Shown: positions 1 through 64,000 of the stretch, one piece after another
Layout: the number at the start of each line of letters is the position of its first letter
How positions within the stretch are numbered: position 1 is the stretch's first letter
Source: Chitinophaga pinensis
GTDB lineage: Bacteria > Bacteroidota > Bacteroidia > UBA7662
DNA: 64,000 nucleotides
NCBI GenBank assembly: GCA_945874665.1
Contig: CAMCHJ010000008.1
Span: 3,880-67,879 of the forward strand
Reading direction: 5' to 3'
The notes under the pieces: model-generated
What the model was told of the DNA's origin: nothing
The model's input: the letters and a program-made list of their open reading frames with translations, nothing else
Databases searched by the model: none
Made by a program: the position numbers and the translations under genes

Positions 1-5
1 ATAAA

Positions 6-39
6 CTAAAAAAGGCGAATTGTATAATACAATCGCCTT
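6..39 (-). terminator. rho-independent terminator downstream of rpsO
   Basis: Inverted repeat AAGGCGAaTTGTATAATACAAtCGCCTT at 12-39, followed on the minus strand by a T-run (A-run at 6-11 on plus). A plus-strand T-run at 40-46 follows as well, so it may act in both directions. Confidence 0.6.
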
Positions 40-61
40 GTTTTTTATTAAGACCTCGTAA

Positions 62-331
62 TCACTTACGGAGGTTCAATTTTTCGATAATTGCGCGGTA
101 ACGCATGATGTCGTTGGTTTGCAAATATGTGAGCAAATCACGACGCTTGCCTACCATTTTGATGAGGGCTTGCTGTGTAGAATAATCCTTGCGGTTTTTC
201 TTCAGGTGAGCCGTCAAATGGCTAATGCGCTCAGTGAACTGAGCGATTTGGCTTTCTGGTGATCCAGTGTCTTGCGCACCAGCGCCAAACTTCTTGTAAA
301 TCTCTTGCTTTTGAGCGGTATCAAGATGCAT
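62..331 (-). CDS. rpsO: 30S ribosomal protein S15
   Basis: 89 aa with typical S15 sequence (..GSPESQIAQFTERISHLTAHLKKNRKDYSTQQALIKMVGKRRDLLTYL..). Confidence 0.93.
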   Translation of the reverse strand: MHLDTAQKQEIYKKFGAGAQDTGSPESQIAQFTERISHLTAHLKKNRKDYSTQQALIKMVGKRRDLLTYLQTNDIMRYRAIIEKLNLRK

Positions 332-368
332 CTGTATATAATTTTTTCCTTGTTCTTAAACGAGTTTG

Positions 369-399
369 CAAATGTAGCACATTTATTTTTATTGACAAA
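369..399 (-). promoter_or_regulatory. Bacteroidetes-type sigmaA promoter for rpsO (-33 TTTG / -7 TACATTTG)
   Basis: Minus strand reads TTTG at plus 396-399, then 19 nt, then TACATTTG at plus 369-376, about 38 nt upstream of the rpsO ATG. This matches the TTTG-N19-21-TAnnTTTG consensus known for Bacteroidetes. Confidence 0.5.
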
Positions 400-1245
400 C
401 TAGTTTTTAAGAAGTCTTAGAATCTGTGCTAATTTGGATTTTAACTCCTTGCGATCGACAATTAAGTCTACAAAACCGCTCTCCAACACAAATTCGGCCG
501 ACTGAAAACCTTTTGGCAAATCCTTCTTGATGGTTTCTTTGATTACCCGCGGACCTGCAAAGCCAATCAAAGCATTGGGTTCTGCCAAATTGAAGTCGCC
601 GAGCATCGCAAAAGAAGCTGTTACACCCCCCGTTGTTGGATCGGTGAGCAAGCTGATGTAAGGAATTTGCTCCTCTCCCGCCTGCGCCAGCTTGGCCGAG
701 GTTTTGGCCATTTGCATCAACGAAAAAGCGGCTTCCATCATCCGAGCGCCACCCGATTTGCTGATCACCATCACTGGGCATTTCAGCTCCCGCGCTTTGT
801 CGATGGCCCTGGCAATTTTTTCACCCATCACCGAGCCCATAGAGCCACCGATAAAGTCAAAATCCATACAAGTAACCACCAACATTTCTCCTTCTACCAA
901 ACCTTTGGCGGTGCGGATGGCATCTTTGAGGCCGGTTTTGGCCTGGGTTGCCTTCAAACGGTCCAGATATGGCTTCGTATCGGTAAAGTTGAGCGGGTCG
1001 CCCGAAGTGAGATTAGCATCTAACTCCTCGCACTGTCCTTCGTCGAAAATAATTTCGAAGTACTCGGCTGAGCCAATCCGGCAGTGGTAGTCACACTGGG
1101 TACATACAAACTTATTGGCTTTGAGGTCTTTCGACAACAAAGAGGCTTTGCACGACGGACATTTGAACCAAAGTCCGTCGGGTACATCCAATTTTTCTTC
1201 TGTGCTGGTAGTTACACCCGCGGTAGAACGCTTAAACCAAGCCAT
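400..1245 (-). CDS. accD: acetyl-CoA carboxylase carboxyltransferase beta subunit
   Basis: N-terminal Zn-ribbon (CPSC..CTQCDYH) followed by a carboxyltransferase domain ([12 protein letters not shown]..); 281 aa. Confidence 0.92.
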
Positions 1246-1259
1246 TCGATTATTTTAAG

Positions 1260-2318
1260 TTACGCTAAGTCGATAGAATTGTCGAGGTACACATCCTGAA
1301 TGGTATTCAGCAAGGCCACCCCTTCTGCCATAGGGCGCTGGAAGGCTTTGCGGCCCAAAATGAGGCCTGCACCACCGGCACGCTTGTTAATTACAGCTGT
1401 TGAAACGGCTTCAGCCAAATCGCTGGCGCCTTTAGACTCACCACCTGAGTTGATCAAAGGCGCGCGGCCCATGTAATTATTGGCCACTTGGTAGCGTGCC
1501 AAATCGATCGGGTGATCGCTGCTGAGCTCGCTGTACACCTTGGGGTGGGTTTTGCCATGCTTGGTAGCTAAATAACCGCCGTTGTTGGTCGGTAATTTTT
1601 GCTTGATGATATCGGCTTGAATGGTTACGCCCAAGTGGTTGGCTTGTCCTGTTAAATCGGCAGCGGTATGATAATCCACGCCATCTACCTTAAAGCCATT
1701 GTTGCGGGTATAGCACCACAAGATGGTGGTCATGCCCAGCTCATGCGCCATTTCAAAGGCCTTGGCTACTTCTACAATTTGGCGAGCCGACTCTGGCGAA
1801 CCGAAATAAATGGTCGCGCCTACTGCTGTTGCCCCCATGTTCCACGCATCGCGGATGGTGCCAAACATAATTTGGTCGTACTTATTAGGGTAGCTCAAAA
1901 ATTCATTGTGATTGATTTTTACAATGAAAGGAATTTTGTGTGCGTATTTGCGAGCTACTGAAGCGAGCACGCCATAGGTAGAGGCTACACCATTGCAACC
2001 CGACTCAATGGCTAGCTTTACAATGTTCTCGCTATCAAAATAAATAGGATTTGGTGCAAACGAGGCACCGGCGGCATGCTCAATGCCTTGGTCTACTGGC
2101 AAAATAGACAAAAAACCAGTTCCTCCTAAGCGGCCGTGGTCGTATAAAGCCTGCATGCTGCGCAGGGTGGGGATGTTTCGGTTGGAGTTGGCCCAGATGC
2201 GATCTACAAAGTCGGCACCCGGTGCGTGGATCATGTCTTTGCTGATGGTTTTCGATTGGTGACCGAGTAAATAATCGGCTTGTGCACCTAAAGCATCCAC
2301 AATCTTTTGATTTGCCAT
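1260..2318 (-). CDS. fbaB: class I fructose-bisphosphate aldolase (FbaB/DhnA family)
   Basis: 352 aa. Overall similarity to FbaB-type class I aldolases (..IVKINHNEF.., ..[11 protein letters not shown]..). Confidence 0.8.
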
Positions 2319-2374
2319 AATGAGCTGTTATTATTGGGTTAGTTTCGAAAGAGACAAAACTAAGCAAAAATCCA

Positions 2375-2830
2375 ATGTCAGACCGAATTCCAGCAGCAGC
2401 AAACATTCAAATTAAAGAAATTAGTGACTCCGTGCTTTTAAAAGCCGTTTTTGAAATTCGACAAAAGGTTTTTGTGGAGGAACAGGCGGTTGATCCGGAG
2501 GAGGAGTATGACGAGTACGAGGACAGCTCGCGTCATTTTTTGCTCTTGGCCAACGAAAAGCCTTGTGCTACGGGCAGGTTTCGGCGAACCGAAAATGGCT
2601 GGAAGATAGAGCGCATGGCCGTTATGGCGGAAGTGCGGGGCTTAGGCTACGGTGGTATGGTGCTTCAAAAAATGCTTGGGGAGGTCCCTAAAGATGGCCG
2701 TCCCATTTATTTACATGCCCAAGAGCACGCCTTGTCGTTTTACCAGCGCCACCGTTTTTTAGCGCTAGGAGATCGTTTTTGGGAGGCCAATATCCCCCAT
2801 TATAAATGTGTGTGGCAGGCGGAGGCTTAA
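2375..2830 (+). CDS. GNAT family N-acetyltransferase
   Basis: 151 aa. Acetyl-CoA binding motif region (ERMAVMAEVRGLGYGGMVLQKML). Confidence 0.75.
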   Translation: MSDRIPAAANIQIKEISDSVLLKAVFEIRQKVFVEEQAVDPEEEYDEYEDSSRHFLLLANEKPCATGRFRRTENGWKIERMAVMAEVRGLGYGGMVLQKMLGEVPKDGRPIYLHAQEHALSFYQRHRFLALGDRFWEANIPHYKCVWQAEA

Positions 2831-3225
2831 AACTGGGCAGCCATCATCACCAACAAAGCGCTGCTTGAGGCAATGAGGGTGAGGCGCATGCGCCAGCGGT
2901 GTGTGCAGGGCAAGCCAAAACGCTGCAACCAAGGATCCATGATGGTGGTGCGATCGTTGGTAAGCAGTCGCTCAACAACGGTCACGATGCACCCACCCAA
3001 AATCAATTGACTTAGCCAGGCAAATAAAAAGATGGCGATGATGGGCCAGCGGCTAGCTGGAAATGTGAAATACAAGGCTATCAACGTCCAAAAGCCTCCC
3101 TCGTGTGCTATTTTAACACAGGCACCTTTAAAAGTAGCGCTGCCGGGCAAACGTTCGGTGAGTTGCCACAGCCAAACGGCGGTGCGCCGCCGCATGCGGA
3201 ACCTGTTGTTGCGTACTGGTTGCAT
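2827..3225 (-). CDS. hypothetical small membrane protein
   Basis: ORF with 2-3 predicted hydrophobic helices, convergent with the GNAT gene (4-nt overlap). No family recognised. The start is uncertain. Confidence 0.4.
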   Translation of the reverse strand: MQPVRNNRFRMRRRTAVWLWQLTERLPGSATFKGACVKIAHEGGFWTLIALYFTFPASRWPIIAIFLFAWLSQLILGGCIVTVVERLLTNDRTTIMDPWLQRFGLPCTHRWRMRLTLIASSSALLVMMAAQF

Positions 3226-3296
3226 GGATGGTCAAAAGAAAAGAAATCTGCGCACTTACACAAACTTACTATCCTAAACAGCCCCAGATGGCACGC

Positions 3297-3325
3297 TTGT
3301 ATATACAATTGTATATATACAAAAA
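3297..3325. promoter_or_regulatory. adjacent self-complementary palindromes TTGTATATACAA / TTGTATATATACAA upstream of comEC
   Basis: Seen directly in the sequence about 20-45 nt upstream of the comEC ORF start. The same core TTGTATAATACAA forms the loop-proximal part of the rpsO terminator stem at 19-31. Confidence 0.3.
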
Positions 3326-3343
3326 CCCATACAAGCCCATTAG

Positions 3344-5533
3344 TTGTGCCCTAGCTGCTTAAATTGGGTGATGCAAAATGCGGTAGATTTTGATTGGCGC
3401 CAAGTACCCTTTTTTAGACTTTTACTGGCTTTGCTGTTGGGTTACCAGCTTTCGGCGTGGTGGTGGTGGCCTGGTTACATCACCATTACACTTATTACAG
3501 TATTGGTGGTGGCGCAGTGGCTATTCGGAAAATCGGCTTGGCGCGCCAGTTACCGCTGGAGGTGGTTACAGGGCAGCCTGTTATTTTTGGCTGTGGTACT
3601 GGCAGGAGCTACCCACAAGGCGGAGCATTTGCGCACACACCAGGCAGTTGCCTTGGCAGACTTACAAGCCTTTGCCGCGCTCAAAGTTACAGTAACCCAT
3701 TATCCCGAATCAAAAGGCGCTTTTTTGCGGGTTCAGGGCCAAGTTAGCAGCGCGTTAGACAGCAGTCGTTATTGGCCTCTCGAACACCAAGGCTGTCTAT
3801 TGAAATTTGACAGCAACGATGTAGCTGCGAAACAGCTTACCCCTGGCCATACCCTGGTTGTAGCGAGTAGCGGTTTGCGCGGCTTGTACGAAAGTCGCAA
3901 CCCACATGCCTTCTCTTACAAAAAACTCATGGCCAGCAGGGGCATTCACTTCCAACTTAAACTACCCTCTGGAAGTTGGCGGGTATATGAAACGAGCGCT
4001 TTGAAAGGACCTATGGGCTTTGCCAGTCGCCTCAAAAAACTATCCACGGCCAAACTTTTTAGCTTTTTAAAAGGGGAGCAGCAGGCACCCTTTGCTGCGG
4101 CTTTGCTGCTTGGTGACCGCAGTGCGCTCGACCAAGATTTGGTGAAGGCCTATGCCAGTAGCGGTGCCATCCACGTGTTGGCAGTTTCAGGCTTGCATGT
4201 AGGTATTTTTTACATGCTGGTGCGCTGGCTGAGCATGCATTTATTCAGACTCAAACGCTGGGGATCTTTGGCAGTGGTGTTGTTGGCCCTTTGGCTGTAC
4301 GCCCTTGTGACCGGCCTGCCACCCTCGGTGAGTCGCGCTTGCACCATGTTTAGTTTGATTGCCATTGCCAAAGAGCTCAAACGCGATGCACTCATTTACA
4401 ACAGCATGTCGGCAGCCGCCTTTGTAATACTTTGGCTGAAACCTGCTTTTTTAACCGAAACCGGCTTTCAGTTATCGTTTGCGGCGGTAATTGGCATTGT
4501 GTATTTGCAGCCCAAATTGTATAAGCTGGTATATTTAAAACACAAATGGGCCGACTGGCTGTGGCAGCTCACCAGTGTTTCGTTGGCCGCGCAGCTGTTT
4601 ACCTTTCCCTTAAGCGTGTACTACTTCAACCAATTTCCCAACTACTTTTTACTATCCAATTTTGTGGTCATTCCCATTGCCGCTCCCCTGCTTTTGGGGT
4701 GTTTGCTGCTATTGGCACTTTCGCCCCTGCCCTATTTAGCTGAAAAATTTGGTTGGTTATTGGGGAAGGCCTTTGATTTAGTAAATGCCATCATATTACA
4801 AATCGAACAATTGCCGGGGGCGTTAACCGAGGGCATTGCCTGGTCGCCCACCACCTTTTGGCTCAGCTATGCCTTCATTTTAAGTGGTTGTTGGTGGCTG
4901 TGGGGCAAAGAAAATCGTTTTCGGCTCGTCACCATTTGGCTGGGTGCGGCGCTGTTGGTACAGCCCTTGCTTCAAAAAATGGAGCAGCAAAAGCAGGTTA
5001 CATTTACCCTCTACGACGGCTTTGGCGGCAGCAGTGGTAGTTTTATCAGTGGCAACAAAGCTTGGTTGTGGGGCACCCAACCCGAAATACCCTTCTCCCC
5101 CGCCAAAAGTGAACTCCTACATGCGGGGGTTTCGCGGTACGACAGCCTGATAAGGCCGCCTTTGCAATTACTCGCTTGGCAAGGTCAACGCATCTTGTGG
5201 GTGAATGGAAAAACGCCGCCACAAACCTGGCCTGCAGCCGATGTATTGCTGCTCAGCAACCAACCTCCGCCTTACTTGGTAGAACGCCAGCTGACAAAAT
5301 ACCGAACAATCCTTCTCGATTCGTCGAATTCGCCTTATTATTGTGAAAAGCTAAAAGCAAAAGTGCTGGCTGCTGGATTGCGCTTTTTCAGCGTGGCGGA
5401 GCAGGGAGCATTGGTATTTACGCCATGGACTATCAATACATCGACTTACAACTCGAGCAACGCATCGGACACATCGTACTCAATCGACCCGAAAAACGCA
5501 ATGCCTTCAATGAAGCGCTTGTTACCGAGCTGA
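3344..5533 (+). CDS. comEC: ComEC/Rec2 family DNA internalization competence protein
   Basis: Polytopic membrane protein containing the Competence domain (..SSGAIHVLAVSGLHVGIF..) and a C-terminal soluble region. An alternative start lies at 3371 (MQNAV..). The 3' end overlaps the next gene by 109 nt. Confidence 0.82.
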   Translation: MCPSCLNWVMQNAVDFDWRQVPFFRLLLALLLGYQLSAWWWWPGYITITLITVLVVAQWLFGKSAWRASYRWRWLQGSLLFLAVVLAGATHKAEHLRTHQAVALADLQAFAALKVTVTHYPESKGAFLRVQGQVSSALDSSRYWPLEHQGCLLKFDSNDVAAKQLTPGHTLVVASSGLRGLYESRNPHAFSYKKLMASRGIHFQLKLPSGSWRVYETSALKGPMGFASRLKKLSTAKLFSFLKGEQQAPFAAALLLGDRSALDQDLVKAYASSGAIHVLAVSGLHVGIFYMLVRWLSMHLFRLKRWGSLAVVLLALWLYALVTGLPPSVSRACTMFSLIAIAKELKRDALIYNSMSAAAFVILWLKPAFLTETGFQLSFAAVIGIVYLQPKLYKLVYLKHKWADWLWQLTSVSLAAQLFTFPLSVYYFNQFPNYFLLSNFVVIPIAAPLLLGCLLLLALSPLPYLAEKFGWLLGKAFDLVNAIILQIEQLPGALTEGIAWSPTTFWLSYAFILSGCWWLWGKENRFRLVTIWLGAALLVQPLLQKMEQQKQVTFTLYDGFGGSSGSFISGNKAWLWGTQPEIPFSPAKSELLHAGVSRYDSLIRPPLQLLAWQGQRILWVNGKTPPQTWPAADVLLLSNQPPPYLVERQLTKYRTILLDSSNSPYYCEKLKAKVLAAGLRFFSVAEQGALVFTPWTINTSTYNSSNASDTSYSIDPKNAMPSMKRLLPS

Positions 5534-6204
5534 AACACGCTTTCGAGCAGCTGTACCAAGACGAGGCCTGCAAAATTATTGTGCTGCGCGCCAAAGGTGA
5601 GGTTTTTAGCGCGGGTGCCGATTTAGGCTACCTGCAGCAGTTACAAAACAATACGTATGAAGAAAACCAGGCCGATTCGCGGCACCTGATGGCTTTATAC
5701 GAAATGATTTACGCTGGTCCCAAAGTAGTGATCAGTCAAGTTGAAGGCCATGCCATTGCCGGCGGCTGTGGATTGGCCACCGTGAGCGACTTTAGTTTTG
5801 CGGTTCCGGGCGCCAACTTTGGTTATACCGAAGTGCGCATTGGCTTTATTCCAGCCATCGTTTCAGTGTTTTTAGCCCGCAAAATTGGCGAAGGAAAAGC
5901 CCGCGAACTGTTGCTTACCGGCGACCTCATCAGTGCCGAGGAAGCACTTCGGTACGGTTTGATTAGTTTTGTGGTAAATGCCGATGAGATTGCCGAGCGC
6001 GTGCAACAATTCGCCTTGGGTTTGGCCAAAAACTGTTCGGGTAACTCTTTGGCCATGACCAAAAGATTGCTTGCCGAAGTACAAGACCTGCCCTATCAAG
6101 CCGCTTTGGCATTGGCTGCCGACCGCAATGCTCAAGCACGTGCCACCGACGATTGTCAGCACGGCATTAAATCGTTTCTCAACAAAGAAAAAATAAAGTG
6201 GTAA
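5425..6204 (+). CDS. enoyl-CoA hydratase/isomerase (crotonase) family protein
   Basis: N-terminus IVLNRPEKRNAFN.., ..FSAGADL.., ..GHAIAGGCGLA.. are crotonase fold signatures; 259 aa. Confidence 0.88.
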   Translation: MDYQYIDLQLEQRIGHIVLNRPEKRNAFNEALVTELKHAFEQLYQDEACKIIVLRAKGEVFSAGADLGYLQQLQNNTYEENQADSRHLMALYEMIYAGPKVVISQVEGHAIAGGCGLATVSDFSFAVPGANFGYTEVRIGFIPAIVSVFLARKIGEGKARELLLTGDLISAEEALRYGLISFVVNADEIAERVQQFALGLAKNCSGNSLAMTKRLLAEVQDLPYQAALALAADRNAQARATDDCQHGIKSFLNKEKIKW

Positions 6205-6435
6205 AATACCTGCTGCTTTACTCGCCTTTGTAACTGCACTGGTGACCGGCAGCGAACTCCCCCAAAAAAGAGCGTTCATGCTTACAGCCCCTGCCCCAAG
6301 CGCGGTGCTGAACAGTGACGTGCTTTAGTCAGTTAAAAGTTACTTCGCATAACACAAAGCTGTAAGTTTTGAACTACAGAGTGTGCGTGGGATATGGAAA
6401 ATCAGCTATCCGACGATGCATTTCGAAAAAGGCGT

Positions 6436-7107
6436 TTAGCCTGCGCCAAAAACCGACTTTAACATGGGAATGGCACCATTGGCGATGAACTGAATACCAA
6501 TTGCCAATACAATAAAGCCCATCATACGCGACATGGCACTGATGCCTGATTCACCTAAAAAACTTACCAATCGAGGTGAAACGCGCAAAATCAAATACGT
6601 TACCAACGCCATCACGAGCACTGCGGCAATCACCAGCAGGTAATCCCAAATAACAGTGAGCTCGAGCGCCAAGCTGATGAGCAGCGAAATGGAACCTGGG
6701 CCTGAAAGCATCGGCATGGCCAGCGGCGAAAAACTGATGTCGTTTTTAAGGAGGGCTTCTTCCTTCACCTTTTTGTTGATGGCGCGGCCTTTCGAATATT
6801 CAGATTTAGAACGCAACAAATCGATGCCCGATTTACTAATGATGATGCCGCCTGCAATGCGGAGACCTTCGATGCTGATGCCAAAAAAATCGAGGATATA
6901 AGTGCCGATTAGGAAAAAAACAATCAGGATACAAGCCAGGTAGATGGCGGCTTTGCGGACTTGGACTTCGCGCCAGGCAGGACTATCGTTGGCGGTGAGT
7001 GCCAACAGCACGGGCATGGCGCCTAGCGGATTGACAACCGAAAACAAAGCGCTAAAAGTGGCGATAAAAAGTCCCATAACAGTCGCAAAGGTACAATTTT
7101 TAAACAA
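6436..7107 (-). CDS. MarC family (UPF0056/NAAT) integral membrane protein
   Basis: 223 aa, six hydrophobic segments, N-terminal ..FSALFSVVNPLGAMPVLLALT.. typical of MarC. Confidence 0.75.
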   Translation of the reverse strand: MFKNCTFATVMGLFIATFSALFSVVNPLGAMPVLLALTANDSPAWREVQVRKAAIYLACILIVFFLIGTYILDFFGISIEGLRIAGGIIISKSGIDLLRSKSEYSKGRAINKKVKEEALLKNDISFSPLAMPMLSGPGSISLLISLALELTVIWDYLLVIAAVLVMALVTYLILRVSPRLVSFLGESGISAMSRMMGFIVLAIGIQFIANGAIPMLKSVFGAG

Positions 7108-7274
7108 GCTGCTGCTTGTAAATTAGATCTAGTACGCAAATAAGCTCGCAGTGTTAAAGCGGAGGCTCACCCAAAAAAACATCGTTTCGAACAGGAAAAG
7201 CAAGGATAAACGCCGGTTACAGGAGAAAATGCGTTGTCAGCTTGTTTTAGGAAGTGCTCCAGGCGGATGCTGCC

Positions 7275-7946
7275 TTAAAGGCGCAGGAGTAAATTGGGGT
7301 CAGGACAAAGCGCCAGCCATTTAGCAGCTTCTGAGGGTGCGCAAACGCCTGGGAAATCGCCGCTGCGGCCTTCTAAATCACGTATGATTTGAAAATGCAA
7401 GTGCGGTGGCCAGTGTACATTTTCGTGCCAGGCACCGAGGCTACCGAGAGGCTGACCGGCGGCAAACGACATGCCCACCTCCAGACTTTGGAGCGAAGAC
7501 AGGCTGAGATGGCCATAAAGCGTATAAAATGTTTGTGCCGATATACAATGCTCTAAAATAATCGTGGGGCCGTAATCGCCCGAAGCGCTGTTGTTCGCAA
7601 AACTGTGGAGGGTGCCCTCGATTGGCGCATACAAGGGAGTACCAGCTGGCGCCCATAAATCGATGCCGAGGTGCAGTGATCGGGCTTCAGCGCCTGAGAA
7701 TACTTCACTTTTACGATAAATAACGCGGTCTTCGGCATAGGCGCCAACACCCAACAGGGCACCTGCTTGCGCCATACTTTCGCTGATATACCCGCAAAAA
7801 GCCGATTCCGATCGTAACAAATCAGGGGTTAGCGCCTCATTGGCCGCCGTTAAATCGAACAGCAGCTGTGCCTTGCCCTGAAAGGTCACTGGCAGCACAA
7901 ACTGAACAGGTAATTGGGCTAAAAAAGCTTCGAAAGTAGCGTGCAT
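7275..7946 (-). CDS. peptidase M23 family protein
   Basis: HxGxD-like (LHLGIDLWAPAGTPLYAPIEG) and HxH (PHLHFQI) zinc-ligand motifs of LytM/M23 peptidases. No signal peptide seen. Confidence 0.7.
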   Translation of the reverse strand: MHATFEAFLAQLPVQFVLPVTFQGKAQLLFDLTAANEALTPDLLRSESAFCGYISESMAQAGALLGVGAYAEDRVIYRKSEVFSGAEARSLHLGIDLWAPAGTPLYAPIEGTLHSFANNSASGDYGPTIILEHCISAQTFYTLYGHLSLSSLQSLEVGMSFAAGQPLGSLGAWHENVHWPPHLHFQIIRDLEGRSGDFPGVCAPSEAAKWLALCPDPNLLLRL

Positions 7947-8013
7947 AACTAGGAAACAGTCTCAAACATACTGCCTCTGCACCAAAATGACAAGTTAGTG
8001 GAGCCTTAGGCCT

Positions 8014-8274
8014 TTAGTGCGTACCAGAAGCGGCACATTCTCCTTTATAACGACTCGGACAAGTACCGCAGTCGACCCCTTTTGCGGCTAACAGCGGGTT
8101 GTGGCTTGAGCAGGTGCCCCTAAATTCCCCCTTCTTTAAAAACAACATGCGAATGCCTAAACCAGCAAATCCGAGTGCTAAAAAAACGAAAGTAAGGAGG
8201 AGTACGGGTAACATAATTGGAATTTGAGTACAAAGATACAACGCTGAGCGGAATTGAAGGTTCTCACGGGGCAA
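8014..8274 (-). CDS. nqrM: (Na+)-NQR maturation protein NqrM
   Basis: 86 aa with a single TM helix then a Cys-rich tail (GTCSSHNPL..CGTCPSRYKGEC). It lies immediately downstream of ApbE, as in nqr loci. Confidence 0.7.
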   Translation of the reverse strand: MPRENLQFRSALYLCTQIPIMLPVLLLTFVFLALGFAGLGIRMLFLKKGEFRGTCSSHNPLLAAKGVDCGTCPSRYKGECAASGTH

Positions 8275-8283
8275 GAATTTGGC

Positions 8284-9303
8284 TTAAGGCTGCTTCACCA
8301 ATTTAGTGAGACCTGGCGAAATGTATTCCTGCACAGCCCCTGTAGAATCGCTGTACAAAAACACCGCTTCGAGCTCGTCTGTGGCTTCCACCAAGGTACG
8401 AGCGGCTTCAAACCCCATCACCATAAAGGCGGTGGCGTAACCGTCGGCGGTCATGCAGTCGTTGGCAATAACCGAAGCGCTCAACAAATTGCTTTCGCTT
8501 GGGTAGCCGGTTTTGGGATGGATGGTATGGGCGTATTTGCGACCCTCTTTTTCGTAAAAATTGCGGTAATTACCCGAGGTGGCCATGCTTTTGTCGGCGA
8601 GTGGCAAAGTCATTTGCACTTCGCGTTGCTGGCCCGTTTGGTCGTCGATCGGCTTTTCGATGCCCGCGATCCACTTAAAACCAGGTGCCTTTTCACCTGC
8701 TGCCCGCAGTTCCCCGCCAATTTCTACAATGTAATTTTTAACCCCTTGGCTTTCGAGGTAGCGCGCCACAGCATCCACGCCATACCCTTTGGCAATGGCA
8801 CTGAAGTCGAGGATAATACCTGGTTGCGCCTTATAAAGGGTATCGTTTAGTAACTGCACCTGCTCAAATCCCACCAAGGTCAGCAACGAATCGATGCGAG
8901 CACTGTCTATTTCGCCTTGCATTTTTTGGAAACCGAAGCCCCAAGCGTTTACCAATGGTCCAACCGTTGGGTCGAAAGCACCCTCGCTTTGCTTCCAAAT
9001 TTCCATAGACTTGTGAAAATTCACTTGCAGCATGGCATCGGCCCAAGCACTTTTTTCGGCTTGGTTGATGAGGGAGATGTTGGAAGAAGGAATATACGTT
9101 GAAAGCGATGCGTTTACAACCAACAAAACGCTATCAACCCCTGCTTGCAACAATGCCTGCACCTCACCTGCATACACCACATTGTAAGTAGTACCCATGG
9201 TGGCACCCGAAAATTTATGTATTTGATCTTTTGAGGTGCTGCAGGCCATCAAAAGCACTGCTAGCAGGATTGCTAGTTGTTTCATGCCGCAAAAATAATT
9301 CAA
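8284..9303 (-). CDS. apbE: FAD:protein FMN transferase (ApbE family lipoprotein)
   Basis: Lipoprotein signal (LLMACSTS), ApbE family body (..ATMGTTYNVVY.. ..ATSGNYRNF..); 339 aa. Confidence 0.88.
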   Translation of the reverse strand: MNYFCGMKQLAILLAVLLMACSTSKDQIHKFSGATMGTTYNVVYAGEVQALLQAGVDSVLLVVNASLSTYIPSSNISLINQAEKSAWADAMLQVNFHKSMEIWKQSEGAFDPTVGPLVNAWGFGFQKMQGEIDSARIDSLLTLVGFEQVQLLNDTLYKAQPGIILDFSAIAKGYGVDAVARYLESQGVKNYIVEIGGELRAAGEKAPGFKWIAGIEKPIDDQTGQQREVQMTLPLADKSMATSGNYRNFYEKEGRKYAHTIHPKTGYPSESNLLSASVIANDCMTADGYATAFMVMGFEAARTLVEATDELEAVFLYSDSTGAVQEYISPGLTKLVKQP

Positions 9304-9514
9304 ATTTTAGTTCTTGAAGTGTATTTTAATTGGCTTGTGAACTTTCTAAAATAGACTGTGGGCGCCTGCTGCAGAAGGATGACCAGCTGCCGCATCCAAA
9401 ACCAGTCTACCAGCAAGAAGTAATCGCGCTGCTTCAATTAACGCTGCGCCAGAATGCCTTAACACAAAGGCAATGAAGGACATAAAAGCGCCAAACCGGA
9501 CTGCTGTTGGGACT

Positions 9515-10072
9515 TCAGTTTAGGCGAGGATCGTCAGGGTAATTGGCCATGAGTTTAAACTGCTGGCCCATTTTGCTCAGCACCTCTTTCCAGAGATCGG
9601 AGTCGGGTTCTTGCATCACCATGGCGCTGTCGGCTGGCGATAAAATCCAGGCCTTTTCGTCCATTTCTGCTTCGAGCTGCGCGACCGACCAGCCAGAATA
9701 GCCGATAAAAAACCGGATGTCGTTGAGATGCATGACACCGCTGGCCACCAATTCTTTGATGATTTCGAAATCGCCGCCCCAATTTAAGCCTGGCAAAACT
9801 GGTTTGCTACCAGGAATGTTGTGATGCGCAAGGTGTACGTAGTGGAGGGTGTTTTGCTCAACGGGACCGCCCATGTAAAGTGGCGCTGGAAATTCGGGGA
9901 AGTCTTCGAGCACATCGTTAAGCACCAAATTGGTTTTGCGATTGAGCACAAAACCGATGCTCCCATCCTCGTCGTGCTCAGTGAGCAGCACCACCGTTCG
10001 CTTAAAATTAGGATCAGGCAAAAATGGCTCGGAGACCAAAAAAATGCCTTTTTCGAGTGTCAGTTTTTGCAT
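9515..10072 (-). CDS. YqgE/AlgH family protein (UPF0301)
   Basis: Similarity to the YqgE/AlgH family (..FFIGYSGWSVAQLEAEMDEKAWIL..). The start is assigned to MQKLTLEKG.. rather than the 75-nt longer ORF. Confidence 0.8.
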   Translation of the reverse strand: MQKLTLEKGIFLVSEPFLPDPNFKRTVVLLTEHDEDGSIGFVLNRKTNLVLNDVLEDFPEFPAPLYMGGPVEQNTLHYVHLAHHNIPGSKPVLPGLNWGGDFEIIKELVASGVMHLNDIRFFIGYSGWSVAQLEAEMDEKAWILSPADSAMVMQEPDSDLWKEVLSKMGQQFKLMANYPDDPRLN

Positions 10073-10211
10073 TATCGAATCTAGTTTAAGTTGCGCAACC
10101 ACTTCCCACAAAATCAAAAAAAAGGTTGTGGATAAAAAACGAAACAAGCAGCTCGATGGTTCTTATTCTCTCAAAAACAACGTAATTTTACATTAGTATA
10201 ACAAAATCACC

Positions 10212-10865
10212 ATGGCCGACATCAAAGATACCGTTCGCGATTTGCGCAAAGACTACACACAGGAGTCGTTAGATGAAGCCGCCGTTTCTAAAAACCCTTT
10301 TGATCAATTCGAAGTGTGGATGCAGGACGCGGTGACTGCTAAAGTGCTTGAGCCCAATGCCATGCATTTAGCCACGGTAGATACAAACGGCAAGCCCAGC
10401 GGTCGTGTTGTTTTATTACGGGGTTTAGACAGCCGTGGTTTTGTGTTTTTTACCAATTACGAAAGCAAAAAAGGCCGGCAAATGGCAGCGAATCCTTTTG
10501 CAGCCCTCACCTTTTTTTGGCCGGAACTAGAGCGGCAGCTGCGCATTGAAGGCAGGATCGAAAAAATCAGCAGTGCCGAAAGCGACGACTACTTTTTCAG
10601 TCGCCCGCGCGGCAGTCGTTTAGGTGCGTGGGCGAGTCCACAAAGCGAAGTAATTCCCGCTCGTGAAGAAATTGACAGGCTCACCGCCATTTTAGAAGCC
10701 AAGTACCCCGGCGACACGCCTATTCCTAGGCCAGCGCACTGGGGCGGTTACCGGGTGGTGCCTGAGCTCATTGAGTTTTGGCAGGGCCGTGCTTCGCGCT
10801 TGCACGATCGCATTCAGTACAAACAACTGCCGCAGGGCTGGGTGATTGAGCGTTTAGCGCCTTGA
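10212..10865 (+). CDS. pdxH: pyridoxamine 5'-phosphate oxidase
   Basis: 217 aa, PdxH family motifs (..[24 protein letters not shown].. ..[16 protein letters not shown]..). Confidence 0.92.
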
Positions 10866-11572
10866 GTAGACTTTTCAAATTCAAACAATTTTCGCTCGAC
10901 GACAGCGGGGCGGCCATGAAACTGGGTACCGATGCGGTGTTGTTGGGCTGTTTGGCCGAACACCCCGCTCCTGTTACTGTTTTGGACATTGGCACCGGCA
11001 GTGGCGTCATTGCCTTGCAGCTAGCGCAACGGTTTGAGGGAGCAGCGGTAACGGCACTAGAAATCGACGCTTCCGCGGCTGCACAAGCGCAAAGCAACTT
11101 TGAGGCGAGTAGTTGGAGCCAGCGCCTGCAGCTCGTTCAGACTGACGTTACCCAATGGGAGCCAGCGCAGCTTTTTGATATGATTTGTTGCAATCCGCCT
11201 TTTTATTCAAACAGCTATCCCATTGCCGATGCGCAGCGACGCGTGGCGCGGAGTCAGGAGCAACTCAACTTTGAGCAACTCGCCCACAGTGTTGCCCGTT
11301 TGTTGCAGAAAAATGGTATTTTTTGGGTGATTTTACCGGCAGAAGGCATGCCAGACTTGCAGCAGTGCTTGGCAAAAGCAGGGCTGTATCTGCAAACACG
11401 CATCTCCATCTACCCCAAAATAGACAAAAGCTGCAACCGACAAATAGCCGCCTATCGTAAAACTGCTTCAGCAAGTGTAACGGAGCGGTCGTTGTGCATC
11501 AGGTTAGCCGACAACAGCTATACCGAGGCCTACAAACAGCTCACCAGCGCATTCTATTTGCAGCTGAAGTAA
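10862..11572 (+). CDS. tRNA (adenine-N6)-methyltransferase, TrmN6/YfiC-like (methyltransferase small domain)
   Basis: SAM-binding [13 protein letters not shown] and an NPPF(Y) N6-adenine MTase motif. Overlaps pdxH by 4 nt. Confidence 0.8.
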
Positions 11573-11587
11573 CTTTTTACAAAGCAC

Positions 11588-12163
11588 TCACCCACCCGAT
11601 TCCTTTTTTTTCGCTTTCAAAATAGCTGCTTCCGTTAAACGGTCTAGCATCGCCACCCGGTAGCTCAAATACATCAAAAACAAGCTCAATAAAAGGGTAT
11701 AAAACCCAACCATATAATTAACCGTGGTGCTTTTGAGTGGATTAAAGAAGATAAACATACTAAAAGCAACACTCAACAAACCGTTGATGAGGATGAGTAC
11801 ACGAGCTGTTCCACTCGATTTGAGTCCAATCAACAGAATGGCCGCACCCATGAACAAGGCCCAGCCGCCAATCATCAATAAAAACACAGTAGCCGCAAAT
11901 GCCGTGTTAAACAGGCAATAATAGGCAATCACAGCATCCAGAATGGCAAGCAAAGCAAATGGCCACCAGGTTGTTTTTTTTTGAAACGACTGCCATCCCA
12001 CAAAACCAAAGAGCAAGGCCATGCATACAGACAAAAATCCAAGGTACAATACAAGGGTTTCCGTTGACAAATTTGGCGACGTGAGGGCAATGAGACCAAA
12101 TACGAATAAACAAAATCCTTGCAAAGCCAAGGACCACCAGTAACGAGCAAGCAAGGAGCGCAT
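11588..12163 (-). CDS. DUF308/HdeD-like small membrane protein
   Basis: Repeated short TM helices with a W/F-rich pattern typical of the HdeD/DUF308 family. The start is set at MRSLLARYWW (the ORF extends 60 nt further). Confidence 0.55.
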   Translation of the reverse strand: MRSLLARYWWSLALQGFCLFVFGLIALTSPNLSTETLVLYLGFLSVCMALLFGFVGWQSFQKKTTWWPFALLAILDAVIAYYCLFNTAFAATVFLLMIGGWALFMGAAILLIGLKSSGTARVLILINGLLSVAFSMFIFFNPLKSTTVNYMVGFYTLLLSLFLMYLSYRVAMLDRLTEAAILKAKKKESGG

Positions 12164-12333
12164 AACGTAATGATTTTGTGTTTTGAGGCAATAAAACGAA
12201 TTTTTTAGCGCCCTAATCACCATAAAGATCGTAAACTAACCCTTACAAACCTAAACCGCATATCCCAGCGAATAGGCTCCGTGACCTTCAAAAAAAAGCA
12301 AAAAAAAGAGCATTACCGGTTGGTAATGCTCTT

Positions 12334-12409
12334 TGGTGATTCCGCTGGGATTCGAACCCAGGACCCATACATTAAAAGTGTATTGCTCTACCAGCTGAGC
12401 TACAGAATC
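12334..12409 (-). tRNA. tRNA-Lys (anticodon TTT)
   Basis: Cloverleaf reconstructed on the minus strand: acceptor GATTCTG/CGGAATC, anticodon stem ATACA/TGTAT with loop CTTTTAA, T-loop GGTTCGAATCC, encoded ACCA 3' end. Confidence 0.9.
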
Positions 12410-12526
12410 GTTTTCAAACCGAGGTTTTGAAAAGGTTGTGCAAAGATAGAGTTATCGACCGAAAAAGCAAAAGCAGCTCTGTAAAAAAGCAAAAAAACAC
12501 CCTCAGAAGCTGTGTGTATTTGATAA

Positions 12527-13687
12527 TCAAGCTGTTTTGATCTCAAACTTTTTTACCTGGTGGCCTGAAAGCAGTGGTTTTTGCAATGTTAAGTGCTTTC
12601 TGAGGGGGGTCGCGCCTACAGCAGCATGCAAAGCAAGCATCTTCTTATTAAAATCGCCTACCCAAGCGAGCTCCACCTCTTCGAAAGTCGGGTGTGCTTT
12701 GCGTATTTGTTTATAGGCATTTTGAAGCAGTACCGACTCTATGCCCATGTTTTGAAAGCGCTCCTGAACCCCCATCGCCACAATTTTTAACCGGCGAAAC
12801 TTGGTGGCACGGCGGTAGTACAAAAACTTAAGTTTTGAAAAAAGACTATTTACGGCCCCTGTACGTAACAAAACCTCATTCAAATCGGGGAGCATCAACA
12901 AAAAAGCCGCGGGCTCGTCGTTTACAAAAGCAAACCAAATGAGGTCTTCCACCAAAATAGGCTTCATTCGGCGAAAATCATTTTGCACTTTGGCCAGATC
13001 AATGGGACTAAAATTCTCAAAATTAGACCAAGCGTTATTAAAAACGTGTACCACAGCATTGGCATAAAAATCGAAACGGCTCGAATCAAAATGCGCTACA
13101 CGCACCTTAGACTTGGCGGTTGCCCAATCGGCAATTTTATGAAATCGCTCGGGTAAGCCTTTTCCCATTTCAATAAAACTGGTCAGCTGCTCGTAATATG
13201 GCAGGTAGCCTGCAGCTTCAAAAAAGGCCACACAATAGGGAGGATTCCAGTTCATGCCAAACGACGGGTTGTCGTAACCCTCGGTGAGCAGTCCCCAATA
13301 CTGATCGTTTTCACCCAAATTTATCGGCCCATCCACCCAATCGTAACCTTTATTCCGCAGCCATTTTTCGGCTGTTTCGAACAAGCAGGCAGCGGCCGCA
13401 GCATCGTTGATACAGGCAAAAAAACCTACCGCCCCAGCATTTTCGTGAGGGGCTTTTTTAGGATGATCGAAAGCAGCAATGCGGCCTACAGGCTGTTGAT
13501 CGTTGTACAGCAGCCAACGCTGATGTGCCAGTTCCGCGGCTTTTTGGTTGTGCGCCGGATCAAAAACACGCTCCGCCATTTGAATAGGCACACCAACATA
13601 ATGCGGCATGTTGCGATACAAAAGGTCGGGCAGTTGGGCAAATAAGCGCGCCGTCATTGGGTCACGCACTTCAACGATGTGCATCAT
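12527..13687 (-). CDS. conserved hypothetical protein, possibly N-acyltransferase-like (unverified)
   Basis: 386-aa ORF with good coding character, overlapping the upstream adhesin gene by ATGA. No family recognised with certainty from sequence alone. Confidence 0.55.
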   Translation of the reverse strand: MMHIVEVRDPMTARLFAQLPDLLYRNMPHYVGVPIQMAERVFDPAHNQKAAELAHQRWLLYNDQQPVGRIAAFDHPKKAPHENAGAVGFFACINDAAAAACLFETAEKWLRNKGYDWVDGPINLGENDQYWGLLTEGYDNPSFGMNWNPPYCVAFFEAAGYLPYYEQLTSFIEMGKGLPERFHKIADWATAKSKVRVAHFDSSRFDFYANAVVHVFNNAWSNFENFSPIDLAKVQNDFRRMKPILVEDLIWFAFVNDEPAAFLLMLPDLNEVLLRTGAVNSLFSKLKFLYYRRATKFRRLKIVAMGVQERFQNMGIESVLLQNAYKQIRKAHPTFEEVELAWVGDFNKKMLALHAAVGATPLRKHLTLQKPLLSGHQVKKFEIKTA

Positions 13688-16600
13688 CGAATCAACACAA
13701 TTTGCCCAGTACGGTTGTAAGGCCTGCCGTTTTTACCTTGGGCTTTGAGCACATATGGATAAACCCCAGCGGGCAAAGCTTCACCATTTTGCGTGCCATC
13801 CCAGGTAAAAGTTTCGGACTTACCGGTAAATACCAAGCCCCCCCAGCGGTCGTAGATTAAAAACTCAAAAGCTTTAAAGTTGCGTATTACGCCCCTAAAA
13901 ACGTCATTTATACCATCACCATTGGGTGTAAAGGCATTTGGAAGCAAAATTTGAATGCTGTCGATGATCACAAATTCATAAAGGAGACTGTCGCTGCAGC
14001 CCGTCACTACATTACGTACGTTGAGACGCACACTGTAGGCACCGGGTGCGCGGTAAATGTGCTGGGGATTGGCTTCAATGCTGCCGTTACCGTCACCAAA
14101 ATCCCATACAAAACGCAATTGGTTGGCATCAGGACTCAAATTGGTAAAGTTCACCAGTTGAGGGGCGTAGCCGGTATCGGGACTAAAAGTAAAATCGGCC
14201 TCCGCAGTAGCATTGGTCAATAAAATGGTATCGTTCAACGAGCGGCAATCGCCCAGATAAGCAATTACCCAATACACCGCTTGCGTGGCTGTGGTAGCAC
14301 GGATGCTGGAGGTAGTATCGCCAGTGCTCCATAAATAGCGGGTGCCCCCACTCACTTGGAGGGTAACCGTATCGTCGTTGCATACGTAACGGTCGGCGCT
14401 GCCATTCACCTGCACCCGCACTTCGGGATTGATGCGAATGCTGTCGATGTAACTGCAGCCTAAAGTATCGGAAAGCGCTAAATACACCCAGCGTGCCGGC
14501 AAGCTGCTGAAGGTTTGTTGCCAAGAACTAGGGTCTGTAATATCGGGGTCAGGTAGCCACGAAAAGCCCACAAAAGCAGCGGCCAAATTGGGGTCGAGCA
14601 CATAGTTTTCGCCAAAGCACCAGGAGGCATTGAGACCTCGGAAGGGGGAAATGGGGGCAAGAACTTCCAAAAAGGTGCTGTCGATAGAAATACAGCCCCG
14701 AGTATCGGTAACGGTTACCACGTACCAGCGGCTGGAAGCTGCCAAAACACGCACTGAATCAGCAGCACCACCGGTCAAGGTGGCATCGGATCGCCAGCTG
14801 TACTGCAGTCCACCGCTGGCCCGTAAGGTCACTGAGTCGCCGGGACAAGCCGCACCAATCTGCTCAATCAGCACCACAGGCAGTGGCTCTACCACGATGT
14901 TTTGAAGGATGGTATCAGCACCAAAGCAGGTAACGATGATTAATTGCACTTGGTAGGTACCAGGACTGGTGTATGTAAATAAGGGTGATGGCAGGTTAGA
15001 AGTTGCCCCTGCTACACCAAAGCTCCAATAAAAATCACCTGTTTGCGTGGCTGTTGGTCTAAACTGAACAGGCGTATTCAAACAAACCACACTGTCGAGG
15101 AGGTACTGCGTGGTGAATTGCGCCACAGGAATTACATACTCTAAATCGATTTTGAATACGGCGCCATTGCATTCGCCAGGGCCATTGTTGGCGTTGTTCG
15201 TGGCCGACCACGCGCCTGGTGTGGTGGGCCAATCGCTGTTGCCGCCACAGCCCGCACAAACCGCGTGGTAAATGATCCCTTCTTTCGAAAAGCGACAAGT
15301 ACCGCCATCCACATGCTCATCGGAAGTACTGCCACCAAAAAAAGTACCGTATAACAGCGACTGCATATCGGCTTCGAACACCGTGATGTACATATCGCTG
15401 CCATCGGTGGTGGCTTGTAAGGCATTGCTGGTGGTGGGTAGGCCAGTCATTGGACTCGCAAAAGCATTTCGTCCAAAATTCACAGACCCGCCCCAGCCTG
15501 TCACATAAATTTTACCACACACATCCACCAAAAAAGCAGTCAATGAAAACTGCGGGCCCGCGGCATTCGACACCCCAATCACCGTACTTAATTCCAAAGC
15601 AGTTAAATCGCTGCTATAGCGCTGCACAAAATGGCGTGCATTTGGAACTTGATAAATGCTGGCTGGCAGCACCGGGAAATTGCCCATGCTAAAACCCGTT
15701 ACGTACACCTTACCGGCTGCATCGGTATCCAACAAATACGCTTGATCGTAACTTGCGGTACCGAGGTAGGTGCCCGATAAAATACCCCCTCCTGCTGTGG
15801 TGCGCAACCGCAACAAAAAACCATCGCTAGACCCTTGTTGGGTGCGTTGAAAACCCGTTGACAAGCCTGTAATCGGAAAATTACCGCTAAAAGTACTGCC
15901 CGTAACCAAAACGGTATCGCCGCCTGCACTCTTTACGCCGTAGGCCGCATCCATGCCACTGCCCCCGAGGTAGGTGCTGTACAGCAGACTCGTTAAAGTG
16001 GGATTGAGCTTGATGAGCAGCCCGTCTTGTACCCCGCCAAAAGTTGTTTGCGCAGCATTCACCAGCGGAAAATTATTAGAATTGGTATTGCTCGCCACCA
16101 AAACATTTCCTTGTTGGTCAATCAATATTTCCCCGCGTCCGTCATCCCCATAATTAAACTCCAGTGAGTTTAAATTATACTGCTGGTTGTTTCCATTGTT
16201 TTCAGACTCATCGGCACTGCCACCAATGTACGTAGAGCCCACCAAAACGCTGCCGGTGGCATTCAAGCGACTTACCACCAAGTCGTAACCCCCATTGTGT
16301 GTGGGATCGTAGGCCGACGACAAAGTAGGAAAATTGGAAGCGTCCGATTTTCCAAGAATAAACAAATGATTAGCGGCATCGGTCACCAAACTCAGCGCAT
16401 AATCGGCTCCCGAGCCCCCGAGGTAGGTGCTGTAAACAAGCGCCCCTCCATTTTGCGAAAACTTAGAAATAACCATGTCAACATCACCCGCAAAAACCGT
16501 TTGATAGGCGCCCAAGGTGGTTGGGTAACCCGAATTAAAGGTGATACCACCCAGATAAATACTCTCTGCAGCATCGTAGGTAGCGGTAAAACCCCAGTTG

Positions 16601-17376
16601 CTGGTATTTGAACCCGTGTAGGTACTCGCCACCAAGGTGGGATCGAGCACCAGTTTTTGCTGCGGATTGTAGTTGCCCAGGCGGAATTGCCAGCCGTCGG
16701 CAGTGCTTTCAAAGGCGATGTTTACAGCCTGCTGACCGGCGGCTGTTTCGGTCCAGGCCGTCGGTGGCGCTTCGTAATAACTGGTGGTTTGGGCGGGATA
16801 ATGGAGCCTGCCATCGGGCAAAAGCGCACTTTGTAATCCGCTGATGCGGGCCCTCACCAAAGCCGGATCGGCAGCTGGCTGCACATGAAACTCATATTTA
16901 AAGCCACTGTGGGCGTCGAGGTGGAGGTCGATACCAGGATAAAAATCCTTGAGCACCATTTTTTTATACGGCTTGATGGCGCTGGCCCATTTGGAAGGGT
17001 CTTGTCCGATAAAATAGTTGAGCTCGAACGACTGCTGCTCCTCCCAAATAACTTGACCTGAAAAAGTACTGCCCTCAAACTGTGTTTTCCAGGCATGTTG
17101 TTGCACCAAATTATTGGTTTTGGCACCTTGGTGGATGGCCGCCAAATCGGCTGCGCTGCTGCTCAACCAGGTAAATCCATCTTTCGTCACAAAAATACGC
17201 AAGGCTGGTAAATCGAGTTGCGCCAGAACTTCGGACGGGAATTGACCGCGATTGGGTACAAAATAGGCGCCTCTTGCTTGATCGTTGTGGGCAAATAGCA
17301 GGCTCGGCAGACCGCAAAGCAGCACCAACCACAGCCAAACTTGCGCCTTTAACGCCTGCAAAACATTGTTCACCAA
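13684..17376 (-). CDS. large secreted SBBP-repeat/PKD-domain surface protein with T9SS type B (gliding motility-associated) C-terminal domain
   Basis: Signal peptide, repeated YSTYLGGSG..D (SBBP beta-propeller) motifs, a PKD domain (FVWDFGDGNGS..), and a C-terminus ..LLPNAFTPNGDGINDVF..YDRWGGLVF.. characteristic of the TIGR04131 CTD; 1230 aa. Confidence 0.85.
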   Translation of the reverse strand: MVNNVLQALKAQVWLWLVLLCGLPSLLFAHNDQARGAYFVPNRGQFPSEVLAQLDLPALRIFVTKDGFTWLSSSAADLAAIHQGAKTNNLVQQHAWKTQFEGSTFSGQVIWEEQQSFELNYFIGQDPSKWASAIKPYKKMVLKDFYPGIDLHLDAHSGFKYEFHVQPAADPALVRARISGLQSALLPDGRLHYPAQTTSYYEAPPTAWTETAAGQQAVNIAFESTADGWQFRLGNYNPQQKLVLDPTLVASTYTGSNTSNWGFTATYDAAESIYLGGITFNSGYPTTLGAYQTVFAGDVDMVISKFSQNGGALVYSTYLGGSGADYALSLVTDAANHLFILGKSDASNFPTLSSAYDPTHNGGYDLVVSRLNATGSVLVGSTYIGGSADESENNGNNQQYNLNSLEFNYGDDGRGEILIDQQGNVLVASNTNSNNFPLVNAAQTTFGGVQDGLLIKLNPTLTSLLYSTYLGGSGMDAAYGVKSAGGDTVLVTGSTFSGNFPITGLSTGFQRTQQGSSDGFLLRLRTTAGGGILSGTYLGTASYDQAYLLDTDAAGKVYVTGFSMGNFPVLPASIYQVPNARHFVQRYSSDLTALELSTVIGVSNAAGPQFSLTAFLVDVCGKIYVTGWGGSVNFGRNAFASPMTGLPTTSNALQATTDGSDMYITVFEADMQSLLYGTFFGGSTSDEHVDGGTCRFSKEGIIYHAVCAGCGGNSDWPTTPGAWSATNNANNGPGECNGAVFKIDLEYVIPVAQFTTQYLLDSVVCLNTPVQFRPTATQTGDFYWSFGVAGATSNLPSPLFTYTSPGTYQVQLIIVTCFGADTILQNIVVEPLPVVLIEQIGAACPGDSVTLRASGGLQYSWRSDATLTGGAADSVRVLAASSRWYVVTVTDTRGCISIDSTFLEVLAPISPFRGLNASWCFGENYVLDPNLAAAFVGFSWLPDPDITDPSSWQQTFSSLPARWVYLALSDTLGCSYIDSIRINPEVRVQVNGSADRYVCNDDTVTLQVSGGTRYLWSTGDTTSSIRATTATQAVYWVIAYLGDCRSLNDTILLTNATAEADFTFSPDTGYAPQLVNFTNLSPDANQLRFVWDFGDGNGSIEANPQHIYRAPGAYSVRLNVRNVVTGCSDSLLYEFVIIDSIQILLPNAFTPNGDGINDVFRGVIRNFKAFEFLIYDRWGGLVFTGKSETFTWDGTQNGEALPAGVYPYVLKAQGKNGRPYNRTGQIVLIR

Positions 17377-17408
17377 GGTAAAAATAGGGATTCAGGCATT
17401 AAAATGCG

Positions 17409-18224
17409 CTAAAATCTAAATACGAACCTGTTAGAAAGTGTAAAATAGAATTTTTCGATGGGCACAACCGGCTGGGTATCGTAAATACCGTCGTAATTAA
17501 CGCGGAATTCGAGGTTTTTACTCACCAAAAAGATGAGTTCCAGGTTACCCGCGAGGCGAAAATCGTTGAAAAAATATTCAGGACGTGCTTGGTAATAAAA
17601 GGTAGAGCCCACACGTAAATTCGGTGCTATTTTTCTAAAAAACCGAATGTAGGCATTAAACTTCAAGAGGTTCACATTGCGATCGGTGAGCACAAGTGGG
17701 CGGCGTTCGCTCGGCACCGCACCGTAGCCCCACTGTTCAAACTCATAAAAGGCTCCAAAACCAGCAAAAAGACTGCCTAGACTATCGTTTTGCAACTGCT
17801 GCCGAATGTTAGAGCCAAGTATAAATCTGTTTTTTAGTCCTCGCACACCATCCCACTGGTATTGCGCATAATGCTCTAGGAGCAGCAATTTGCCGGTATT
17901 ATCGCGGAGCCGAAAATGGGCAAAGCCACCATTGAGCAACAGGTCGTTGCCGGTACCCGTTACCCGCACACGGGAGGCCGTGAGCAGCGATTTGGTTTTG
18001 ATGCGGAGGGCGGCATCTACGTCGGTGAAAACGCTGTACACCAAGGCTTGCTGCTTATCGAGATTGACTCCAAAAGCCGTTTGCCCACGCCATTTTTCAA
18101 GCGGCTCATTCTGACTTTGGAAAGCCTCGGCATTCAAAATCTGTGCAAAAGTGGCTGTATTCGCCAAAAGCAGCACGCCTAACAGGCCGCTTTTAATCCA
18201 TCCACTCAAACCGTGCAGCTCCAT
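17409..18224 (-). CDS. putative outer-membrane beta-barrel protein (DUF481-like)
   Basis: Signal peptide (..LLLANTATFAQ), alternating amphipathic strands, and a C-terminal ..RFVFRF aromatic terminus typical of OM beta-barrels. Confidence 0.5.
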   Translation of the reverse strand: MELHGLSGWIKSGLLGVLLLANTATFAQILNAEAFQSQNEPLEKWRGQTAFGVNLDKQQALVYSVFTDVDAALRIKTKSLLTASRVRVTGTGNDLLLNGGFAHFRLRDNTGKLLLLEHYAQYQWDGVRGLKNRFILGSNIRQQLQNDSLGSLFAGFGAFYEFEQWGYGAVPSERRPLVLTDRNVNLLKFNAYIRFFRKIAPNLRVGSTFYYQARPEYFFNDFRLAGNLELIFLVSKNLEFRVNYDGIYDTQPVVPIEKFYFTLSNRFVFRF

Positions 18225-18867
18225 TTAATTTGACTTTGAGGTCGGCATAATGCTCAATATCCACCAGCACCACCCATGACTTACCCGGTTCGGCCAGCAC
18301 TTTTTCGCTGATATGGCTGAGCAGCTGGTTGACGTAGCGTTTGCGCAGTTTATCGGACTGACCGGCAGTCCATTGATCAATTGGTGCATGCAAGCGTGCC
18401 AATAGGGCATCGCGTTGGGCGCCTTTAGCCAGCACGGCCAAGCGCCGCAGTCGCTCGTTTTGTGCCAAATGTTGGTTCAGCGAATCGGTTTGTGCCGCTG
18501 GTACTTTATAAATCATATTGGCATAGCTCAACAAAAAGGCCCTTAAAAACAGGGTATCTGGTGTCATATCGTGCCAATCGAGTACCGATTGCTGTTGAAA
18601 AGGCAGCAACAATATGCTATCCAGCTGATCGGGAAACGGCATCGTATAATGGTGACTGTGCTTTTCATAAAACACACCGCTGTACTGCGAGTCTGCCAAC
18701 AGCTCCGCAAAAACCTGCTGTCCACCGCCTAAAATACTGCCATCGTGGGCCACCACTTGCACCCGTGCAAGCAATTGTTTGTCGTTAGCCAAACGGGTAA
18801 GGAGCACGGCGGCGCCAGTGAGCACAAAGACCACCAACAGAAAACTGATTTTTTGACTACTCCACAT
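18193..18867 (-). CDS. hypothetical N-terminally membrane-anchored protein
   Basis: 224-aa ORF with one N-terminal TM helix. The 3' end overlaps the downstream barrel gene by 32 nt. Confidence 0.45.
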   Translation of the reverse strand: MWSSQKISFLLVVFVLTGAAVLLTRLANDKQLLARVQVVAHDGSILGGGQQVFAELLADSQYSGVFYEKHSHHYTMPFPDQLDSILLLPFQQQSVLDWHDMTPDTLFLRAFLLSYANMIYKVPAAQTDSLNQHLAQNERLRRLAVLAKGAQRDALLARLHAPIDQWTAGQSDKLRKRYVNQLLSHISEKVLAEPGKSWVVLVDIEHYADLKVKLNGAARFEWMD

Positions 18868-18984
18868 AAAGCACCAAAGTTACGGAAGTGTGTGAAATTG
18901 TACCCACAAGAAATGCAGCCATTGAAACCTGCGGCTTATTTTTTTGTTGACAATAGGTGTCTGCTCCCTTGCATACCTTTGAAT

Positions 18985-20001
18985 ATGTCGCATTTACTCG
19001 AATTTAGGCCTGAGGGCATGTATTGTGCAGCCGCAGACGTGTACATCGACCCGTGGCGGAAGGTACACAAGGCCCTCATTACCCATGCGCATGCAGACCA
19101 TGCACGCTGGGGACAGCGGCATTACATAGCCCAGGAGCACAACGAGCACGTAATGCGGGCGCGGTTGGGCAAGGATATTTCGCTGCAAACGGTGGCTTAT
19201 GGCGAGGCGCTGCACATCAACGGCGTGCGGTTTAGCTGGCACCCGGCGGGTCACATTCCTGGTTCGGCCCAAATTAGGGTGGAGCACAAAGGCGAGGTTT
19301 GGGTGGCTTCGGGCGACTATAAGGTAGAAAACGACGGGCTCAGTCCCGCATTTGAACCCATCGCCTGCCATACTTTTATCACCGAATGCACCTTTGGCAT
19401 GCCCATTTACCGTTGGGAGCCCCAGGCGTTGCGTTTTGAAGAAATAAACCAGTGGTGGACCGAGGCTGCGGCAACTGGCAAAAACTGCGTGCTCTTTGGC
19501 TATTCGTTGGGCAAGGCGCAACGGCTGTTGAGCGGCTTAAATCCCAGCATCGGACCCATTTTTGTGCATCCCAGCATTGCTCAAATGAACGATGCTTTGG
19601 CGGCGGTGGGCTTTCAGCTGCCTGCCACCTTGCCGCTAAGCAGCTACAACCGCAGTGTGCACGGCACGGGGGCAATGGTGCTGGCCCCTCCCGGTGCGGC
19701 CGAAGGCAGTTGGCAAAAGAAACTCGAGCCTTATACCGATGCCACGGCTTCGGGTTGGGTGCAGGTACGGGGCAACCGCCGGCGGCAGTCGCTCGACCGC
19801 GGTTTTGTAATCAGCGACCATGCCGATTACCCGGGTTTGTTGCAGGCCATTAGCGCCACGGGGGCCGAAAAGGTAATTTGTACCCATGGTTTCACCGCAC
19901 TTTTTAGTCGGCAACTGCGCGAAATGGGCATTGCAGCGCAAGAAGAACGTACCTTGTTTATGGGAGAAGGCGGCGCGGATGCCCAGGAGGAGGAGGCATG
20001 A
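18985..20001 (+). CDS. ligase-associated DNA damage response exonuclease (metallo-beta-lactamase fold)
   Basis: MBL signature HAHADH at the N-terminus, then motifs matching the exonuclease that accompanies LigC-type ligases. The start is set at MSHLLEF (18985); the upstream in-frame extension of the ORF is rejected. Confidence 0.78.
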   Translation: MSHLLEFRPEGMYCAAADVYIDPWRKVHKALITHAHADHARWGQRHYIAQEHNEHVMRARLGKDISLQTVAYGEALHINGVRFSWHPAGHIPGSAQIRVEHKGEVWVASGDYKVENDGLSPAFEPIACHTFITECTFGMPIYRWEPQALRFEEINQWWTEAAATGKNCVLFGYSLGKAQRLLSGLNPSIGPIFVHPSIAQMNDALAAVGFQLPATLPLSSYNRSVHGTGAMVLAPPGAAEGSWQKKLEPYTDATASGWVQVRGNRRRQSLDRGFVISDHADYPGLLQAISATGAEKVICTHGFTALFSRQLREMGIAAQEERTLFMGEGGADAQEEEA

Positions 20002-21587
20002 AATCATTTGCCCAGCTTTTTGAGGCCCTCGACCGCAGCAACAGCAACCTAACCAAAGTGGCCGCCTTGGAGCATTACCTGCATACCGCTGTGCCAGAGG
20101 ATGCTATTTGGATGGTGGCTTTGTTTAGCGGCAGGCGGCCCAAGCGACAAATCAACAGCAGTCTTTTGCAGCAATGGGCTGCCGAAGTGAGTGGGTTGAG
20201 CGACTGGATGCTCGCCGAATGCTACCAGCAAGTAGGCGATTTGGCAGAGACCTTGGCCTTGCTACTCCCTTCCCCTTCTCAAACCCAACAGTCGCCACAG
20301 CTCCATCAATTGTTGCAGCTTATTCAGCAGCTCCAGTACGCTAACGAGGCAGAAAAAAAAGCATTTGTACTCCAGTATTGGTCGCAATTAGCTGGCACCG
20401 AACGATTTTTATTCAACAAACTACTCACCGGTGGCTTCCGGGTGGGTGTTTCAGAGAAGTTAGTAGCCAAAGCCTTGGCCAAAGTACATCAAATAGACGA
20501 AGCGGCGGTGGCCTATGCCCTTACTGGCAAATGGCAGCCAGACCAAATGACCTTGGTGCAGCTTTTAGCGGTAGATGCCGCCAGCGACGCTTCGAAGCCT
20601 TACCCCTTCTTTTTGGCTTATCCTTTGGAACAGGCTGTGGCCGATTTGGGTGCCACTGGCGACTGGCAAGCCGAGTGGAAATGGGATGGCATCCGGGCGC
20701 AGCTTATCAAACGATCCGATGCGGTGTATTTGTGGTCGCGGGGCGAAGAACTGCTCAACGAGCAATTCCCCGATTTGTGCGAAGCCTTGAGCGGTTTGCC
20801 TAACGGCACCGTACTCGATGGCGAGCTGCTGTGCGTAGAAAACGGTCAAATACTATCGTTCAACGTCTTGCAGCAACGCCTGGGCAGGAAAAAGCCATCC
20901 AAAAAAATGCAGCAAACACTACCTGCCGCCCTGATGGCTTATGATTTGCTTGAACTCGGTGGTCAAGACCTCCGCTCCCTACCCCTCCACCAACGCCGCC
21001 AGCAACTCGAACAGCTGCTGGCCGAACATGCCTCACCGGCCTTGCTTTTGTCGGAAAGTTTGGCTTTTGAAGATTGGCAGCAGCTTACCGACTTTCGAGA
21101 ACAAGGGCGCGCGCAACTTGCCGAAGGACTCATGCTCAAGCGCTTGGAGGCGCCATACGAGCAGGGCCGCAAAAAAGGCAGCTGGTGGAAATGGAAAGTA
21201 GCGCCTTTAAGCATCGACGCCGTTTTGCTGTACGCCCAAAAAGGGCACGGTCGCAGGGCCAATTTGTTTACCGACTACACCTTTGCCCTGTGGGAAGGCA
21301 CGCAGTTGGTTACCTTTGCCAAGGCGTACAGCGGTCTCACCGACAAAGAAATCAAAGCCGTCGACACCTTCATCAAAGCCAACACCCTCGAAAAATTCGG
21401 TCCCGTGCGCACCGTCAAGCCCGAGCTCGTATTCGAAATTGCCTTTGAAGGCTTGCAGCCCAGCAACCGCCACAAAGCTGGGGTAGCGGTGCGTTTTCCA
21501 AGGATTTTGCGGTGGCGGCACGATAAAACCGTTGACCAAGCCAATCACTTAACCGATTTAAAAGCCCTGTTACCCGCTTCCCTCTAA
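19998..21587 (+). CDS. ATP-dependent DNA ligase (ligase-associated DNA damage response type)
   Basis: 529 aa. Adenylation motif I KxDG (EWKWDGIRAQ), OB-fold region, and an N-terminal extension typical of the ligase found with the exonuclease. Overlaps the exonuclease gene by 4 nt. Confidence 0.85.
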   Translation: MKSFAQLFEALDRSNSNLTKVAALEHYLHTAVPEDAIWMVALFSGRRPKRQINSSLLQQWAAEVSGLSDWMLAECYQQVGDLAETLALLLPSPSQTQQSPQLHQLLQLIQQLQYANEAEKKAFVLQYWSQLAGTERFLFNKLLTGGFRVGVSEKLVAKALAKVHQIDEAAVAYALTGKWQPDQMTLVQLLAVDAASDASKPYPFFLAYPLEQAVADLGATGDWQAEWKWDGIRAQLIKRSDAVYLWSRGEELLNEQFPDLCEALSGLPNGTVLDGELLCVENGQILSFNVLQQRLGRKKPSKKMQQTLPAALMAYDLLELGGQDLRSLPLHQRRQQLEQLLAEHASPALLLSESLAFEDWQQLTDFREQGRAQLAEGLMLKRLEAPYEQGRKKGSWWKWKVAPLSIDAVLLYAQKGHGRRANLFTDYTFALWEGTQLVTFAKAYSGLTDKEIKAVDTFIKANTLEKFGPVRTVKPELVFEIAFEGLQPSNRHKAGVAVRFPRILRWRHDKTVDQANHLTDLKALLPASL

Positions 21588-21644
21588 GCCCCCTATCCAC
21601 AAATTAAACCCGTATTCAGCAGCAACTAACCGTATCTTTATCCC

Positions 21645-22340
21645 ATGCAAACCTCCGATTACATTATCATTACAGGCGTAAGTAAAGGCATTGGCTTGGC
21701 CACTGTTCAACTATTAAACCAACAAGGTTACCGCGTGGCGGGTTGGGGCCGTACGGCACCGGCGTACACCCACCCCGATTTCCACTTTTTTAGCTGCGAC
21801 GTGTCCGACTTTGCGCAAGTAGAAGCGGCTTGGCAGCAAACCCAGGCCAAGATGGGCACGCAGTTGTACGGACTCCTAAACAACGCCGGTTTTGGGCATT
21901 TTGGGAAGGTGGAGGAGCTGCCGCTAGAAAAATGGCACGCCATGTTTAACACCAATGTAAACGGACTCATGTATTGCACGCGGGTGGTGGTGCCCACGTT
22001 AAAAGCGCGACAAGCTGGCCACATCATCAACATCAGCTCCATTGCAGGCTTGAATGGCATTGTGCAAGGCAGCGGTTATTCCGCCACCAAATTTGCGGTG
22101 CGCGGCATCAGTCATTCGCTGTACGCCGAGCTGCGTGAAGACGGCATTAAGGTTAGTTGCGTGTACCCCGGTTCGGTAGCTACGAACTTTTTTGATGAAG
22201 TAGAGGGCGTTACCATCAACCCCAACATGCTGCAGCCGCAAGATGTGGCAACGCTCTTGGTGCAGCTGCTGCAATCGTCGCCTAATTTTTTGACAGTCGA
22301 TGTAGAAATCAGGCCGTTGCAACCCAAGGGGAAGAAGTAG
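21645..22340 (+). CDS. SDR family oxidoreductase
   Basis: TGxxxGxG-like N-terminus (IITGVSKGIGLA), catalytic YxxxK (YSATK), NNAG motif. Confidence 0.88.
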   Translation: MQTSDYIIITGVSKGIGLATVQLLNQQGYRVAGWGRTAPAYTHPDFHFFSCDVSDFAQVEAAWQQTQAKMGTQLYGLLNNAGFGHFGKVEELPLEKWHAMFNTNVNGLMYCTRVVVPTLKARQAGHIINISSIAGLNGIVQGSGYSATKFAVRGISHSLYAELREDGIKVSCVYPGSVATNFFDEVEGVTINPNMLQPQDVATLLVQLLQSSPNFLTVDVEIRPLQPKGKK

Positions 22341-22475
22341 CCCCCCTTCGGCAAGCTCAGGGACCGCCTTCGACCGGCGGGCCCTTCGATGAACTCAGGG
22401 ACCACCTTCGACAAGCTCAGGGACCGCCGTCGAACCCCAGGGACCAGCTTGGATGCTTCGAACAACTCAGCAAGC
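22341..22475 (+). repeat. tandem array of ~22-bp repeat TTCGAYAARCTCAGGGACCRCC (locus 1, ~5-6 partly degenerate units)
   Basis: Directly visible, for example TTCGACAAGCTCAGGGACCGCC at 22407-22428, and begins right after the SDR stop codon. The six-frame ORFs here (FDKLRD../SLSLSK..) are artefacts of the repeats. Confidence 0.85.
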
Positions 22476-22595
22476 GCTGCTTGCCTATTGCAGCTGAGAA
22501 ATATGCAGCCATTTTTCTCCCCTCCTTTTTTTCGCCCTTAACGCATTTATGCCTATTATTGCAGTCGCAAAAAATCTGGAAATAAAGAACTTTAC

Positions 22596-23579
22596 ATGAG
22601 AGAAATTCAAATGCGCGAAGCCCTGCGAGAAGCCATGCAGGAAGAAATGCGCAGAGACGATCGCGTGTTTTTAATGGGCGAAGAAGTTGCCCAATACAAC
22701 GGTGCCTACAAGGTTAGTCAGGGCATGCTCGACGAATTTGGCGACCGCCGCGTTATCGACACCCCCATTGCCGAGCTGGGTTTTGCAGGTATTGGCGTAG
22801 GTGCGGCCATGAATGGCTTGCGGCCAATCATTGAGTTTATGACCTTCAACTTTTCGTTGGTGGCCATCGACCAGATTGTAAACGCTGCGGCTAAGGTTTT
22901 ATCGATGTCGGGCGGACAGTTTGGCGCACCCATGGTGTTTCGCGGTCCTTCGGGCTCGGCTGGCACCCTCGGCGCACAACACTCGCAGGTATTCGAAAGC
23001 TGGTACGCCAACGTGCCGGGCCTCAAAGTCATCTCCCCTTCTACCCCTTACGACGCCAAGGGCTTGCTGAAGTCGGCCATCCGCGACAACGACCCCGTGA
23101 TTTTTATGGAGTCGGAGCAAATGTACGGCGACAAAGGCGAGGTGCCCGAAGGCGAATACCTCATTCCCATTGGCGTAGCCGATGTGAAGCGTGCCGGTAC
23201 CGACATTACCCTCGTTTCTTACAATAAAATGATGAAAGTGGCGCTGGCTTCTGCTGAGGCGTTGGCTGCTGAAGGCATTTCTGCCGAGGTGATCGACCTG
23301 CGCACCATCCGTCCGCTCGACCACGCGACCATCATCAACAGCGTTAAAAAAACCAACCGCTTGGTGGTCATCGACGAAAGCTGGCCTTACGGCGGCATTT
23401 CTTCGGAGATTGCTTACCGCGTGCAGAAAGATGCGTTCGATTACCTCGACGCACCGGTGGTTCGTATCAACGGCGCCGACGTATCGATGCCTTACGCCAT
23501 GAACCTGGTGCAGGCCTATTTGCCTTCTGTAGAGAAGGTGGTGAAGGCCGTGAAGGAAGTGATGTACGTGAAAAAATAA
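22596..23579 (+). CDS. pdhB: alpha-ketoacid (pyruvate/acetoin) dehydrogenase E1 component beta subunit
   Basis: Transketolase-like pyrimidine-binding and C-terminal domains (..IDTPIAELGFAGIGVGAAMNGLRPIIEFMTFNF..); 327 aa. Confidence 0.88.
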   Translation: MREIQMREALREAMQEEMRRDDRVFLMGEEVAQYNGAYKVSQGMLDEFGDRRVIDTPIAELGFAGIGVGAAMNGLRPIIEFMTFNFSLVAIDQIVNAAAKVLSMSGGQFGAPMVFRGPSGSAGTLGAQHSQVFESWYANVPGLKVISPSTPYDAKGLLKSAIRDNDPVIFMESEQMYGDKGEVPEGEYLIPIGVADVKRAGTDITLVSYNKMMKVALASAEALAAEGISAEVIDLRTIRPLDHATIINSVKKTNRLVVIDESWPYGGISSEIAYRVQKDAFDYLDAPVVRINGADVSMPYAMNLVQAYLPSVEKVVKAVKEVMYVKK

Positions 23580-23599
23580 GCTGTTTATCAGCTGCAAAT

Positions 23600-23640
23600 A
23601 GCAAAAGCCGGGGCCTAGAGGTCTCGGCTTTTTTGTTTGA
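23600..23640 (+). terminator. putative terminator after pdhB
   Basis: GC-rich imperfect hairpin (AGCCGGGGCCTAGAGGTCTCGGCT) followed by TTTTTTGTTT. Confidence 0.45.
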
Positions 23641-23709
23641 TGCCAAGCCGACAGCCGGACTGCCTCCCCCCTTTAGTCTGCTTTTTACAACAGCATGCCG
23701 ACGGCTCAG

Positions 23710-24870
23710 TTACTGCCGCTTGATGGCGCGCCAACTCACAGGAGGCGCTGCTTGGAGTCCCTGCAGCTTCATCATGTGTTGGTAAAGGTCGGTGTTTTCT
23801 TGGATGCCCGTGAACCAGTCGGCACCCGGACCAAAGGCAAACACCGGTACCATCACGGCCGTATGTTTGGTGGAGGTGAAAGCGCCCTTCACGGTACCCT
23901 TCACAAAATCGCCACCCGCAAGCGCAAAACCGCCTGTTTCATGGTCTGCCGTTTCAATCACCAGCGTTTCGCCATCCTTTTCGGCAAAATCGAGCGCCAA
24001 GGCCACGGCTTTGTCGAAGTCGATCATTTCTTGCACAATGTAATCGGCATCGTTGGCATGACCACCCCAGTCAATTTGCGAGCCTTCCACCATCAGAAAA
24101 AAGCCTTTTTCGTTCTGCGAGAGGCGGTCGAGGGCAAAGCTGGTAGCGCGGGGCAAAACATCATCGCGCCCATCGGTCTTTTTAGGTGCCGCATCTTCCC
24201 ACAACAGCGCACCAAAGCGCACATTGGCAGGCAGCTCGTTCATGGCCATTTCGTTATCTACCATAAAAAAGCCACGTTGCTGGGCTTCGGCCACGAGGTC
24301 GCGACCGTCGGTGCGCTGGTTAAAGTATTTGCGACCGCCGCCGATGAAGAGCTGCAGTTTGCTGTTTACGATTTCCCAGGCGATTTCATTGTGCATTTCG
24401 CGGTGCGGCACGTGGGCCACAAACGAAGCCGGGGTAGCGTGGGTAATGGTGCTGGTGGCGATGATGCCCGTGGACTTGCCGGCTTTGGCGGCCGATTCGA
24501 GCACCGTTTCGTGCGCCATGGTATCGGCCGATACGCCGATGGCGTTGTTGTAGGCCTTTTGACCGATGCTAAAAGCCGTTGCCCCCGCACCCGAGTCGGT
24601 AATGAGGTTGTCGAAGCTGTAGGTTTTAATGAAGCCGATGTGTTTAAAGCGCTCCAGGGCCAGCACATTGTGGTTGGCAATCATGCCGCCGTAAATTTGG
24701 CTCGTGCCCATGCCATCGCCAATGAGGAAAATGATGTTTTTAGGCGGTTTTGGTGCCTGTATAGGGATGGCCGTGGTGGCTTCGTTGGGATTAACAGCAA
24801 TTTGCTTAGGACTGTTGCAACCCAGCAGCAAAATGGCCAGCAGGGCAAAAGCGGCGTGCATCTTCTTCAT
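23710..24870 (-). CDS. phoA: alkaline phosphatase (PhoA family lipoprotein)
   Basis: Lipoprotein signal (LLLGC), active-site region DGMGTS, metal-ligand motifs; 386 aa. Confidence 0.88.
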   Translation of the reverse strand: MKKMHAAFALLAILLLGCNSPKQIAVNPNEATTAIPIQAPKPPKNIIFLIGDGMGTSQIYGGMIANHNVLALERFKHIGFIKTYSFDNLITDSGAGATAFSIGQKAYNNAIGVSADTMAHETVLESAAKAGKSTGIIATSTITHATPASFVAHVPHREMHNEIAWEIVNSKLQLFIGGGRKYFNQRTDGRDLVAEAQQRGFFMVDNEMAMNELPANVRFGALLWEDAAPKKTDGRDDVLPRATSFALDRLSQNEKGFFLMVEGSQIDWGGHANDADYIVQEMIDFDKAVALALDFAEKDGETLVIETADHETGGFALAGGDFVKGTVKGAFTSTKHTAVMVPVFAFGPGADWFTGIQENTDLYQHMMKLQGLQAAPPVSWRAIKRQ

Positions 24871-24893
24871 GCCGTAAAAATAGGGTTTCGGCT

Positions 24894-25517
24894 TTAGATT
24901 GCAGCGGCTTGGGGGGATGGATTGGGGGCTGGGGGTTGGGTAGAGATGTAAACTCCCCCCTTACCAGCCCCCAGCCGTTCCAACACCACCGCCTGGATGG
25001 CGGCTACGGTAATGGCATCGGTAATGGCGCCAGACTTTACCAGGGCGTAAGCCTCATCGAGACTCACTTTTTTGCGCTGCAGCTGCTCGGTATCTTCGGG
25101 TTCGGGTTCAAATTGGGTGAGCCCGCGGGCTACGTACACAATGGCCAGCTCGTCGCTTACCGAGTTGGAGAGGTGCAGGCGCAGCAGCTCTTGCCAATGC
25201 TCGGCGGTGCAGCCGGTTTCTTCGAGCAGCTCGCGCTGGGCCGAAGCCAGGGGATCGGCCGTAAGTGGCCCCCCGCCCTCGGGCAGCTCCCACGAATAGG
25301 CATTGAGCGGAAAACGGTATTGGCCCACCAGCCACAGCTGCTCGTGCTCGTCGAAAGCCACGATGCCGATGGCCAGGTTTTTAAAATGCACCTTGCCGTA
25401 AATGCCGGGATTGCCGTTGGGGTTGAGCACCTGGTACTCGGTGAGCTGGATCCAGGGGTTGCTGTACACCTCCTTTTCGGCTGTTATTTGCCAGGGGTTG
25501 TGCTGTTCATCAATCAT
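24894..25517 (-). CDS. NUDIX hydrolase
   Basis: Nudix box GGGPLTADPLASAQRELLEETG. The start is set at MIDEQHNPW (the ORF extends 39 nt further). Confidence 0.82.
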   Translation of the reverse strand: MIDEQHNPWQITAEKEVYSNPWIQLTEYQVLNPNGNPGIYGKVHFKNLAIGIVAFDEHEQLWLVGQYRFPLNAYSWELPEGGGPLTADPLASAQRELLEETGCTAEHWQELLRLHLSNSVSDELAIVYVARGLTQFEPEPEDTEQLQRKKVSLDEAYALVKSGAITDAITVAAIQAVVLERLGAGKGGVYISTQPPAPNPSPQAAAI

Positions 25518-25695
25518 GGCTACCTCCAAAATCAAACATGGCGGGTTTGTTTTCAATTACCTGATGGTCTTTGGGTATTTCAAACAGGGCCATGGGCAGC
25601 GCTTCGGGGGAGGTGTTGAGGAGGGTGAGGCGTTTCATTGTTTTGTTTGTTCAAAAATAGGGGCTGGGGGTGAAAAGGTGTGTCTTTTTTTTGAA

Positions 25696-25721
25696 ACACG
25701 GAGGTCACGGAGGACACGGAG
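25696..25721 (+). repeat. 3x tandem CACGGAGG(N) motif flanked by T-runs
   Basis: aCACGGAGGtCACGGAGGaCACGGAGt with T8 on each side; seen directly. Confidence 0.7.
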
Positions 25722-25730
25722 TTTTTTTTA

Positions 25731-25907
25731 GACCGCCCTTCGACAAGCTCAGGGACCACCTTCGATGCTTCGATAAACTCAGCAACCGCAACTGCGTTCT
25801 CCGCGTCCTCCGCGGTAAAAAAAACCGAACACCGCCCTTCGATAAACTCAGGGACCGCCCTTCGACAAGCTCAGGGACCACCTTCGATAAACTCAGGGAC
25901 CGCCTTA
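25731..25907 (+). repeat. tandem array of the same ~22-bp repeat TTCGAYAARCTCAGGGACCRCC (locus 2, 5-6 units)
   Basis: Units at 25739-25760, 25761-25790 (degenerate) and 25839-25904 (three intact units), interrupted by a 40-nt insert with a small hairpin CCGCG-TCCTC-CGCGG. The last unit abuts or overlaps the stop codon of the HDAC-like gene. Confidence 0.85.
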
Positions 25908-26810
25908 TTCGAAAAAGATTTGCTGCGCTAAGCGGTAGGTATTGCAGTGGGCTTCGAGGATGTGGCGGATGTCGGTAGAGTAGCCGCCACCCATGCAGAT
26001 AACCAGCGGCAGGTGCAGGCGGTGGGCTTGGCGCAGCACAAAGGCATCGCGGGCAGCGCAACCGGCGATACTGAGGCCCAGTTTACCGAGTTTGTCGGTG
26101 GCCAACACATCTACCCCGGCTTGGTAGAACATAAAATCGGGTTGGAACTCGGCCAGGATGCGGGTCAGTTGCTCGTCGAGCAGCGCCAAATAGGTGGCAT
26201 CGTCGGTGCCGTTGGGTAGCGGCAGGTCGAGGTTCGACTGTTCTTTGTGGTGCGGGTAATTCGAAGCGCCGTGCATGCTGAACGTAAACACCCGTGGCTC
26301 GTTTTCAAAAATTTTGGCCGTGCCGTTGCCTTGGTGCACATCTAAATCAACCACCAACACGCGCTGGGCCAGACCTTTCGCCAGCAAATGCGCCGCGGCA
26401 ATGGCTTGGTCGTTGAGCAAACAAAAGCCTTCCCCACTATCGGCATAGGCATGGTGCGTGCCTCCCGCCACATTCATGGCCACGCCATGTTGCAGGGCAA
26501 ACTGTGCCGCATCCAAAGTGCCCTGGGCAATGGTTATTTCGCGCTGCACCAAAGCTGCACTTAAAGGAAAGCCAATTTTGCGCATCTCCTTGGGCGTGAG
26601 CTTTAAAGCCTGCATCCGTTGCCAATAGTCGGCGGTATGCACCCGCAAAATAGCCTCCTCGCTGCAGGCCTCGGGCGCAAAAAGCTGGTCGGGCTGGATG
26701 GTGCCTTCGTAGAGCAGTTGCTCGGGAATGAGCTCGTATTTGAGCATCGGAAAACGGTGACCTTCGGGCAGCGGATGGGCGTACAGCGGGTGGTAAGCAA
26801 TTTTGAGCAC
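25905..26810 (-). CDS. histone deacetylase-family amidohydrolase (AcuC/Aph-like)
   Basis: Arginase/deacetylase-fold motifs (..VVDLDVHQGNGTA.., ..FSMHG..), 301 aa. Confidence 0.85.
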   Translation of the reverse strand: MLKIAYHPLYAHPLPEGHRFPMLKYELIPEQLLYEGTIQPDQLFAPEACSEEAILRVHTADYWQRMQALKLTPKEMRKIGFPLSAALVQREITIAQGTLDAAQFALQHGVAMNVAGGTHHAYADSGEGFCLLNDQAIAAAHLLAKGLAQRVLVVDLDVHQGNGTAKIFENEPRVFTFSMHGASNYPHHKEQSNLDLPLPNGTDDATYLALLDEQLTRILAEFQPDFMFYQAGVDVLATDKLGKLGLSIAGCAARDAFVLRQAHRLHLPLVICMGGGYSTDIRHILEAHCNTYRLAQQIFFE

Positions 26811-26879
26811 GGTGTAAAAATAACCATCGGCAAGCGATAATGGTTTGGAAGCTGTGGGAAGCTGATTATCTTAGCGGCT

Positions 26880-27455
26880 ATGTCGAAAAAAATGTTGCTC
26901 CTCTGGTTGCTTTTGGCAGGCTGTAGCGCTTCTAAAAAAGCAAATACCGCTGCTAAACAGGGTTATTACCCGGTGCCGGTTGACCAAGTGATGGGGCACC
27001 TGAATTTAAGCGGCGCCTCGAACTGCTTGTATGTGGCGGGAGATAGTCTTTATTTTATCAGCGCCCTGCAAGCCTATGGCCTCCAGACCGACTTAGCGGC
27101 TACCGAGGCGCAGCTGACCGGCTTTCAAACCAGTCCTGATTTTACTGCACTGGCACTCAGCCAAGTGCTGCTGAGCAAAGGCGGCTTGCGCACCGAACAA
27201 ACCTACGCCCGCATTTTAATTGACCGCAGCAAGGAAGACTTGAAAGCCGATGAACTGGCCGCTTTGATCAATCAGCTGCTGAGCAAACTCGACAATGAAG
27301 GCATTTTGGTGCTCATCAGCCCCAAACAAGACCCCAAAGCCGGGCAAATCACCCAAAAGGCAAACCTACTTTTAACCGAAGCCGGTGGCTACCGCAAATC
27401 TAGCCTCGATACCAGCCTCGCCCCTCACCTACAAGCCCTTATCCTACTCAAATGA
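26880..27455 (+). CDS. hypothetical lipoprotein
   Basis: Lipoprotein signal (LLAGCSAS). Overlaps the downstream AbgT gene start by ATGA. Confidence 0.55.
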
Positions 27456-28975
27456 CTATAAAAAAAACCAGTGCCATTGATCGGTTCTTAGGAATCATCG
27501 AAAAAGTAGGCAATGCCCTGCCCCATCCGGCCACCTTATTTGCCGGCTTCGCTTTGTTAGTCGTGCTGCTGTCGTGGGTAGTGGCCCAATTCGGCGTGAG
27601 CGTGGTGCACCCCGGCACCGGCGAAACCGTTACCACTTTTAACTTGCTGTCGGCCGAAGGCCTCCACATGATTTTAACCAAAATGGTGGTCAATTTCACC
27701 TCCTTTGCCCCCCTCGGTACTGTCTTGGTGGCCCTGCTCGGCATCGGCATTGCCGAAGGCAGCGGTTTAATCGGCACGGTGCTGCGTTTGGTGGTGCTTT
27801 CGTCCCCCAAAAAGCTACTCACTTTTGTAATTGTGTTTGCGGGTGTGATGTCGAATACCGCCAGCGAAGTAGGTTACGTATTACTCGTACCCTTGGCAGC
27901 GGTCATTTTTTTAGCGGCGGGAAGGCATCCGTTGGCAGGTTTGGCAGCGGCTTTTGCCGGCGTGTCGGGCGGCTACAGTGCCAATTTGCTGCTGGGCACC
28001 ATCGACCCGCTGCTGGCGGGTTTGTCGGAAGAAGCCGCCCGCATTATTGAGCCCGGCTATGCCGTAAATCCTGCGAGCAACTACTACTTTATGTTTGTAA
28101 GTACCTTTTTGATTTCGGGCTTGGGTACTTGGGTAACCGAAAAAATTGTGGTGCCACGGCTTGGGGAATATACGGGTGATGAAAAGCCAGAAGAAATTCG
28201 CTTCCTGAACACAGAAGAAAAACGCGGTCTTTTGTACGCTGGCATAGCTTTATCGTTGTTTATGGCCTTTATTTTAGGGGGATTGGTGCCTGCCGATGGC
28301 TATTTACGCAACCCAGAAGATGGTGGCATTTTGAAGTCGCCTTTCATGTCGGGCATCGTGGCCTTTATCTTTTTGGTAGCAGCCTTTTGCGGTATCGCGT
28401 ATGGCATTGGCGCCAAGACCTTCAAAAGCGATAGTGATGTGATGAAAGGCATGGCCAAGTCGATGGAAACCCTCGGCTCGTATATTGTACTGGTGTTTTT
28501 TGCAGCGCAGTTTGTAGCGTATTTTAACTGGACCAACCTCGGTTTGATTTTCGCCATCCAAGGCGCCGAAGTGTTGAAATCGAGCGGTCTCAACGACATG
28601 GCCCTCATGGTCGGTTTTATCCTCATTGCGGCCACCATCAACCTCATCATGGGCAGTGCCTCGGCCAAATGGGCCATCATGGCGCCGGTGTTTATCCCCA
28701 TGTTTATGTTGCTGGGCTATTCACCCGAATTTACCCAATGTGCCTACCGCATCGGCGACAGCGTAACCAACATCATCTCTCCCATGATGTCGTATTTTGC
28801 CTTGATTGTGGCCTTTATTCAGCGCTACGACAAAAAAGCCGGCATCGGCACCGTCATCAGCACCATGCTGCCCTACTCGGTGGTGTTTTTGATAGGCTGG
28901 ATTTTGTTGTTCGCGGTATGGATTGCGTTCGACTTGCCTATTGGTCCTGGCGCCCCCCTTTACTACAAACCTTAA
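27452..28975 (+). CDS. AbgT family transporter (p-aminobenzoyl-glutamate / MtrF-like)
   Basis: 507-aa polytopic protein with a conserved AbgT N-terminus ([35 protein letters not shown]). Confidence 0.85.
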
Positions 28976-29032
28976 ACGCATTGAACAATTTGTAACCTTC
29001 GTTGGTTTAACACCATATTAAAATCTCAAACT

Positions 29033-29680
29033 ATGAAAAAAGTACTGTTAATGTTTGCCGTAGCGGCTTTCGCTACCGCTTGTAGCAATTCAACCGAAAC
29101 GGCTGAAACCACCGAAGTAACCACGGCTGTAGAAGCGGGCGAAGCCACGGTATTGGCCCTTTCTGAAAGCACTGTGAAATGGACTGGTAAAAAGTTAACC
29201 GGCGAGCACTTCGGTAAAATCAATATTTCTGAAGGCAGTTTGTTTGTAGATGGCGATCAGTTGAGCGGTGGCTCTTTCACCATCGACATGAACACCATTA
29301 CGGTTGAAGACCTGACAGACGCAGCGCAAAACAAAGATTTAACGGACCACTTGTTCTCGGAGGATTTTTTCAATGTAGCCCAGTTTAACGCCGCCAATTT
29401 TGAAATTACCGGTGTGGAGGCTTTGGCCGCTGCCGACGAAGCTGGCAATACCCACACCATCAGTGGCAACCTTACCATCAAAGGCATTACGCAAGGCATC
29501 TCTTTTCCTGCTAAAGTAGCTAACAACGAGGCCGGCATCAACGCCAGCGCTAAGTTTAACATCGACCGTACCTTGTGGGACATCAAATACAAATCAGGTA
29601 AGTTTTTCCCTGAACTTGGCGACAAAGTAATCTCCGACGAAATCGGTATCGAGTTAAACCTCGCCGCCACGAAGTCATAA
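29033..29680 (+). CDS. YceI family periplasmic/lipoprotein
   Basis: Lipoprotein signal (ATACSN) and a YceI-like domain (..VKWTGKKLTGEHFGKINISEGSLFVDG.. ..IKGITQGISFPAKV..). Confidence 0.8.
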   Translation: MKKVLLMFAVAAFATACSNSTETAETTEVTTAVEAGEATVLALSESTVKWTGKKLTGEHFGKINISEGSLFVDGDQLSGGSFTIDMNTITVEDLTDAAQNKDLTDHLFSEDFFNVAQFNAANFEITGVEALAAADEAGNTHTISGNLTIKGITQGISFPAKVANNEAGINASAKFNIDRTLWDIKYKSGKFFPELGDKVISDEIGIELNLAATKS

Positions 29681-29699
29681 TACTTCCTTTGTGATTGAA

Positions 29700-29728
29700 A
29701 TACCGGGCTCGTCCCGGTATTTTTTTTG
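29700..29728 (+). terminator. rho-independent terminator after yceI-like gene
   Basis: ATACCGGG-CTCGT-CCCGGTAT hairpin followed by T8. Confidence 0.85.
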
Positions 29729-29899
29729 CCTTTTTTGCCGCAAGCAAGGCTTTAACGGCACTCCATGTGATGCTTTTTCAGAAGGGTTAAGTTATCTGTT
29801 GCCCATAGCGCCACTCGCGCATCTAAAAACAGCTGTGTGCTTGCCTCGGCCTTGCAGAAACAGTCTCAAGGCAGTGGATTAATGCCTTGCCCCGCCGGC

Positions 29900-30580
29900 T
29901 TAGTCGGTGATCAAAGCCTGGTTGAGGAAATGTACAAAAGGCGCCAACTGGCTGATAGACTCCTGAAAATACCTTAACAAAGCAGCATTACTTTCGAAGC
30001 TTGCTGGGTCGAACGGCTGCCTAAGTACAAAGCTCTTGTACTTTAAGTAGGCCAAGGCTGGGTGGTCTTGCTCGTAGCCCTTGGGCGGACGTGTGAGCTG
30101 TTCTCCCTCAAACGTAAATGCACCCAAGGCCGGTGCTTTTAGGATATCCTCGAAGGCCGTAAAGCCATAGTCGATTTCCTGGCGGATGTTTTTGAGCAAG
30201 GGTGCTTCGGGCATCCAAATGCCTGCTGCCATAAAACTGGCGCCGGGCTCAAAGTGCATGTAGTAGCCTGCGCCTGGGGATTTTTTGCCGCCATTGGCTA
30301 GATAAGCCGAAAAATTAGTCTTGTAGGGGTTTTTATTAGCCGAAAAGCGCACGTCCCGGTTGATACGGAAGATGCAGTTTTTGGCTTCTAGTCCAGCTAG
30401 ACTTGGATCTACCACGCTGGCCCTTTCAATCAAATCGGCCACAAAGGCAATAAAATCGAGTCTGAGCTGCTGGTAGCGGTCCCGCTCGCCATCAAACCAA
30501 GCCTTGTGATTATTGGGTTTGAGCGCTGTTAAAAAGCTGTACAGTGCTTTGAAATCGAGTTCGCCAGGCTGTTGCTTCAT
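29900..30580 (-). CDS. TIGR02453/DUF2461 family protein
   Basis: 226 aa. Family-typical N-terminus (..FLTALKPNNHKAWFDGERDRYQ..) and ..RINRDVRFSANKNPYK.. Confidence 0.75.
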   Translation of the reverse strand: MKQQPGELDFKALYSFLTALKPNNHKAWFDGERDRYQQLRLDFIAFVADLIERASVVDPSLAGLEAKNCIFRINRDVRFSANKNPYKTNFSAYLANGGKKSPGAGYYMHFEPGASFMAAGIWMPEAPLLKNIRQEIDYGFTAFEDILKAPALGAFTFEGEQLTRPPKGYEQDHPALAYLKYKSFVLRQPFDPASFESNAALLRYFQESISQLAPFVHFLNQALITD

Positions 30581-31170
30581 AGCGCCTGCTTTTGCATCAT
30601 GCGCTGGATGTATTTGCCTACGATGTCGAATTCTAAATTGACGATGCTACCCACTTGTAGTTGGTGGAAGCTGGTGTGCTCGTAGGTATACGGAATGATG
30701 GCCACTGAAAAGGCATCGTCGGCGGCGTCTACCACCGTAAGTGAAACGCCGTTCACACAAACCGAGCCTTTTTCTACCACCATATTGCCCTTGCTGGGGT
30801 CGAAAGCAAAGCGGTACCGCCAGCTGCCACCTTCATCGGCCACCGAAATACACTGGGCGGTTTGATCTACATGGCCTTGTACAATGTGCCCGTCGAAACG
30901 GCCGTGTGCTGGCATGCAGCGCTCGAGGTTGATTTTGGCACCTGTACGCCAGTCTTGGAGATTGGTTTTTTGCAAAGTCTCCAAAATAGCCGTTACCGTA
31001 TGCTGTCCTTCACCCAAAGCCACCACGGTGAGACAAACACCGTTGTGCGATACACTTTGGTCGATTTTGAGCTCCCCAGAAATGGGTGATGCAATGGTGT
31101 AATGCATGTTTTGTGCTTCTTGGCGCATGGCCACCAGCTCGCCGAGCGTTTCAATGATTCCTGTAAACAT
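30577..31170 (-). CDS. ribE: riboflavin synthase (alpha subunit)
   Basis: MFTGIIE N-terminus; two lumazine-binding repeats (..GDSIAVNGVCLTV-like: VSHNGVCLTVV / VCVNGVSLTVV). Confidence 0.92.
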   Translation of the reverse strand: MFTGIIETLGELVAMRQEAQNMHYTIASPISGELKIDQSVSHNGVCLTVVALGEGQHTVTAILETLQKTNLQDWRTGAKINLERCMPAHGRFDGHIVQGHVDQTAQCISVADEGGSWRYRFAFDPSKGNMVVEKGSVCVNGVSLTVVDAADDAFSVAIIPYTYEHTSFHQLQVGSIVNLEFDIVGKYIQRMMQKQAL

Positions 31171-31178
31171 AGCCTGAT

Positions 31179-33818
31179 TTAGCGCTTGATGGCCACCACA
31201 CCAACCCTATCTACCTGTGTGATGCCTTCTAACGTTCTGAAATTTATTTTAACGCGATAGTAATAAGTAGCTGCTTCCAAATCGTCGCCGAGCTGGTTTT
31301 TGCCCTCCCAACGCACCGCAGGGTTAATGGTGCGGAACACCTCTTGACCCCAGCGATTGAGGATGATCATGTCGATGCTTTCTACAAAACGCCAGCCTGG
31401 CATTGGCCCAAAAAGGTCGTTGATGCCGTCGCCGTTGGGCGTAAAAATATTGGGTAGCTCGTACAGGTTGCAGTTGTCAACACACACCTCATTGCTGTAA
31501 CCGCTTTCGTTTGTACTGCTGTCTACCGCCGTTAGTTTGTAACAACCCGCCAGGCTCGTCTGCAAATTCAAGTGCTCAAACTGCAGCGGTTGGTTCGCCG
31601 CCACCGAGTCGATGAGGGTGTAAGGCGCCGATAAGCTAGGCCGGTAGTAAATGCGCCACCGCAGGAGGTCGGGGGCACAAAACGACTCCTGTATCCAGCT
31701 CACTGTGTTCATAAACCGATCGCAGTCGGCCGCAACGCTGATATCAGGTGGACAAGGCGGAATGGTGTCGGTAGGCATTTTGCATGCAATCTGCGAATCG
31801 TTGAGCAAGGAATCGGGCAGCGACGCATTTTCAAATCCCCCAAAGGTGGTGAGGTAATAGCAGTACACCACGCCATTTACCAAATTGGTGTCCAGATAGC
31901 TGTTGCTGGTAGTGGTGGTCAAATACTCAAATGTGCCTGCCAAGTTTTCTTTGTAGATGTGTACCGAATCATTGAGCCAATTGGTGTTTGCCTCCCACTG
32001 CAGCAGCAGCTGACTGTCGAAACTACGGATGTCTAAATACACCGAGGAAGAAGCCGTAGCCTTGCCCACCTCGGTATTGCCGAGGGCATCAAAATCGATT
32101 TGGTAACAGTATTGCTTTTCGGTGGTGTTGAGGTTGAGGTCGGTAAACAGACTGTCGCGCAACACCGCTGCAAAACTGTTGTAGGTGCGCGTGCCGATGG
32201 CGGTGCGGTTGGCAGCCATCTGCAAGCCTTCGCTTCTGTAAAAGCGATAGCGATAGGGTGCCGGAAATTGAATGGTATCGAGCTCAACAGGACCCGTCCA
32301 TTGCAAATCGATGCTGCCCGTGCTTTGTGCCGTGGCCGTTACACTCACCTTTGTTAACAGCGGTAAATCGCGGAGCACCACTTCGCACACTTCGTTGGAG
32401 GTTATACTTTCGATGCCACCGAGTGGGTTGAACCTGGCCTGACTGAAAAAAGCGGTGACGCGGTAGCAAAACTCCTCTCCTGATGGCAAGCCAAGTCCGT
32501 TATTGTCGTCGATGTAAGTGGTGCTGGTGCGCCCCATCAACGTATCGATGAGCACATAGCCGGTGCTGGCGGGCACGCCGGTTTGGCAGGTATCGGGAGT
32601 AAAAGGCCCCGCACCTTGTTTGCGGTAAATTTTATACCCAAGTGCTTCGCTGCACGTATGGGGATCGTAGGTGACGGTGATTTTACCGCCGCTAGAATTG
32701 GCTTGAATGTTTTCGACAGGCGGTGGTATGATGCGCACATTCCACACTTGATAGGCTGTTAAGCGTGGATTACCATTGTCTTCGGCCCTAAAAATAACCT
32801 GGTATGGATCACGGCGAATGTGCCCACAATTGGTTTGCCAGCTAAACACCGAGCCTACCACCGTTTGAGCGGTGGCATCGTTGAATGTGGCAGGCGAATT
32901 GGTGAGGATACCACGCTGCGGCGCCAAGGGTGCGCCCACACCCGACAGCGTAACCATGTTGCCATCGCTATCTGAAGCTGAGATAAAGCCCGTGAGTAAG
33001 GTACCCGCGATCACACAGGTATCATTGGGCACTTTAATTTCAGGTGGTCGGTTGATGCATACCGATATGGTTACCTGAAAATCGCGGATGATGTTGCCAA
33101 TTTGCACGCCATTGCGCCATTCTCGGATGATGATGGCGAAGTTAAAAGTGCCTGGGGTATCTGGCGTATTCCATATAAAATCACCCGTTCTGCTGTTGAT
33201 GGTGAGGATTGGGGGCAGATTTGGGTAATAAAAGGTAGCTATGGGCAGGCCACCAGCGCCTCTGCAAGGCGTGAGCTCAAACGAAAGCGAATCACCATCG
33301 GGATCTACGGCACCAGGATTGTGTACGAAAAGCCTTCTCACACAACCATTGTCGATGGGTGGAAAATTGAGCACCGGCGAACTGTTGACCCCCAAAAAAG
33401 GATTGATGATGAGCTGCGTTTCGATGTGAAACGGCAAATTGATGGAGCTGGGAATGTTGTTGATACCGCCGATGCGGTTGGGGTCGGTAACCGATATGGT
33501 GTAGGTACCTGCGCCTGGAAAGATGTGGGTGGTGAGGTAGATGTTGCGAACGAGGTCATTGCCTACAAACACCCGGCTCGAGCGTTGCACGGTATCGATG
33601 CGGGTAGGGTTGCCGTAATTGAATGAAACGGGCAAAAATTGGCGGTCTGCTGCGTCTTGGTCTTTGGTGTAGGTAACCACCCTGATTTCGTACGTCAGGT
33701 TGTTTAAATGCCTAAATGTAATTTCGCCGCCCCGGTTGTGGGTTGCCTCAACCACCAAAGGCCCCAAAAATAGGAGCGCGAGCAGGAGGAACATACCTTT
33801 TTGTAGGCTTCTAACCAT
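31179..33818 (-). CDS. large secreted protein with Ig/FN3-like repeats and T9SS type B (gliding motility-associated) C-terminal domain
   Basis: Signal peptide; C-terminus ..LPNIFTPNGDGINDLFGP..ILNRWGQEVF.. is the TIGR04131-type CTD; 879 aa. Confidence 0.85.
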   Translation of the reverse strand: MVRSLQKGMFLLLALLFLGPLVVEATHNRGGEITFRHLNNLTYEIRVVTYTKDQDAADRQFLPVSFNYGNPTRIDTVQRSSRVFVGNDLVRNIYLTTHIFPGAGTYTISVTDPNRIGGINNIPSSINLPFHIETQLIINPFLGVNSSPVLNFPPIDNGCVRRLFVHNPGAVDPDGDSLSFELTPCRGAGGLPIATFYYPNLPPILTINSRTGDFIWNTPDTPGTFNFAIIIREWRNGVQIGNIIRDFQVTISVCINRPPEIKVPNDTCVIAGTLLTGFISASDSDGNMVTLSGVGAPLAPQRGILTNSPATFNDATAQTVVGSVFSWQTNCGHIRRDPYQVIFRAEDNGNPRLTAYQVWNVRIIPPPVENIQANSSGGKITVTYDPHTCSEALGYKIYRKQGAGPFTPDTCQTGVPASTGYVLIDTLMGRTSTTYIDDNNGLGLPSGEEFCYRVTAFFSQARFNPLGGIESITSNEVCEVVLRDLPLLTKVSVTATAQSTGSIDLQWTGPVELDTIQFPAPYRYRFYRSEGLQMAANRTAIGTRTYNSFAAVLRDSLFTDLNLNTTEKQYCYQIDFDALGNTEVGKATASSSVYLDIRSFDSQLLLQWEANTNWLNDSVHIYKENLAGTFEYLTTTTSNSYLDTNLVNGVVYCYYLTTFGGFENASLPDSLLNDSQIACKMPTDTIPPCPPDISVAADCDRFMNTVSWIQESFCAPDLLRWRIYYRPSLSAPYTLIDSVAANQPLQFEHLNLQTSLAGCYKLTAVDSSTNESGYSNEVCVDNCNLYELPNIFTPNGDGINDLFGPMPGWRFVESIDMIILNRWGQEVFRTINPAVRWEGKNQLGDDLEAATYYYRVKINFRTLEGITQVDRVGVVAIKR

Positions 33819-33862
33819 ACCTCATACAATGCAAAAAGGGCCTGATTTGTTGCATGTTAAGC

Positions 33863-33900
33863 TTAAATTTAAGCATAAAAAAATCCAGCAACAAGCGTTA
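33863..33900 (-). terminator. putative terminator downstream of sdhB (end of sdhCAB operon)
   Basis: ATCCAGCAA-caagcg-TTACTGGAT imperfect hairpin with a T-run on the minus strand (plus-strand A7 at 33867-33873). Confidence 0.5.
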
Positions 33901-33927
33901 CTGGATTTCTTAACAAAAATATGACGA

Positions 33928-34692
33928 TTAGTTACCTGGACCGAGCATGGCGCCGAGGTATTCGCGGTTTAAACGGGCAATGTTGGTGATGCTAATGCCC
34001 TTAGGACATTCGGCCTCGCAAGCACCTGTGTTGGTGCAATTGCCGAAACCGAGCTCATCCATTTTGGCCACCATCTTGCCAACACGCTCCTTGCGCTCTG
34101 GCTGTCCTTGTGGCAATAAAGCATACTGCGACACCTTGGCCGATACAAACAACATGGCAGAAGCATTTTTACAAGCCGCTACACACGCGCCACAACCGAT
34201 GCAAGCAGCGGCGTTAAAGGCTTCATCTGCATTTTCTTTCGGGATGGGTACGGCATTGCCGTCGGGTGCGTTACCGGTATTTACCGATACATAGCCCCCA
34301 GCCTGCTGTATTTTATCAAAAGCAGAGCGGTCTACTACCAAATCTTTCAACACCGGAAAAGGCGCGGCCCTCCAAGGTTCGATGGTGATGGTTTCACCGT
34401 CTTCGAAATGGCGCATGTGCAACTGACAGGTGGTGGTGCCACGCTGCGGTCCGTGTGCACGGCCGTTGATGTACATGCTGCACATGCCGCAAATGCCTTC
34501 GCGACAATCGTGATCGAATGCCACGGGCTCTTTCTGCTCCGAAATCAGTGATTCGTTGAGCACATCCATCATTTCGAGGAAGGAAGCATGGGTAGATACG
34601 TCCTTTAACTTGTAAGTTTCGAACTTACCTTTATCCTTGCTGCCTTTCTGACGCCAAACTTTCAGCGTGAGATTTAACGACTCTTTACTCAT
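33928..34692 (-). CDS. sdhB: succinate dehydrogenase/fumarate reductase iron-sulfur subunit
   Basis: 2Fe-2S ([10 protein letters not shown]), 4Fe-4S ([11 protein letters not shown]) and 3Fe-4S ([12 protein letters not shown]) cysteine clusters. Confidence 0.93.
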
Positions 34693-36629
34693 TATTTGTA
34701 GCTCCTTTGTGTGAGTTTAACAACATCAAATTCGAGGTTTTCTTTGTGTAAAACCGGTTCAGCGTTTTCGCCCTGCCATTCCCAAGCCGATACAAACGCA
34801 TAGTTTTCATCGTCGCGTTTGGCTTCGCCTTCTTCGGTTTGACTTTCGAGGCGGAAGTGACCACCGCATGATTCATTGCGACTCAAGGCGTCGCGTACCA
34901 TGAGCTCGCCGAGTTCAATGAAGTCGGCCACACGCATGGCTTTGTCGAGCTCGGGATTAAACTCACCGATGCTGCCCGACAAGCGCAGGTCGCTCCAAAA
35001 CTCTTTGCGCAAATCCTGGATGAGGCTGATGGCTTTGGTTAAGCCCTCTTCACTCCTGGCCATACCGCAATATTCCCACATGATTTTGCCGAGGCGGCGG
35101 TGGAAACTCTCTGGCGACTGCTTGCCACCGATGCTCATAAACTTGTTGTAACGATCGGCCACCGCTTTTTCAGCAGCCACAAAGGCTTCGTGGTTTACAT
35201 TGATTTGGCCTGTGCCAATTTCATCTGCCAAATAATCACCAATGGTGTAAGGCAATACAAAATAACCATCAGCCAAACCTTGCATAAGGGCCGAAGCACC
35301 CAAACGGTTGGCGCCGTGGTCAGAGAAGTTAGCCTCTCCGATGGCGTACAAACCGGGCACATTGGTCATGAGGTTATAATCGACCCACAAACCGCCCATG
35401 GTATAATGCACCGCTGGGTAAATTTTCATAGGTGTTTTGTAGGGATTGTCGCCGGTAATCTTCTCGTACATTTCGAATAAGTTACCGTAACGTGCGCTGA
35501 TCACATCTTGGCCCATGCGGTTGATGGCATCGCGGAAATCGAGAAATACCGCCAAGCCGGTTGGCGCTACACCACGGCCTTCGTCACACACATCTTTGGC
35601 AGCGCGTGAGGCTACGTCGCGGGGAACGAGGTTACCAAAAGCTGGGTACTTGCGTTCTAAGAAATAATCGCGGGCCTCTTCTGGTAAGTCTGCCGCTACT
35701 TTTTTGCCTTGCTGGATGGCTTCGGCGTCGGCTTTGTGGAGGGGCACCCAAACGCGACCGTCGTTGCGCAGCGACTCCGACATGAGGGTGAGCTTTGACT
35801 GGTACTCGCCCGACTGCGGCAAGCAGGTTGGGTGAATTTGTGTGAAGCAAGGGTTGCCAAAAAACGCACCTTGTTTGTGTGCTTTCCAAGCTGCGGTTAC
35901 GTTTGAGCCCATGGCGTTGGTGCTCAAATAAAATACGTTTCCGTAGCCACCGCTGGCAATTACCACGGCATGTGCGCTGTGGCGCTCGAGCTCACCAGTA
36001 ATTAAGTTACGGGCAATGATGCCGCGGGCTTTGCCGTCGATCATCACCACCTCAACCATTTCGTGGCGCGTGAACATCTCTACCTGACCTTTTTCTACCT
36101 GGCGGTTGAGAGCTGAATAAGCGCCGAGCAAGAGTTGCTGTCCGGTTTGGCCCCGTGCATAAAATGTACGCGATACCTGGGTGCCACCAAACGAACGGTT
36201 GTCGAGCAAGCCGCCATAATCGCGGGCAAAAGGAACGCCTTGTGCCACACACTGGTCGATGATGCTGGCGCTCACTTCGGCCAAACGGTAAACATTGGCT
36301 TCGCGGGCACGGTAGTCACCGCCTTTTACGGTATCGTAAAACAAGCGATAGGTGCTATCACCGTCGTTTTGATAGTTTTTGGCTGCATTGATACCGCCTT
36401 GGGCTGCAATGGAGTGGGCGCGGCGGGGACTGTCTTGGAAACAGAAAGCCTTCACCTTATAGCCTAACTCTGCCAGCGAGGCAGCGGCTGAAGCACCAGC
36501 AAGGCCGGTACCTACTACGATGATGTCGAGTTTGCGTTTGTTGGCCGGACTCACCAAGCGAACGGTAGAACGGTATTTGGTCCATTTATCAGTAATGGGA
36601 CCAGCAGGGATTTTTGCGTCGAGCTTCAT
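34692..36629 (-). CDS. sdhA: succinate dehydrogenase/fumarate reductase flavoprotein subunit
   Basis: FAD-binding N-terminus ([12 protein letters not shown]), covalent-FAD His region ([14 protein letters not shown]), 645 aa. Confidence 0.93.
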
Positions 36630-36641
36630 GCCTTGTTAAAT

Positions 36642-37343
36642 TTAAGCTTGTTGAAGATACATCACCACCGGAATGATCGCGAAGAGCAAGGGAACGATGA
36701 CAGCATAAACAACACCAATGACTTCAATGAGTTTTTTATAACTGCTAAAACCTAGGCCCAAAGTTTGAAAAGCGCTCTGGAAGCCGTGGTACAAGTGAAA
36801 AGACAAAACCAACATGCCCACCACATAAATAAGCATGTACGGCAGGGTGCTGTAAGCGCTGGCCACCACGGTGTAAGCATCCAGCACTGCGAAATTCAAA
36901 CCATCGTAGGTGCCTGCTTCAATCATGGGTAAACCAGTACCAAATTTAAATTCGAACCAAAAGCTCTTCAGGTGCACAATTAAAAACAGCAGGATGAGGG
37001 TTCCGAGGATACCCATATTGCGTGAATTCCAATTTGACTGTACGTTTTTAGGCTTTCCACCATAGGCAATCGGCCGGGCAGCAGCGTTGGTACGTGTTAA
37101 CCAAATGCTGTAAATCACGTGCAGCACGATGAAAGCAAAGTTGAGTTTCGATACCAATTGAATCAAGCCATTGTTGGCCATGAAATAAGAGTAGCGGTTA
37201 AAAGCTTCTCCGCCATCGCCAGCAAGCAACTGCAAATTGCCAATGAGGTGGATTACCAAAAATAAAATGAGGAAAAGACCTGTGAGGGCCATCATCAATT
37301 TACGCCCAAGAGAAGAACGTAACAGCGTTGTAAACTTATTCAT
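36642..37343 (-). CDS. sdhC: succinate dehydrogenase cytochrome b subunit (b558 family)
   Basis: 233-aa five-helix membrane protein immediately upstream of sdhA, with the conserved His ligands typical of the b558 type. Confidence 0.8.
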   Translation of the reverse strand: MNKFTTLLRSSLGRKLMMALTGLFLILFLVIHLIGNLQLLAGDGGEAFNRYSYFMANNGLIQLVSKLNFAFIVLHVIYSIWLTRTNAAARPIAYGGKPKNVQSNWNSRNMGILGTLILLFLIVHLKSFWFEFKFGTGLPMIEAGTYDGLNFAVLDAYTVVASAYSTLPYMLIYVVGMLVLSFHLYHGFQSAFQTLGLGFSSYKKLIEVIGVVYAVIVPLLFAIIPVVMYLQQA

Positions 37344-37579
37344 TTGGAGAATAGTAATATTTTAGAACTACGCAAAAATAAGGCTAGACCGCTCAGTTCA
37401 CAAGTTTGCAGGAAAGGAAAATAGGGAAAAATGCTGTTTAAAATCAGTCTAAATAACCAACTCAACCAAGTCCGTGCGCAAACAGCCCAGCGGCAGCCTA
37501 CCTACTCGCCAAAACAGCCGTAACCGGCAAGCCTCTACACCTTGCTGCGGCTATTAAAGCCCCGCTCCTGTCTTCTTGA

Positions 37580-37615
37580 AAAAAAGAAAAGCCCCGGATT
37601 ATTTATCCGAGGCTT
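37580..37615 (-). terminator. putative terminator downstream of groEL
   Basis: GCCTCGGA-taaataa-TCCGGGGC hairpin (one mismatch) with a T-rich tract on the minus strand. Confidence 0.5.
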
Positions 37616-37639
37616 AATAATTACTTAAATAAACTTAGT

Positions 37640-39576
<1,937 letters not shown>

Positions 39577-39613
39577 ATTGTTTTGAATTTGTGTTTTTAA
39601 TGGATGTGTTCGA

Positions 39614-39633
39614 TTGCACAGCTATTGTGCCAA
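39614..39633 (-). promoter_or_regulatory. imperfect inverted repeat TTGCACA-gctat-TGTGCCA upstream of groES (candidate operator)
   Basis: 6/7 inverted repeat with a 5-nt spacer, 40-57 nt upstream of the groES start. Not a CIRCE element (spacer too short). Confidence 0.3.
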
Positions 39634-39877
39634 GATGCAAAGTGGCGAAAAAGGCTGACAGCTTTGCGTAGATATTGCTTTATCCTGACAAAAATGGCAG
39701 TCGCATCTGCCAAAATGCAGCATGACCCCTGCTTCTTTATGCACCCAAAAATGACCCGCTTTATCGCGAACGCCTCCCTTACAAACCACACCTGCTAACG
39801 CGGCCGAGCGGCCTTAAAGGCTGTAAAGCTGCGACCGCACAGCTAACCACTGCTTTGCGCCGGCCTCCTGCAGCGGG

Positions 39878-39912
39878 CAAAAAAAAGCCATCCTTTTCAG
39901 AATGGCTTTCCT
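39878..39912 (-). terminator. putative terminator downstream of secG
   Basis: AAGCCAT..ATGGCTT hairpin followed by T8 on the minus strand. Confidence 0.55.
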
Positions 39913-39927
39913 AGAATTTATAACTGC

Positions 39928-40308
39928 TTATTCAGCTGGCGCTGCTTCAATCATTTCAACACCCGCTGGCTGCTCAGCTGCTGGATCGGCTGCTGGATTG
40001 GCTGCTGGAGCTGGAGCACCAGCTGCATTGATGGGCGCCTGCTCGGCTTTGTCCTTCAACAAACTGTTTTGTACTGCCATCTCGTCGCGTGGAATCCATA
40101 CGTTGATCATCATGGCCAATACAAAAAGAGAAATGCTCAATACCCAAGTAGCTTTTTCAACCACGTCGGTGGTGCGTTTAACACCCATGACTTGGTTGGT
40201 AGATGAAAAATTAGACGCTAAACCGCCGCCTTTTGGCTTTTGAACGAGAACGATGAGAATCATCAGGGCACATACCACAATGATTAAGATGGTGATGAAT
40301 GTATACAT
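39928..40308 (-). CDS. secG: preprotein translocase subunit SecG
   Basis: N-terminal TM plus LVQKPKGGGLASNFSS signature; second TM; Ala/Pro-rich tail. Confidence 0.88.
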   Translation of the reverse strand: MYTFITILIIVVCALMILIVLVQKPKGGGLASNFSSTNQVMGVKRTTDVVEKATWVLSISLFVLAMMINVWIPRDEMAVQNSLLKDKAEQAPINAAGAPAPAANPAADPAAEQPAGVEMIEAAPAE

Positions 40309-40357
40309 TTTAAATGCTTATGCTTTTGTTTGTTTTTTTCTTGAAATGGATGAGGAC

Positions 40358-41548
40358 TTAACTTTGAGCCCGTAACGCATCAATTCGGAGGGCAAAGTAA
40401 CTCATTTTATCGGGAAATTTCAAAATCAATTTTTGATAAATGCGGATGGCCTTTTTGTAATCATGCTGCGCCGCATAAATTCCTGCTAAGGTTTCGCTGG
40501 CTGGCAACTCATCATCCGATATGCTTTCGTAAGCTAACCGCCTGATTTCCTCTTCTACAGCTTTAGAGCTGGGCACTTCTTCGGCGCGATTTATTTGGGC
40601 TCGGATGGCCACAATTTGCTGATCTTGCTCCGGCGCCCGCAACAAATCTTGCTGCATGTGCTCCTGATAAAGTTGATCAAGCACTTCCTCGCTCTGTTCT
40701 CGCAAAGGCTTGCCGGCATAAAATTTAAACCAACTCAGACGGTCGTGCGGCTGCGCCATAAAATCGGCTGTTGCTTGTAGCTCCGATTGAGAACCATCAA
40801 CAGTGGTGCTTGCCTCTTGCGGTGCTGGAGCTGGAGCCTCGGGGACTGTAGGCGCTGCTTGTTCTGGTACGCTTACTTCAACTGCCAGAGCAGCTTCCAG
40901 TGCAACGATTGGCGCTTCGGCGGCCACCAGCGCTGCTGGCACAAGCACGGGCGGTTCAGGCCATTCTTCAACAGGCAAGCTGCCTTCAGTGGCGTTTTGA
41001 GCATCCGTTGTGGACAGCGGTGCTGCAATCGCTTCCGAAACAACTTCTGAAGGAGTGGCAGTGGTGCTGTTTGTGAGCACTGCCACTGGCTCATCGCTGG
41101 CCGCAGCTATCTCTGAGGCCACAAGCGCGTCAGCTGCAGCCACAGCTTGTACTTCTGCCAGGGGTTGCTGTACCGGCTGCTCCAACAAAGGTGCAGCCAA
41201 CTCGCTCAGTTCGACTGGCGCTGCCAAGGTAACTGGCTCCACGGCAGGTGCAGCAGCTTGCTCCAAAACCATCGCTGTGAGGCTTTCGGCTTCGATGACC
41301 TGCGCTACTTCCTCCGGCCAAATTTCTATCAACCGATACAACTGCTTGCGGTCGGGTAAAACACCCGCAGCATGGCGCAATTGTTTGTTAAACTTACTGC
41401 TGTTCTGCAATTTGTACTGCTTCAACAGCAAAAATTGCGCTGCTGAAAAGTAAGGATATTCGGCTACCATGTCTTCCAGATCAGACACAGCATGGTTGGC
41501 CATCTTGTGGGGATCTTGTACAAACGAAAGGAGCAGGTCTAAATTCAT
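40358..41548 (-). CDS. hypothetical protein with Ala/Pro/Glu-rich low-complexity centre and TPR-like C-terminus
   Basis: 396-aa ORF between the LptE-like gene and secG. The conserved N- and C-terminal regions are separated by a compositionally biased linker. Confidence 0.5.
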   Translation of the reverse strand: MNLDLLLSFVQDPHKMANHAVSDLEDMVAEYPYFSAAQFLLLKQYKLQNSSKFNKQLRHAAGVLPDRKQLYRLIEIWPEEVAQVIEAESLTAMVLEQAAAPAVEPVTLAAPVELSELAAPLLEQPVQQPLAEVQAVAAADALVASEIAAASDEPVAVLTNSTTATPSEVVSEAIAAPLSTTDAQNATEGSLPVEEWPEPPVLVPAALVAAEAPIVALEAALAVEVSVPEQAAPTVPEAPAPAPQEASTTVDGSQSELQATADFMAQPHDRLSWFKFYAGKPLREQSEEVLDQLYQEHMQQDLLRAPEQDQQIVAIRAQINRAEEVPSSKAVEEEIRRLAYESISDDELPASETLAGIYAAQHDYKKAIRIYQKLILKFPDKMSYFALRIDALRAQS

Positions 41549-42054
41549 TACCAGTTTACAAATGCCTTGTTGAAGATGTCATCAATCAATTGACGCACAA
41601 TATCGTCAATCAATTGGTTTTCTACTGCCTGTAAATCTTGTGTAGCATCATAATCAGCAAAGCGCCTAAATGTCTGCTCCCAATCGTCCTTCGGATTGAT
41701 CCTGCTGGTGTAAATCACCTTTACCCCAATGGTAAGCCGGCTCAAGGTGGTGGTTTCGTTGGCACCTGGTGCGGCAGGCAAAACGGCATATTCGGTAATG
41801 CTGCCCTCAAACTTGAGGTCGCCATCGGCTTCAAGCAAGCGCAAGCCGGTTTCGGCCAAAAATTTATCGCGCATGCGGTCTGATAGCACTTGCGCCAGCA
41901 CCGGCACCACAATAGGCGCGTTGTTTTCGAACTGAATGATGGTTAAACTGCGGGCCTCCGGCGGAATCGATGCGCCGCTGAAGCTGTAAATACCACAGCC
42001 ACCCAGGGGTAGCAACAGCACCACAAACAACAGCCACCTAAAAATCGATGTCAT
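41548..42054 (-). CDS. LptE-like LPS-assembly lipoprotein (Bacteroidetes type)
   Basis: Lipobox (LPLGGC). Its size and position downstream of the sigma-54 activator and upstream of secG match the conserved Bacteroidetes arrangement; assigned from memory only. Confidence 0.5.
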   Translation of the reverse strand: MTSIFRWLLFVVLLLPLGGCGIYSFSGASIPPEARSLTIIQFENNAPIVVPVLAQVLSDRMRDKFLAETGLRLLEADGDLKFEGSITEYAVLPAAPGANETTTLSRLTIGVKVIYTSRINPKDDWEQTFRRFADYDATQDLQAVENQLIDDIVRQLIDDIFNKAFVNW

Positions 42055-43282
42055 ATTCCTTGATTTTGCGGTACAACGTGCGTTCAGAGATGCCGAGTTC
42101 GATGGCCGCGTTTTTACGCCGACCTTGGTGCTTTTTTAAGGCACGGGTAATCATTTGCCGCTCCACTTCTTCGAGGGAGAGGTTTTCTTCGATGTCTTCC
42201 ACATCGGGCTGCGAATCATAGCGCGAGCGGTAGTCGGTGTTGGGGGCGTTGCTCACAAATTGCGGACTGATGCTGAGGCTTTTTGACTCCTCTCCTTCGG
42301 CCACTAGGTTTTGGATATACACCTGCTCGGCAGCAGGCATGTCCTCCAAACGCTCCTGGGTAACCAAATGCCCAACCACTTTTTTCAGCTCGTTTAAGTC
42401 TTTTTTCATATCAAACAACACCTTGTATAAGATGTCGCGCTCATTAAGTTCTTCTTGCGCGCCGCCGTTGGGCAATACCATGGGCAACTGACTTCGGCTC
42501 ACCATGGGCGGCAGGTAGCGCAACACTTCCTCCCCTTCTACCAAACGAAATTGCTCGAGTACAGATACTTGTTCCGCTACATTTTTAAGCTGGCGGATGT
42601 TGCCTGGCCATGGGTATTGCTGCATGAACTGCATGGCTGGGGCATCTAGCTGAACGGCTTGCGTAGCGTATTTACCAGCAAAATCGACCGCGAATTTGCG
42701 GAACAAAAGCGGAATGTCCTCCGGCCGCTCCCGCAAAGCAGGTATGTGGATGGCTACCGTATTCATGCGGTAGTAGAGGTCTTCGCGAAATTTGCCTTTG
42801 CTGATGAGAGTGGGCAAGTCTACATTACTGGCAGCAATTACCCGCACATCGGTTTTGAGCACCTTGCTGGCACCTACTTTGATAAATTCGCCGGTTTCGA
42901 GCACCCGCAACAATCGGGCTTGGGTGCCCAACGGCATCTCGGCCACTTCATCTAAAAAGATGGTACCGCCGTTTACGGTCTCAAAATAACCCTGCCGAGC
43001 CTCGAAAGCACCCGTAAAGGAGCCTTTTTCATGCCCAAAGAGCTCTGAATCGATGGTGCCCTCCGGAATAGCACCGCAGTTAACGGCTATAAATTTGCCA
43101 TGCTTGCGGTTGCTGAGTTGGTGTAAAATTTTGGAAAACACTTCCTTTCCCACCCCGCTTTCACCCGAAATAAGCACCGACACATCGGTAGGCGCTACTT
43201 GGGTGGCAATACGCAGGGCATGGTTCAGCGAGGGCGCGTTGCCAATGATGCCAAATCGTTGTTTTACCTGTTGTAATTCCAT
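42038..43282 (-). CDS. sigma-54-dependent transcriptional activator (AAA+ enhancer-binding protein, no receiver domain)
   Basis: Walker A GESGVGKE, GAFTGA-type motif (GSFTGA), C-terminal Fis-type HTH; 414 aa. Confidence 0.9.
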   Translation of the reverse strand: MELQQVKQRFGIIGNAPSLNHALRIATQVAPTDVSVLISGESGVGKEVFSKILHQLSNRKHGKFIAVNCGAIPEGTIDSELFGHEKGSFTGAFEARQGYFETVNGGTIFLDEVAEMPLGTQARLLRVLETGEFIKVGASKVLKTDVRVIAASNVDLPTLISKGKFREDLYYRMNTVAIHIPALRERPEDIPLLFRKFAVDFAGKYATQAVQLDAPAMQFMQQYPWPGNIRQLKNVAEQVSVLEQFRLVEGEEVLRYLPPMVSRSQLPMVLPNGGAQEELNERDILYKVLFDMKKDLNELKKVVGHLVTQERLEDMPAAEQVYIQNLVAEGEESKSLSISPQFVSNAPNTDYRSRYDSQPDVEDIEENLSLEEVERQMITRALKKHQGRRKNAAIELGISERTLYRKIKEYDIDF

Positions 43283-43294
43283 GAGGTGGCTGTT

Positions 43295-44734
43295 TTAATC
43301 CACAATACGCCCAATGAGCGTGGCTTGGGTTACGCGCTCTACCAATACGTTTACGTACTGACCAGCTTTTACGCCTTGGTGCGGGAATACGAGCATTTTG
43401 TTTTGGCTGTTGCGCCCGCAGAAGTGCTCGTCAGACTTGCGTGAAGGGCCTTCTACCAGCACCTCAAACACTTTTCCTAGATCGGCTTGGTTGCTAACTA
43501 AGGAATGTTGTCCTTGCAAATCAATGATTTCTTGCAAACGGCGGCCTTTTACCTCCTCGGGCACATCGTCTTCAAACTTACGCGCAGCCAAGGTGCCTGG
43601 TCGTTCCGAATATTTGAACATGAAGTTCATGGTATAACCCACCGCCTGCATGATGCTGATGGTTTCTTGGTGTTGCGGCTCGGTTTCTCCACAAAAACCA
43701 GCAATGATGTCGGAGGTAATGGCGCAATCGGGCAAAATGCGGCGAATGGCTGCCACCCTGTCGAGGTACCAGTCGCGGTCGTACGTGCGGTTCATGCGCT
43801 TAAGCACTTCGCTGCTACCCGACTGCACTGGCAGGTGGATACACTTACATATGTTGTGGTGTGCGGCCATGGTGTGCAGCACTTCATCGGTAATGTCTTT
43901 GGGGTGAGAAGTAGAGAAGCGAATCCGAACCAAAGGATCGAGTACCGCTACCCGCGCTAACAAATCTGCAAAATTCACCGTTTCTGCCCCGTCTTCTGAG
44001 GTCCAGTGGTACGAATCAACATTCTGGCCCAACAAGGTAATCTCCTTATAACCCTGCGCTACCAATTGCTGGCATTCTTCTACAATGGTATGTACATCTC
44101 TGCTCCGCTCGCGGCCCCTGGTAAAAGGCACCACGCAAAACGAGCACATGTTGTCGCAACCCCGCATAATGGTTACAAAGGCCAAAATGCCATTACCACC
44201 CAAACGTACGGGGGTAATGTCGGCATAGGTTTCTTCGCGAGATAGCAGCACGTTTACTGCCTGCTGACCTGAGTCTACTTTATTGAGCAGGTTGGGGAGG
44301 TCTTTGTAGGCATCCGGACCAACCACTAAATCCACCAGCTTTTCTTGTTCGAGCAATTTCGACTTGAGGCGCTCGGCCATGCAGCCCAAAACGCCAATCA
44401 TCATATCGGGCTTTTGCTTTTTATGTTGACGGAAGACTTGCAAACGACCCCGTACCTTTTGCTCTGCGTTTTCACGGATCGAACAGGTATTTATAAATAC
44501 CACATCGGCCTCTGAAAGCTCATTGGTAGCCACGTAATTATTGTCAGCCATGATGGACGCCACAATTTCGCTGTCGCTGAAATTCATTTGGCAACCATAA
44601 CTTTCGAGGTACATTTTTTTCTTCCCGCCTAACAGGTTCGATGCTTCATACACCTCACCCTGCCGCTGTTCGTCTTGCACCTTTTCAAAAACATTTCCTG
44701 AAAACTGCTTGGCCATAAATTCAAATTTCCACAA
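43295..44734 (-). CDS. miaB: tRNA-2-methylthio-N6-dimethylallyladenosine synthase MiaB
   Basis: MTTase N-domain ([19 protein letters not shown]), radical SAM CxxxCxxC ([11 protein letters not shown]), TRAM domain. Starts at 44716 or 44614 are possible. Confidence 0.9.
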
Positions 44735-44853
44735 AGATAAGAAGCCTGAAGCAGAATGTGACAGAATGGCAGTCGCCTCTTTTTGTTAAAATAAAAAAAG
44801 ATTGTGCTTTACTCAAGAATTCCCTAATATCGTCGTCTAATTTAACCTGTTGT

Positions 44854-46848
44854 ATGAAAAAATTATTTACACTTTTAGCATTTGTACTGGCCTCTTCTTT
44901 GGTTTTGCAAGCCCAAACTGGCTATTACATGATATCCCACACCTATGCTCCTGGCAATCCGGGTGGATTAAACCAAGACGCAGAGTTTCCAGTTGGCGGT
45001 GGTATAGCTCCTGGCTGGGCAACCATTTTAACTGGCTCAAACGTTGCGCCGACCTATTCACCGAATCAAACCATCCCTTTCACCTTTAATTTTAATGGTT
45101 CACCTGTAACGGAGTACAAAGCTGGCTCGTCTGGTGTAATTACTTTCTCAACCTCAAGCACTGCTCAGCCCGCCCACAGCTCTACAACTTTCCCTGCTGC
45201 AGACATTCCTGATAATTCAGTAGCGATCATGGGCTTGCAAGGCACACAAGCCAATGACAACATCGTAACCAAGACTTTTGGTACCGCGCCTAATCGTCAG
45301 CACTGGATCCAGTACAGCTCTTACAGCATAGCTGCTGGCGCTTCTTGTTGGACGTATTGGGCTGTTGTTTTGGAAGAAGGCACGAACAAGATTTACATTG
45401 TGGATCAGCGTTATGCTAACTGTTCAACTCAATTTGGTATAGGCGTTAAAATTGATGCCACCACAAGCGTAGGACCAAGTGGCACAGTGCCGCCATTGGC
45501 TGGTACCGACGCAGGTGGAGCAACCAATCACTACTACGAGTTTATTCCAGGTGTACAGCCTGCTTTAGGTGCCAAGTTGGCCAGCAGCACCATGCCTTCT
45601 TTCGTTTACCTCAATGCCCCAAGCACAGTAGCAGGCCGTATCTTGAACCTTGGCGCTACAGCCATTACTTCAGGCAGTTTGCACTACAACGTAAATGGTG
45701 GTGCAGCGGTAACCCAAGCGCTTACTGGATTGAATGTAGCTGGTGGAACCATGTACAACTTTAGTCATGGCACACCACTCACCCTAACCACTGCGGGCAG
45801 TTATACCCTGCGTATGTGGATGAGCAACATCAATGGTGCGGGTGTTAACACCGATACCTTAACGGTAACCATAAGCGCTATATCTAGCGTAATCACCGAT
45901 TTAGTGGTGTTTGAGCATTTCACCAATGCTTCATGTGGTCCGTGTGCCGCTCAAAACCCAGGTTTAGAAGCGGTAATGAACAACAACAAGCTGAAAGCAA
46001 CATCGGTAAAATACCATGTGAGCTGGCCCGGTGTTGACCCCATGTACAGCTTTAACACCACCGACCCAACCGCACGTGTAAACTACTACGGTGTAACCGG
46101 CGTTCCTGCGGTTCGTTTAGGTGCCAATGCAAGCATGTCGCCAAGCCAAGTTACGCAAGTAGCCATCGATAATTACGCGAACAACATGCCCGCTGCTTTT
46201 ACCTATGCAGTAAATACACGCATTGAAAATAACGTTTTACGTGTAGATGGCAGCGTTATTCGCAACATCGGCATCAACGCCAGCGATTTGCGTTTGCACA
46301 TCATTTTAACCGAAGACCCTATCAATTTCACTACAGCCCCAGGTACCAATGGCGAAAAAGATTTCCCGTCTGTGGTTCGTAAATTAATTCCTAATCAAAA
46401 CGGAACAGATATAGGCAACGGCGAAATCTCAACGCCATTCGATTACAGCTACAACTTGCCGCCTAGCTTTATTCAGGACCGCCTGTTTGTAGTGGTGTTT
46501 GTGCAAGCCAATGCTGCCAAAGTTGCCTACAAAGGCGCAAAAATCAAAGTTGGCTCAAGCCTGGCTTCTTCTGTTAAAAACAACGCCCTTGTTTCTGGTA
46601 GTTTCGAAGTGTATCCAAATCCTGTTACCTCAGACGCTATTATAAACCTCAACTTGGTTCGCAACAGCGAGGTAACCGTAGACATCATGAACATTGCTGG
46701 CCAAAAGGTACACAGCAGCAACTTAGGTGAGTTGTTAGCAGGTCCTCACAGCCACACCCTCGACATGAGCAATCTTGCTGCCGGCATGTACTACATCCAA
46801 ACCAGCATGAACGATCAAATCGAAATCAAGCGCATTGTAAAGCAGTAA
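44854..46848 (+). CDS. secreted protein with CGPC-motif (Omp28-like?) domain and T9SS type A C-terminal sorting domain
   Basis: Start chosen at MKKLFTLLAFVLASSLVLQAQ (signal peptide). C-terminus ..VYPNPVTSD..MYYIQTSMNDQIEIKRIVKQ is a Por_Secre_tail. Internal ..FTNASCGPCAAQNPG.. domain. Confidence 0.8.
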   Translation: MKKLFTLLAFVLASSLVLQAQTGYYMISHTYAPGNPGGLNQDAEFPVGGGIAPGWATILTGSNVAPTYSPNQTIPFTFNFNGSPVTEYKAGSSGVITFSTSSTAQPAHSSTTFPAADIPDNSVAIMGLQGTQANDNIVTKTFGTAPNRQHWIQYSSYSIAAGASCWTYWAVVLEEGTNKIYIVDQRYANCSTQFGIGVKIDATTSVGPSGTVPPLAGTDAGGATNHYYEFIPGVQPALGAKLASSTMPSFVYLNAPSTVAGRILNLGATAITSGSLHYNVNGGAAVTQALTGLNVAGGTMYNFSHGTPLTLTTAGSYTLRMWMSNINGAGVNTDTLTVTISAISSVITDLVVFEHFTNASCGPCAAQNPGLEAVMNNNKLKATSVKYHVSWPGVDPMYSFNTTDPTARVNYYGVTGVPAVRLGANASMSPSQVTQVAIDNYANNMPAAFTYAVNTRIENNVLRVDGSVIRNIGINASDLRLHIILTEDPINFTTAPGTNGEKDFPSVVRKLIPNQNGTDIGNGEISTPFDYSYNLPPSFIQDRLFVVVFVQANAAKVAYKGAKIKVGSSLASSVKNNALVSGSFEVYPNPVTSDAIINLNLVRNSEVTVDIMNIAGQKVHSSNLGELLAGPHSHTLDMSNLAAGMYYIQTSMNDQIEIKRIVKQ

Positions 46849-46864
46849 GCTTGTTAGTATGCCA

Positions 46865-46892
46865 AAAAAAGCCGGATTCGTCCGGCTTTTTT
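46865..46892 (+). terminator. rho-independent terminator
   Basis: AAAAAGCCGGA-ttcg-TCCGGCTTTTT hairpin followed by a T-run. Confidence 0.85.
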
Positions 46893-46951
46893 TGTTGCTA
46901 CCATGCGCTGTTCTTGTGAATTTGTTATATTCGCTTTCCTAAAAAAACCTC

Positions 46952-48817
46952 ATGTTAAAAAGAATACTCACCATAAGCTTGGCAGTAGCAGCCCTTTCTG
47001 CGCATGCGCAAGCCCCTCGGACCCAGCTTTACGAAGTATTTTCGGGCGAAAATTGCGGTCCTTGCGCCTCGGCCAATCCTACCACGCACGCGCTTTTAAC
47101 CACCAACAGTGCGGCCATCATTGGCTTGAAGTACCAAGTAGCGATTCCAAGCGCAGGTCCTATTCACAACCAAAACACCACCGAACCCAATGCGCGCCGT
47201 ACCTATTATGGTGTAAACTCTGCGCCCAATGCGCGGCACGAAGGACAAGTGATTGGTAACGGCCACAGTCTCAACCTCACCCAAGCCATCATCACCAGCC
47301 GCCAAAGTGTCACTTCCCCTTTCACCATCGCCTTAGAGCACAGCTTTAATGCCAACTGGGACAGCGTTTTTATCAACATGACCGTAACCGCGGCGCAAGT
47401 GGTTACCGCTGGCAACTGGTTTGCCCGCATTGCCCTCATAGAGCGCCACATGAACTTTGCAACGCCTCCAGGAAGCAATGGTGAAACTGACTTTTACAGT
47501 GTAATGCGCAAAATGCTGCCGAATGCAACAGGGACTAGCTTGCCAGCTACCTGGACTAACGGACAGTCGCAAGTAATTACCATTGCGGCTCCAGTGCCTT
47601 CGTACATCCGCGATATCGCAGAATTGGGTGTTGTAGCTTTCGTACAGGACGACATCAGCAAAGAAATTGCACAAGCCAAAAAATCAGACCCCCTTCCTGT
47701 GCCCCTGAACTCTAAGCTCGAGTACAGTGCTGGTGGTTTTTATGTTTGTACACCGGCCATCATGCCACAGGTGAGCATCGTAAACCAAGGCACCACGCCC
47801 ATTACAAGTTTAGAAATTAGACAAACGATAGGCACAACCGTGCAGACGGTTAACTGGACGGGTACCTTAGCACCTGCTGCCTCTACCAACGTAACTTTAA
47901 ATCCGGCCACCCTCGCAAATGGTCGTTCTAATTTCGAGTTCCGCATCATGACCATGAATGGTACGCCGCACCCAAGTGTTGTGCGTGCAACGGCATCAGG
48001 CGCCATGTTCTACACCCCAGACCAATTAAACAGTATAGCAACAGGCTTCCAAGGCACTTTCCCCCCTGCCAACTGGGCAGTAGACAATGGCGCTTTGGCC
48101 ACCAATGGTTGGCAGCTCGGAGTGCCAGGTGCTAACGGCACAACCCGTTCTGCCCGCATCAACTTTTATGACATAGGTGTAGGAGAAGTAGATTATTTAT
48201 ACTTACCCCGCTTAGACATGAGTCAGGCTTCGGTAAGTGCCAACTTATCCTTTTACGTAGCACATGCGCAATACACAGCTACAACAAGCGACAAGTTAGA
48301 GGTGGAAGTATCTATCGATTGTGGCGCCACATGGACTTCGATTTTTGACAAATCGGGCGCTCCACTCTCAACCAGACCAGCGATGACAGGCGCATATACA
48401 TCGGTTGCTGCCAGCGAATGGCGCCAAGAAACGATTAGTTTATCGAGTGTGGCTGGCCAAAACGATGTTTTAGTTCGTTTTAAAGGCACCAGTGACTATG
48501 GCAACAACCTCTTCCTCGATGAGGTAGTGATTCCAAATACCGTAAGTGTGAAGGAACAGGCCACCAGCATTCCGCTGCGTACCTATCCAAATCCGGTAGC
48601 AGACGAACTTTTCATCGACTTTAACCAAGCAGTAAACGGCGCTGTGCGCGTGCAGATCCTCAACAGTCTTGGTCAACTCGTACTCGAGCATGCTACTGCC
48701 ATTGAAAATACAGAGGCCAAAATCAGTCTGAACGTGGCCTCCCTCCCCGCTGGCATTTACACGGTGCAGAGCGTTGTAAACGGCAAATCGCAGATCAGCA
48801 AGATTGTGAAGCAATAA
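46952..48817 (+). CDS. secreted protein with N-terminal CGPC-motif domain and T9SS type A C-terminal sorting domain (paralog of the upstream gene)
   Basis: Signal peptide, ..FSGENCGPCASANP.. domain aligned to the upstream gene, and C-terminus ..TYPNPVADELFIDF..GIYTVQSVVNGKSQISKIVKQ. Confidence 0.8.
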   Translation: MLKRILTISLAVAALSAHAQAPRTQLYEVFSGENCGPCASANPTTHALLTTNSAAIIGLKYQVAIPSAGPIHNQNTTEPNARRTYYGVNSAPNARHEGQVIGNGHSLNLTQAIITSRQSVTSPFTIALEHSFNANWDSVFINMTVTAAQVVTAGNWFARIALIERHMNFATPPGSNGETDFYSVMRKMLPNATGTSLPATWTNGQSQVITIAAPVPSYIRDIAELGVVAFVQDDISKEIAQAKKSDPLPVPLNSKLEYSAGGFYVCTPAIMPQVSIVNQGTTPITSLEIRQTIGTTVQTVNWTGTLAPAASTNVTLNPATLANGRSNFEFRIMTMNGTPHPSVVRATASGAMFYTPDQLNSIATGFQGTFPPANWAVDNGALATNGWQLGVPGANGTTRSARINFYDIGVGEVDYLYLPRLDMSQASVSANLSFYVAHAQYTATTSDKLEVEVSIDCGATWTSIFDKSGAPLSTRPAMTGAYTSVAASEWRQETISLSSVAGQNDVLVRFKGTSDYGNNLFLDEVVIPNTVSVKEQATSIPLRTYPNPVADELFIDFNQAVNGAVRVQILNSLGQLVLEHATAIENTEAKISLNVASLPAGIYTVQSVVNGKSQISKIVKQ

Positions 48818-48839
48818 AATAAATCACCAAAAGCATAAA

Positions 48840-48870
48840 TCCTCCCATTTTTTGGGGGGATTTTTTTTTA
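48840..48870 (+). terminator. rho-independent terminator
   Basis: TCCTCCC-attttttg-GGGGGGA stem followed by T9. Confidence 0.7.
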
Positions 48871-48923
48871 GCCTTTGAAAAATCAGAGTTTCTTTACGAA
48901 ATTGAGCGAATAAAGCCAACGAC

Positions 48924-50687
48924 ATGAAAATTGAAAGACTTTTTGACATACTTCCGCACCAGAAGCAAAACCACCCCCTCAAAACAGCCTTAGCAGGCAA
49001 AGAAAAGGGCAAATGGGTGCATTACAGCACCGACGACCTCATTGCTGAAGCCAATGCCGTGAGCTTAGGTCTGTTGGCCTTGGGTGTGGAGCCAGGTGAT
49101 AAAATTGCCAACATCTCCAACAACCGTCCGGAGTGGAATTTCCTCGACTTTGGCATGTTACAAATTGGAGCCGTGCACGTGCCCATTTATCCCACCATTA
49201 CCGACGAGGACTACAACTACATCCTCAACCACGCTGAGGTAAAGTACATCTTTGTATCAAGTGCTGAGTTGTACGAGCGCATCGCTAAAATAGCCGAAAA
49301 AGTACCTACTGTGAAAGCTGTATATACTTTCGACCAGGTAGCGGGTGCCAAACATTGGAGCGAAGTAAAGCAGGCTGGCGACGGCGGTGACCTCAAGCAA
49401 GTAGAGGCCCTCAAAGCCAACGTAAAAGCAGACGATCTATTTACCATCATTTATACATCGGGCACCACAGGTTTCCCTAAAGGCGTAATGCTCAGTCACC
49501 GCAACGTGGCCAGCAACGTAGAAGCCAGCGACAAGCGGGTGCCGTGCAGTCCTGGCGACAACGCCCTCAGCTTCCTGCCACTCTGCCACATCTATGAGCG
49601 CATGCTCACCTACATGATGATGTACCGTTCGATCAGCATTCACTATGCCGAAAGCATGGAAACCATCGGCGACAACCTCAAAGAAATCAAGCCGCAGGTA
49701 TTCTCCTCGGTGCCGCGCTTGCTCGAAAAGGTGTACGACAAAATTGTATCTAAAGGGCACGAGCTCACAGGCGTAAAAAAGGCCTTGTTCTTTTGGGCGC
49801 TCAACCTCGGCTTGCGCTATGAAATCAATGGTGCCAATGGCTGGTGGTACGAAACCCAGCTCAAACTGGCCAACAAACTCATCTTCAGCAAATGGCGCGA
49901 AGCTTTGGGCGGTAATGTAAAGGCCATTGTAAGTGGAGCAGCTGCCCTGCAACCCCGTTTAGCCCGGGTGTTTTGGTCGGCCCAAATACCAGTGTTAGAA
50001 GGCTACGGCCTCACTGAAACATCGCCGGTAATTTCGGTTAACTACTATGCCACCATGCAGGTGGAATTTGGTGCTGTTGGTCCTGTTTTAGAAGGTGTAG
50101 AAGTAAAGTTGGCCGAAGACGGAGAAATTCTTTGCAAAGGCCCGAACATCATGATGGGCTATTACAAGCGTCCGGAGCTCACCGAAGAGGTCATCGACAA
50201 AGATGGCTGGTTCCATACAGGCGACATAGGCACCTTTACAGCCAACGGCAACCTCAAAATCACAGACCGCAAAAAGGAGATTTTCAAAACTTCTGGCGGT
50301 AAGTACATTGCCCCGCAGGTGATGGAAAATAAATTCAAAGAGTCGTTGCTTATTGAGCAGTTGATCGTGTGTGGAGAGAGTAAAAACTTCCCTTCGGCAC
50401 TTATTTCACCGGCTTGGGACAATGTGAAATACTGGTGCGAACACCACGGCATTGCGTTCACCACGCAAGCCGAAGTGATCAAAAACCCTGCACTCCTCGA
50501 GAAATTTCAAAGCGAAATAGACCACTACAATGAAGGCTTTGGGCAATGGGAGAAAATCAAAAAATTCAAGTTACTGCCCACTTCTTGGAGCGTTGAAAGC
50601 GGCGAGTTAACCGCTACCATGAAACTCAAACGCAAAGTAATCATGGAAAAATTCAAATCCGATTACGACAGTATGTATGGTGAATAA
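48924..50687 (+). CDS. long-chain fatty acid--CoA ligase (AMP-dependent synthetase/ligase)
   Basis: AMP-binding motif IYTSGTTGFPKGVMLSHRN, ..GYGLTETS.., 587 aa. Confidence 0.9.
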   Translation: MKIERLFDILPHQKQNHPLKTALAGKEKGKWVHYSTDDLIAEANAVSLGLLALGVEPGDKIANISNNRPEWNFLDFGMLQIGAVHVPIYPTITDEDYNYILNHAEVKYIFVSSAELYERIAKIAEKVPTVKAVYTFDQVAGAKHWSEVKQAGDGGDLKQVEALKANVKADDLFTIIYTSGTTGFPKGVMLSHRNVASNVEASDKRVPCSPGDNALSFLPLCHIYERMLTYMMMYRSISIHYAESMETIGDNLKEIKPQVFSSVPRLLEKVYDKIVSKGHELTGVKKALFFWALNLGLRYEINGANGWWYETQLKLANKLIFSKWREALGGNVKAIVSGAAALQPRLARVFWSAQIPVLEGYGLTETSPVISVNYYATMQVEFGAVGPVLEGVEVKLAEDGEILCKGPNIMMGYYKRPELTEEVIDKDGWFHTGDIGTFTANGNLKITDRKKEIFKTSGGKYIAPQVMENKFKESLLIEQLIVCGESKNFPSALISPAWDNVKYWCEHHGIAFTTQAEVIKNPALLEKFQSEIDHYNEGFGQWEKIKKFKLLPTSWSVESGELTATMKLKRKVIMEKFKSDYDSMYGE

Positions 50688-50726
50688 TGGCATGGCGCAA
50701 GGCCTACAAGGCTAACCTCCAGCATA

Positions 50727-50770
50727 GCGCTATGTAAATGGATGTCTTCGTTTTACCGGAGACATCCATT
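50727..50770 (+). terminator. rho-independent terminator after acyl-CoA ligase
   Basis: AATGGATGTCT-TCGTTTTACCGG-AGACATCCATT hairpin followed by T11. Confidence 0.88.
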
Positions 50771-50805
50771 TTTTTTTTTGACCTACCGGCAGCAAATGCC
50801 GTTCA

Positions 50806-50823
50806 TTAAAAATAAATGTTCAA
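50806..50823. promoter_or_regulatory. perfect 18-bp palindrome ATGTTCAAATTTGAACAT upstream of the cytochrome c peroxidase gene (candidate operator)
   Basis: Exact reverse-complement symmetry, 65 nt upstream of the ATG at 50888. Confidence 0.45.
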
Positions 50824-50887
50824 ATTTGAACATTGGCGTTAATCCTACCCAGAAAAGTGATGTCATAAGCTTGTTACGCAACTTACC

Positions 50888-52276
50888 ATGAAAAAGCAGC
50901 ATATCTTATCTGTACTGGTCCTTTTGAGTGCCCTGCTCATTACCGCCAGCTCCATCGACCTCAGCAATTTGTACAATTACGGCGCTCAGGGCAAGCCTGG
51001 TTACATTAATAAAGACAATACCCCCGTTACCAACTCCATAACCGATGCCCGCGCTACCTTGGGCCGGGTGTTGTTTTACGACAAAAAGCTATCCGCCAAC
51101 AACAGCATTGCTTGTGCCAGTTGCCACAACCAGGCTTTCGCCTTTTCAGATACTGCGGTACGCAGCGTCGGACTAAATGGCGGCTTAACTGGCAGGCACT
51201 CGATGCGCTTAGTAAATGCCCGCTATGGCACCAGTCCGAGCTTTTTCTGGGATGAGCGCGCGCCGACCCTCGAGCACCAGGTCACCGAGCCCATCCAAGA
51301 CCATGTAGAAATGGGCTTCAGCGGACTCAGCGGGCAAGCCGGCATCGATTCGTTGATCCGCAAAATGGCCACTTTATCCTATTACCCGCAACTTTTTCAG
51401 TTTGCCTTTGGCTCGCCTGAAATTACTGAAGCCAAAATGCAGCAGGCCATGGCGCAGTTTGTAAGAAGCATTCAATCGTTCGACTCTAAATTCGATATTG
51501 GACGGGCGCAGGTACCGGGACAAGGGATGCCCTTCCCCAACTTTACCGCCAATGAGAATGCAGGTAAACAAATTTTTATGCATGCACAAGGCATGGGTAC
51601 TCCGGGTTGCCAAAGCTGCCACCGCATGCCAGAGTTTGACATTGATCCGTTGTCGTTAAACAATGGCGTAATCACCAAGGCTGGCGACCAAACAGGGTTC
51701 GATTTAACAAATACCCGCGCGCCCTCTCTAAGGAACCTATTCAATCCTTCTGGTAGTTTGAATGGTCCACTGATGCATAACGGCGCCTTTACCACCATCG
51801 AGCAGGTTATTGAGCACTACAATGCCATCCCCCAAAACCCAGCCAATACCAATTTAGACCCCCGTTTAAATGGCCCAGGAGGCAATTTGCAGCTTACTGC
51901 TTTGCAAAAAACACAGTTGGCCGACTTCCTGCGCACCCTCACTGGCGTGGATGTGTTTACGAATCCTAAATGGTCAAATCCCTTTGACGCGAGTGGCAAC
52001 ATCACTATTCTGGGCTTGAACAGCAGCATTTACCAAAACAAAGCTGAAAAGTTCGCCATCTTCCCTAATCCTGCCAGCCAATTCATCTATTTAAAGCTGC
52101 CCCAAGGCCAGTATAACGTACATATGTATGGTATTAACGGCCAGCTGATTTACAGCGGCACCGCCGAAGCCAGCGAACGCATTGATTTGCCAGGATTTGC
52201 AGCCGGCTTCATCACCATCACCGCCGTAAACCAAACTACCGGCTGGATGTACCAGGCTAAGTTCATTAAGCAATAA
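50888..52276 (+). CDS. di-heme cytochrome c peroxidase (CCP/MauG family) fused to T9SS type A C-terminal sorting domain
   Basis: Two CxxCH heme motifs (CASCH, CQSCH), signal peptide, and a C-terminal ~80 aa ..IFPNPASQFIYLKL..ITITAVNQTTGWMYQAKFIKQ Por_Secre_tail. Confidence 0.82.
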   Translation: MKKQHILSVLVLLSALLITASSIDLSNLYNYGAQGKPGYINKDNTPVTNSITDARATLGRVLFYDKKLSANNSIACASCHNQAFAFSDTAVRSVGLNGGLTGRHSMRLVNARYGTSPSFFWDERAPTLEHQVTEPIQDHVEMGFSGLSGQAGIDSLIRKMATLSYYPQLFQFAFGSPEITEAKMQQAMAQFVRSIQSFDSKFDIGRAQVPGQGMPFPNFTANENAGKQIFMHAQGMGTPGCQSCHRMPEFDIDPLSLNNGVITKAGDQTGFDLTNTRAPSLRNLFNPSGSLNGPLMHNGAFTTIEQVIEHYNAIPQNPANTNLDPRLNGPGGNLQLTALQKTQLADFLRTLTGVDVFTNPKWSNPFDASGNITILGLNSSIYQNKAEKFAIFPNPASQFIYLKLPQGQYNVHMYGINGQLIYSGTAEASERIDLPGFAAGFITITAVNQTTGWMYQAKFIKQ

Positions 52277-52300
52277 GCCAAACGCCTGTTGCTGGCACAT

Positions 52301-52337
52301 AAAAAAGCCCCGTTCTAAACAAGAACGGGGCTTTTTG
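52301..52337. terminator. bidirectional rho-independent terminator (peroxidase gene / peroxiredoxin gene)
   Basis: GCCCCGTTCT-aaac-AGAACGGGGC perfect 10-bp stem flanked by an A-run and a T-run. Confidence 0.88.
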
Positions 52338-52355
52338 TTGATAGGTGCTGTTGAC

Positions 52356-52988
52356 TTAGTGAGAGGCTAGGTAATCAGCTACACCAGCGTGGGTGTCCTT
52401 CATACCGTCTTTGCCGGGCTCCCAGTTGGCTGGACAAACCTCGCCTTTTTCCTCGTGGAAAAGGAGTGCGTCAACCATGCGGAGGGCTTCGCTCACGGAG
52501 CGGCCGAGTGGGAAGTTGTTCACCACCTGGTGCTGTACAATGCCTTCTTTGTCGATGAGGAACAAGCCGCGGTAAGCGATCATTGGACCGTTGGCAATCA
52601 TTTCGCCTTCATCGTTGTAGTCGTAAGCACCGGCCAAAACACCATAATTCATGCTGATGGTTTTGGTGGTATCTGCTACGATTGGGTAAGTGATGCCCTG
52701 GATGCCGCCAGCGTTCTTTGGCATTTGCAACCAGCCCCAATGCGACTCTTCTGTGTCGGTTGAAGCAGCTACGATGGCCACACCACGCTTTTCGAACTCA
52801 GCAATTTTCTCTTGGAAGGCATGCAATTCGGTTGGACAAACAAAGGTGAAATCTTTTGGATAGAAGAAGAAAATCACGTGCTTTTTACCAAGGTACTGGT
52901 CGAGTGAGAAGTTCTCGATGATTTCGTCGCCATTTACAACGGCGCCAACACTAAAATGAGGGGCTTTGCGGCCTACTAATACTGACAT
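52356..52988 (-). CDS. typical 2-Cys peroxiredoxin (AhpC/Tsa family)
   Basis: Peroxidatic Cys in FTFVCPTE, resolving Cys in GEVCPANW; 210 aa. Confidence 0.9.
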   Translation of the reverse strand: MSVLVGRKAPHFSVGAVVNGDEIIENFSLDQYLGKKHVIFFFYPKDFTFVCPTELHAFQEKIAEFEKRGVAIVAASTDTEESHWGWLQMPKNAGGIQGITYPIVADTTKTISMNYGVLAGAYDYNDEGEMIANGPMIAYRGLFLIDKEGIVQHQVVNNFPLGRSVSEALRMVDALLFHEEKGEVCPANWEPGKDGMKDTHAGVADYLASH

Positions 52989-53094
52989 ATATTTTTGTTT
53001 TAAGTTTTTACTTGCTGCATAAGGACGTGAGGCTTGATTTGGTTCCCATGCGGTGCAAAATTACGAAAAAATGCTATCTTTGCAGCCGTTTACT

Positions 53095-53168
53095 GGTCCC
53101 GTAGCTCAGCTGGATAGAGCAACTGCCTTCTAAGCAGTAGGCCTTTGGTTCGAATCCAAACGGGATCG
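53095..53168 (+). tRNA. tRNA-Arg (anticodon TCT)
   Basis: Acceptor GGTCCCG/CGGGATC, D-arm GTAGCTCAGCTGGATAGAGC, anticodon stem ACTGC/GCAGT with loop CTTCTAA, T-loop GGTTCGAATCC. Confidence 0.9.
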
Positions 53169-53285
53169 CAACGCTCAGAAGGAGCTCGCAAGTAGGCCGA
53201 GAAAATTATTTTCGGTTTTTTCTTTCCAGGGGGTAAAGCGCTATGGAAAGTTCTATATTTGCAGTCCCAATTGGCCACGGCCAAT

Positions 53286-53372
<87 letters not shown>

Positions 53373-53392
53373 CACCTTCACAGGTAACCGCT

Positions 53393-53467
53393 CGGGGTGT
53401 AGCGTAGCCCGGTTATCGCGCCTGCTTTGGGAGCAGGAGGTCGCAAGTTCGAATCTTGCCACCCCGA
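53393..53467 (+). tRNA. tRNA-Pro (anticodon TGG)
   Basis: Acceptor CGGGGTG/CACCCCG, anticodon stem CCTGC/GCAGG with loop TTTGGGA, T-arm GCAAGTTCGAATCTTGC. Confidence 0.9.
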
Positions 53468-53469
53468 CA

Positions 53470-53511
53470 ATGAAACCCGTATCGCCGCAGGCGATGCGGG
53501 TTTTTCATTTT
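53470..53511 (+). terminator. hairpin (likely terminator of the tRNA cluster), founding member of a local hairpin family
   Basis: TGAAACCCGTATCGCC-GCAG-GCGATGCGGGTTTTTCA near-perfect inverted repeat followed by TTTTCATTTT. Confidence 0.65.
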
Positions 53512-53807
53512 AGCGCGCGTCTGCGCCGCCCCCAGCGGTGCAAGCAAGCGCTAAAATGAAAAACACGTTTCATACGCGCCAGCGTATGAACGGGTTTCAT
53601 TAGTCCTATCCCCCCAACAAGATGGGCGAGCAACGCGAGTCAATCTTGCCTCCGGCCCTCACCACAGCGCGCTTCTGCACTGCGCCCAGCAGTGCAAGGA
53701 AGCTGGAAAATGAAAAACCAGTTCAGCTGCGCCAGCAGCTGACGGGTTTCATTAGTCCTCTTCCCCCCTTCAAGATGGGCGAACGCAGTGAGTCAATCTT
53801 GCCTCCC
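53511..53807 (+). repeat. two tandem copies (period ~155 nt) of a 142-nt element, each with a conserved outer stem ATGAAAAAC/GGGTTTCAT and a covarying inner stem
   Basis: Copy A is 53511-53652 and copy B is 53666-53807. The inner stems are CGTTTCATACGC-GCCA-GCGTATGAACGG in A and CAGTTCAGCTGC-GCCA-GCAGCTGACGG in B: same loop, different but still complementary stems. The shared 3' part is ..GGGTTTCATTAGTCCT.TCCCCCC..CAAGATGGGCGA.C....GAGTCAATCTTGCCTCC. Confidence 0.8.
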
Positions 53808-53980
53808 ACCAAGTCAACCCGAGTGGGTTTTCCAATCAAAAGATACTCCCTCTTTTCATTTGCACACAATTTGCATACAAAAGCCGAAAATTGCAACAAC
53901 ACCATTGGCCTCCGCGATGGCGTAAACATCGAAAATTAAGCGTGGCTTAACACAGGTAGAGCAGCTGAAGAAGGGTTGAT

Positions 53981-54829
53981 TTAAAACTTATAAACCACTC
54001 CGTTCCCCGCAATTTCAAAGCGGGTAACCCCCTTTTTAGCGATGTAATCGCCCACTACCTGCCCAAGAATGGCCCCCGCCACCACGTCGCTGAACCAATG
54101 TTTGCCTTGGAGCATCCGACTTGCGCCATTGGCCACCGCCAAGATATAAAAAGTAATGGGCACCCAGCGATGCTCGTCGCCATAAGCCTGCCTAAAAACG
54201 GCTGCCGCTGCAAAGGCCGAGGTTACGTGTCCGGATGGAAAGCTGGTATGGATGTAGCGGCCAACGGGACCATCAAATAGGCCGGGGTTGTTGCCTGCCT
54301 CCACTGGTCGCTGCCGCTGGAAGATGTATTTAGGTACTTGCACCAAAGCACGGCTCAATATAAAGGCTTTGGCCACATTTAACCCCACCAATTGGGTATG
54401 TGGATTGTTGCGATACCGGCCTTCCAACCAAATTACCCCAGCCACCGGTATGGTTACCAGTCCGTTACCCATGGGATCGGTGTACTTCAGCACCTCTGTC
54501 CAGCGTGTACTGCGTTCGCTAAACTGGCGTAAATCGCGATCTACGTACCAAGCGGCGGTAAGGGTGGCGCCCGACAAAGCCAATTTGGCCCAATCGCTGC
54601 CGTTCCACTGTGCTGGTGCTTTGAGCAGGCCCCAGCCGTCCTGCGCAAATGATTTCAGATAGTCTTTAGAGAAAGGATGCAAACGCAAAGCAGGCGTTGA
54701 AGGCTGAGCAGCGGCCAAATAACTCCCGCTTGTACCGGTTGACTGCAAAAAGGCTGGTGACTGAGCAGCTGCGGCCATCGGCAAAAGTAGGCCGAGCAGC
54801 GCGAACAACTGGATGCGCAAGTGCTTCAT
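53981..54829 (-). CDS. PAP2 superfamily phosphatase
   Basis: Signal peptide. PAP2 motifs: ..RQRP (KX6RP-like), SFPSGH, SRMLQGKHWFSD. The start is set at MKHLRIQ to avoid a 25-nt overlap with mazG (the ORF extends to 54850). Confidence 0.8.
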   Translation of the reverse strand: MKHLRIQLFALLGLLLPMAAAAQSPAFLQSTGTSGSYLAAAQPSTPALRLHPFSKDYLKSFAQDGWGLLKAPAQWNGSDWAKLALSGATLTAAWYVDRDLRQFSERSTRWTEVLKYTDPMGNGLVTIPVAGVIWLEGRYRNNPHTQLVGLNVAKAFILSRALVQVPKYIFQRQRPVEAGNNPGLFDGPVGRYIHTSFPSGHVTSAFAAAAVFRQAYGDEHRWVPITFYILAVANGASRMLQGKHWFSDVVAGAILGQVVGDYIAKKGVTRFEIAGNGVVYKF

Positions 54830-55599
54830 AGTTTCTTTGCCTCGTTCCAAAAAGCATCCATCTCTGCTAGCGTCATGTCTTGCAACTTGCGCCCTGATGC
54901 GGCAGCGCCTTTTTCGAGGTATTGAAAGCGTTTGATGAATTTTTGGTTGGTTTTTTCGAGTGCATTTTCGGGGTTCACCTCCAAAAAACGCGCGTAATTA
55001 ATCATGCTGAATAGTAAATCGCCAAATTCGGCTTCTATTTCGGTGCTGTTGCCGGCGTCTACCTCGGCCTTTAACTCGTCCAGCTCCTCCTGCAATTTGT
55101 CCCACACCTGCTCTTGGTTGTCCCAATCAAAACCCACACCCCTGGCCTTTTCTTGGATACGGGTAGCCTTTACCATGGCCGGCAGCGACACAGGCACGCC
55201 TTCAAGCACCGAGCTTTTGCCTTCTTTGAGCTTAAGCTTCTCCCAGTTTTGTTTCACTTCCTCTTCCCCGCTCACTTTTACATCGCTGTAAATGTGGGGA
55301 TGGCGGTGTACCAGCTTGTCGCATATGCCGTTAAGCACGTCTGTAATGTCAAAAGCACCCTTCTCAGCTCCAATTTTGGCGTAAAAAACCAAGTGTAACA
55401 TCACATCACCCAGCTCTTTCTTTACTTCGTCCAAGTCGTTTTTAACGATGGCATCGGCCAATTCGTACATTTCTTCGATGGTCAACGGGCGCAGCGTTTC
55501 CATGGTTTGCTTGCGGTCCCAGGGACATTGCTCCCGCAATTCGTCCATAATGGTAAGCAAGCGACTGAACGCTTGGAGGCGGGGATCGGGTAAATGCAT
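54826..55599 (-). CDS. mazG: nucleoside triphosphate pyrophosphohydrolase MazG
   Basis: Two MazG-type EExxE repeats (LTIEEMYELADAI; ..EEVKQNWE..; second half FGDLLFSMINYARF). Confidence 0.88.
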   Translation of the reverse strand: MHLPDPRLQAFSRLLTIMDELREQCPWDRKQTMETLRPLTIEEMYELADAIVKNDLDEVKKELGDVMLHLVFYAKIGAEKGAFDITDVLNGICDKLVHRHPHIYSDVKVSGEEEVKQNWEKLKLKEGKSSVLEGVPVSLPAMVKATRIQEKARGVGFDWDNQEQVWDKLQEELDELKAEVDAGNSTEIEAEFGDLLFSMINYARFLEVNPENALEKTNQKFIKRFQYLEKGAAASGRKLQDMTLAEMDAFWNEAKKL

Positions 55600-55794
55600 G
55601 CAGCGAATTTAAGCAATTGTTGAGAAAGCGAGCGGACCAGCCATCAAATCTCCCTTTAAAAAGAATGAAAAATACCAGTCGCCATGACCGCAACGATTGG
55701 CACGCAAAGCACAAAAAATACTGCTCATCCTCCCAATTGAAAGCCTCCAATAAAAGGACAAAAACATCCGAATCCCTTGATTTACTGATACATT

Positions 55795-55830
55795 TAGCCA
55801 TCAAATTAAACCTTTTTTAAACTATCTTTG
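55795..55830 (+). promoter_or_regulatory. candidate Bacteroidetes-type -7 element TATCTTTG upstream of sufB
   Basis: TATCTTTG at 55823-55830 matches TAnnTTTG and sits 40 nt upstream of the sufB ATG. The -33 TTTG is only weakly matched. Confidence 0.3.
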
Positions 55831-55869
55831 TTGCCCAATTCAGATTAAGTCTAAATACGTACAAGCGGA

Positions 55870-57318
55870 ATGAGCACATCAGAACAGGACATACTCGAGC
55901 AGATTACCGGCGACGACTACAAATATGGATTCGTAAGCAACATTGAGCAGGACATCATTCCTAAAGGTTTGACGGAAGACACGGTGCGCTTTATTTCTGC
56001 GAAAAAAAATGAACCCCATTGGTTACTCGACTGGCGTTTAAAGGCTTACAAACACTGGCTGGGCATGACGCCTCCCGATTGGCAGAACGTTAAATTCCCA
56101 CCCATTGATTACCAAGACATTAGCTACTATGCTTCCCCTAAAGAAGGCAGCAAACTAAACAGCTTAGACGAGCTCGACCCAGAGATCAAGGCCACTTACG
56201 ACAAATTAGGAATTCCCCTCGAGGAGCAGCTCATTTTGGCTGGAGTGGCTGTAGATGCGGTGCTCGACTCGGTATCGGTGATCACCACCTTCAAAGAAAA
56301 ACTCGCTGAAAAAGGCGTTATTTTTTGTTCCATCAGTGAAGCTGTGCAAGAACACCCGGAGCTGATCAAAAAGTACCTTGGCAGCGTGGTGCCATACACT
56401 GACAATTATTTTGCAGCCCTCAACAGCGCCGTTTTTAGCGATGGTTCGTTTGTGTACATCCCCAAAGGCGTTCGTTGTCCGATGGAATTAAGCACCTACT
56501 TCCGCATCAACGCCAAAGGTACTGGGCAGTTTGAACGCACCCTCCTCATTGCCGAAGATGCCAGTTATGTTAGCTACCTAGAAGGTTGCACGGCACCCAA
56601 GCGCGACGAAAATCAGTTGCACGCGGCAGTCGTTGAACTTGTAGCCATGGAAAGTGCCGAAATCAAGTACAGTACCGTACAAAACTGGTACCCGGGCGAC
56701 AAAGACGGCAAAGGCGGTATTTATAATTTCGTTACCAAGCGCGGTGTGTGCATGGGCAACGGCTCCAAAATCAGCTGGACCCAAGTTGAAACCGGCTCTG
56801 CCATCACCTGGAAATACCCAAGCGTGGTGCTAAAAGGCGACAACAGCATCGGTGAATTTTACAGCGTGGCGGTTACCAACAACCTGCAACAAGCCGATAC
56901 GGGCACCAAAATGATCCACATCGGCAAAAACACTAAAAGTCGCATTGTAAGCAAAGGCATCAGCGCTGGCAAGAGCCAAAACTCCTACCGCGGTCTGGTG
57001 AAAGTGCGCAAATCGGCCGCCAACGCTCGCAACTACAGTCAGTGCGACTCGCTGCTGATGGGCGACAAATGCGGGGCGCACACCTTCCCCTACTTCGAAA
57101 TCAACAACAATGGCGCAACGGTAGAACACGAAGCCACCACCTCTAAAATTGGGGAAGACATTATGTTTTACTGCAACCAGCGCGGCATTTCGCAAGAAGA
57201 TGCGGTGGCACTCATCGTAAACGGCTATGCCAAAGAGGTACTCGACAAATTGCCCATGGAGTTTGCTGTAGAAGCTAAAAAGTTATTGGCCATTTCACTC
57301 GAAGGCTCTGTGGGATAA
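55870..57318 (+). CDS. sufB: Fe-S cluster assembly protein SufB
   Basis: 482 aa, highly conserved SufB sequence. Confidence 0.95.
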
Positions 57319-57327
57319 CACCGACAG

Positions 57328-57359
57328 GGTTCAAAATTCAAAGTTCAAAATTCAAAAAC
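57328..57359 (+). repeat. 4x tandem heptamer TTCAAAR immediately after the sufB stop
   Basis: gg TTCAAAA TTCAAAG TTCAAAA TTCAAAAA ct. Exact reverse complement of the array downstream of the four-helix-bundle gene. Confidence 0.85.
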
Positions 57360-57382
57360 TAGCAAGGAAAAGGGAAAGAACA

Positions 57383-57847
57383 ATGGCTGGCTATATGGCA
57401 TTTGAGGAGACGAAAATTTGGCAAGAGTCACGTAAGCTTGTCAACAGCATCTATTTGGCCATCCAAAATAGTACGGCATTTTCGCAGGATTACGCGCTCG
57501 GAAATCAAATCAAACGTGCAGCAATTTCCATTCCTTCAAATATTGCCGAAGGTTTTGAAAGGTCTACTAACAAAGAATTGATTCACTTCTTATTCATTGC
57601 AAAGGGATCAGCGGGAGAAGTTAGAACCCAGTTATGGTTGGCGAGTGATTTGAACTTCCTGAATAAAAAAGAACTTGATGCTTTAATTGATAAGGTTAAA
57701 ACCATTAGTAAAATGATTCAAGGAATGATTAATTATCTCCAAAAAAGTGAAATGAAAGGCACAAAGTATCATAATGAATTAAGAGAGCCCGAGGCTGAAT
57801 TCCAAGGCCTAGAACACTTTTTCCAAACGAGAGACACGTCTGAATAA
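57383..57847 (+). CDS. four-helix-bundle protein (TIGR02436; the family first described as the ORF inside 23S rRNA intervening sequences)
   Basis: 154 aa. N-terminus ..FEETKIWQESRKLVNSIY.. and ..IPSNIAEGFERSTNKELIHFLFIAKGSAGEVRTQL.. are typical of the family. Inserted between sufB and sufC. Confidence 0.82.
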   Translation: MAGYMAFEETKIWQESRKLVNSIYLAIQNSTAFSQDYALGNQIKRAAISIPSNIAEGFERSTNKELIHFLFIAKGSAGEVRTQLWLASDLNFLNKKELDALIDKVKTISKMIQGMINYLQKSEMKGTKYHNELREPEAEFQGLEHFFQTRDTSE

Positions 57848-57913
57848 AAAAATAGCCTGATAAAAATAAATGGCAACCCTTGAAACCCGTATCCATCGAG
57901 CTTTAAACCTCGC

Positions 57914-57963
57914 ACTTTGAACTTTGAACTTTGAATTTTGAACTTTGAACCTTGAATTTTGAA
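57914..57963 (+). repeat. 7x tandem heptamer YTTTGAA (reverse complement of TTCAAAR)
   Basis: CTTTGAA CTTTGAA CTTTGAA TTTTGAA CTTTGAA CCTTGAA TTTTGAA; seen directly. Confidence 0.85.
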
Positions 57964-58025
57964 CTTCCGCAATCAACTTAGAACAAATAATCAGCAACCC
58001 CTTATACGCTCCGAACATAATTACA

Positions 58026-58784
58026 ATGCTTAATATAAACAACCTCAAAGCGTCGATCGACGACAAACAAATCCTCAAAGGCATCAACCTGGAAGTTAAG
58101 CCGGGTGAAGTGCATGCCATCATGGGCCCGAATGGCTCTGGCAAATCAACCCTTTCAAGCGTTATTGCTGGTCGCGAAGGCTATGAAGTAAGCGGCGAAG
58201 TGTTGTTCAACGGCAAAGACCTACTCGAATTGGCACCAGAAGTACGGGCTTGGGAGGGCATCTTCCTCGCTTTCCAATATCCAGTTGAAATACCCGGTGT
58301 TAGCAACACCAATTTTATGCGTACCTGCATCAATGAGCAGCGCAAATACCGCGGCTTGCCTGATATGGACGCCAGCACTTTCCTCAAAACCATGCGCGAA
58401 AAAGCGGAATTGGTGGAGCTCGACCCTAATTTGATGAAGCGCTCAGTAAACCAAGGCTTCTCAGGCGGTGAAAAAAAGCGCAATGAGATATTCCAGCTCG
58501 CCATGCTCGATCCTAAGCTGGCCATCCTCGACGAAACAGACTCTGGTCTCGACATTGACGCCCTCCGCATTGTGTCGAACGGCGTGAACAAGCTCCGTAA
58601 TAAAGACAACGCCTTTGTAGTGATCACCCACTACCAGCGTTTGCTCGACTACATCATACCTGATTTTGTGCACGTATTGATGAACGGTCAGATTGTAAAA
58701 TCAGGGACCAAAGAACTCGCTTACGAGCTTGAAGAAAAAGGCTACGATTGGATCAAGGCTGAATTGAAAGAAGCCGCCCTATGA
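58026..58784 (+). CDS. sufC: Fe-S cluster assembly ATPase SufC
   Basis: Walker A GPNGSGKST, ABC signature FSGGEKKR, Walker B LAILDETDSGLD. Confidence 0.95.
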   Translation: MLNINNLKASIDDKQILKGINLEVKPGEVHAIMGPNGSGKSTLSSVIAGREGYEVSGEVLFNGKDLLELAPEVRAWEGIFLAFQYPVEIPGVSNTNFMRTCINEQRKYRGLPDMDASTFLKTMREKAELVELDPNLMKRSVNQGFSGGEKKRNEIFQLAMLDPKLAILDETDSGLDIDALRIVSNGVNKLRNKDNAFVVITHYQRLLDYIIPDFVHVLMNGQIVKSGTKELAYELEEKGYDWIKAELKEAAL

Positions 58785-60094
58785 GCACGCTTACCACACA
58801 GCAGCCGCTGATCGACCGGCTGAAAGACTTTGTGCAGCACACCGCCAGTGGTCCTCAGGAACACCAGCGACTCGAGGCTTTGGCGCAGTTTGAAGCCTTA
58901 GGTCTACCCCATCCCGATTTAGAAGATTGGAAATACACCAATTTTAAGGGCCTCAAGGCACTCGACCCGAGCAATCCCTTGCCCATTTTAGATGAATCAA
59001 CCATCGACATCAGCAAATACAGGATTGCAGGTCTCGACGCCATCGAACTGGTATTTGTAAACGGTCGTTTTGCAGGCAGTTTAAGCCGGCCATTCGAAAG
59101 TGACCAGCTTTACGTGAGCACCCTGGCCAAGGCCCGCAATTTGCGGCACCACTTGCTAGAAACACATCTTGGGAAATACGCGCAGCAAGCTACCGAAGGC
59201 CTCACCGCCCTCAATTTGGCCATGGCGAGCGATGGTTTCGTAATCCACCTAACCAAAAACGAAGTTTGCGACCGTCCCGTTGTCATTTATCAACTCTCCA
59301 CCGGCACACACGACCGCGGTTGGAACAACCAACGCAATTTGATAGTGGCCGAAGCAGGCAGTCGCCTGGTAGTTATTGAAAAGTACATCAGCCAATCGCC
59401 TGTTTTCGACAACATCGTAACCGAAATTGTGGTGGGCAGCAACGCCAATGTAGAGCACTACAAACTCCAAACCCGCTACGGCGATGCTTGGCAGGTAGGC
59501 ACCACCCGCGTGGAGCAAGATCGCGATTCGCGTTATTACAATGCCACCATCAGTTGGAGCGGGCAAATGATCCGAAACAATCTTCAAGCCCGCCACGCTG
59601 GTCAAAACTGTGAAACACACTTTTTCGGTTTGTATTTGTTAGATCATGACAACCTCATCGACAACCACACCCTGATGGACCACGCCATGCCAAACTGTTA
59701 CAGTCACGAGCTCTACAAAGGCATCGTTGGTCCTGAAGGCAAAGCAGTGTTCAACGGCAAAGTGCTGGTAAGGCCGGATGCCCAAAAAACCAACGCCTAT
59801 CAAAGTAATGCCAATATATTACTGGCAGATACTGGCACAGTGAACGCTAAACCCGAGCTTGAAATTTTTGCAGATGATGTAAAATGCTCTCACGGAGCTA
59901 CGGTGGGTCAACTAGATTTGAATGAATTATTCTACCTCAAATCACGCGGCATAGGCGAAGAAAAAGCCCGTACCATTCTCCTCACCGCCTTTGCTGGCGA
60001 AGTGGTGGAGGCGGTGCGTATTGAAGCATTGCGCGACGACTTGATGGCCCAGTTGATGGAGGAGCTTCAACGCATGCAAATCAGTTTTGAATAA
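58781..60094 (+). CDS. sufD: Fe-S cluster assembly protein SufD
   Basis: 437 aa. SufBD-family C-terminal region (..FADDVKCSHGATVGQLD..). Overlaps sufC by 4 nt. Confidence 0.9.
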   Translation: MSTLTTQQPLIDRLKDFVQHTASGPQEHQRLEALAQFEALGLPHPDLEDWKYTNFKGLKALDPSNPLPILDESTIDISKYRIAGLDAIELVFVNGRFAGSLSRPFESDQLYVSTLAKARNLRHHLLETHLGKYAQQATEGLTALNLAMASDGFVIHLTKNEVCDRPVVIYQLSTGTHDRGWNNQRNLIVAEAGSRLVVIEKYISQSPVFDNIVTEIVVGSNANVEHYKLQTRYGDAWQVGTTRVEQDRDSRYYNATISWSGQMIRNNLQARHAGQNCETHFFGLYLLDHDNLIDNHTLMDHAMPNCYSHELYKGIVGPEGKAVFNGKVLVRPDAQKTNAYQSNANILLADTGTVNAKPELEIFADDVKCSHGATVGQLDLNELFYLKSRGIGEEKARTILLTAFAGEVVEAVRIEALRDDLMAQLMEELQRMQISFE

Positions 60095-61327
60095 ATGAAA
60101 GGAGCTACCCGCATCGACTGGCAGGCCATACGCGCCGATTTTCCCATACTTGACGAACAGGTACATGGTAAACCGTTGGTGTATTTCGACAACGCCGCCA
60201 CTTCCCAAAAACCAAAGCAGGTAATAGATGCGCTGGTAGCTTATTACAGTCGCTACAACAGCAATGTGCACCGTGGCGTGCACAGCTTGAGTCAGCAAGC
60301 CACCGCCGCCTTTGAAGCCACCCGCCGCAAAGTACAGCTGCTGCTCAACGCGCGCGAGGAAGCCGAAATCATTTACACCAGCGGCACCACTGCGGCCATC
60401 AATTTGGTAGCCAGCAGCTGGGGTGCGTTGCATGTAGTGGCGGGCGATGAAATTTTAATTACAGGACTCGAGCACCACGCCAACATTGTGCCTTGGCAAA
60501 TGCTTTGTGAGCGCACAGGTGCCAAATTGGTGGTAGCACCCATTCTCGACAATGGAGAAGTATCGCTGGAGGCCTTTGCACAATTGCTTTCGCCACGCAC
60601 CAAAATGGCAGCATTTAGCTGGATCAGCAATGCGCTAGGCACGGTAAATCCTGTGCACAAAATGATTGCGCTGGCGCAGGCTGCAGGTGCTTTTACACTG
60701 GTAGATGCCGCTCAGGCTGCACCACACAGTGTAATTGATGTGCAGGTGTTAGACTGCGACTTTTTATGTTTTTCGGCCCACAAAATGCTAGGCCCTACAG
60801 GTATCGGCATTTTGTATGGCAAGCGAGAAGTGCTAGAGCCCCTGCCACCCTACCAAGGCGGTGGCGATATGATCAAAGAAGTGACCTTTGAAAAAACGAC
60901 CTACAACGATTTGCCTTTGCGACTCGAAGCAGGTACGCCCAACATTGCCGATGTGATTGCTTTTGGCACCGCCATCGATTATATGCAAAACATCGGTTTG
61001 GCTAACATTGAAGCGCGTGAAAACGAGCTTTTAGACTATGCAACCGCCAAAATCAGTGAAATCACTGGCATACGGCTCATTGGCACCGCCCCAGAAAAGC
61101 GTTGCGTGCTTAGCTTTATGCTTGGCGGCGCCCATCCTTACGATGTGGGTGTGCTGCTCGATCAAATGGGCATCGCCATTCGCACTGGCCACCATTGCGC
61201 GCAGCCGGTGATGGACCGCTACCAAATTCCTGGCAGCTGCCGTGCTTCCTTTGCTTTTTACAATACGTTCGAAGAAATCGACCGGTTTATCACCGCCTTG
61301 CAAAAGGTCCAAAAAATGCTTTCATAA
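60095..61327 (+). CDS. sufS: cysteine desulfurase SufS
   Basis: PLP-lysine region (FSAHKMLGPTGIG), active-site Cys (RTGHHCAQP), 410 aa. Confidence 0.93.
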   Translation: MKGATRIDWQAIRADFPILDEQVHGKPLVYFDNAATSQKPKQVIDALVAYYSRYNSNVHRGVHSLSQQATAAFEATRRKVQLLLNAREEAEIIYTSGTTAAINLVASSWGALHVVAGDEILITGLEHHANIVPWQMLCERTGAKLVVAPILDNGEVSLEAFAQLLSPRTKMAAFSWISNALGTVNPVHKMIALAQAAGAFTLVDAAQAAPHSVIDVQVLDCDFLCFSAHKMLGPTGIGILYGKREVLEPLPPYQGGGDMIKEVTFEKTTYNDLPLRLEAGTPNIADVIAFGTAIDYMQNIGLANIEARENELLDYATAKISEITGIRLIGTAPEKRCVLSFMLGGAHPYDVGVLLDQMGIAIRTGHHCAQPVMDRYQIPGSCRASFAFYNTFEEIDRFITALQKVQKMLS

Positions 61328-61758
61328 TGGCTAAAATGAACGAAATACAAGATCAGTTGATTGAAGACTTCGGTTTTTTGGAAGATTGGGAAGATAAATA
61401 CGGCTACCTCATCGACTTGGCCAAAAGCCTGCAGCCGTTAACTGCCGAGCAAAAAATAGCCGACAATGTCATCAAAGGCTGTCAGAGTACCGTATGGTTG
61501 CACGCCCAGCTCGAAGGCGGCCGCGTGCGCTACCAAGCCGATTCCGATGCCTTCATCTCCAAAGGTATAATTGCTCTTTTGGTGCGTGTTTTTGATGGGC
61601 AAACGCCCGATGACATCCTTCATGGCGATTTTTACGTGGTCGATCGCATCGGCTTATCCACCCACCTTTCTCCGAACCGTGCCAACGGCTTGGGCCATAT
61701 GCTCAAACAAATGCGGACCTATGCCCTGGCTTTTCAATCGAAAACCCAAAACGCCTGA
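61327..61758 (+). CDS. sufE: cysteine desulfuration protein SufE
   Basis: Start at MAKMNEIQ (TAATG overlap with the sufS stop). Conserved Cys in ..IKGCQSTVWL.. Confidence 0.85.
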   Translation: MAKMNEIQDQLIEDFGFLEDWEDKYGYLIDLAKSLQPLTAEQKIADNVIKGCQSTVWLHAQLEGGRVRYQADSDAFISKGIIALLVRVFDGQTPDDILHGDFYVVDRIGLSTHLSPNRANGLGHMLKQMRTYALAFQSKTQNA

Positions 61759-61762
61759 TAAA

Positions 61763-62092
61763 ATGAGTGAAGTACCCGAACGCAGCTTCGTTGAGATACA
61801 AAACGACGTCATCAGCATCATCAAAACGATTTTCGACCCCGAAATTCCCGTGGATATTTATGAGTTGGGTTTAATTTATGAAGTTAAAGTGAGTCCAGGC
61901 GGCAAAGTCGATATCCTGATGACCCTTACCTCACCCGCTTGTCCTGTAGCCGGCACCCTGCCCGGCGAAGTGGAAGCCAAAATCAAAGGCGTACACGGGG
62001 TAAGCGATGTGAAAGTAGAACTTACCTTTGAGCCTGCTTGGAGCCAAGACTTGATGAGCGAAGAGGCTAAACTAGAATTGGGGTTTTTGTAA
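61763..62092 (+). CDS. SUF system Fe-S cluster assembly protein (DUF59/MIP18-like, SufT-type)
   Basis: 109 aa, ..IFDPEIPVDIYELGLIY.. and conserved ..TLTSPACP.. motif. The start is set at MSEVPE (the ORF extends upstream into sufE). Confidence 0.82.
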   Translation: MSEVPERSFVEIQNDVISIIKTIFDPEIPVDIYELGLIYEVKVSPGGKVDILMTLTSPACPVAGTLPGEVEAKIKGVHGVSDVKVELTFEPAWSQDLMSEEAKLELGFL

Positions 62093-62202
62093 CCTTAGTT
62101 GATTTTAAAGCGCGATATCGGCATCCAATTGGATCACAAAGCCTCAATTTCAATCTGGAATATGACGGCAATATTGTATATTAACCGGCTAAAATATAGC
62201 AT

Positions 62203-63216
62203 ATGTTTAAAAGGTCTATCATCAGCGGTGTGGGGCATTATGTGCCTACCAATGTGGTCAAAAACGACGACCTCGCCCAGCGCATGGAAACCAACAATGA
62301 GTGGATTGTGGAGCGTACAGGCATAGAGGAGCGCCGACATGTGGTGCCAGGCAGCGACGACACCACCTCAACAATGGGCACAAAGGCTGCAAAAATCGCC
62401 ATTGAACGCGCTGGCTTGCAACCCGACGATATCGAATTTATCATTTTTGCTACGCTGAGTCCCGATTATTACTTCCCTGGTCCAGGTGTGCAAGTGCAAG
62501 AACAGCTCGGCTTAAAGCACGAAATTGGCGCCCTCGATGTGCGCAACCAATGCTCAGGCTTCGTTTATAGCATGTCAGTAGCCGATCAGTTCATCAAAAC
62601 CGGCATGTACAAACACATACTGGTGATTGGCTCTGAGCTACACAGCGGCGGTTTAGACATGACCACCCGGGGACGCGGCGTAAGCGTAATTTTTGGGGAT
62701 GGCGCCGGTGCTGTAGTGATGAGCGCCACCGACGAGTTGAACCGCGGTATTTTGAGTACCCATTTGCACAGTGAAGGCAAACATGCGAAAGAACTCGCGC
62801 TCGAAGGACCGAGTACCCGCGACTGGGTGCCGGCCATCATGGCCCGCAACGACCCTGAAGACACCACCTACTACCCCTACATGAACGGCAATTTTGTGTT
62901 CAAACATGCAGTAGTACGCTTTATGGAGGTCATTAACGAGGCATTGGCGGCAAATCAATTGCAAGCCAGCGATCTCAAGTTGCTCATTCCGCACCAAGCC
63001 AATTTGCGTATCAGTCAGTACATCCAGCAAAAAATGCAGCTCCGCGACGACCAAGTGTACAACAACATCATGCGGTACGGCAATACCACGGCTGCCACCA
63101 TACCCATTGCTTTAAGCGAGGCTTGGGAGGCAGGTCGCATTCAAAAGGGCGATTTAGTGATGTTTGCGGCCTTTGGCAGCGGCTTCACATGGGCATCAGC
63201 CTTGATGCGCTGGTAA
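62203..63216 (+). CDS. fabH: 3-oxoacyl-ACP synthase III (KAS III)
   Basis: Active-site Cys in ..NQCSGFVYS.., His/Asn region (..HQANLRI.., ..GNTTAATIP..), 337 aa. Confidence 0.92.
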   Translation: MFKRSIISGVGHYVPTNVVKNDDLAQRMETNNEWIVERTGIEERRHVVPGSDDTTSTMGTKAAKIAIERAGLQPDDIEFIIFATLSPDYYFPGPGVQVQEQLGLKHEIGALDVRNQCSGFVYSMSVADQFIKTGMYKHILVIGSELHSGGLDMTTRGRGVSVIFGDGAGAVVMSATDELNRGILSTHLHSEGKHAKELALEGPSTRDWVPAIMARNDPEDTTYYPYMNGNFVFKHAVVRFMEVINEALAANQLQASDLKLLIPHQANLRISQYIQQKMQLRDDQVYNNIMRYGNTTAATIPIALSEAWEAGRIQKGDLVMFAAFGSGFTWASALMRW

Positions 63217-63220
63217 AATA

Positions 63221-63266
63221 AAAACCGAGTGAAATCGGCTTCTGGGCAGCGATTTCACTCGGTTTT
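63221..63266. terminator. bidirectional terminator between fabH and the convergent membrane-protein gene
   Basis: CCGAGTGAAATCG-(12 nt loop)-CGATTTCACTCGG 13-bp perfect stem flanked by AAAA and TTTT. Confidence 0.8.
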
Positions 63267-63290
63267 ATAGGATGTTGCTTTTGAGGGATG

Positions 63291-63725
63291 TTAAATCACG
63301 TGCTTGTCGGTGCGCCAAGTCTTAATGCGTTGGCGAATTTGTTTGCCCGTGAGCCGTTCCGCTAAAGTTTGTTCGATCAACAGTAATAATTCTTCATCCG
63401 AGGCCAAGCGTAAAGCCGCAATTTGTTGAATGTTCAGCTGCTGCTCCAGTTTACGGAAGCTTTTACCTGCCAATTCCAAATAGCGCAAACGCATTTCCAA
63501 CATCATGATGCGGCGTTGGTTGCGGAAAGGTAAACGGCGACTTTGCAAGCCAATCAACAAAATCAATACGCTTAACAACGCGAAATAGGCTACTTCAATG
63601 CCAGCGCCCTCGTAACTGTACACCACCAGCATGTAAACACAAACCGCAAAAAAGGTGAGTGCAAGCGGAAAAATCAATAAATGGTACAGGGGTTGGAAAC
63701 GGAAATACTTGCGATAGAAATTCAT
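63291..63725 (-). CDS. hypothetical membrane protein (two TM helices plus charged coiled-coil tail)
   Basis: 144-aa ORF. No family recognised. Confidence 0.45.
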   Translation of the reverse strand: MNFYRKYFRFQPLYHLLIFPLALTFFAVCVYMLVVYSYEGAGIEVAYFALLSVLILLIGLQSRRLPFRNQRRIMMLEMRLRYLELAGKSFRKLEQQLNIQQIAALRLASDEELLLLIEQTLAERLTGKQIRQRIKTWRTDKHVI

Positions 63726-63860
63726 GACGAGCGATTAAAGCACAAACTTATTCAAAAATAACGAGGCTTGTGATAAAGCCTATCGTTGAATACACAAAAA
63801 GCCGGAATTTCTAGCTTTTGGCTTTCCATCCCGGCTTCCACCTAAAAAAAACGCTGCTCT

Positions 63861-64000
63861 TAAAGAATATCAATCAAGCGGGGTTGCGGCGCTTTTTCCG
63901 CTTCCTTTTTTGGGATCACCAATTTCAAGAGGCCAGCTTCATAAGTGGCTTTGATTTGGTTGTCTTGAATGTTTTCTGGCAAAGAAAACGAACGTTCGAA
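63861..64000 (-). CDS. Hsp20/alpha-crystallin family chaperone, C-terminal fragment (gene continues beyond window end)
   Basis: Minus-strand translation ..FERSFSLPENIQDNQIKATYEAGLLKLVIPKKEAEK.. is a typical sHSP C-terminus. The stop is at 63861-63863. Confidence 0.7.

Follow-up and report, generated by a model that had tools for sequence, protein, structure and literature searches.

The tandem repeats found directly behind the SDR gene are best explained, with a probability of about 0.6, as a local cluster of a widespread REP-like selfish hairpin repeat, seeded at this place by insertion and resized by slippage. In the whole stretch of DNA that was analysed (64 kb, hereafter the window), the repeat occurs at two sites only, both intergenic. 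Site 1 (22341-22479) lies immediately 3' of the SDR stop codon and consists of three good and three degenerate 22-nt units, in agreement with the five to six copies, some of them degenerate, counted in the first-pass annotation. The consensus 22-mer of that annotation, searched with up to 3 mismatches, gave 8 matches, all on the + strand and all at the two sites, against none in 100 shuffles, which confirms a tandem array of units of about 22 bp at the SDR stop. The features of site 1, read from the sequence, are as follows.

22338-22340, + strand: stop codon TAG of the SDR gene, followed at 22341-22345 by a C5 run into unit 1
22346-22367, + strand: unit 1, CTTCGGCAAGCTCAGGGACCGC, 22 nt, present in the window and in L002, missing from L001 and L003-L006
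22368-22383, + strand: truncated unit CTTCGACCGGCGGGCC, 16 nt, without the CTCAGGG half, carried by the other strains too
22384-22405, + strand: unit 3, CTTCGATGAACTCAGGGACCAC, with its centre TGAA changed to CTGCTGCGCG in L001 and L003-6
22406-22427, + strand: unit 4, CTTCGACAAGCTCAGGGACCGC, with the canonical core, equal to the pan-bacterial 17-mer
22428-22447, + strand: degenerate unit CGTCGAACCCCAGGGACCAG, 20 nt
22448-22479, + strand: tail module CTTGGATGC-TTCGAACAACTCAGCAAGCG-CTG, 32 nt
22480-22595, + strand: pdhB upstream region, outside the repeat, kept in array-free relatives

The tail module (22448-22479) is made up of a truncated unit and then a variant unit in which GCAA replaces GGGA. 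Tandem Repeats Finder reported positions 22383-22455 with a period of 22, 3.4 copies, 71% matches and a score of 69. The array does not fill the region between SDR and pdhB, as had been described, since the intergenic region has 255 bases and the array accounts for just 139 of them; the other 116 (22480-22595) form the pdhB upstream region. The array is non-coding at this site, as had been proposed, and the SDR protein stops at the same residue as in the relatives L247 and L248, both repeat-free. The second gene upstream encodes an ATP-dependent DNA ligase, probably by coincidence.

The recurrence of the unit 3.3 kb downstream in the same orientation was borne out at site 2, where five further units are found at 25738-25904 on the same strand as at site 1 (0 expected by chance). 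Its features are given below.

25677-25833, no strand assigned: mosaic palindromic element, with T8/A8 runs and inverted 9-mer runs around one core unit plus tail
25738-25759, then 25760-25792, + strand: inner unit CTTCGACAAGCTCAGGGACCAC and then the tail module, forming the centre of the mosaic element
25837-25904, + strand: array 2, three clean units (23, 22 and 23 nt), flush with the stop codon of a minus-strand gene
25905-25907, - strand: stop codon TTA (TAA on the minus strand) of a histone-deacetylase-family gene (25905-26810)

The inverted runs of the mosaic element are CACGGAGG, three times at 25696-25721, and CTCCGCG, twice at 25794-25814. The grammar of the element recurs in three foreign loci (L042, L066 and L096), and in these as in the window the core sits centrally in a (CACGGAG)n palindrome. 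The tail modules of the two sites (22448-22479 and 25760-25789) are identical at 28 of 32 positions. In array 2, two unit variants alternate (GATAAA..ACCGCC and GACAAG..ACCAC), and Tandem Repeats Finder gave a period of 22-23, 3.2-3.3 copies, 84-85% matches and scores of 105-120. Both window arrays thus abut stop codons, site 1 being sense and site 2 antisense to the flanking genes.

The history of the SDR-pdhB locus could be followed among related genomes. Independent assemblies carry the same sequence at 100% (L002), 99.8% (L327) and about 98% identity (L001 and L003-6); between strains at the last level, the difference amounts to exactly one 22-nt unit plus a changed centre in a second unit, and array 2 is essentially unchanged in length and sequence in the 99.8%-identical assembly. 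In L247, L248 and L249 the SDR-pdhB synteny is kept and the repeat is absent. Logan short-read contigs encoding the same SDR all end inside the array, which is a sign of repetitive sequence and not a copy count.

The survey of other genomes, which had been proposed in the first-pass annotation, was decisive. The core of the unit is CCC-TTCGAYAARCTCA-GGG, and the exact 17-mer was found in at least 120 IMG/VR contigs (a lower bound), against 2 matches for a mirror-sequence control; an identical core is carried by hundreds of unrelated contigs, genomes of cultured isolates included. Head-to-tail arrays of the core are spread over at least 12 bacterial phyla, and among the cultured isolates that have them are Pseudomarimonas arenosa, Microbacterium sp. 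and Propioniciclava tarda. The spacers between cores measure 4-8 nt, are genome-specific and are identical within one array, the core itself being constant. The unit of the window, with its ACCGCC/ACCACC spacing, recurs identically in Gammaproteobacteria, Actinomycetota, Ignavibacteriota and other Bacteroidota, and a core of 17-19 nt is letter-identical from Parcubacteria (CPR) to Actinomycetota. Several carrier genomes have the core on 2-3 separate contigs among the matches listed. The distribution is uneven: the core was absent from the 5,426 E. coli genomes searched, turned up in no more than 5 of the 72,556 plasmids, and was not found in GenBank phages. The tail module gave one match in IMG/VR, a coding match attributable to chance. 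A 17-19-base core identical across at least 12 phyla is a feature not seen in known repeat families.

The family of copies points to a small hairpin. Each unit comprises a 13-nt invariant centre, TTCGA-YARR-CTCA, enclosed by a variable stem of 3-5 bp that is mostly CCC/GGG. About five semi-conserved bases come after the stem, and conservation extends 3' of the core only; the logo of 253 isolated copies reads CCC-loop-GGG with a weak 3' CGAACGG, and contains no GTAG or CGTC tag at either end. Flank positions 1, 2 and 3 were Watson-Crick complementary in 87, 87 and 78% of cases versus 51, 43 and 33% for shuffled partners, in 114-115 unique copies (those without the searched context, a figure that depends on the de-duplication key). 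For 148 distinct copies, 72.6% of cells were paired versus 47.2% when shuffled (0 of 500 shuffles matched), and the covariation score was 0.58 versus 0.18, slid registers giving 27-36%. Each arm of the heterodimeric doublets retains its own small stem. The argument for a hairpin rests on the family and not on the copies in the window, because the window units have stems of just 2-3 bp (CC/GG or CCC/GGG) and their arrays show no gain in folding over shuffled sequences (site 1, z = -2.0 as DNA and -0.2 as RNA; site 2, z = -0.85 as DNA). The earlier description of the unit as non-palindromic is not wholly right, since these short flanks enclose the 13-nt centre and family-wide covary as a stem. 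The loop combines the tRNA T-loop pentamer TTCGA and the D-arm AGCTCAG, possibly by coincidence.

Copies were found in various arrangements: as single units, as inverted doublets, as head-to-tail arrays, and nested within another palindromic repeat. Their neighbours are ordinary, unrelated housekeeping genes. With gene calls in foreign loci that are crude (longest ORF first), orientation relative to co-directional genes was 20:21 and 17:21, and copies were flanked by stops in 187 cases versus starts in 127; in a wider sample, distances to stop codons showed no sharp preference, though both window arrays abut stops. Within real genes, in-frame copies translate as PSTSSG or PSTSSG(QA)n, and such insertions were seen in a tRNA_bind protein, NadA, a Ser/Thr kinase-STAND protein, an alpha/beta hydrolase, an Lhr helicase and an Era-like ORF. 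All periods were multiples of 3 in 18 of 24 arrays inside long ORFs, versus 17 of 44 intergenic arrays. A coding occurrence elsewhere had been named as grounds for reclassifying the repeat; the copies in genes are in-frame insertions into unrelated proteins, and they do not make the 22/23-nt arrays of the window coding. No consistent target-site duplication was detected at doublets or coding insertions.

A linked enzyme was searched for on several levels. REPINs are paired REPs that are moved by a domesticated Y1/HUH transposase (RAYT), and RAYT systems have been described as lineage-specific. All-against-all clustering of ORFs from about 240 loci (at least 120 aa, and 60-200 aa) revealed no linked gene family and yielded only ABC ATPases, SDRs and the genes of one shared phage or gene-transfer-agent (GTA)-like cluster. 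In 127 ORFs around the densest clusters, Pfam detected no recurrent transposase, integrase, nuclease or reverse transcriptase, and the window contains no Y1/HUH or GIY-YIG gene. Searches of the roughly 240 loci with phmmer, for which the queries were two Y1 transposase sequences, returned a single IS200-like TnpA (L182), which has another repeat on its flanks; beside the copies in the window and in these loci, neither a RAYT nor a Y1 gene was detected. Rfam 15 gave nothing relevant around the arrays at E<=10, nothing at the gathering threshold in 18 carrier loci, and in the whole window only four tRNAs, located elsewhere than at the arrays. The literature search with core 12- to 17-mers (DNA and RNA spelling) and six-frame peptides returned chance primer matches only.

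Other classes of element were compared and set aside. CRISPR loci have repeats of 23-50 nt, unique spacers of similar length and cas genes; here the spacers measure 4-8 nt and do not vary within one array, and the window has no cas genes. MITEs have terminal inverted repeats and target-site duplications and typically measure 50-500 bp; the window arrays are without terminal inverted repeats, and the doublets found elsewhere have 26-nt inverted ends and no target-site duplication. In setting CRISPR aside the first-pass annotation was right, as it was in excluding a terminator, since neither 22341-22479 nor 25837-25904 contains a terminator-like site. Iterons of plasmids or phages, which belong to one replicon and lie beside a rep gene, an A+T-rich region or DnaA boxes, do not fit the housekeeping neighbours or the rarity of the core in plasmids and its absence from GenBank phages. 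ToxI-like repeats of type III toxin-antitoxin systems, which immediately precede an endoribonuclease toxin gene, were rejected, the downstream genes being pdhB and a NUDIX hydrolase. A CsrA GGA sponge was considered and dropped (other subfamilies do not keep GGA), as were a K-turn (the needed G-A pairs are missing) and an integron attC site (AAC/GTT boxes of wrong polarity). A presumed resemblance to Tn3 or IS5 terminal repeats was likewise dropped, and we know of no match to parS, dif or KOPS sites.

Apart from insertion of a mobile repeat, the arrays might be read as a cis-acting RNA element, i.e. protein-binding or stabilising stem-loops at 3' ends, or attenuators between SDR and pdhB. This is unlikely. 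It would suit the position of both window arrays, a single core located 5 nt past a stop codon in a Sphingobium plasmid, the excess of stops over starts beside copies, and a conserved loop on a variable stem, as is typical of RNA hairpins to which proteins bind; moreover, A-C (G-U when read from the other strand) is seen 25 times at stem position 4, against 3 times for G-T. Yet orientation is random, the two window sites are sense and antisense to their flanking genes, copies lie within coding sequences of unrelated proteins, Rfam has no match and RNA folding shows no gain, no U-tract terminator is present at the arrays, and close relatives with the same operon layout have no array. We regard it as quite improbable that the units, set some two helical turns from one another, are iteron-like, centromere-like, nucleoid-associated or regulatory sites for a protein that binds duplex DNA: the surroundings have neither a rep nor a par gene, the window is chromosomal housekeeping DNA, arrays lie by unrelated genes in at least 12 phyla and also in coding sequence, strains vary in unit number with the flanking genes unchanged, the core is rare in plasmids, and stem covariation of the flanks would be meaningless for a duplex, even if a 17-nt invariant core in a 22-24-nt period with varying spacers approaches iteron geometry.

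Templated tandem addition, in which a reverse transcriptase or repair polymerase would repeatedly copy a short conserved template into breaks in a telomerase-like manner and without target-site duplication, has a very low probability. Head-to-tail arrays that are uniform within a genome with genome-specific spacers, the lack of target-site duplications at doublets and coding insertions, and conservation only 3' of the core agree with it, as might the neighbouring ligase gene, were this not probably coincidental; but the model would not lead one to expect inverted doublets, single hairpins or covarying stems, two unit variants alternate in one window array, the window lacks a reverse transcriptase and none recurs in the loci, and slippage is a simpler cause of the one-unit polymorphism. 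A purely local slippage or duplication in this genome, or an assembly artefact, could be refuted and keeps next to no probability. The two sites in 64 kb and the short-read contigs ending in the array had spoken for it; the same sequence is, however, present in the independent assemblies and the identical core in hundreds of unrelated contigs, cultured isolates included. The first-pass annotation had held that occurrence at these two places only, with absence from relatives, would favour such an artefact: the orthologous site is indeed empty in the nearest relatives, but the artefact is excluded because the repeat is present throughout Bacteria.

That annotation had left the choice open between protein-binding array, recombination site and satellite. 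Dispersed selfish DNA is the better-supported reading, ahead of a binding array particular to this locus, because at least 12 phyla share the core, which has unrelated housekeeping neighbours and lies in both orientations and inside coding sequence. In this lineage, one or more copies landed right behind the stop codon of the SDR gene and behind that of the deacetylase-like gene. Under the preferred reading of a REP-like selfish repeat, units would since have been gained and lost by slipped-strand mispairing between direct repeats of 17-22 nt. The arrays would have no dedicated role for SDR or pdhB, and the SDR-pdhB array should not be interpreted as regulating pdhB. A putative sequence-specific trans-acting protein that copies or maintains the unit may recognise the hairpin, probably in the form of single-stranded DNA. 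By analogy with RAYT/REP and SsnA/NTS, the conserved loop on a covarying stem suggests such a candidate recogniser. The invariance of the core across phyla is not explained by passive selfish drift. More tentatively, and with the odds rather against it, the repeat may represent a third, so far undescribed REP-like super-family, its loop being the site of a candidate horizontally mobile single-strand DNA enzyme analogous to RAYT or SsnA, and the whole a pan-bacterial 'nano' mobile element of at least 12 phyla.

Short interspersed repeats are usually deemed lineage-specific; a word that is letter-perfect across phyla on a freely varying stem would imply a conserved recogniser. The core word provides a handle for finding the candidate enzyme through genome-level co-occurrence, the approach by which SsnA was discovered (PMC11893778), and such an enzyme, if found, could serve as a new site-specific single-strand DNA tool. 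If the third super-family is real, the element seeds intergenic arrays and adds PSTSSG linkers to proteins. The repeat also accounts for a large class of spurious 'hypothetical proteins' (FDKLR.., LRQAQG.., SLSKG.., PELVEG..), breaks short-read assemblies at its sites, and adds flexible peptides to essential proteins such as NadA, Era-like and Lhr.

Among the closest known systems are the REP/BIME elements and the GTAG- and CGTC-tagged REP super-families (Di Nocera et al. 2013, PMC3733652), which occur in several phyla as dimers and clusters, inside genes and within other palindromes. The first-pass annotation had excluded a repeat of the REP kind; this exclusion could not be upheld, given, at the level of the family, a short-stem hairpin with a conserved loop, inverted doublets, clusters, positions at gene 3' ends and intragenic copies (PMC3733652). 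Across the family, the likeness would extend to short G+C-rich stem-loops in many copies, and it takes in the location mainly at gene 3' ends, the inverted dimers, clusters and mosaics with other motifs, the occasional position within palindromes or genes, and an uneven distribution across genomes of several phyla. Unlike REPs, the repeat described here has no GTAG or CGTC tag and combines a 13-nt conserved loop with a 3-5 bp variable stem, whereas REPs have stems of 5-13 bp and loops mostly of 2-5 nt. Head-to-tail arrays, the form seen in the window, are abundant here (at least 12 phyla), whereas head-to-tail dimers are rare among described REPs (PMC3733652), and the 17-19-nt core stays the same from one phylum to the next, while the consensus motifs of REPs have little sequence in common between phyla (PMC12306157).

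The inverted hairpin doublets without target-site duplication, and a complementarity that looks to act at the DNA level, recall REPIN-RAYT systems, from which the repeat differs in that no RAYT or Y1 gene turned up next to its copies in the window or the roughly 240 loci. In the NTS/SRM system with the GIY-YIG nuclease SsnA (PMC11893778), a small trans-acting enzyme recognises NTS in single-stranded form, as is suggested for the present repeat; there, however, specificity lies in the stem and loop identity is dispensable, whereas here the loop is conserved, the sequences are unrelated, and no GIY-YIG gene is seen in the window. The in-frame insertion of repeats into genes has been reviewed (PMC3184786); Rickettsia palindromic elements similarly enter unrelated genes in frame as a short tolerated peptide, here PSTSSG(QA)n, but measure 100-150 bp and are confined to Rickettsia, against 21-24 bp and a pan-bacterial spread. 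The BOX element of Streptococcus pneumoniae (boxA-(boxB)n-boxC), described as a tandem array (PMC3184786), also joins variable tandem inner units to a distinct end, comparable to the tail module, though its units are of about 45-60 bp, restricted to one genus and without evident sequence relation. Plasmid iterons share the 17-19-bp core at a period of about 22 bp; in contrast to iterons, the repeat has no replication gene or origin beside it and is chromosomal, dispersed, partly intragenic and common to distant phyla.

The 22-nt units begin directly behind the stop codon of the SDR gene, as the first-pass annotation had proposed. A search of the window with the 22-mer consensus (up to 3 mismatches) gave 8 matches, all on the plus strand and all at this array (site 1) or at its recurrence 3.3 kb downstream (site 2), against 0 in 100 shuffles, so that the array, its position and its recurrence in the same orientation are confirmed. 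Tandem Repeats Finder delimited 22383-22455 at site 1 (period 22, 3.4 copies, score 69) and about 25831-25906 at site 2 (period 22-23, 3.2-3.3 copies, scores 105-120). A looser search of the window with the 13-nt centre of the repeat yielded no further convincing copy beyond the two sites. The claim that the array fills the gap between SDR and pdhB has to be narrowed, the array covering 139 of the 255 intergenic bases and the rest being the pdhB upstream region.

Features of the two sites
21645-22340: SDR gene (adh_short, E = 3.9e-48), TAG stop at 22338-22340
between the TAG stop and the first unit (22346): C5 run
22346-22367: unit, head-to-tail, CTTCGGCAAGCTCAGGGACCGC
22368-22383: truncated unit, 16 nt
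22384-22405: unit, CTTCGATGAACTCAGGGACCAC
22406-22427: unit, CTTCGACAAGCTCAGGGACCGC
22428-22447: degenerate 20-mer unit
22448-22479: tail, 32 nt, closing array 1
22480-22595: pdhB upstream region, outside the repeat
25677-25833: palindromic mosaic upstream of array 2, with T8/A8 runs and inverted 9-mer runs
25696-25721 and 25794-25814: 9-mer runs of the mosaic, CACGGAGG x3 and CTCCGCG x2
25738-25759: inner unit enclosed by these runs, then tail CTTCGATGC-TTCGATAAACTCAGCAACCG
25837-25904: array 2, three clean units (23, 22 and 23 nt), flush against the stop codon at 25905-25907
25905-25907, minus strand: stop codon of a Hist_deacetyl-family gene

The tails of the two sites are identical at 28 of 32 positions, and the arrays of this genome therefore have a defined end module. 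No terminator-like site was detected at either array, in agreement with the earlier statement that the repeat is not a terminator. Compared with shuffles, the folding of neither array was unusual (site 1, z = -2.0 as DNA and -0.2 as RNA; site 2, z = -0.85 as DNA), and an Rfam search found no family at the two arrays. The spurious six-frame ORFs seen previously are explained by the repeat core (CCC, 13-nt centre, GGG), which is open in all three forward frames and in two reverse frames.

The SDR-pdhB order is kept in metagenome contigs L247 and L248 (SDR 87% identical) and L249 (74%). In L247 and L248 the pdhB upstream region is also kept, 88% identical from 22508 onward, and between the SDR stop and this region lie at most 66 nt of unrelated sequence, the repeat being absent. 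In L248, the closest relative, pdhB is separated from the following gene by about 3.3 kb (L248 5582-8872) that are absent from the window (23579-23717). Two types of contig encode an identical SDR protein. L002 matches the window at 100% identity; in L001 and L003-L006, at about 98% identity, precisely the first 22-nt unit is missing and TTCGA-CTGCTGCGCG-CTCAGGG replaces the TTCGA-TGAA-CTCAGGG of the window. Site 2 is unchanged in the ENA contig L327 (99.8% identical). Presence or absence of the repeat at orthologous sites and unit polymorphism between strains are thus shown directly, and these relatives without the repeat, together with the strain differences, make the array a lineage-specific acquisition whose unit number and centres change within the species. 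Unit gain or loss between 98%-identical strains is the expected product of slipped-strand mispairing between 17-22-nt direct repeats, and we infer slippage as the mechanism. All six short-read contigs end 40-71 nt into array 1, which shows that the sequence is repetitive for the assembler and gives no copy number.

The wider survey proposed by the first-pass annotation found core arrays across many phyla. The 17-mer CTTCGACAAGCTCAGGG occurs in at least 120 IMG/VR stretches, against 2 for a mirror-image 17-mer control; among the matches listed, CC precedes it in 112 of 128 unique instances, and the word is therefore the 19-mer CCCTTCGACAAGCTCAGGG. Genomes were scanned with one genome per species for two cores 4-8 nt apart, giving at least 120 loci (a sample, not a census), and phyla were read from the record titles of 80 of these. 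Carriers among the matches listed belong to Bacteroidota, Actinomycetota, Alpha-, Beta- and Gammaproteobacteria, Chloroflexota, Desulfobacterota, Acidobacteriota, Verrucomicrobiota, Deinococcota (Truepera), Parcubacteria, Ignavibacteriota, Spirochaetota and Vulcanimicrobiota. They are mostly metagenome-assembled genomes; isolates with arrays include Pseudomarimonas arenosa CAU 1598, Microbacterium sp. NPDC087589 and Propioniciclava tarda DSM 22130. In the first of these (L135, contig11, about 1900-2800), 1 kb of sequence carries four core arrays; a higher-order repeat of about 230-370 bp, conserved in its flanks (GTCGGAGCCAAGCTTCGACTCACTGG... / ...TTCCGGCGAGTTCACAGTAGGCTGCC), encloses each of them, and there is an inverted partner whose stem is GCC/GGC. 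Array spacers are constant within an array and differ between genomes (ACCGCC/ACCACC as in the window, CAGGCTC, CAAGCTC, CACGACC, CGGATCC, TGACACC and others), and the unit type of the window is also found in Gammaproteobacteria, Actinomycetota, Ignavibacteriota and other Bacteroidota. No core was found in 5,426 complete E. coli genomes (E<=10) or in GenBank phages, and only 5 of 72,556 plasmids carry it (two Sphingobium, Nitratireductor, Comamonas, Microbacterium), in none of the five under an annotated feature. Peptides translated from the core (FDKLRAN, LRQAQGE, SLSKGE, SLSNHE and PELVEG) are familiar parts of hypothetical proteins across many phyla, in agreement with the genome and IMG/VR scans.

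Covariation was evaluated on copies of the 13-nt centre TTCGAYARRCTCA outside the searched C...GGG context, of which 114-115 count as unique, depending on the key used for de-duplication. Watson-Crick complementarity at flank positions 1, 2 and 3 reached 87, 87 and 78%, against 51, 43 and 33% for shuffled partners (maxima 62, 56 and 44%), and stems varied between copies (TGG/CCA, CGC/GCG, TGC/GCA, CGT/ACG and others). In 148 distinct copies, 72.6% of cells were paired against 47.2% after shuffling, a value reached in 0 of 500 shuffles, and the covariation score was 0.58 against 0.18, with both-side changes at all five pairs; the copies in these statistics are not phylogenetically independent. 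Sliding the register lowered paired cells to 27-36%. G-T pairs are rare at stem positions 1-3; at position 4, 25 A-C (G-T when read on the other strand) stand against 3 G-T, a hint only, as copies are not independent. Only the centre of the loop varies (CAAG 380, CAGG 64, TAAA 17, CGGG 11, 5-nt centres such as CTTCG 13); 10-nt loop centres, as in L001 and L003-L006, are rare. In a logo of 253 isolated copies, conservation is absent 5' of CCC and weak 3' of GGG (about CGAACGG), an asymmetry due to inverted doublets of the layout CCGTTCG-stem-TGAGCYTGTCGAA-stem' ... spacer ... stem-TTCGACAAGCTCA-stem'-CGAACGG. The outer ends of these doublets pair with each other; the small stem often differs between the two arms, each of which thereby retains a hairpin of its own. 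No target-site duplication was visible at inverted doublets.

Of 17 runs of CTCCGYG/CRCGGAG, 5 have a core within 150 nt, with about 1 expected (5.5% of the sequence; p = 0.0017). The grammar of the window at 25677-25833 recurs in three GTA-like contigs of Alphaproteobacteria (L042, L066, L096), where inverted (CGCGGAGA)n runs flank a core doublet. The CACGGAG-run palindrome is a repeat in its own right and very common, with at least 120 IMG/VR stretches. Typically, CACGGAG runs with 1-3-nt spacers stand opposite inverted CTCCGTG runs on the other side of a 10-130-nt centre, with ..CAC/GTG.. as boundaries; among the matches listed for it (L333-L452), none contained the core. This repeat is thus independent of the core repeat, yet hosts it centrally in the window, L042, L066 and L096. 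Insertion of REPs into the centre of other palindromes has precedent (PMC3733652).

Gene calls in foreign loci were crude (longest ORF first, a rule that chose the wrong strand at window 24909-25619), and with these calls the core was co-oriented with co-directional flanking genes at 20 genome loci and anti-oriented at 21 (17 and 21 for IMG/VR loci), and was flanked by 187 stops and 127 starts. No recurrent gene family was found next to the repeat, except ubiquitous ones and one phage/gene-transfer-agent (GTA)-like cluster, which is heavily sampled in IMG/VR. About 30 of the 120 listed IMG/VR matches share this portal-protease-capsid cluster (L022, L042, L066, L068, L096, L101 and about 25 more), probably a GTA or prophage of Alphaproteobacteria, and in several of them the portal-protease intergenic gap holds a core doublet.

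In-frame arrays or single units occur in real genes, with the translation PSTSSG(QA).

Copies inside genes
within the Pfam match: tRNA-binding domain (L223), NadA (L188)
between domains: Ser/Thr kinase-cyclase-STAND (L222), STAND-TPR (L132), Lhr helicase (L147)
within: alpha/beta hydrolase (L206)
at the end: beta-helix protein (L234)
single unit in frame (…DDIAARPSTGSGTAPEITDIHASIVVERDSQKG…): Era-like ORF of Microbacterium sp. plasmid NZ_CP072877.1 (L332), record 294142-294166

The Era-like ORF has no CDS in the gene table, possibly because the insertion led to a pseudogene call. In ORFs of at least 300 aa, 18 of 24 arrays had only periods divisible by three (21 or 24 nt), against 17 of 44 intergenic arrays; selection acting on random insertions would give this pattern, which also explains the restriction of the 22/23-nt arrays of the window to intergenic DNA.

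The window itself consists of housekeeping Bacteroidota DNA (about 50% G+C) in which type IX secretion sorting domains are encoded; genes for a transposase, integrase or reverse transcriptase are absent, as are HUH and GIY-YIG genes. Between sufB (55870-57318) and sufC (58026-58784), a 154-aa ORF (57383-57847) matches PF05635, 23S rRNA-intervening sequence protein (E = 8.4e-35; bAvd-like weaker), and is bounded by inverted-orientation heptamer arrays (TTCAAAA x4, 57330-57357; ACTTTGA x7.6, 57914-57966), so that 57329-57966 looks like a cassette inserted within the suf operon. A 153-nt unit (x1.9, 80% identity, 53512-53806) directly follows a three-tRNA gene cluster (53095-53467) and a terminator-like hairpin (about 53470-53510).

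The repeat of the window is best read, with a probability of about 0.6, as a local cluster of a REP/BIME-type selfish element without dedicated function for SDR or pdhB, the lack of a local function being what we infer. This reading is based on the hairpin units, inverted dimers, clusters and mosaics, 3'-end sites and intragenic copies, and on the patchy distribution with presence or absence at orthologous sites. Dispersal would involve a folded single strand recognised by a sequence-specific protein, as suggested by a loop that stays conserved while its stem covaries freely. No such recogniser was found in the window or among the collected loci. A Chitinophagales MAG (L182) encodes an IS200-like Y1 transposase (3966-4428) 3 kb from core arrays; it is flanked by another hairpin repeat (…GGGCTGAACCCCTTTTC… / …GGGGTTCAGCCCTTTAC…), the two forming a distinct REP-RAYT-like pair within that genome.

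A search of the literature outside subscription journals with the core sequence and its peptide translations gave no match; an earlier description may exist. Precedents for a trans-acting recogniser are RAYT with REP and SsnA with NTS repeats, the latter found via genome-level co-occurrence (PMC11893778). The loop is dispensable in NTS repeats, whereas it is the conserved part here. Described REP super-families bear a GTAG/CGTC tag, of which the logo of 253 isolated copies has none, and head-to-tail arrays, rare in those super-families (PMC3733652), are common in the core family. Finally, a 2025 survey found REP motifs of different phyla to be little alike (PMC12306157), whereas the 17-19-nt word of the core family is invariant across phyla.

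Follow-up and report, generated by a model that had tools for sequence, protein, structure and literature searches.

A tandem array of palindromic units directly behind tRNA-Pro in Sphingobacteriaceae-like bacteria and its possible derivation from the tRNA 3′ end and terminator

Two long, hairpin-rich units stand in tandem directly behind a tRNA cluster in the 64,000-nucleotide stretch of DNA analyzed here (the window), and their presence raises the question of whether the array is an RNA gene, the trace of a mobile element, or a repeat of another kind. The cluster encodes tRNA-Arg, tRNA-Ser, and, as its final gene, tRNA-Pro, with a peroxiredoxin gene as the flank on the tRNA side (Table 1). 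On the array side lies PAP2, and the open reading frames beyond PAP2 are MazG on the minus strand and then SufB on the plus strand. The TAnnTTTG sequence, which is the −7 box promoter motif of Bacteroidota, precedes tRNA-Arg (53075) and tRNA-Ser (53254) and, on the minus strand, the peroxiredoxin gene (53063). The closest named relative of the window is a Sphingobacteriaceae MAG (L011) that is about 85% identical in nucleotide sequence.

Anatomy of the array in the window

The two units are about 153 nt each, are 81% identical over about 140 aligned nucleotides, and form direct repeats with a start-to-start spacing of 152 to 154 nt. Each unit contains, in order, a hairpin H1, a hairpin H2, a C-rich spacer, and a hairpin H3, the 3′ arm of which runs into a copy of the tRNA-Pro segment that reaches from the T-loop through the acceptor end. 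Shuffles predict 0.09 occurrences of the pattern ATGAAA-N15-45-TTTCAT in the 64-kb window; there are exactly three, all at the array. Neither a motif search that allowed 3 mismatches nor the covariance model found further unit copies in the window.

A first-pass annotation of the locus had reported three hairpins, one after tRNA-Pro and two in tandem, with inner stems CGTTTCATACGC/GCGTATGAACGG and CAGTTCAGCTGC/GCAGCTGACGG in the tandem copies and a GCCA loop in both. All three hairpins are present (T1 and the two copies of H2 in Table 1) and the inner stems were quoted correctly, but H1 and H3 of each unit were missed, and H1 is also covarying. Similarly, the outer motif said to be shared is indeed present in all three hairpins, but the first hairpin has the opposite polarity and is the reverse-complement homologue of the second and third. 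The conservation claimed for the 3′ tails of the units was confirmed, as GAGTCAATCTTGCCTCC and ACGGGTTTCATTAGTCCT, the two tail motifs, are each found exactly twice in the window, both times at the array.

Table 1. Positions of the array components and neighboring genes in the window
Feature	Position	Strand	Evidence or remark
Peroxiredoxin	52356-52988	minus	ORFs; flank on tRNA side
tRNA-Arg(tct)	53095-53169	+	ARAGORN and Rfam
tRNA-Ser(gct)	53286-53373	+	ARAGORN and Rfam
tRNA-Pro(tgg), final gene of the Arg/Ser/Pro cluster	53393-53468	+	ARAGORN and Rfam
T1, intrinsic terminator of the tRNA operon (AATGAAACCCGTATCGCC GCA GGCGATGCGGGTTTTTCATTTT)	53469-53511	+	Terminator scan, fold, covariance-model match
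Repeat unit 1, H2 type A	53512-53665		Covariance-model match 53512-53650, 149 bits
H1 of unit 1, imperfect 15-bp hairpin, −24.6 kcal/mol, stem GCGCCGC/GCGGTGC	53512-53552		Fold, pairing statistics
H2 of unit 1, inner stem TTTCATACGC/GCGTATGAA, loop GCCA	53555-53601	−	Terminator scan, minus strand 53590->53569; folds
C-rich spacer ahead of H3, unit 1	53602-53617		
H3 of unit 1, CAAGAT...ATCTTG outer stem, weak, −8.7 kcal/mol	53618-53648		Fold, pairing statistics
tRNA-Pro 3′-end-like segment, unit 1	53634-53653	+	Local alignment
Repeat unit 2, H2 type B	53666-53810		Covariance-model match 53666-53803, 141 bits
H1 of unit 2, stem TGCACTGC/GCAGTGCA	53666-53706		Fold, pairing statistics
H2 of unit 2, inner stem TTCAGCTGC/GCAGCTGA, loop GCCA	53709-53753	−	Terminator scan, minus strand 53742->53723
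H3 of unit 2	53771-53801		Fold, pairing statistics
tRNA-Pro 3′-end-like segment, unit 2 (AATCTTGCCTCCC)	53795-53807	+	Local alignment
Distal array edge (CCAAGTCAACCCGAGTGGGTTTTCC)	53808-53833		Comparison with relatives
PAP2	53981-54850	minus	ORFs; stop codon at 53981

The hairpin between tRNA-Pro and unit 1, T1, sits at the 3′ end of the tRNA operon and has the GC-rich stem-loop and following U-run of an intrinsic terminator on the plus strand, with an 11-bp stem, five T residues, and a folding energy of −25.1 kcal/mol in the terminator scan and fold. T1 reads AAA-stem-TTTTT on the plus strand and H2 reads AAAAA-stem-TTT. Moreover, the reverse complement of T1 plus H1 (53439-53552, minus strand) matched the unit covariance model at 42.9 bits. 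Given this match and the opposite polarity, H2 is T1 in reverse orientation. The terminator scan also indicated that H2 of both units is terminator-like on the minus strand only, where there is a five-T run, as the plus strand has just UUU. Minus-strand transcription coming from PAP2/MazG would meet its first intrinsic-terminator-like site at H2 of unit 2, and no other minus-strand terminator was found by the scan between 53810 and 53981. The T-run of T1, H1, and the A-run of H2 in unit 1 together form one long palindrome, the 33-nt arms of which (53497-53529 and 53535-53567) are 82% complementary. Between species, the stem of T1 itself carries double changes (ATCGCC/GGCGAT, ATCGTC/GACGAT, and ATTGCC/GGCAAT). 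The possibility that H3 took its left arm from the tRNA 3′ end in inverted form found no support, as the covariance model aligned only T1 plus H1 on the reverse strand.

Local alignment indicated that every unit ends in a segment resembling the 3′ end of tRNA-Pro, the last ~20 nt of which (GCAAGTTCGAATCTTGCCACCCCGA) are the source of the copied sequence, and that the repeated segment runs from the start of the T-loop to the discriminator base. The copies in the window are degenerate, with a core of 9 to 13 nt (CGCGAG-TC-AATCTTGCCTCC in unit 1 versus CGCAAGTTCGAATCTTGCCACC in tRNA-Pro), and 27 and 20 of 2,000 shuffles scored as well as those of the two units, a significance that is only modest when taken alone. 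For the copy in L011, 1 of 2,000 shuffles scored as well. In the P0019 lineage (L102, L103, and L105), whose peroxiredoxin is 86% identical to that of the window, the copy is an exact 16 nt (AATCTTGCCACCCCGA), and none of 2,000 shuffles matched the score for L102 (exact over 14 to 16 nt). Thus, the check for a duplicated tRNA-Pro 3′ fragment that had been proposed for this locus was positive, the duplicate being degenerate in the window and exact in the P0019 lineage. The arrays of that lineage also contain 5′-truncated tRNA-Pro pseudogenes between units. Behind the distal exact repeat of L102 and L105 come CTTAG and a terminator, an arrangement that resembles the tRNA-Pro flank of relatives that have no array (L108 and L114 to L118) and that is not recognizable in the window.

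Distribution and instability among relatives

Loci of relatives were collected beside identical or similar peroxiredoxins, and two collections were scanned for exact unit motifs. The GTDB representatives, one genome per species, gave 6 loci for one exact motif pair, one of which was real (L011), and a scan of metagenome contigs with an exact unit motif returned 57 loci, again with one real (L018). The carriers are uncultured Sphingobacteriaceae-like bacteria, and the array always lies directly after tRNA-Pro(TGG) at one locus per genome, with the exception of L111/L112, where the contig ends in an array fragment beside the peroxiredoxin gene. Likewise, the covariance model was run on the window, on 43 related loci totaling 201 kb, and on 58 kb more, and matched only beside tRNA-Pro, L111 being the exception. 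The array is like minisatellites/VNTR, MIRU, and BIME/REP elements in being intergenic, palindromic, and variable in copy number among strains, but REP/BIME and MIRU elements are dispersed at many loci and the array was found at a single one per genome. A dispersed palindromic repeat (REP/BIME or MITE) was rejected on the same grounds, as there was no second locus in the 64-kb window or in the 201 kb of related loci, and the exact motif pair matched the L011 genome at one place.

Copy number differed widely. One unit was found in L002, L003, and L079, two in the window, L004, and L084, three in L001, and at least seven in L095, and a truncated unit accompanied one complete unit in L011 and L096 and three complete units in L018. 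The flanking DNA of the window, L001, L002, and L004 is about 96 to 97% identical, and because these loci nevertheless differ in copies, we conclude that copy number changes within a species. There was no array in L104, L108, and L114 to L118, in which an ordinary terminator follows tRNA-Pro. In addition, many metagenome contigs end inside units, as expected of a repeat that breaks assemblies.

Individual units were also rearranged. A B-type unit is fused directly to T1 in L079 and L086, and L080 is an A/B chimera; to judge from their sequences, the fused and chimeric units are products that would be expected of unequal crossover. Slippage duplications were found inside H1 in L018 and L095, and the loop of H3 contains a 21- to 23-nt microsatellite in L103, L111, and L112. 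The terminal units of L011, L018, and L096 are without the H3 half, yet have been retained.

The sequence downstream of the array varies and consists of PAP2, a 3.5-kb insert, another sequence (L004), or tRNA-Val. Where tRNA-Val follows the array (L011, L018, L087, L095, and L096), it is accompanied by an ABC transporter, all on the plus strand. The AAGTCAACCCGAG sequence of the distal edge reappears in L087 at the start of a variant module within the array. L120 is the locus with the 3.5-kb insert, which lies exactly at the array edge, has a unit fragment at its far end, and is flanked by an 11-nt imperfect direct repeat, GCCAAGKCAAC. A direct search of the four open reading frames of the insert gave no Pfam or PADLOC match except a divergent MetK.

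Pairing, conservation, and the question of an RNA gene

Within the three helices, 94% of cells form standard pairs in a set of 22 distinct units, compared with 26 to 36% when the partners are slid by 1 to 3 columns. Double-sided changes were found at 13 pairs, 9 of them in H1 and 4 in H2, and no shuffle attained the observed covariation score. What separates type A from type B of H2 is a single 3-bp block, altered on both arms, and every H2 variant still forms a hairpin, whichever strand is folded. The H3 stem of the P0019 lineage has 13 base pairs and carries a compensatory swap of C-G for T-A. We conclude that the covariation is real, but that the independent events are few, and that the units are a structured repeat with compensatory stem changes, as the first-pass annotation had proposed.

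An RNA gene is no better an explanation of double changes of this sort than terminator hairpins or repair templated by palindromes. One indication of the strand that is maintained as RNA would be the balance of G-U against A-C mismatches, and neither strand was favored: H1 has 32 versus 10 cells but 3 versus 4 sites, and H2 has 5 versus 6 cells. Motifs TGAAAAAC, GGGTTTCATT, CAAGATGG, and CAATCTTGCC and the C-rich spacer are conserved between the window and the P0019 lineage, between which the spacer from tRNA-Arg to tRNA-Ser can no longer be aligned by eye. Motif conservation across lineages suggests constraint beyond the need to form hairpins, unless it is due to gene conversion with T1 and the tRNA, and a bound protein or an RNA role possibly lies behind it. 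The least conserved part of the unit is the linker between H2 and H3, which is G-rich on the minus strand, and part of the conserved GGACUAAUGAAAC falls in the base of the H2 stem.

No TAnnTTTG box was found on either strand of 53469-53980, and a scan for sigma-70-type promoters gave 0 sites, although promoters for alternative sigma factors are conceivable. Rfam searches at the gathering threshold and at E <= 10 returned tRNAs and noise only, with the RtT family unmatched. We conclude that there is no sign of a free-standing RNA gene. The RNA-gene reading is weak because there is neither a promoter box nor an Rfam match, T1 precedes the units, the linker is variable, some units are without H3, and some relatives are without an array. 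The earlier suggestion of a structured ncRNA gene was not upheld, for these reasons and because the wobble pairs did not call a strand.

Coding genes and integron sites were also considered. A 50-codon, arginine-rich frame on the minus strand of A-type units, reminiscent of tpr (153 = 3 x 51, with a TAATG overlap), is interrupted by TGA in B-type units, and the small protein gene was rejected. Plus-strand ATG frames were rejected as well, since their length and frame differ between units. The consensus of integron attC sites is RYYYAAC/GTTRRRY, and an attC site was rejected, as the outer motifs are unlike this consensus and the units contain no cassettes.

Origin of the array and competing explanations

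With confidence somewhat above even, we take the array to be an unstable minisatellite made from the tRNA-Pro 3′ end and its terminator, with hairpins that are at most two-way terminators. The tRNA 3′ end was perhaps first duplicated by an att-type event at the T-loop of tRNA-Pro, and such an origin is plausible because the repeat extends from the T-loop to the discriminator base and because CTTAG and a terminator flank the distal repeat in L102 and L105. The att repeats of tRNA genes are reported to measure 15 to 221 bp, with a mode of 20 to 25 bp, and often start in the T-loop (bioRxiv 10.1101/2020.11.02.365908). Thereafter, slippage or unequal homologous recombination between units would make the array grow and shrink. 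The Pfam-annotated neighbors of the arrays include no integrase or other recombinase, and the distance between repeats is only 134 to 190 nt; for these two reasons, unequal recombination explains present-day change better.

If the hairpins are functional, they would act as intrinsic terminators, with T1 ending the tRNA operon and the reversed H2 copies stopping transcription from the other side, which in the window would come from the convergent PAP2-MazG operon. The double-sided stem changes would then reflect hairpin maintenance, through selection for termination and/or through repair templated by the palindromes and gene conversion with the tRNA and T1, and not a trans-acting RNA. T1 and H2 share with known intrinsic terminators their GC-rich stems, the flanking A-run and T-run, a location, in the window, at the ends of transcription units, fast compensatory evolution of the stem, and conserved flanks. 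Intrinsic terminators are not normally found within 153-nt tandem units that carry copies of a tRNA end, however, and some of the reversed copies face no gene. Specifically, the minus-strand terminators of L011, L018, L087, L095, and L096 face no convergent gene, and because tRNA-Val follows on the same strand in these relatives, the case that the reversed terminators have a required function is weakened.

A more active role for integration, which we consider unlikely, is that the array consists of att sites in current use, or of miniature integrative modules, and that a tyrosine-recombinase element targeting the T-loop of tRNA-Pro uses it as a landing pad and so varies the downstream region. 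The locus resembles tRNA att sites in several ways: the repeated segment, from T-loop to discriminator base, has the usual att extent, 5′-truncated tRNA-Pro pseudogenes lie within arrays, the flank after the distal repeat in L102 and L105 is like that of array-less relatives, and the downstream context differs among relatives, with the L120 insert lying at the array edge with its direct repeat and unit fragment. No recombinase was found among the Pfam-annotated neighbors of any array, however, nor was one recognized in the L120 insert, where only MetK was matched, and "elements" of 134 to 190 nt would be far below the size of any known integrative element. The L120 insert uses GCCAAGKCAAC and not a tRNA-like repeat, and scans of viral contigs with two unit motifs returned 5 loci, none of them real. 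Moreover, unlike att sites, the units are homologous over their whole length and co-evolving, and the tRNA copies of the window lineage are identically degenerate in all units and species (TC-AAT for TTCGAAT). Because the same degeneracy is found everywhere, we conclude that these copies are old and co-evolving and are not fresh att products. The first-pass annotation had offered a mobile-element scar as an alternative to an RNA, and this idea stands insofar as the distal edge is a point of insertion and rearrangement in relatives; as there is no integrase and no element-sized insert between the repeats, a scar explains the origin of the array at most.

The closest known parallel is the tyrT-tyrV locus of Escherichia coli, which also has tandem repeats right after the last tRNA of an operon, each with the last ~20 nt of the tRNA. 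A check of NC_000913.3 indicated a repeat spacing of 178 nt, similar to the length of the 153-nt units here, as well as 3 units, the GATGGTGGTGGGGGAAGGATT sequence common to the units and tyrV, an annotated sRNA, RttR, and an ORF, tpr. No strong intrinsic terminator is known between the tRNA and the repeats at tyrT, whereas the array described here is preceded by one and is built of palindrome-dominated units that include an inverted copy of it. The two loci have no sequence or Rfam similarity and belong to different phyla, the present one to Bacteroidota. In E. coli, the presence or copy number of the tyrT repeats varies among strains (PMC3318445).

The tyrT-like design raises the prospect of an RtT-like processed RNA, since one tyrT unit yields the annotated sRNA RttR (PMC3318445). 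Transcripts reading through T1 or coming from PAP2 would be cut by tRNA nucleases at H3 and the mimic of the tRNA 3′ end, and would leave stable regulatory sRNAs of the kind proposed for RttR. Three hairpins that stay paired through double changes, motifs conserved across lineages, and a plus-strand fold of unit 1 with a z score of −7.25 all point in this direction. We nonetheless regard such an RNA as quite unlikely, as the strong stem and five U residues of T1 (−25 kcal/mol) between tRNA-Pro and unit 1 argue against high read-through, the units contain no promoter box, Rfam gave no match to the RtT family or any other, and the wobble pairs have no strand bias. In addition, copies that range from 0 to at least 7 and arrays that are absent from close relatives are a poor fit to a needed regulator.

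Both ideas could be combined in a recombination platform anchored at tRNA-Pro, in which the units would be reusable att-like or homology sites for integrase-less cassettes, such as the L120 insert, and would perhaps also be released as RtT-like RNAs. We hold this combination to be decidedly improbable; if true, either the recombination platform or the RtT-like release would be an undescribed system specific to Sphingobacteriaceae. Finally, an independent sRNA gene on the minus strand of each unit, about 100 nt long, starting upstream of H3, ending at the H2 terminator, and single-stranded and G-rich in between, has a typical sRNA layout of H3, linker, and a terminator that is proper only on that strand, but is highly improbable given that no minus-strand TAnnTTTG box lies within or upstream of the units, that the G-rich linker is the least conserved part, that the terminal units of L011, L018, and L096 were retained without the H3 half, and that the minus-strand fold is less exceptional than that of the plus strand (z = −2.3 to −3.0).

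The array gives the tyrT-type oddity an independent counterpart in Bacteroidota, with a different interior in which nested palindromes are combined with an inverted copy of the operon terminator. A description of this array did not turn up in literature searches. The locus also holds a caution for the discovery of ncRNAs, as a DNA repeat with terminator-type palindromes can acquire clear compensatory stem changes without an RNA gene. In practical terms, the array breaks metagenome assemblies, is a possible marker for strain typing (1 to at least 7 copies), and marks the point at which downstream gene order changes.

Transcription units of the tRNA cluster

In the interval 53170-53285 of the window, a terminator that belongs to tRNA-Arg alone was identified, and tRNA-Ser/Pro has a separate promoter carrying the Bacteroidota TAnnTTTG box. 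We conclude from the terminator and the separate promoter that the tRNA-Arg/Ser/Pro "cluster" is two transcription units.

Features of the tRNA cluster, of the arrays and of their edges
Feature	Sequence	Position	Strand	Remark
tRNA-Arg terminator	window	53194-53218		
tRNA-Ser/Pro promoter	window	53254		TAnnTTTG
Sequence equal to the start of the L087 variant module	window	53811-53823		first 13 nt
H3-loop microsatellite	L103	1270-1400	minus	
H3-loop microsatellite	L111	90-120		
H3-loop microsatellite	L112	25-100		
3.5-kb insert	L120	9060-12700		same contig as L001

Variation within the arrays

The second unit after tRNA-Pro in the related locus L087 is a variant module. Its nested inverted repeats are distinct (AAGTCAACCC/GGGTTGACTT and CTGCTATAAAAGT/ACTTTTATAGCA), but it keeps the H1-like center, the GCCA-loop hairpin and the tail of ordinary units. 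The first 13 nt of this variant module are also found in the window just past the array. Two further loci, L102 and L105, contain a 109-nt module that lies between units and is duplicated in tandem. The 109-nt module combines a strong terminator on the plus strand (CTTAGTCCCGTTTGCTTCGCAAACGGGATTTTTTTTT) with a tRNA-Pro pseudogene in which the first 8 nt are missing and the anticodon arm is replaced (TCCCGATGAATCGGGA).

In L103, L111 and L112, the loop of the third hairpin, H3, contains a microsatellite of 21 to 23 nt, GTGGTTCGACTCCGCTCACCAACC or ATGGTTCGACAGGCTCACCAACC, present in one to six copies. The microsatellite looks like the T-arm and acceptor 3′ strand of a tRNA other than tRNA-Pro.

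Many metagenome contigs terminate within units (L005 to L010, L080, L086, L090 and L097 to L099), and thus, the array locus systematically breaks short-read assemblies.

Neighborhood beyond the array

The downstream neighborhood of the array varies among relatives. The PAP2 context is lost ~90 nt past the array in L004 (reverse complement), and in three other species (L011, L018, L087, L095 and L096) the array is followed by tRNA-Val(gac) together with a MacB-type ABC transporter. In array-less relatives, the MacB-type transporter is located on the opposite side of peroxiredoxin.

In some strains, a 3.5-kb insert of four genes separates the array from PAP2 (L120). The genes encode a 118-amino-acid protein, a divergent MetK with only ~54% identity to ordinary Bacteroidota MetK, a 140-amino-acid protein and a 281-amino-acid protein. 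The insert contains no integrase, and Pfam and PADLOC searches returned no match for any of the other three proteins besides MetK. An imperfect 11-nt direct repeat is present on both sides of the insert (GCCAAGGCAAC/GCCAAGTCAAC), and a unit fragment, TTGCAAGCCTGCGCTAAAATGAAAA, is present at its right end.

Follow-up and report, generated by a model that had tools for sequence, protein, structure and literature searches.

Complementary heptamer arrays bracket a four-helix-bundle gene between sufB and sufC: a candidate IVS-type cassette in an mRNA operon

A gene of the PF05635/TIGR02436 four-helix-bundle family lies between sufB and sufC in the 64,000-nucleotide stretch of DNA analysed here (the window), and it is bracketed by two tandem heptamer arrays that are complementary to each other. 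Judging from 83 family genes in many phyla, such array-ORF-array packaging appears to be the rule for the PF05635 family, a family-wide architecture that is not peculiar to the suf locus. We consider it fairly probable that the locus carries an IVS-type gene cassette, residing in an mRNA operon instead of 23S rRNA. The array-ORF-array cassette class is apparently previously undescribed: as the original prediction for this DNA had supposed, a literature search yielded no earlier description of flanking repeats of this kind around operon-embedded copies.

The S23p/four-helix-bundle family is among the commonest small "hypothetical" families in Bacteroidota, Cyanobacteria, Acidobacteriota, Planctomycetota and other phyla. 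Annotators have been puzzled by its copies, which turn up in unrelated operons as well as within 23S rRNA.

The features of the locus are collected in Table 1. Profile matches to TIGR02436 (4.8e-35, 120.1 bits, cutoff 24) and PF05635 (8.4e-35, 119.6 bits, cutoff 33.8) confirm the predicted gene of 154 residues, and both of its neighbours were identified as predicted. The 5' array follows the sufB stop codon by 11 nt; sufC starts 62 nt past the 3' array, the family median distance to the next ATG being 9 nt. Inspection of about 4 kb upstream and 6 kb downstream showed PAP2, MazG and SufBCDSE as the neighbours, and relatives whose sufB-region orthologs are 89-100% identical keep the same operon.

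Table 1. Arrays and genes of the sufB-sufC region, in window coordinates.
Feature	Position	Strand	Evidence
sufB (upstream host gene)	55870..57318	+	PF01458 SUFBD_core 1e-76, PF19295
5' arm: G + 4x TTCAAAR (+A)	57329..57358	+	TRF period 7, 4.0 copies
PF05635/TIGR02436 four-helix-bundle gene, 154 aa	57383..57847	+	Pfam, TIGR02436, AlphaFold2
3' arm: 7x YYTTGAA, reverse complement of 5' unit	57915..57963	+	TRF period 7, 7.6 copies
sufC (downstream host gene)	58026..58784	+	PF00005 ABC_tran; SufC-type ABC ATPase

The ORF likely starts at the first ATG, since the ortholog P0017 (MAGYLAFEE...) has no second methionine. An alternative start at 57395 is used by some gene callers (P0002), and the 154-residue product has no exact match in protein databases because public gene calls begin at the second methionine. 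A scan for intrinsic terminators detected no terminator-like site in the sufB-sufC interval, and a combined scan for sigma-70 promoters and terminators, which does not model Bacteroidota promoters, gave nothing above shuffle expectation. The four-helix-bundle gene is probably promoterless and transcribed with the suf operon. By eye, the 3' array holds a partial match only (GAAYTTTG) to the Bacteroidota -33/-7 promoter (TTTG ... TAnnTTTG). Rfam has no match at positions 57000-58300, and none of its families covers the arrays. A small hairpin occurs at the sufB stop codon in the window fold, its counterpart in the related locus L096 being the palindrome GGTTGGC-TAA-GCCAACC; it was dropped as a candidate part of the cassette, not being conserved in L003.

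The AlphaFold2 monomer is an up-down four-helix bundle like 2GSC and 2RLD, with predicted helices at residues 7-24, 33-54, 59-85 and 91-117 (pLDDT above 90). Residues 7-117 are ordered in the model and the tail is disordered from residue 123. Foldseek places 2GSC first (target TM 0.90-0.94, rmsd 1.4 Å; phmmer 1.4e-13), next 2RLD (TM 0.85-0.90) and then bAvd (4DWL/8UB7). By analogy with the homologs 2GSC, 2RLD and 4DWL, the protein may assemble into a homopentameric ring. The dN/dS of the ORF, 0.10-0.16, indicates purifying selection. Phage carriage was searched for in IMG/VR, which returned a single distant relative only.

Tandem Repeats Finder detects two period-7 arrays in the 64 kb window, the two arms. 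The 5' array stands as originally described, 4x TTCAAAR at 57330-57358, both by direct reading (TTCAAAA TTCAAAG TTCAAAA TTCAAAA(A)) and by the program (57330-57357, unit TTCAAAA). The 3' array had been given as 7x YTTTGAA at 57914-57963. Its seven units are present (CTTTGAA x3, TTTTGAA, CTTTGAA, CCTTGAA, TTTTGAA; 57914-57966 in the program's output), but they begin at 57915 and, with one CCTTGAA among them, the motif has to be written YYTTGAA. With at most one mismatch, TTCAAARTTCAAAR occurs nine times in the window, always inside the two arrays; 0.32 occurrences are expected, and the count of nine was reached in 0 of 100 shuffles. At 4.0 and 7.6 copies, both arrays belong to the intergenic heptamer tandem repeats (STRR-type SSRs, with at least three copies in a non-coding spacer).

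The two arms are not exact reverse complements, as had been claimed: their best pair, 28 nt long and 559 nt apart, is 96% complementary. It is the top-ranked inverted repeat of the whole window. The proposed long-range stem of up to 28 bp around some 560 nt is well supported in silico, with a predicted summed arm-arm pairing probability of about 0.9 per 5'-array nucleotide, which falls to 0.00 with the 3' array reversed. The energy of the arm duplex is -29.6 kcal/mol, and in four relatives with other units the predicted pairing probability is 0.97-1.0. Folding the transcript, the check suggested for the stem, succeeded in part: the register-summed pairing was recovered, but the MFE of the whole transcript shows no unusual stability (z=-0.87), and the stem is missing from the centroid because of the register degeneracy of the tandem arms. 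Register-summed pair probabilities were used here in place of the MFE/centroid fold alone. The window stem is A-U rich, with A-C mismatches.

The 5' array is identical at 28 of 28 nt in the window, L003 and L004, although the genes around it have diverged by 0.15-0.77 at synonymous sites; this conservation exceeds neutral expectation. The 3' array varies between about 5 and 7 copies among close relatives.

A survey of 80 genome loci from many phyla, comprising the 83 PF05635 genes, gives the architecture its generality. Among 254 control ORFs, 1.2% have a flank inverted-repeat score of at least 30, vs 66% of the PF05635 genes (p=5e-29). Of the 83 genes, 51 have an array of period 6-10 on each side and 24 on one side, making 75 with tandem arrays, whose units measure 7-9 nt; the other 8 have none. 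Unit sequence varies by locus while the two arms covary: a locus's own arms share a unit identity of 0.90, arms of different loci one of 0.645 (p<=5e-5). There are 20 unit types. Units seen in the family include GTTCAAR, AGTCCAA, GGTTTCT, GGGAAAA, GGTGACA and GGGAATC. Even within one genome (L061), unit sequence can differ between cassettes.

Copy number in the arrays ranges from 3 to more than 20. The arms measure 32 and 38 nt, and the loop has a median of 427 nt (IQR 409-453). The median distance is 4 nt from the upstream stop to the 5' array and 9 nt from the 3' array to the next ATG; ORF-less array hairpins follow the same stop/start placement rule. In co-directional spacers the ORF is in sense orientation 55 times and antisense once, and the ++ context accounts for 55/69 vs 124/195 in the background (p=0.009).

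Elsewhere, host junctions include cas6/cas4, cas10/cmr3, bccP and operons of hypothetical genes; an rRNA-like (ORF-free) context, sought for the 83 family genes in the 80 loci, was found for none. Among ten finished loci from cyanobacteria and Riemerella, nine have lineage-specific arrays. The gene of the crystallised protein XCC0516, next to bccP, has a 4-unit GGGAATC array at its start. A few cassettes (Pseudanabaena, PCC 7120, L156) have direct or non-complementary arrays. Mismatches between arms comprise 59 G-U vs 75 A-C (p=0.19), and since there is no G-U excess they do not distinguish RNA pairing from plain DNA symmetry.

The gene and its arrays are gained or lost as a unit, as had been anticipated. 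Among relatives whose suf genes are identical or almost so, the gene occurs with both arrays or all three are missing, as in L091, L092 and L098. L095 and L096 show 100% identity across about 1.8 kb of one flank and about 1 kb of the other, and the sole difference is a 132-nt spacer in place of the cassette. Breakpoints at the heptamers, also anticipated, are seen in two Nostoc strains, where the insert runs from the outer end of one array to the outer end of the other and lies in a 3-nt stop/start spacer. They are not seen in the L095/L096 pair, whose divergent block reaches a few codons into sufB and sufC. In one Nostoc operon two different cassettes fill the junctions TAG/GTT/ATG and TAA/TTT/ATG. 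Target-site duplications were found neither at the L095/L096 junction nor at either Nostoc junction, and a transposase neither in nor beside the cassettes, apart from IS copies, unrelated to them, close to the PCC 7120 and Stanieria loci.

The arrays are not confined to the gene. In an array-first metagenome scan, 80 TTCAAAR arrays were assessed and most were solitary: 3/80 adjoin PF05635, 12/80 have a partner on the expected side, and many lie in frame within real coding genes. Arrays therefore exist independently of the cassette, and the idea that they are cassette-specific was rejected. The original prediction had counted arrays spread broadly apart from this gene as evidence against itself; TTCAAAR arrays are indeed widespread, which goes part of the way.

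Altogether, the S23p-family ORF sits in the loop of a long predicted stem made by flanking inverted repeats, and the original proposal of an IVS-like cassette holds in this respect. In the reading that we favour, the unit consists of a tandem array, a short leader, the PF05635 ORF and a complementary tandem array, and fills the sufB-stop/sufC-start junction as a discrete insert, gainable and losable. Without a promoter of its own, it would be transcribed with the suf operon. In the transcript the arrays would pair along some 26-28 bp, in several registers since the arms are tandem. The resulting stem would loop out the ORF segment of about 560 nt, sealing the insert from the host RNA like the terminal stem of a 23S IVS, and would reunite the upstream stop with the downstream start. 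It is possible that the long dsRNA is a target of RNase III, which would release a separate ORF-bearing RNA; whether by this route or another, a decoupling of sufB from sufCDSE, as originally suggested, is putative. The protein would be a functional passenger of the Avd/S23p fold, and not a component of Fe-S assembly.

The arrays might instead be the terminal inverted repeats, or hairpin recombination sites, of a mobile element that acts at the DNA level in the manner of MITEs, REPINs or integron attC sites, with a recombinase encoded elsewhere and RNA pairing incidental. The discrete insert with arrays as termini in the Nostoc pair, the variable presence of a cassette at the suf junction, the ORF-less hairpins and solitary arrays in the same genomes, and the arm mismatches free of G-U bias would all suit such an element. 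It would, however, have to recognise at least 20 unrelated unit sequences, and it would do so with no transposase or integrase in the cassette or nearby and with defined junctions that bear no visible target-site duplication. The 55:1 sense bias and the stop/start placement point to a dependence on transcription and translation, and the L095/L096 divergence overshoots the arrays into the flanking coding ends. We judge this reading unlikely, though a serious one. The absence of a target-site duplication and of a cognate transposase speaks against membership among transposons or MITEs. An integron gene cassette was rejected as well: each junction has a single cassette, the flanks contain no integrase, and arms lie on both sides of the ORF in place of a single 3' attC.

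That the arrays are binding sites of the encoded pentamer, with about one heptamer per subunit as in TRAP, for autoregulation or RNA protection, seems to us a distinctly weak candidate. Typical arms have about 4-5 units (31-32 nt) and the solved homologs 2GSC, 2RLD and 4DWL are pentameric; the homolog bAvd is complexed with RNA and the DGR reverse transcriptase (8UB7 and related entries), and the conservation of the 5' array would also agree with binding. Against this, unit sequences are extremely diverse while the protein's conserved surface motif NIAEGFER is invariant, the same arrays are found without the gene, and their copy number runs from 3 to more than 20. A genuine accessory role in Suf Fe-S assembly, with a functional sufB-sufC position, is very improbable. 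Family members in the suf operons of four or more lineages would favour it (sufB/sufC in the window clade, L096 and L097; sufA-like/sufB in Riemerella), but the gene is missing from L095, L091, L092 and L098, among them a strain with an identical SufB protein. The three sufB/sufC cassette proteins share 48-54% identity vs 90-91% for SufB, and some orthologs are truncated or frameshifted. The role was rejected on this presence/absence pattern and on the diversity of host operons, with the same family also in the cas6/cas4, cas10/cmr3, bccP and hypothetical-gene operons. Even harder to credit is an Avd accessory gene of a diversity-generating retroelement: the fold matches bAvd, but the PF22296 bAvd-like profile gives a weak match of 23.2 bits, below its cutoff of 40, and the locus has neither a reverse transcriptase nor a template/variable repeat pair from about 4 kb upstream to 6 kb downstream, which effectively refutes membership here.

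More speculative, and doubtful in our estimation, is a non-autonomous element that moves via RNA. An RNase III cut in the array stem would yield a panhandle RNA whose ends are defined, the Avd-like pentamer would bind this RNA of its own as bAvd binds DGR RNA, and would recruit a reverse transcriptase acting in trans. A copy could then be inserted between the stop and start codons of neighbouring genes in transcribed operons, or into the hairpin loops of rRNA. If this were true, 23S IVSs, ORF-less hairpins and perhaps the solitary in-frame arrays would be products or footprints of one process, and it would be clear why heptamer repeats have long been seen in excess in bacterial genomes.

Returning to the IVS-type cassette, this reading would make the rRNA IVSs and the copies embedded in operons a single kind of element. 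It would also give the tolerance of such inserts a concrete reason, in that the host RNA would be shielded from the insert by the arms. The packaging further links the over-representation of heptamer repeats in bacteria, so far unexplained, to one specific gene family. The PF05635 domain is listed among CRISPR-associated domains, with copies found between cas6/cas4 and cas10/cmr3; such guilt-by-association calls may reflect selfish insertion and not function. Cultured and tractable carriers include Nostoc punctiforme PCC 73102 (pNPUN02, L226), Xanthomonas campestris ATCC 33913 (XCC0516), Riemerella anatipestifer, and Riemerella and Flavobacterium type strains, among the latter F. frigidimaris DSM 15937 (L039) and F. 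croceum DSM 17960 (L073).

Several known systems resemble the cassette. Like the published heptamer SSRs (cyanobacterial STRR, Xanthomonas GGGAATC, Nostoc GGGGAYT, Beggiatoaceae TAACTGA), it has short arrays of heptamer units in intergenic spacers, in many cases directly before a start codon. Xanthomonas heptamers form 70-75 convergent inverted pairs, and the published Xanthomonas array repeat #15 abuts the family member XCC0516. In the heptamer-repeat papers the arrays are taken for G-quadruplex or translational elements, and the S23p/four-helix-bundle gene is mentioned 0 times. In contrast to these SSRs, the cassette arrays are paired, complementary and bracket one gene family.

REP/REPIN elements with their RAYTs and Correia/ERIC MITEs are likewise intergenic inverted repeats, co-transcribed with host operons and forming mRNA hairpins, with the same repeat in gene-bearing and gene-less copies. 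Correia/ERIC-type MITEs are processed by RNase III in mRNAs. Contrary to RAYT, a Y1 transposase, PF05635 is a non-enzymatic helical bundle. The cassette also differs in that its arms are tandem microsatellites with a unit for each cassette; it has no genome-wide consensus and no transposase. With bAvd (4DWL, 8UB7) it shares the four-helix-bundle fold, presumably pentameric here too, of a small basic protein bound to structured RNA, but sequence identity is about 7% and the locus lacks a reverse transcriptase, a template repeat and a variable repeat.

The 23S IVSs of Leptospira, Coxiella burnetii, Xanthomonas and Brucella differ in their host RNA, which here would be a polycistronic mRNA and not 23S helix 25 or helix 45; a classical IVS site was rejected, the gene lying between protein-coding sufB and sufC. 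Both arms are overt tandem arrays here, and RNase III processing is putative. The cassette ORF is under purifying selection, whereas the Coxiella IVS ORF is reported as decaying and untranslated (PMC4990558). Like the cassette, these IVSs carry a PF05635 ORF in a stem loop (PMC4990558), exist in ORF-bearing and ORF-less versions, and have terminal inverted repeats that pair into a stem of about 28 bp; the predicted stem here falls within the same range of about 20-28 bp. Where RNase III cuts its 28-bp stem, the Coxiella 23S IVS itself has tandem GACAGAT heptamers, variable in copy number (PMC4990558), and its 3' arm is presumably complementary. The sizes are similar, 428 nt for the Coxiella IVS (PMC4990558) vs a median of 427 nt for the cassette loop.

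The four-helix-bundle gene between sufB and sufC, encoding 154 aa, is a clear PF05635/TIGR02436 member, and sequence and family match bear out this part of the original prediction. Its flanking arrays are the only heptamer arrays that Tandem Repeats Finder detects in the 64 kb window. Together they form the window's top-ranked inverted repeat (repeat finder), with 28-nt arms, 96% complementary and 559 nt apart. A scan for the two-unit pattern, one mismatch allowed, gives 9 occurrences against 0.32 expected, all 9 inside the two arrays, and a chance origin is rejected. The predicted arrays are present, their arms being near-complementary and not exact; the 3' array starts at 57915, not 57914, and one copy of its YTTTGAA unit reads CCTTGAA.

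The same packaging is found across the family. Relatives at 43-56% identity are encoded at 80 genome loci from Bacteroidota, Acidobacteriota, Planctomycetota, Verrucomicrobiota, Chlorobiota/Ignavibacteriota, Omnitrophota, Nitrospirota, Proteobacteria and others. We aligned the 200 nt upstream to the reverse complement of the 200 nt downstream: 66% of 80 scorable family genes score at least 30, against 1.2% of 254 control ORFs from the same loci (Mann-Whitney p=5e-29). The complementary segments at these loci are tandem arrays, mostly of period 7. Arrays of period 6-10 lie on both sides of 51/83 genes, on one side of 24/83 and on neither side of 8/83 (Tandem Repeats Finder). Units differ between loci (GTTCAAG, AGTCCAA, GGTTTCT, TGGTTTG, AGTCRWAA, AACGGTTTA and others), and one genome (L061) holds two cassettes with different units. 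The arms of one cassette match nonetheless, since unit identity is 0.90 for own arms versus 0.645 for cross-locus pairs (20 unit types, permutation p<=5e-5).

Cassette geometry varies little and comprises a 5' arm of 32 nt, a 3' arm of 38 nt and a loop of 427 nt (IQR 409-453), with medians of 4 nt from the upstream stop to the 5' array and 9 nt from the end of the 3' array to the next ATG. The ++ context is commoner than in the background (p=0.009), and where the spacer is co-directional the ORF runs sense to its host genes in 55 cases and antisense in one. Because an inverted-repeat frame is identical on either strand, this bias belongs to the ORF itself, in keeping with a promoterless gene that would live on read-through transcription.

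In finished replicons of cultured strains, nine of ten more distant homologs (29-47% identity) repeat the array-flanked picture, each with lineage-typical units. Three family genes, each with flanking arrays, are wedged in CRISPR-cas operons, in the type I-D order cas6 / gene / cas4-cas1 (Pseudanabaena, Anabaena sp. 90) and the type III-B order cas10 / gene / cmr3-cmr4 (Picosynechococcus). Such genes may explain why '23S rRNA IVP' is an entry among CRISPR-associated domains (PMC10910872). The Riemerella anatipestifer records (L221: NZ_CP081938.1 and three sister records) are ~102 kb "plasmids" carrying lepA and suf genes; this content looks chromosomal, and they may have been called plasmids through an assembly artefact. 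For Xanthomonas, a GGGAATC array of 4 units (28 nt), given in the supplementary table of Rehm et al., lies 6 nt from bccP and overlaps the start of XCC0516, the family member that has been crystallised.

Coordinates and properties of arrays, cassettes and junctions (window or comparison locus)
Locus	Position	Feature	Details
Window	57330-57357	5' array	period 7, 4.0 copies (Tandem Repeats Finder)
Window	57383-57847	PF05635/TIGR02436 ORF	neighbours SufB and SufC
Window	57914-57966	3' array	period 7, 7.6 copies (Tandem Repeats Finder)
Window	53469-53806	153-bp unit, 1.9 copies	80% matches; 3' of minus-strand PAP2 gene
Window	25696-25814	ORF-less array hairpin	ACACGGAGG x3 and CGTYCTCCG x2
Window	22383-22455; 25831-25906	22-mer arrays	CCTTCGAYAAGCTCAGGGACCR
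L091		spacer 247 nt	SufB 96%, same PAP2-MazG-sufB synteny; no gene, no TTCAAA arrays
L092		spacer 82 nt	SufB 95%; no gene, no arrays
L093/L094	4092-4442 (L093; also L094)	spacer 551 nt	SufB 93%; two unrelated small ORFs, no arrays
L095		spacer 132 nt	SufB 91%; no gene, no TTCAAA arrays
L096		cassette	SufB 91%, same protein as L095; 4x GTTCAAA + ~11x YTTGAAC
L096	2100-5600	identity block with L095	~3.5 kb; sufB, sufC, part of sufD
L096	3938-3965	perfect palindrome	GGTTGGC-TAA-GCCAACC
L097		cassette	SufB 90%; 4x ATTCAAA + 4x TTTGAAT
L098		spacer 79 nt	SufB 89%; no gene, no arrays
Riemerella		unit GGTTCAA	sufA-like gene / sufB junction
Nostoc ATCC 53789		unit GGGAAAA	hypothetical-gene operon
Geminocystis		unit GGGAAAA; no operon junction noted	
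Anabaena sp. 90		unit GGTGACA	cas6 / cas4 junction
N. punctiforme		unit GAGTCAG	hypothetical-gene operon
Stanieria		unit GGCAGAA	between divergently oriented genes
Picosynechococcus		unit AGGAGATA	cas10 / cmr3 junction
Pseudanabaena		unit AAAGCTA, mostly direct	cas6 / cas4 junction
L223; L224; L229	1492-1851; 1471-1839; 1489-1845	family genes in CRISPR-cas operons	
L110	1273-1328; 2310-2344	solitary in-frame arrays	
L117	3761-3788	solitary in-frame array	
L131	4407-4434; 6997-7024	solitary in-frame arrays	
L133	4278-4305	solitary in-frame array	
L167	4382-4409	solitary in-frame array	
L175	2453-2480; 3218-3245; 8651-8678	solitary in-frame arrays	
L156	1200-2540	intein-like locus	PF05635 ORF at 1446-1856

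The gene brings arrays in about 90% of cases; arrays do not bring the gene. Exact TTCAAAR x4 matched at least 120 metagenome contigs. Among the matches listed, 80 array loci span GC 0.31 to 0.68; a partner array lies on the expected side in 12/80 and on the other side in 6/80, and 36/80 arrays are flanked, in an open frame, by 60 or more codons on each side. Arrays unrelated to the gene, named in the original prediction as grounds against it, do in part occur, a family ORF adjoining only 3/80 of the arrays listed (L146 is a perfect cassette). Enzymes interrupted in frame and confirmed by Pfam are UvrD, peptidase M50, FolD, PAD_porph, CN_hydrolase, AP endonuclease 2 and DUF2298, the arrays encoding peptides such as SKFKVQSSKFKV. 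Given these in-frame and solitary arrays, TTCAAAR-type heptamer arrays are a wider phenomenon than the cassette. A CCG/Fer4 protein is a further in-frame host. The sense unit has no stop codon in any frame, whereas its complement reads TGA in each of the three. The host genomes have 32-68% GC; an AT-rich 28-mer in genes of GC-rich genomes suggests a unit-specific insertional or expansion process. At L156, a contig that looks like a tandem or circular ~1.2-kb assembly, a PF05635 ORF in another reading frame occupies the usual homing-endonuclease position of a Hint/intein splicing-domain ORF; the TTCAAAG arrays there are direct, not inverted.

Close relatives keep the window's arrangement: small-protein orthologs at 86-100% identity without exception occupy the sufB-sufC spacer and carry both arrays, the 5' array invariant and the 3' array of ~5-7 units. 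A SufB at 98% identity belongs to a MAG labelled Sphingobacteriaceae. Loci of SufB homologs, graded by identity to the window's SufB, then alternate between empty and occupied junctions, and the three sufB-sufC cassette proteins share only 48-54% identity. A function of the small protein in Suf chemistry is rejected by the junctions of L091, L092, L095 and L098. In L095 and L096, ~1.8 kb upstream and ~1 kb downstream are 100% identical, and the two differ only in the block between, which opens 12 nt ahead of the sufB stop and closes 9 nt inside sufC; the gene and its two arrays are thus exchanged as one. This agrees with the predicted gain or loss as a unit; the breakpoints, predicted at the heptamers, fall here just inside the ends of the flanking coding sequences. 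L095 and L091 have in this place a spacer with an inverted 9-mer array of its own, which makes it an ORF-less hairpin.

Beyond the ~3.5 kb shared by L095 and L096, in which the spacer allele is the only difference, the flanks are just 77-98% identical, which suggests that recombination recently brought the suf region in. In L096 the palindrome places the sufB stop in the loop of a hairpin that immediately precedes the 5' array; the palindrome's left half is exactly the four sufB codons synonymously recoded relative to L095. The L093 spacer ORFs are hydrophobic (58 and 57 aa) and have no Pfam match. Small inserts seem to have landed at this junction repeatedly. Inverted repeats are nested in the 153-bp repeat elsewhere in the window, one with 33-nt arms separated by 5 nt and one with 25-nt arms separated by 83 nt.

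The encoded protein is under selection, with dN/dS of 0.10-0.16 (domain 0.10, tail 0.28) compared with 0.002-0.017 for sufB and sufC; truncations and frameshifts in some lineages are confined to the C-terminal tail. Its model, a confidently predicted four-helix bundle whose tail is disordered, is nearest to pentameric XCC0516 (2GSC) and BT_0352 (2RLD), then to bAvd, an accessory protein of diversity-generating retroelements. Membership of the window's gene in such a retroelement is rejected. Against L003 and L004, the ORF (57395-57847) has dS of 0.15-0.38 versus 0.53-0.77 for sufB and 0.42-0.46 for sufC; either the cassette is younger, or was exchanged more recently, than the genes that host it, or constraint acts on its synonymous sites.

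The predicted pairing of the arrays in the transcript is recovered in silico: 5'-array nucleotides pair with the 3' array at a register-summed probability of ~0.9 each (700-nt and 1300-nt contexts); reversing the 3' array brings this down to 0.00. Folding 57300-58000 gives a 20-bp array stem in the MFE structure, with a z-score of -0.87; the stem's absence from the centroid reflects register degeneracy. The arms alone reach -29.6 kcal/mol, and in four relatives with other units they pair at 0.97-1.0. No terminator-like site was found between sufB and sufC. Arm mismatches show no G-U excess, so the arms may instead have a role at the DNA level. Most plausibly, we infer, they act in RNA.

The best reading of the window element is an IVS-type cassette in an mRNA. 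A promoterless, selected ORF would sit in the loop of a register-tolerant stem, within a cassette inserted at a stop/start junction, which is gained or lost whole and has no part in Suf chemistry. The arms would seal the insert from the host transcript, bring the upstream stop back near the downstream start, and present a putative RNase III substrate.

The cleanest boundaries are those of two Nostoc plasmids with host proteins ~95% identical, where neighbouring junctions of one operon hold two different cassettes, one with GAGTCAG and one with GGGAAAA arms. The strains offer reciprocal empty sites, TAG|GTT|ATG and TAA|TTT|ATG, and the insert at the first junction is bounded precisely by the outer ends of its two arrays. 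Adjacent inverted array pairs number 51 in the 80 family loci; 32/51 enclose the family gene and ~13/51 just 1-112 nt, often with the unit of a nearby gene-bearing cassette. These ORF-less hairpins adjoin the upstream stop and downstream start, like cassettes. The window has an ORF-less hairpin of its own, whose roughly complementary 9-mers, of the same type as in the L095/L091 spacer, bracket copies of the 22-nt tandem repeat.

Full-text searches, covering few subscription journals, returned no paper tying the PF05635 family to flanking tandem arrays, except for the 5' heptamers of the Coxiella IVS, and no mention of a four-helix-bundle gene in heptamer-repeat papers. To that extent the flanking-repeat architecture of operon-embedded copies is, as supposed, undescribed. 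IVS elements are already known; flanking tandem arrays as a family-wide packaging are apparently new. In the Coxiella 23S IVS, 2-3 tandem GACAGAT heptamers lie immediately 5' of the S23p ORF, and RNase III makes its 5' cut at the first heptamer, within a 28-bp terminal stem (PMC4990558). ORF-less and gene-bearing array pairs parallel the 23S IVSs without and with an ORF.
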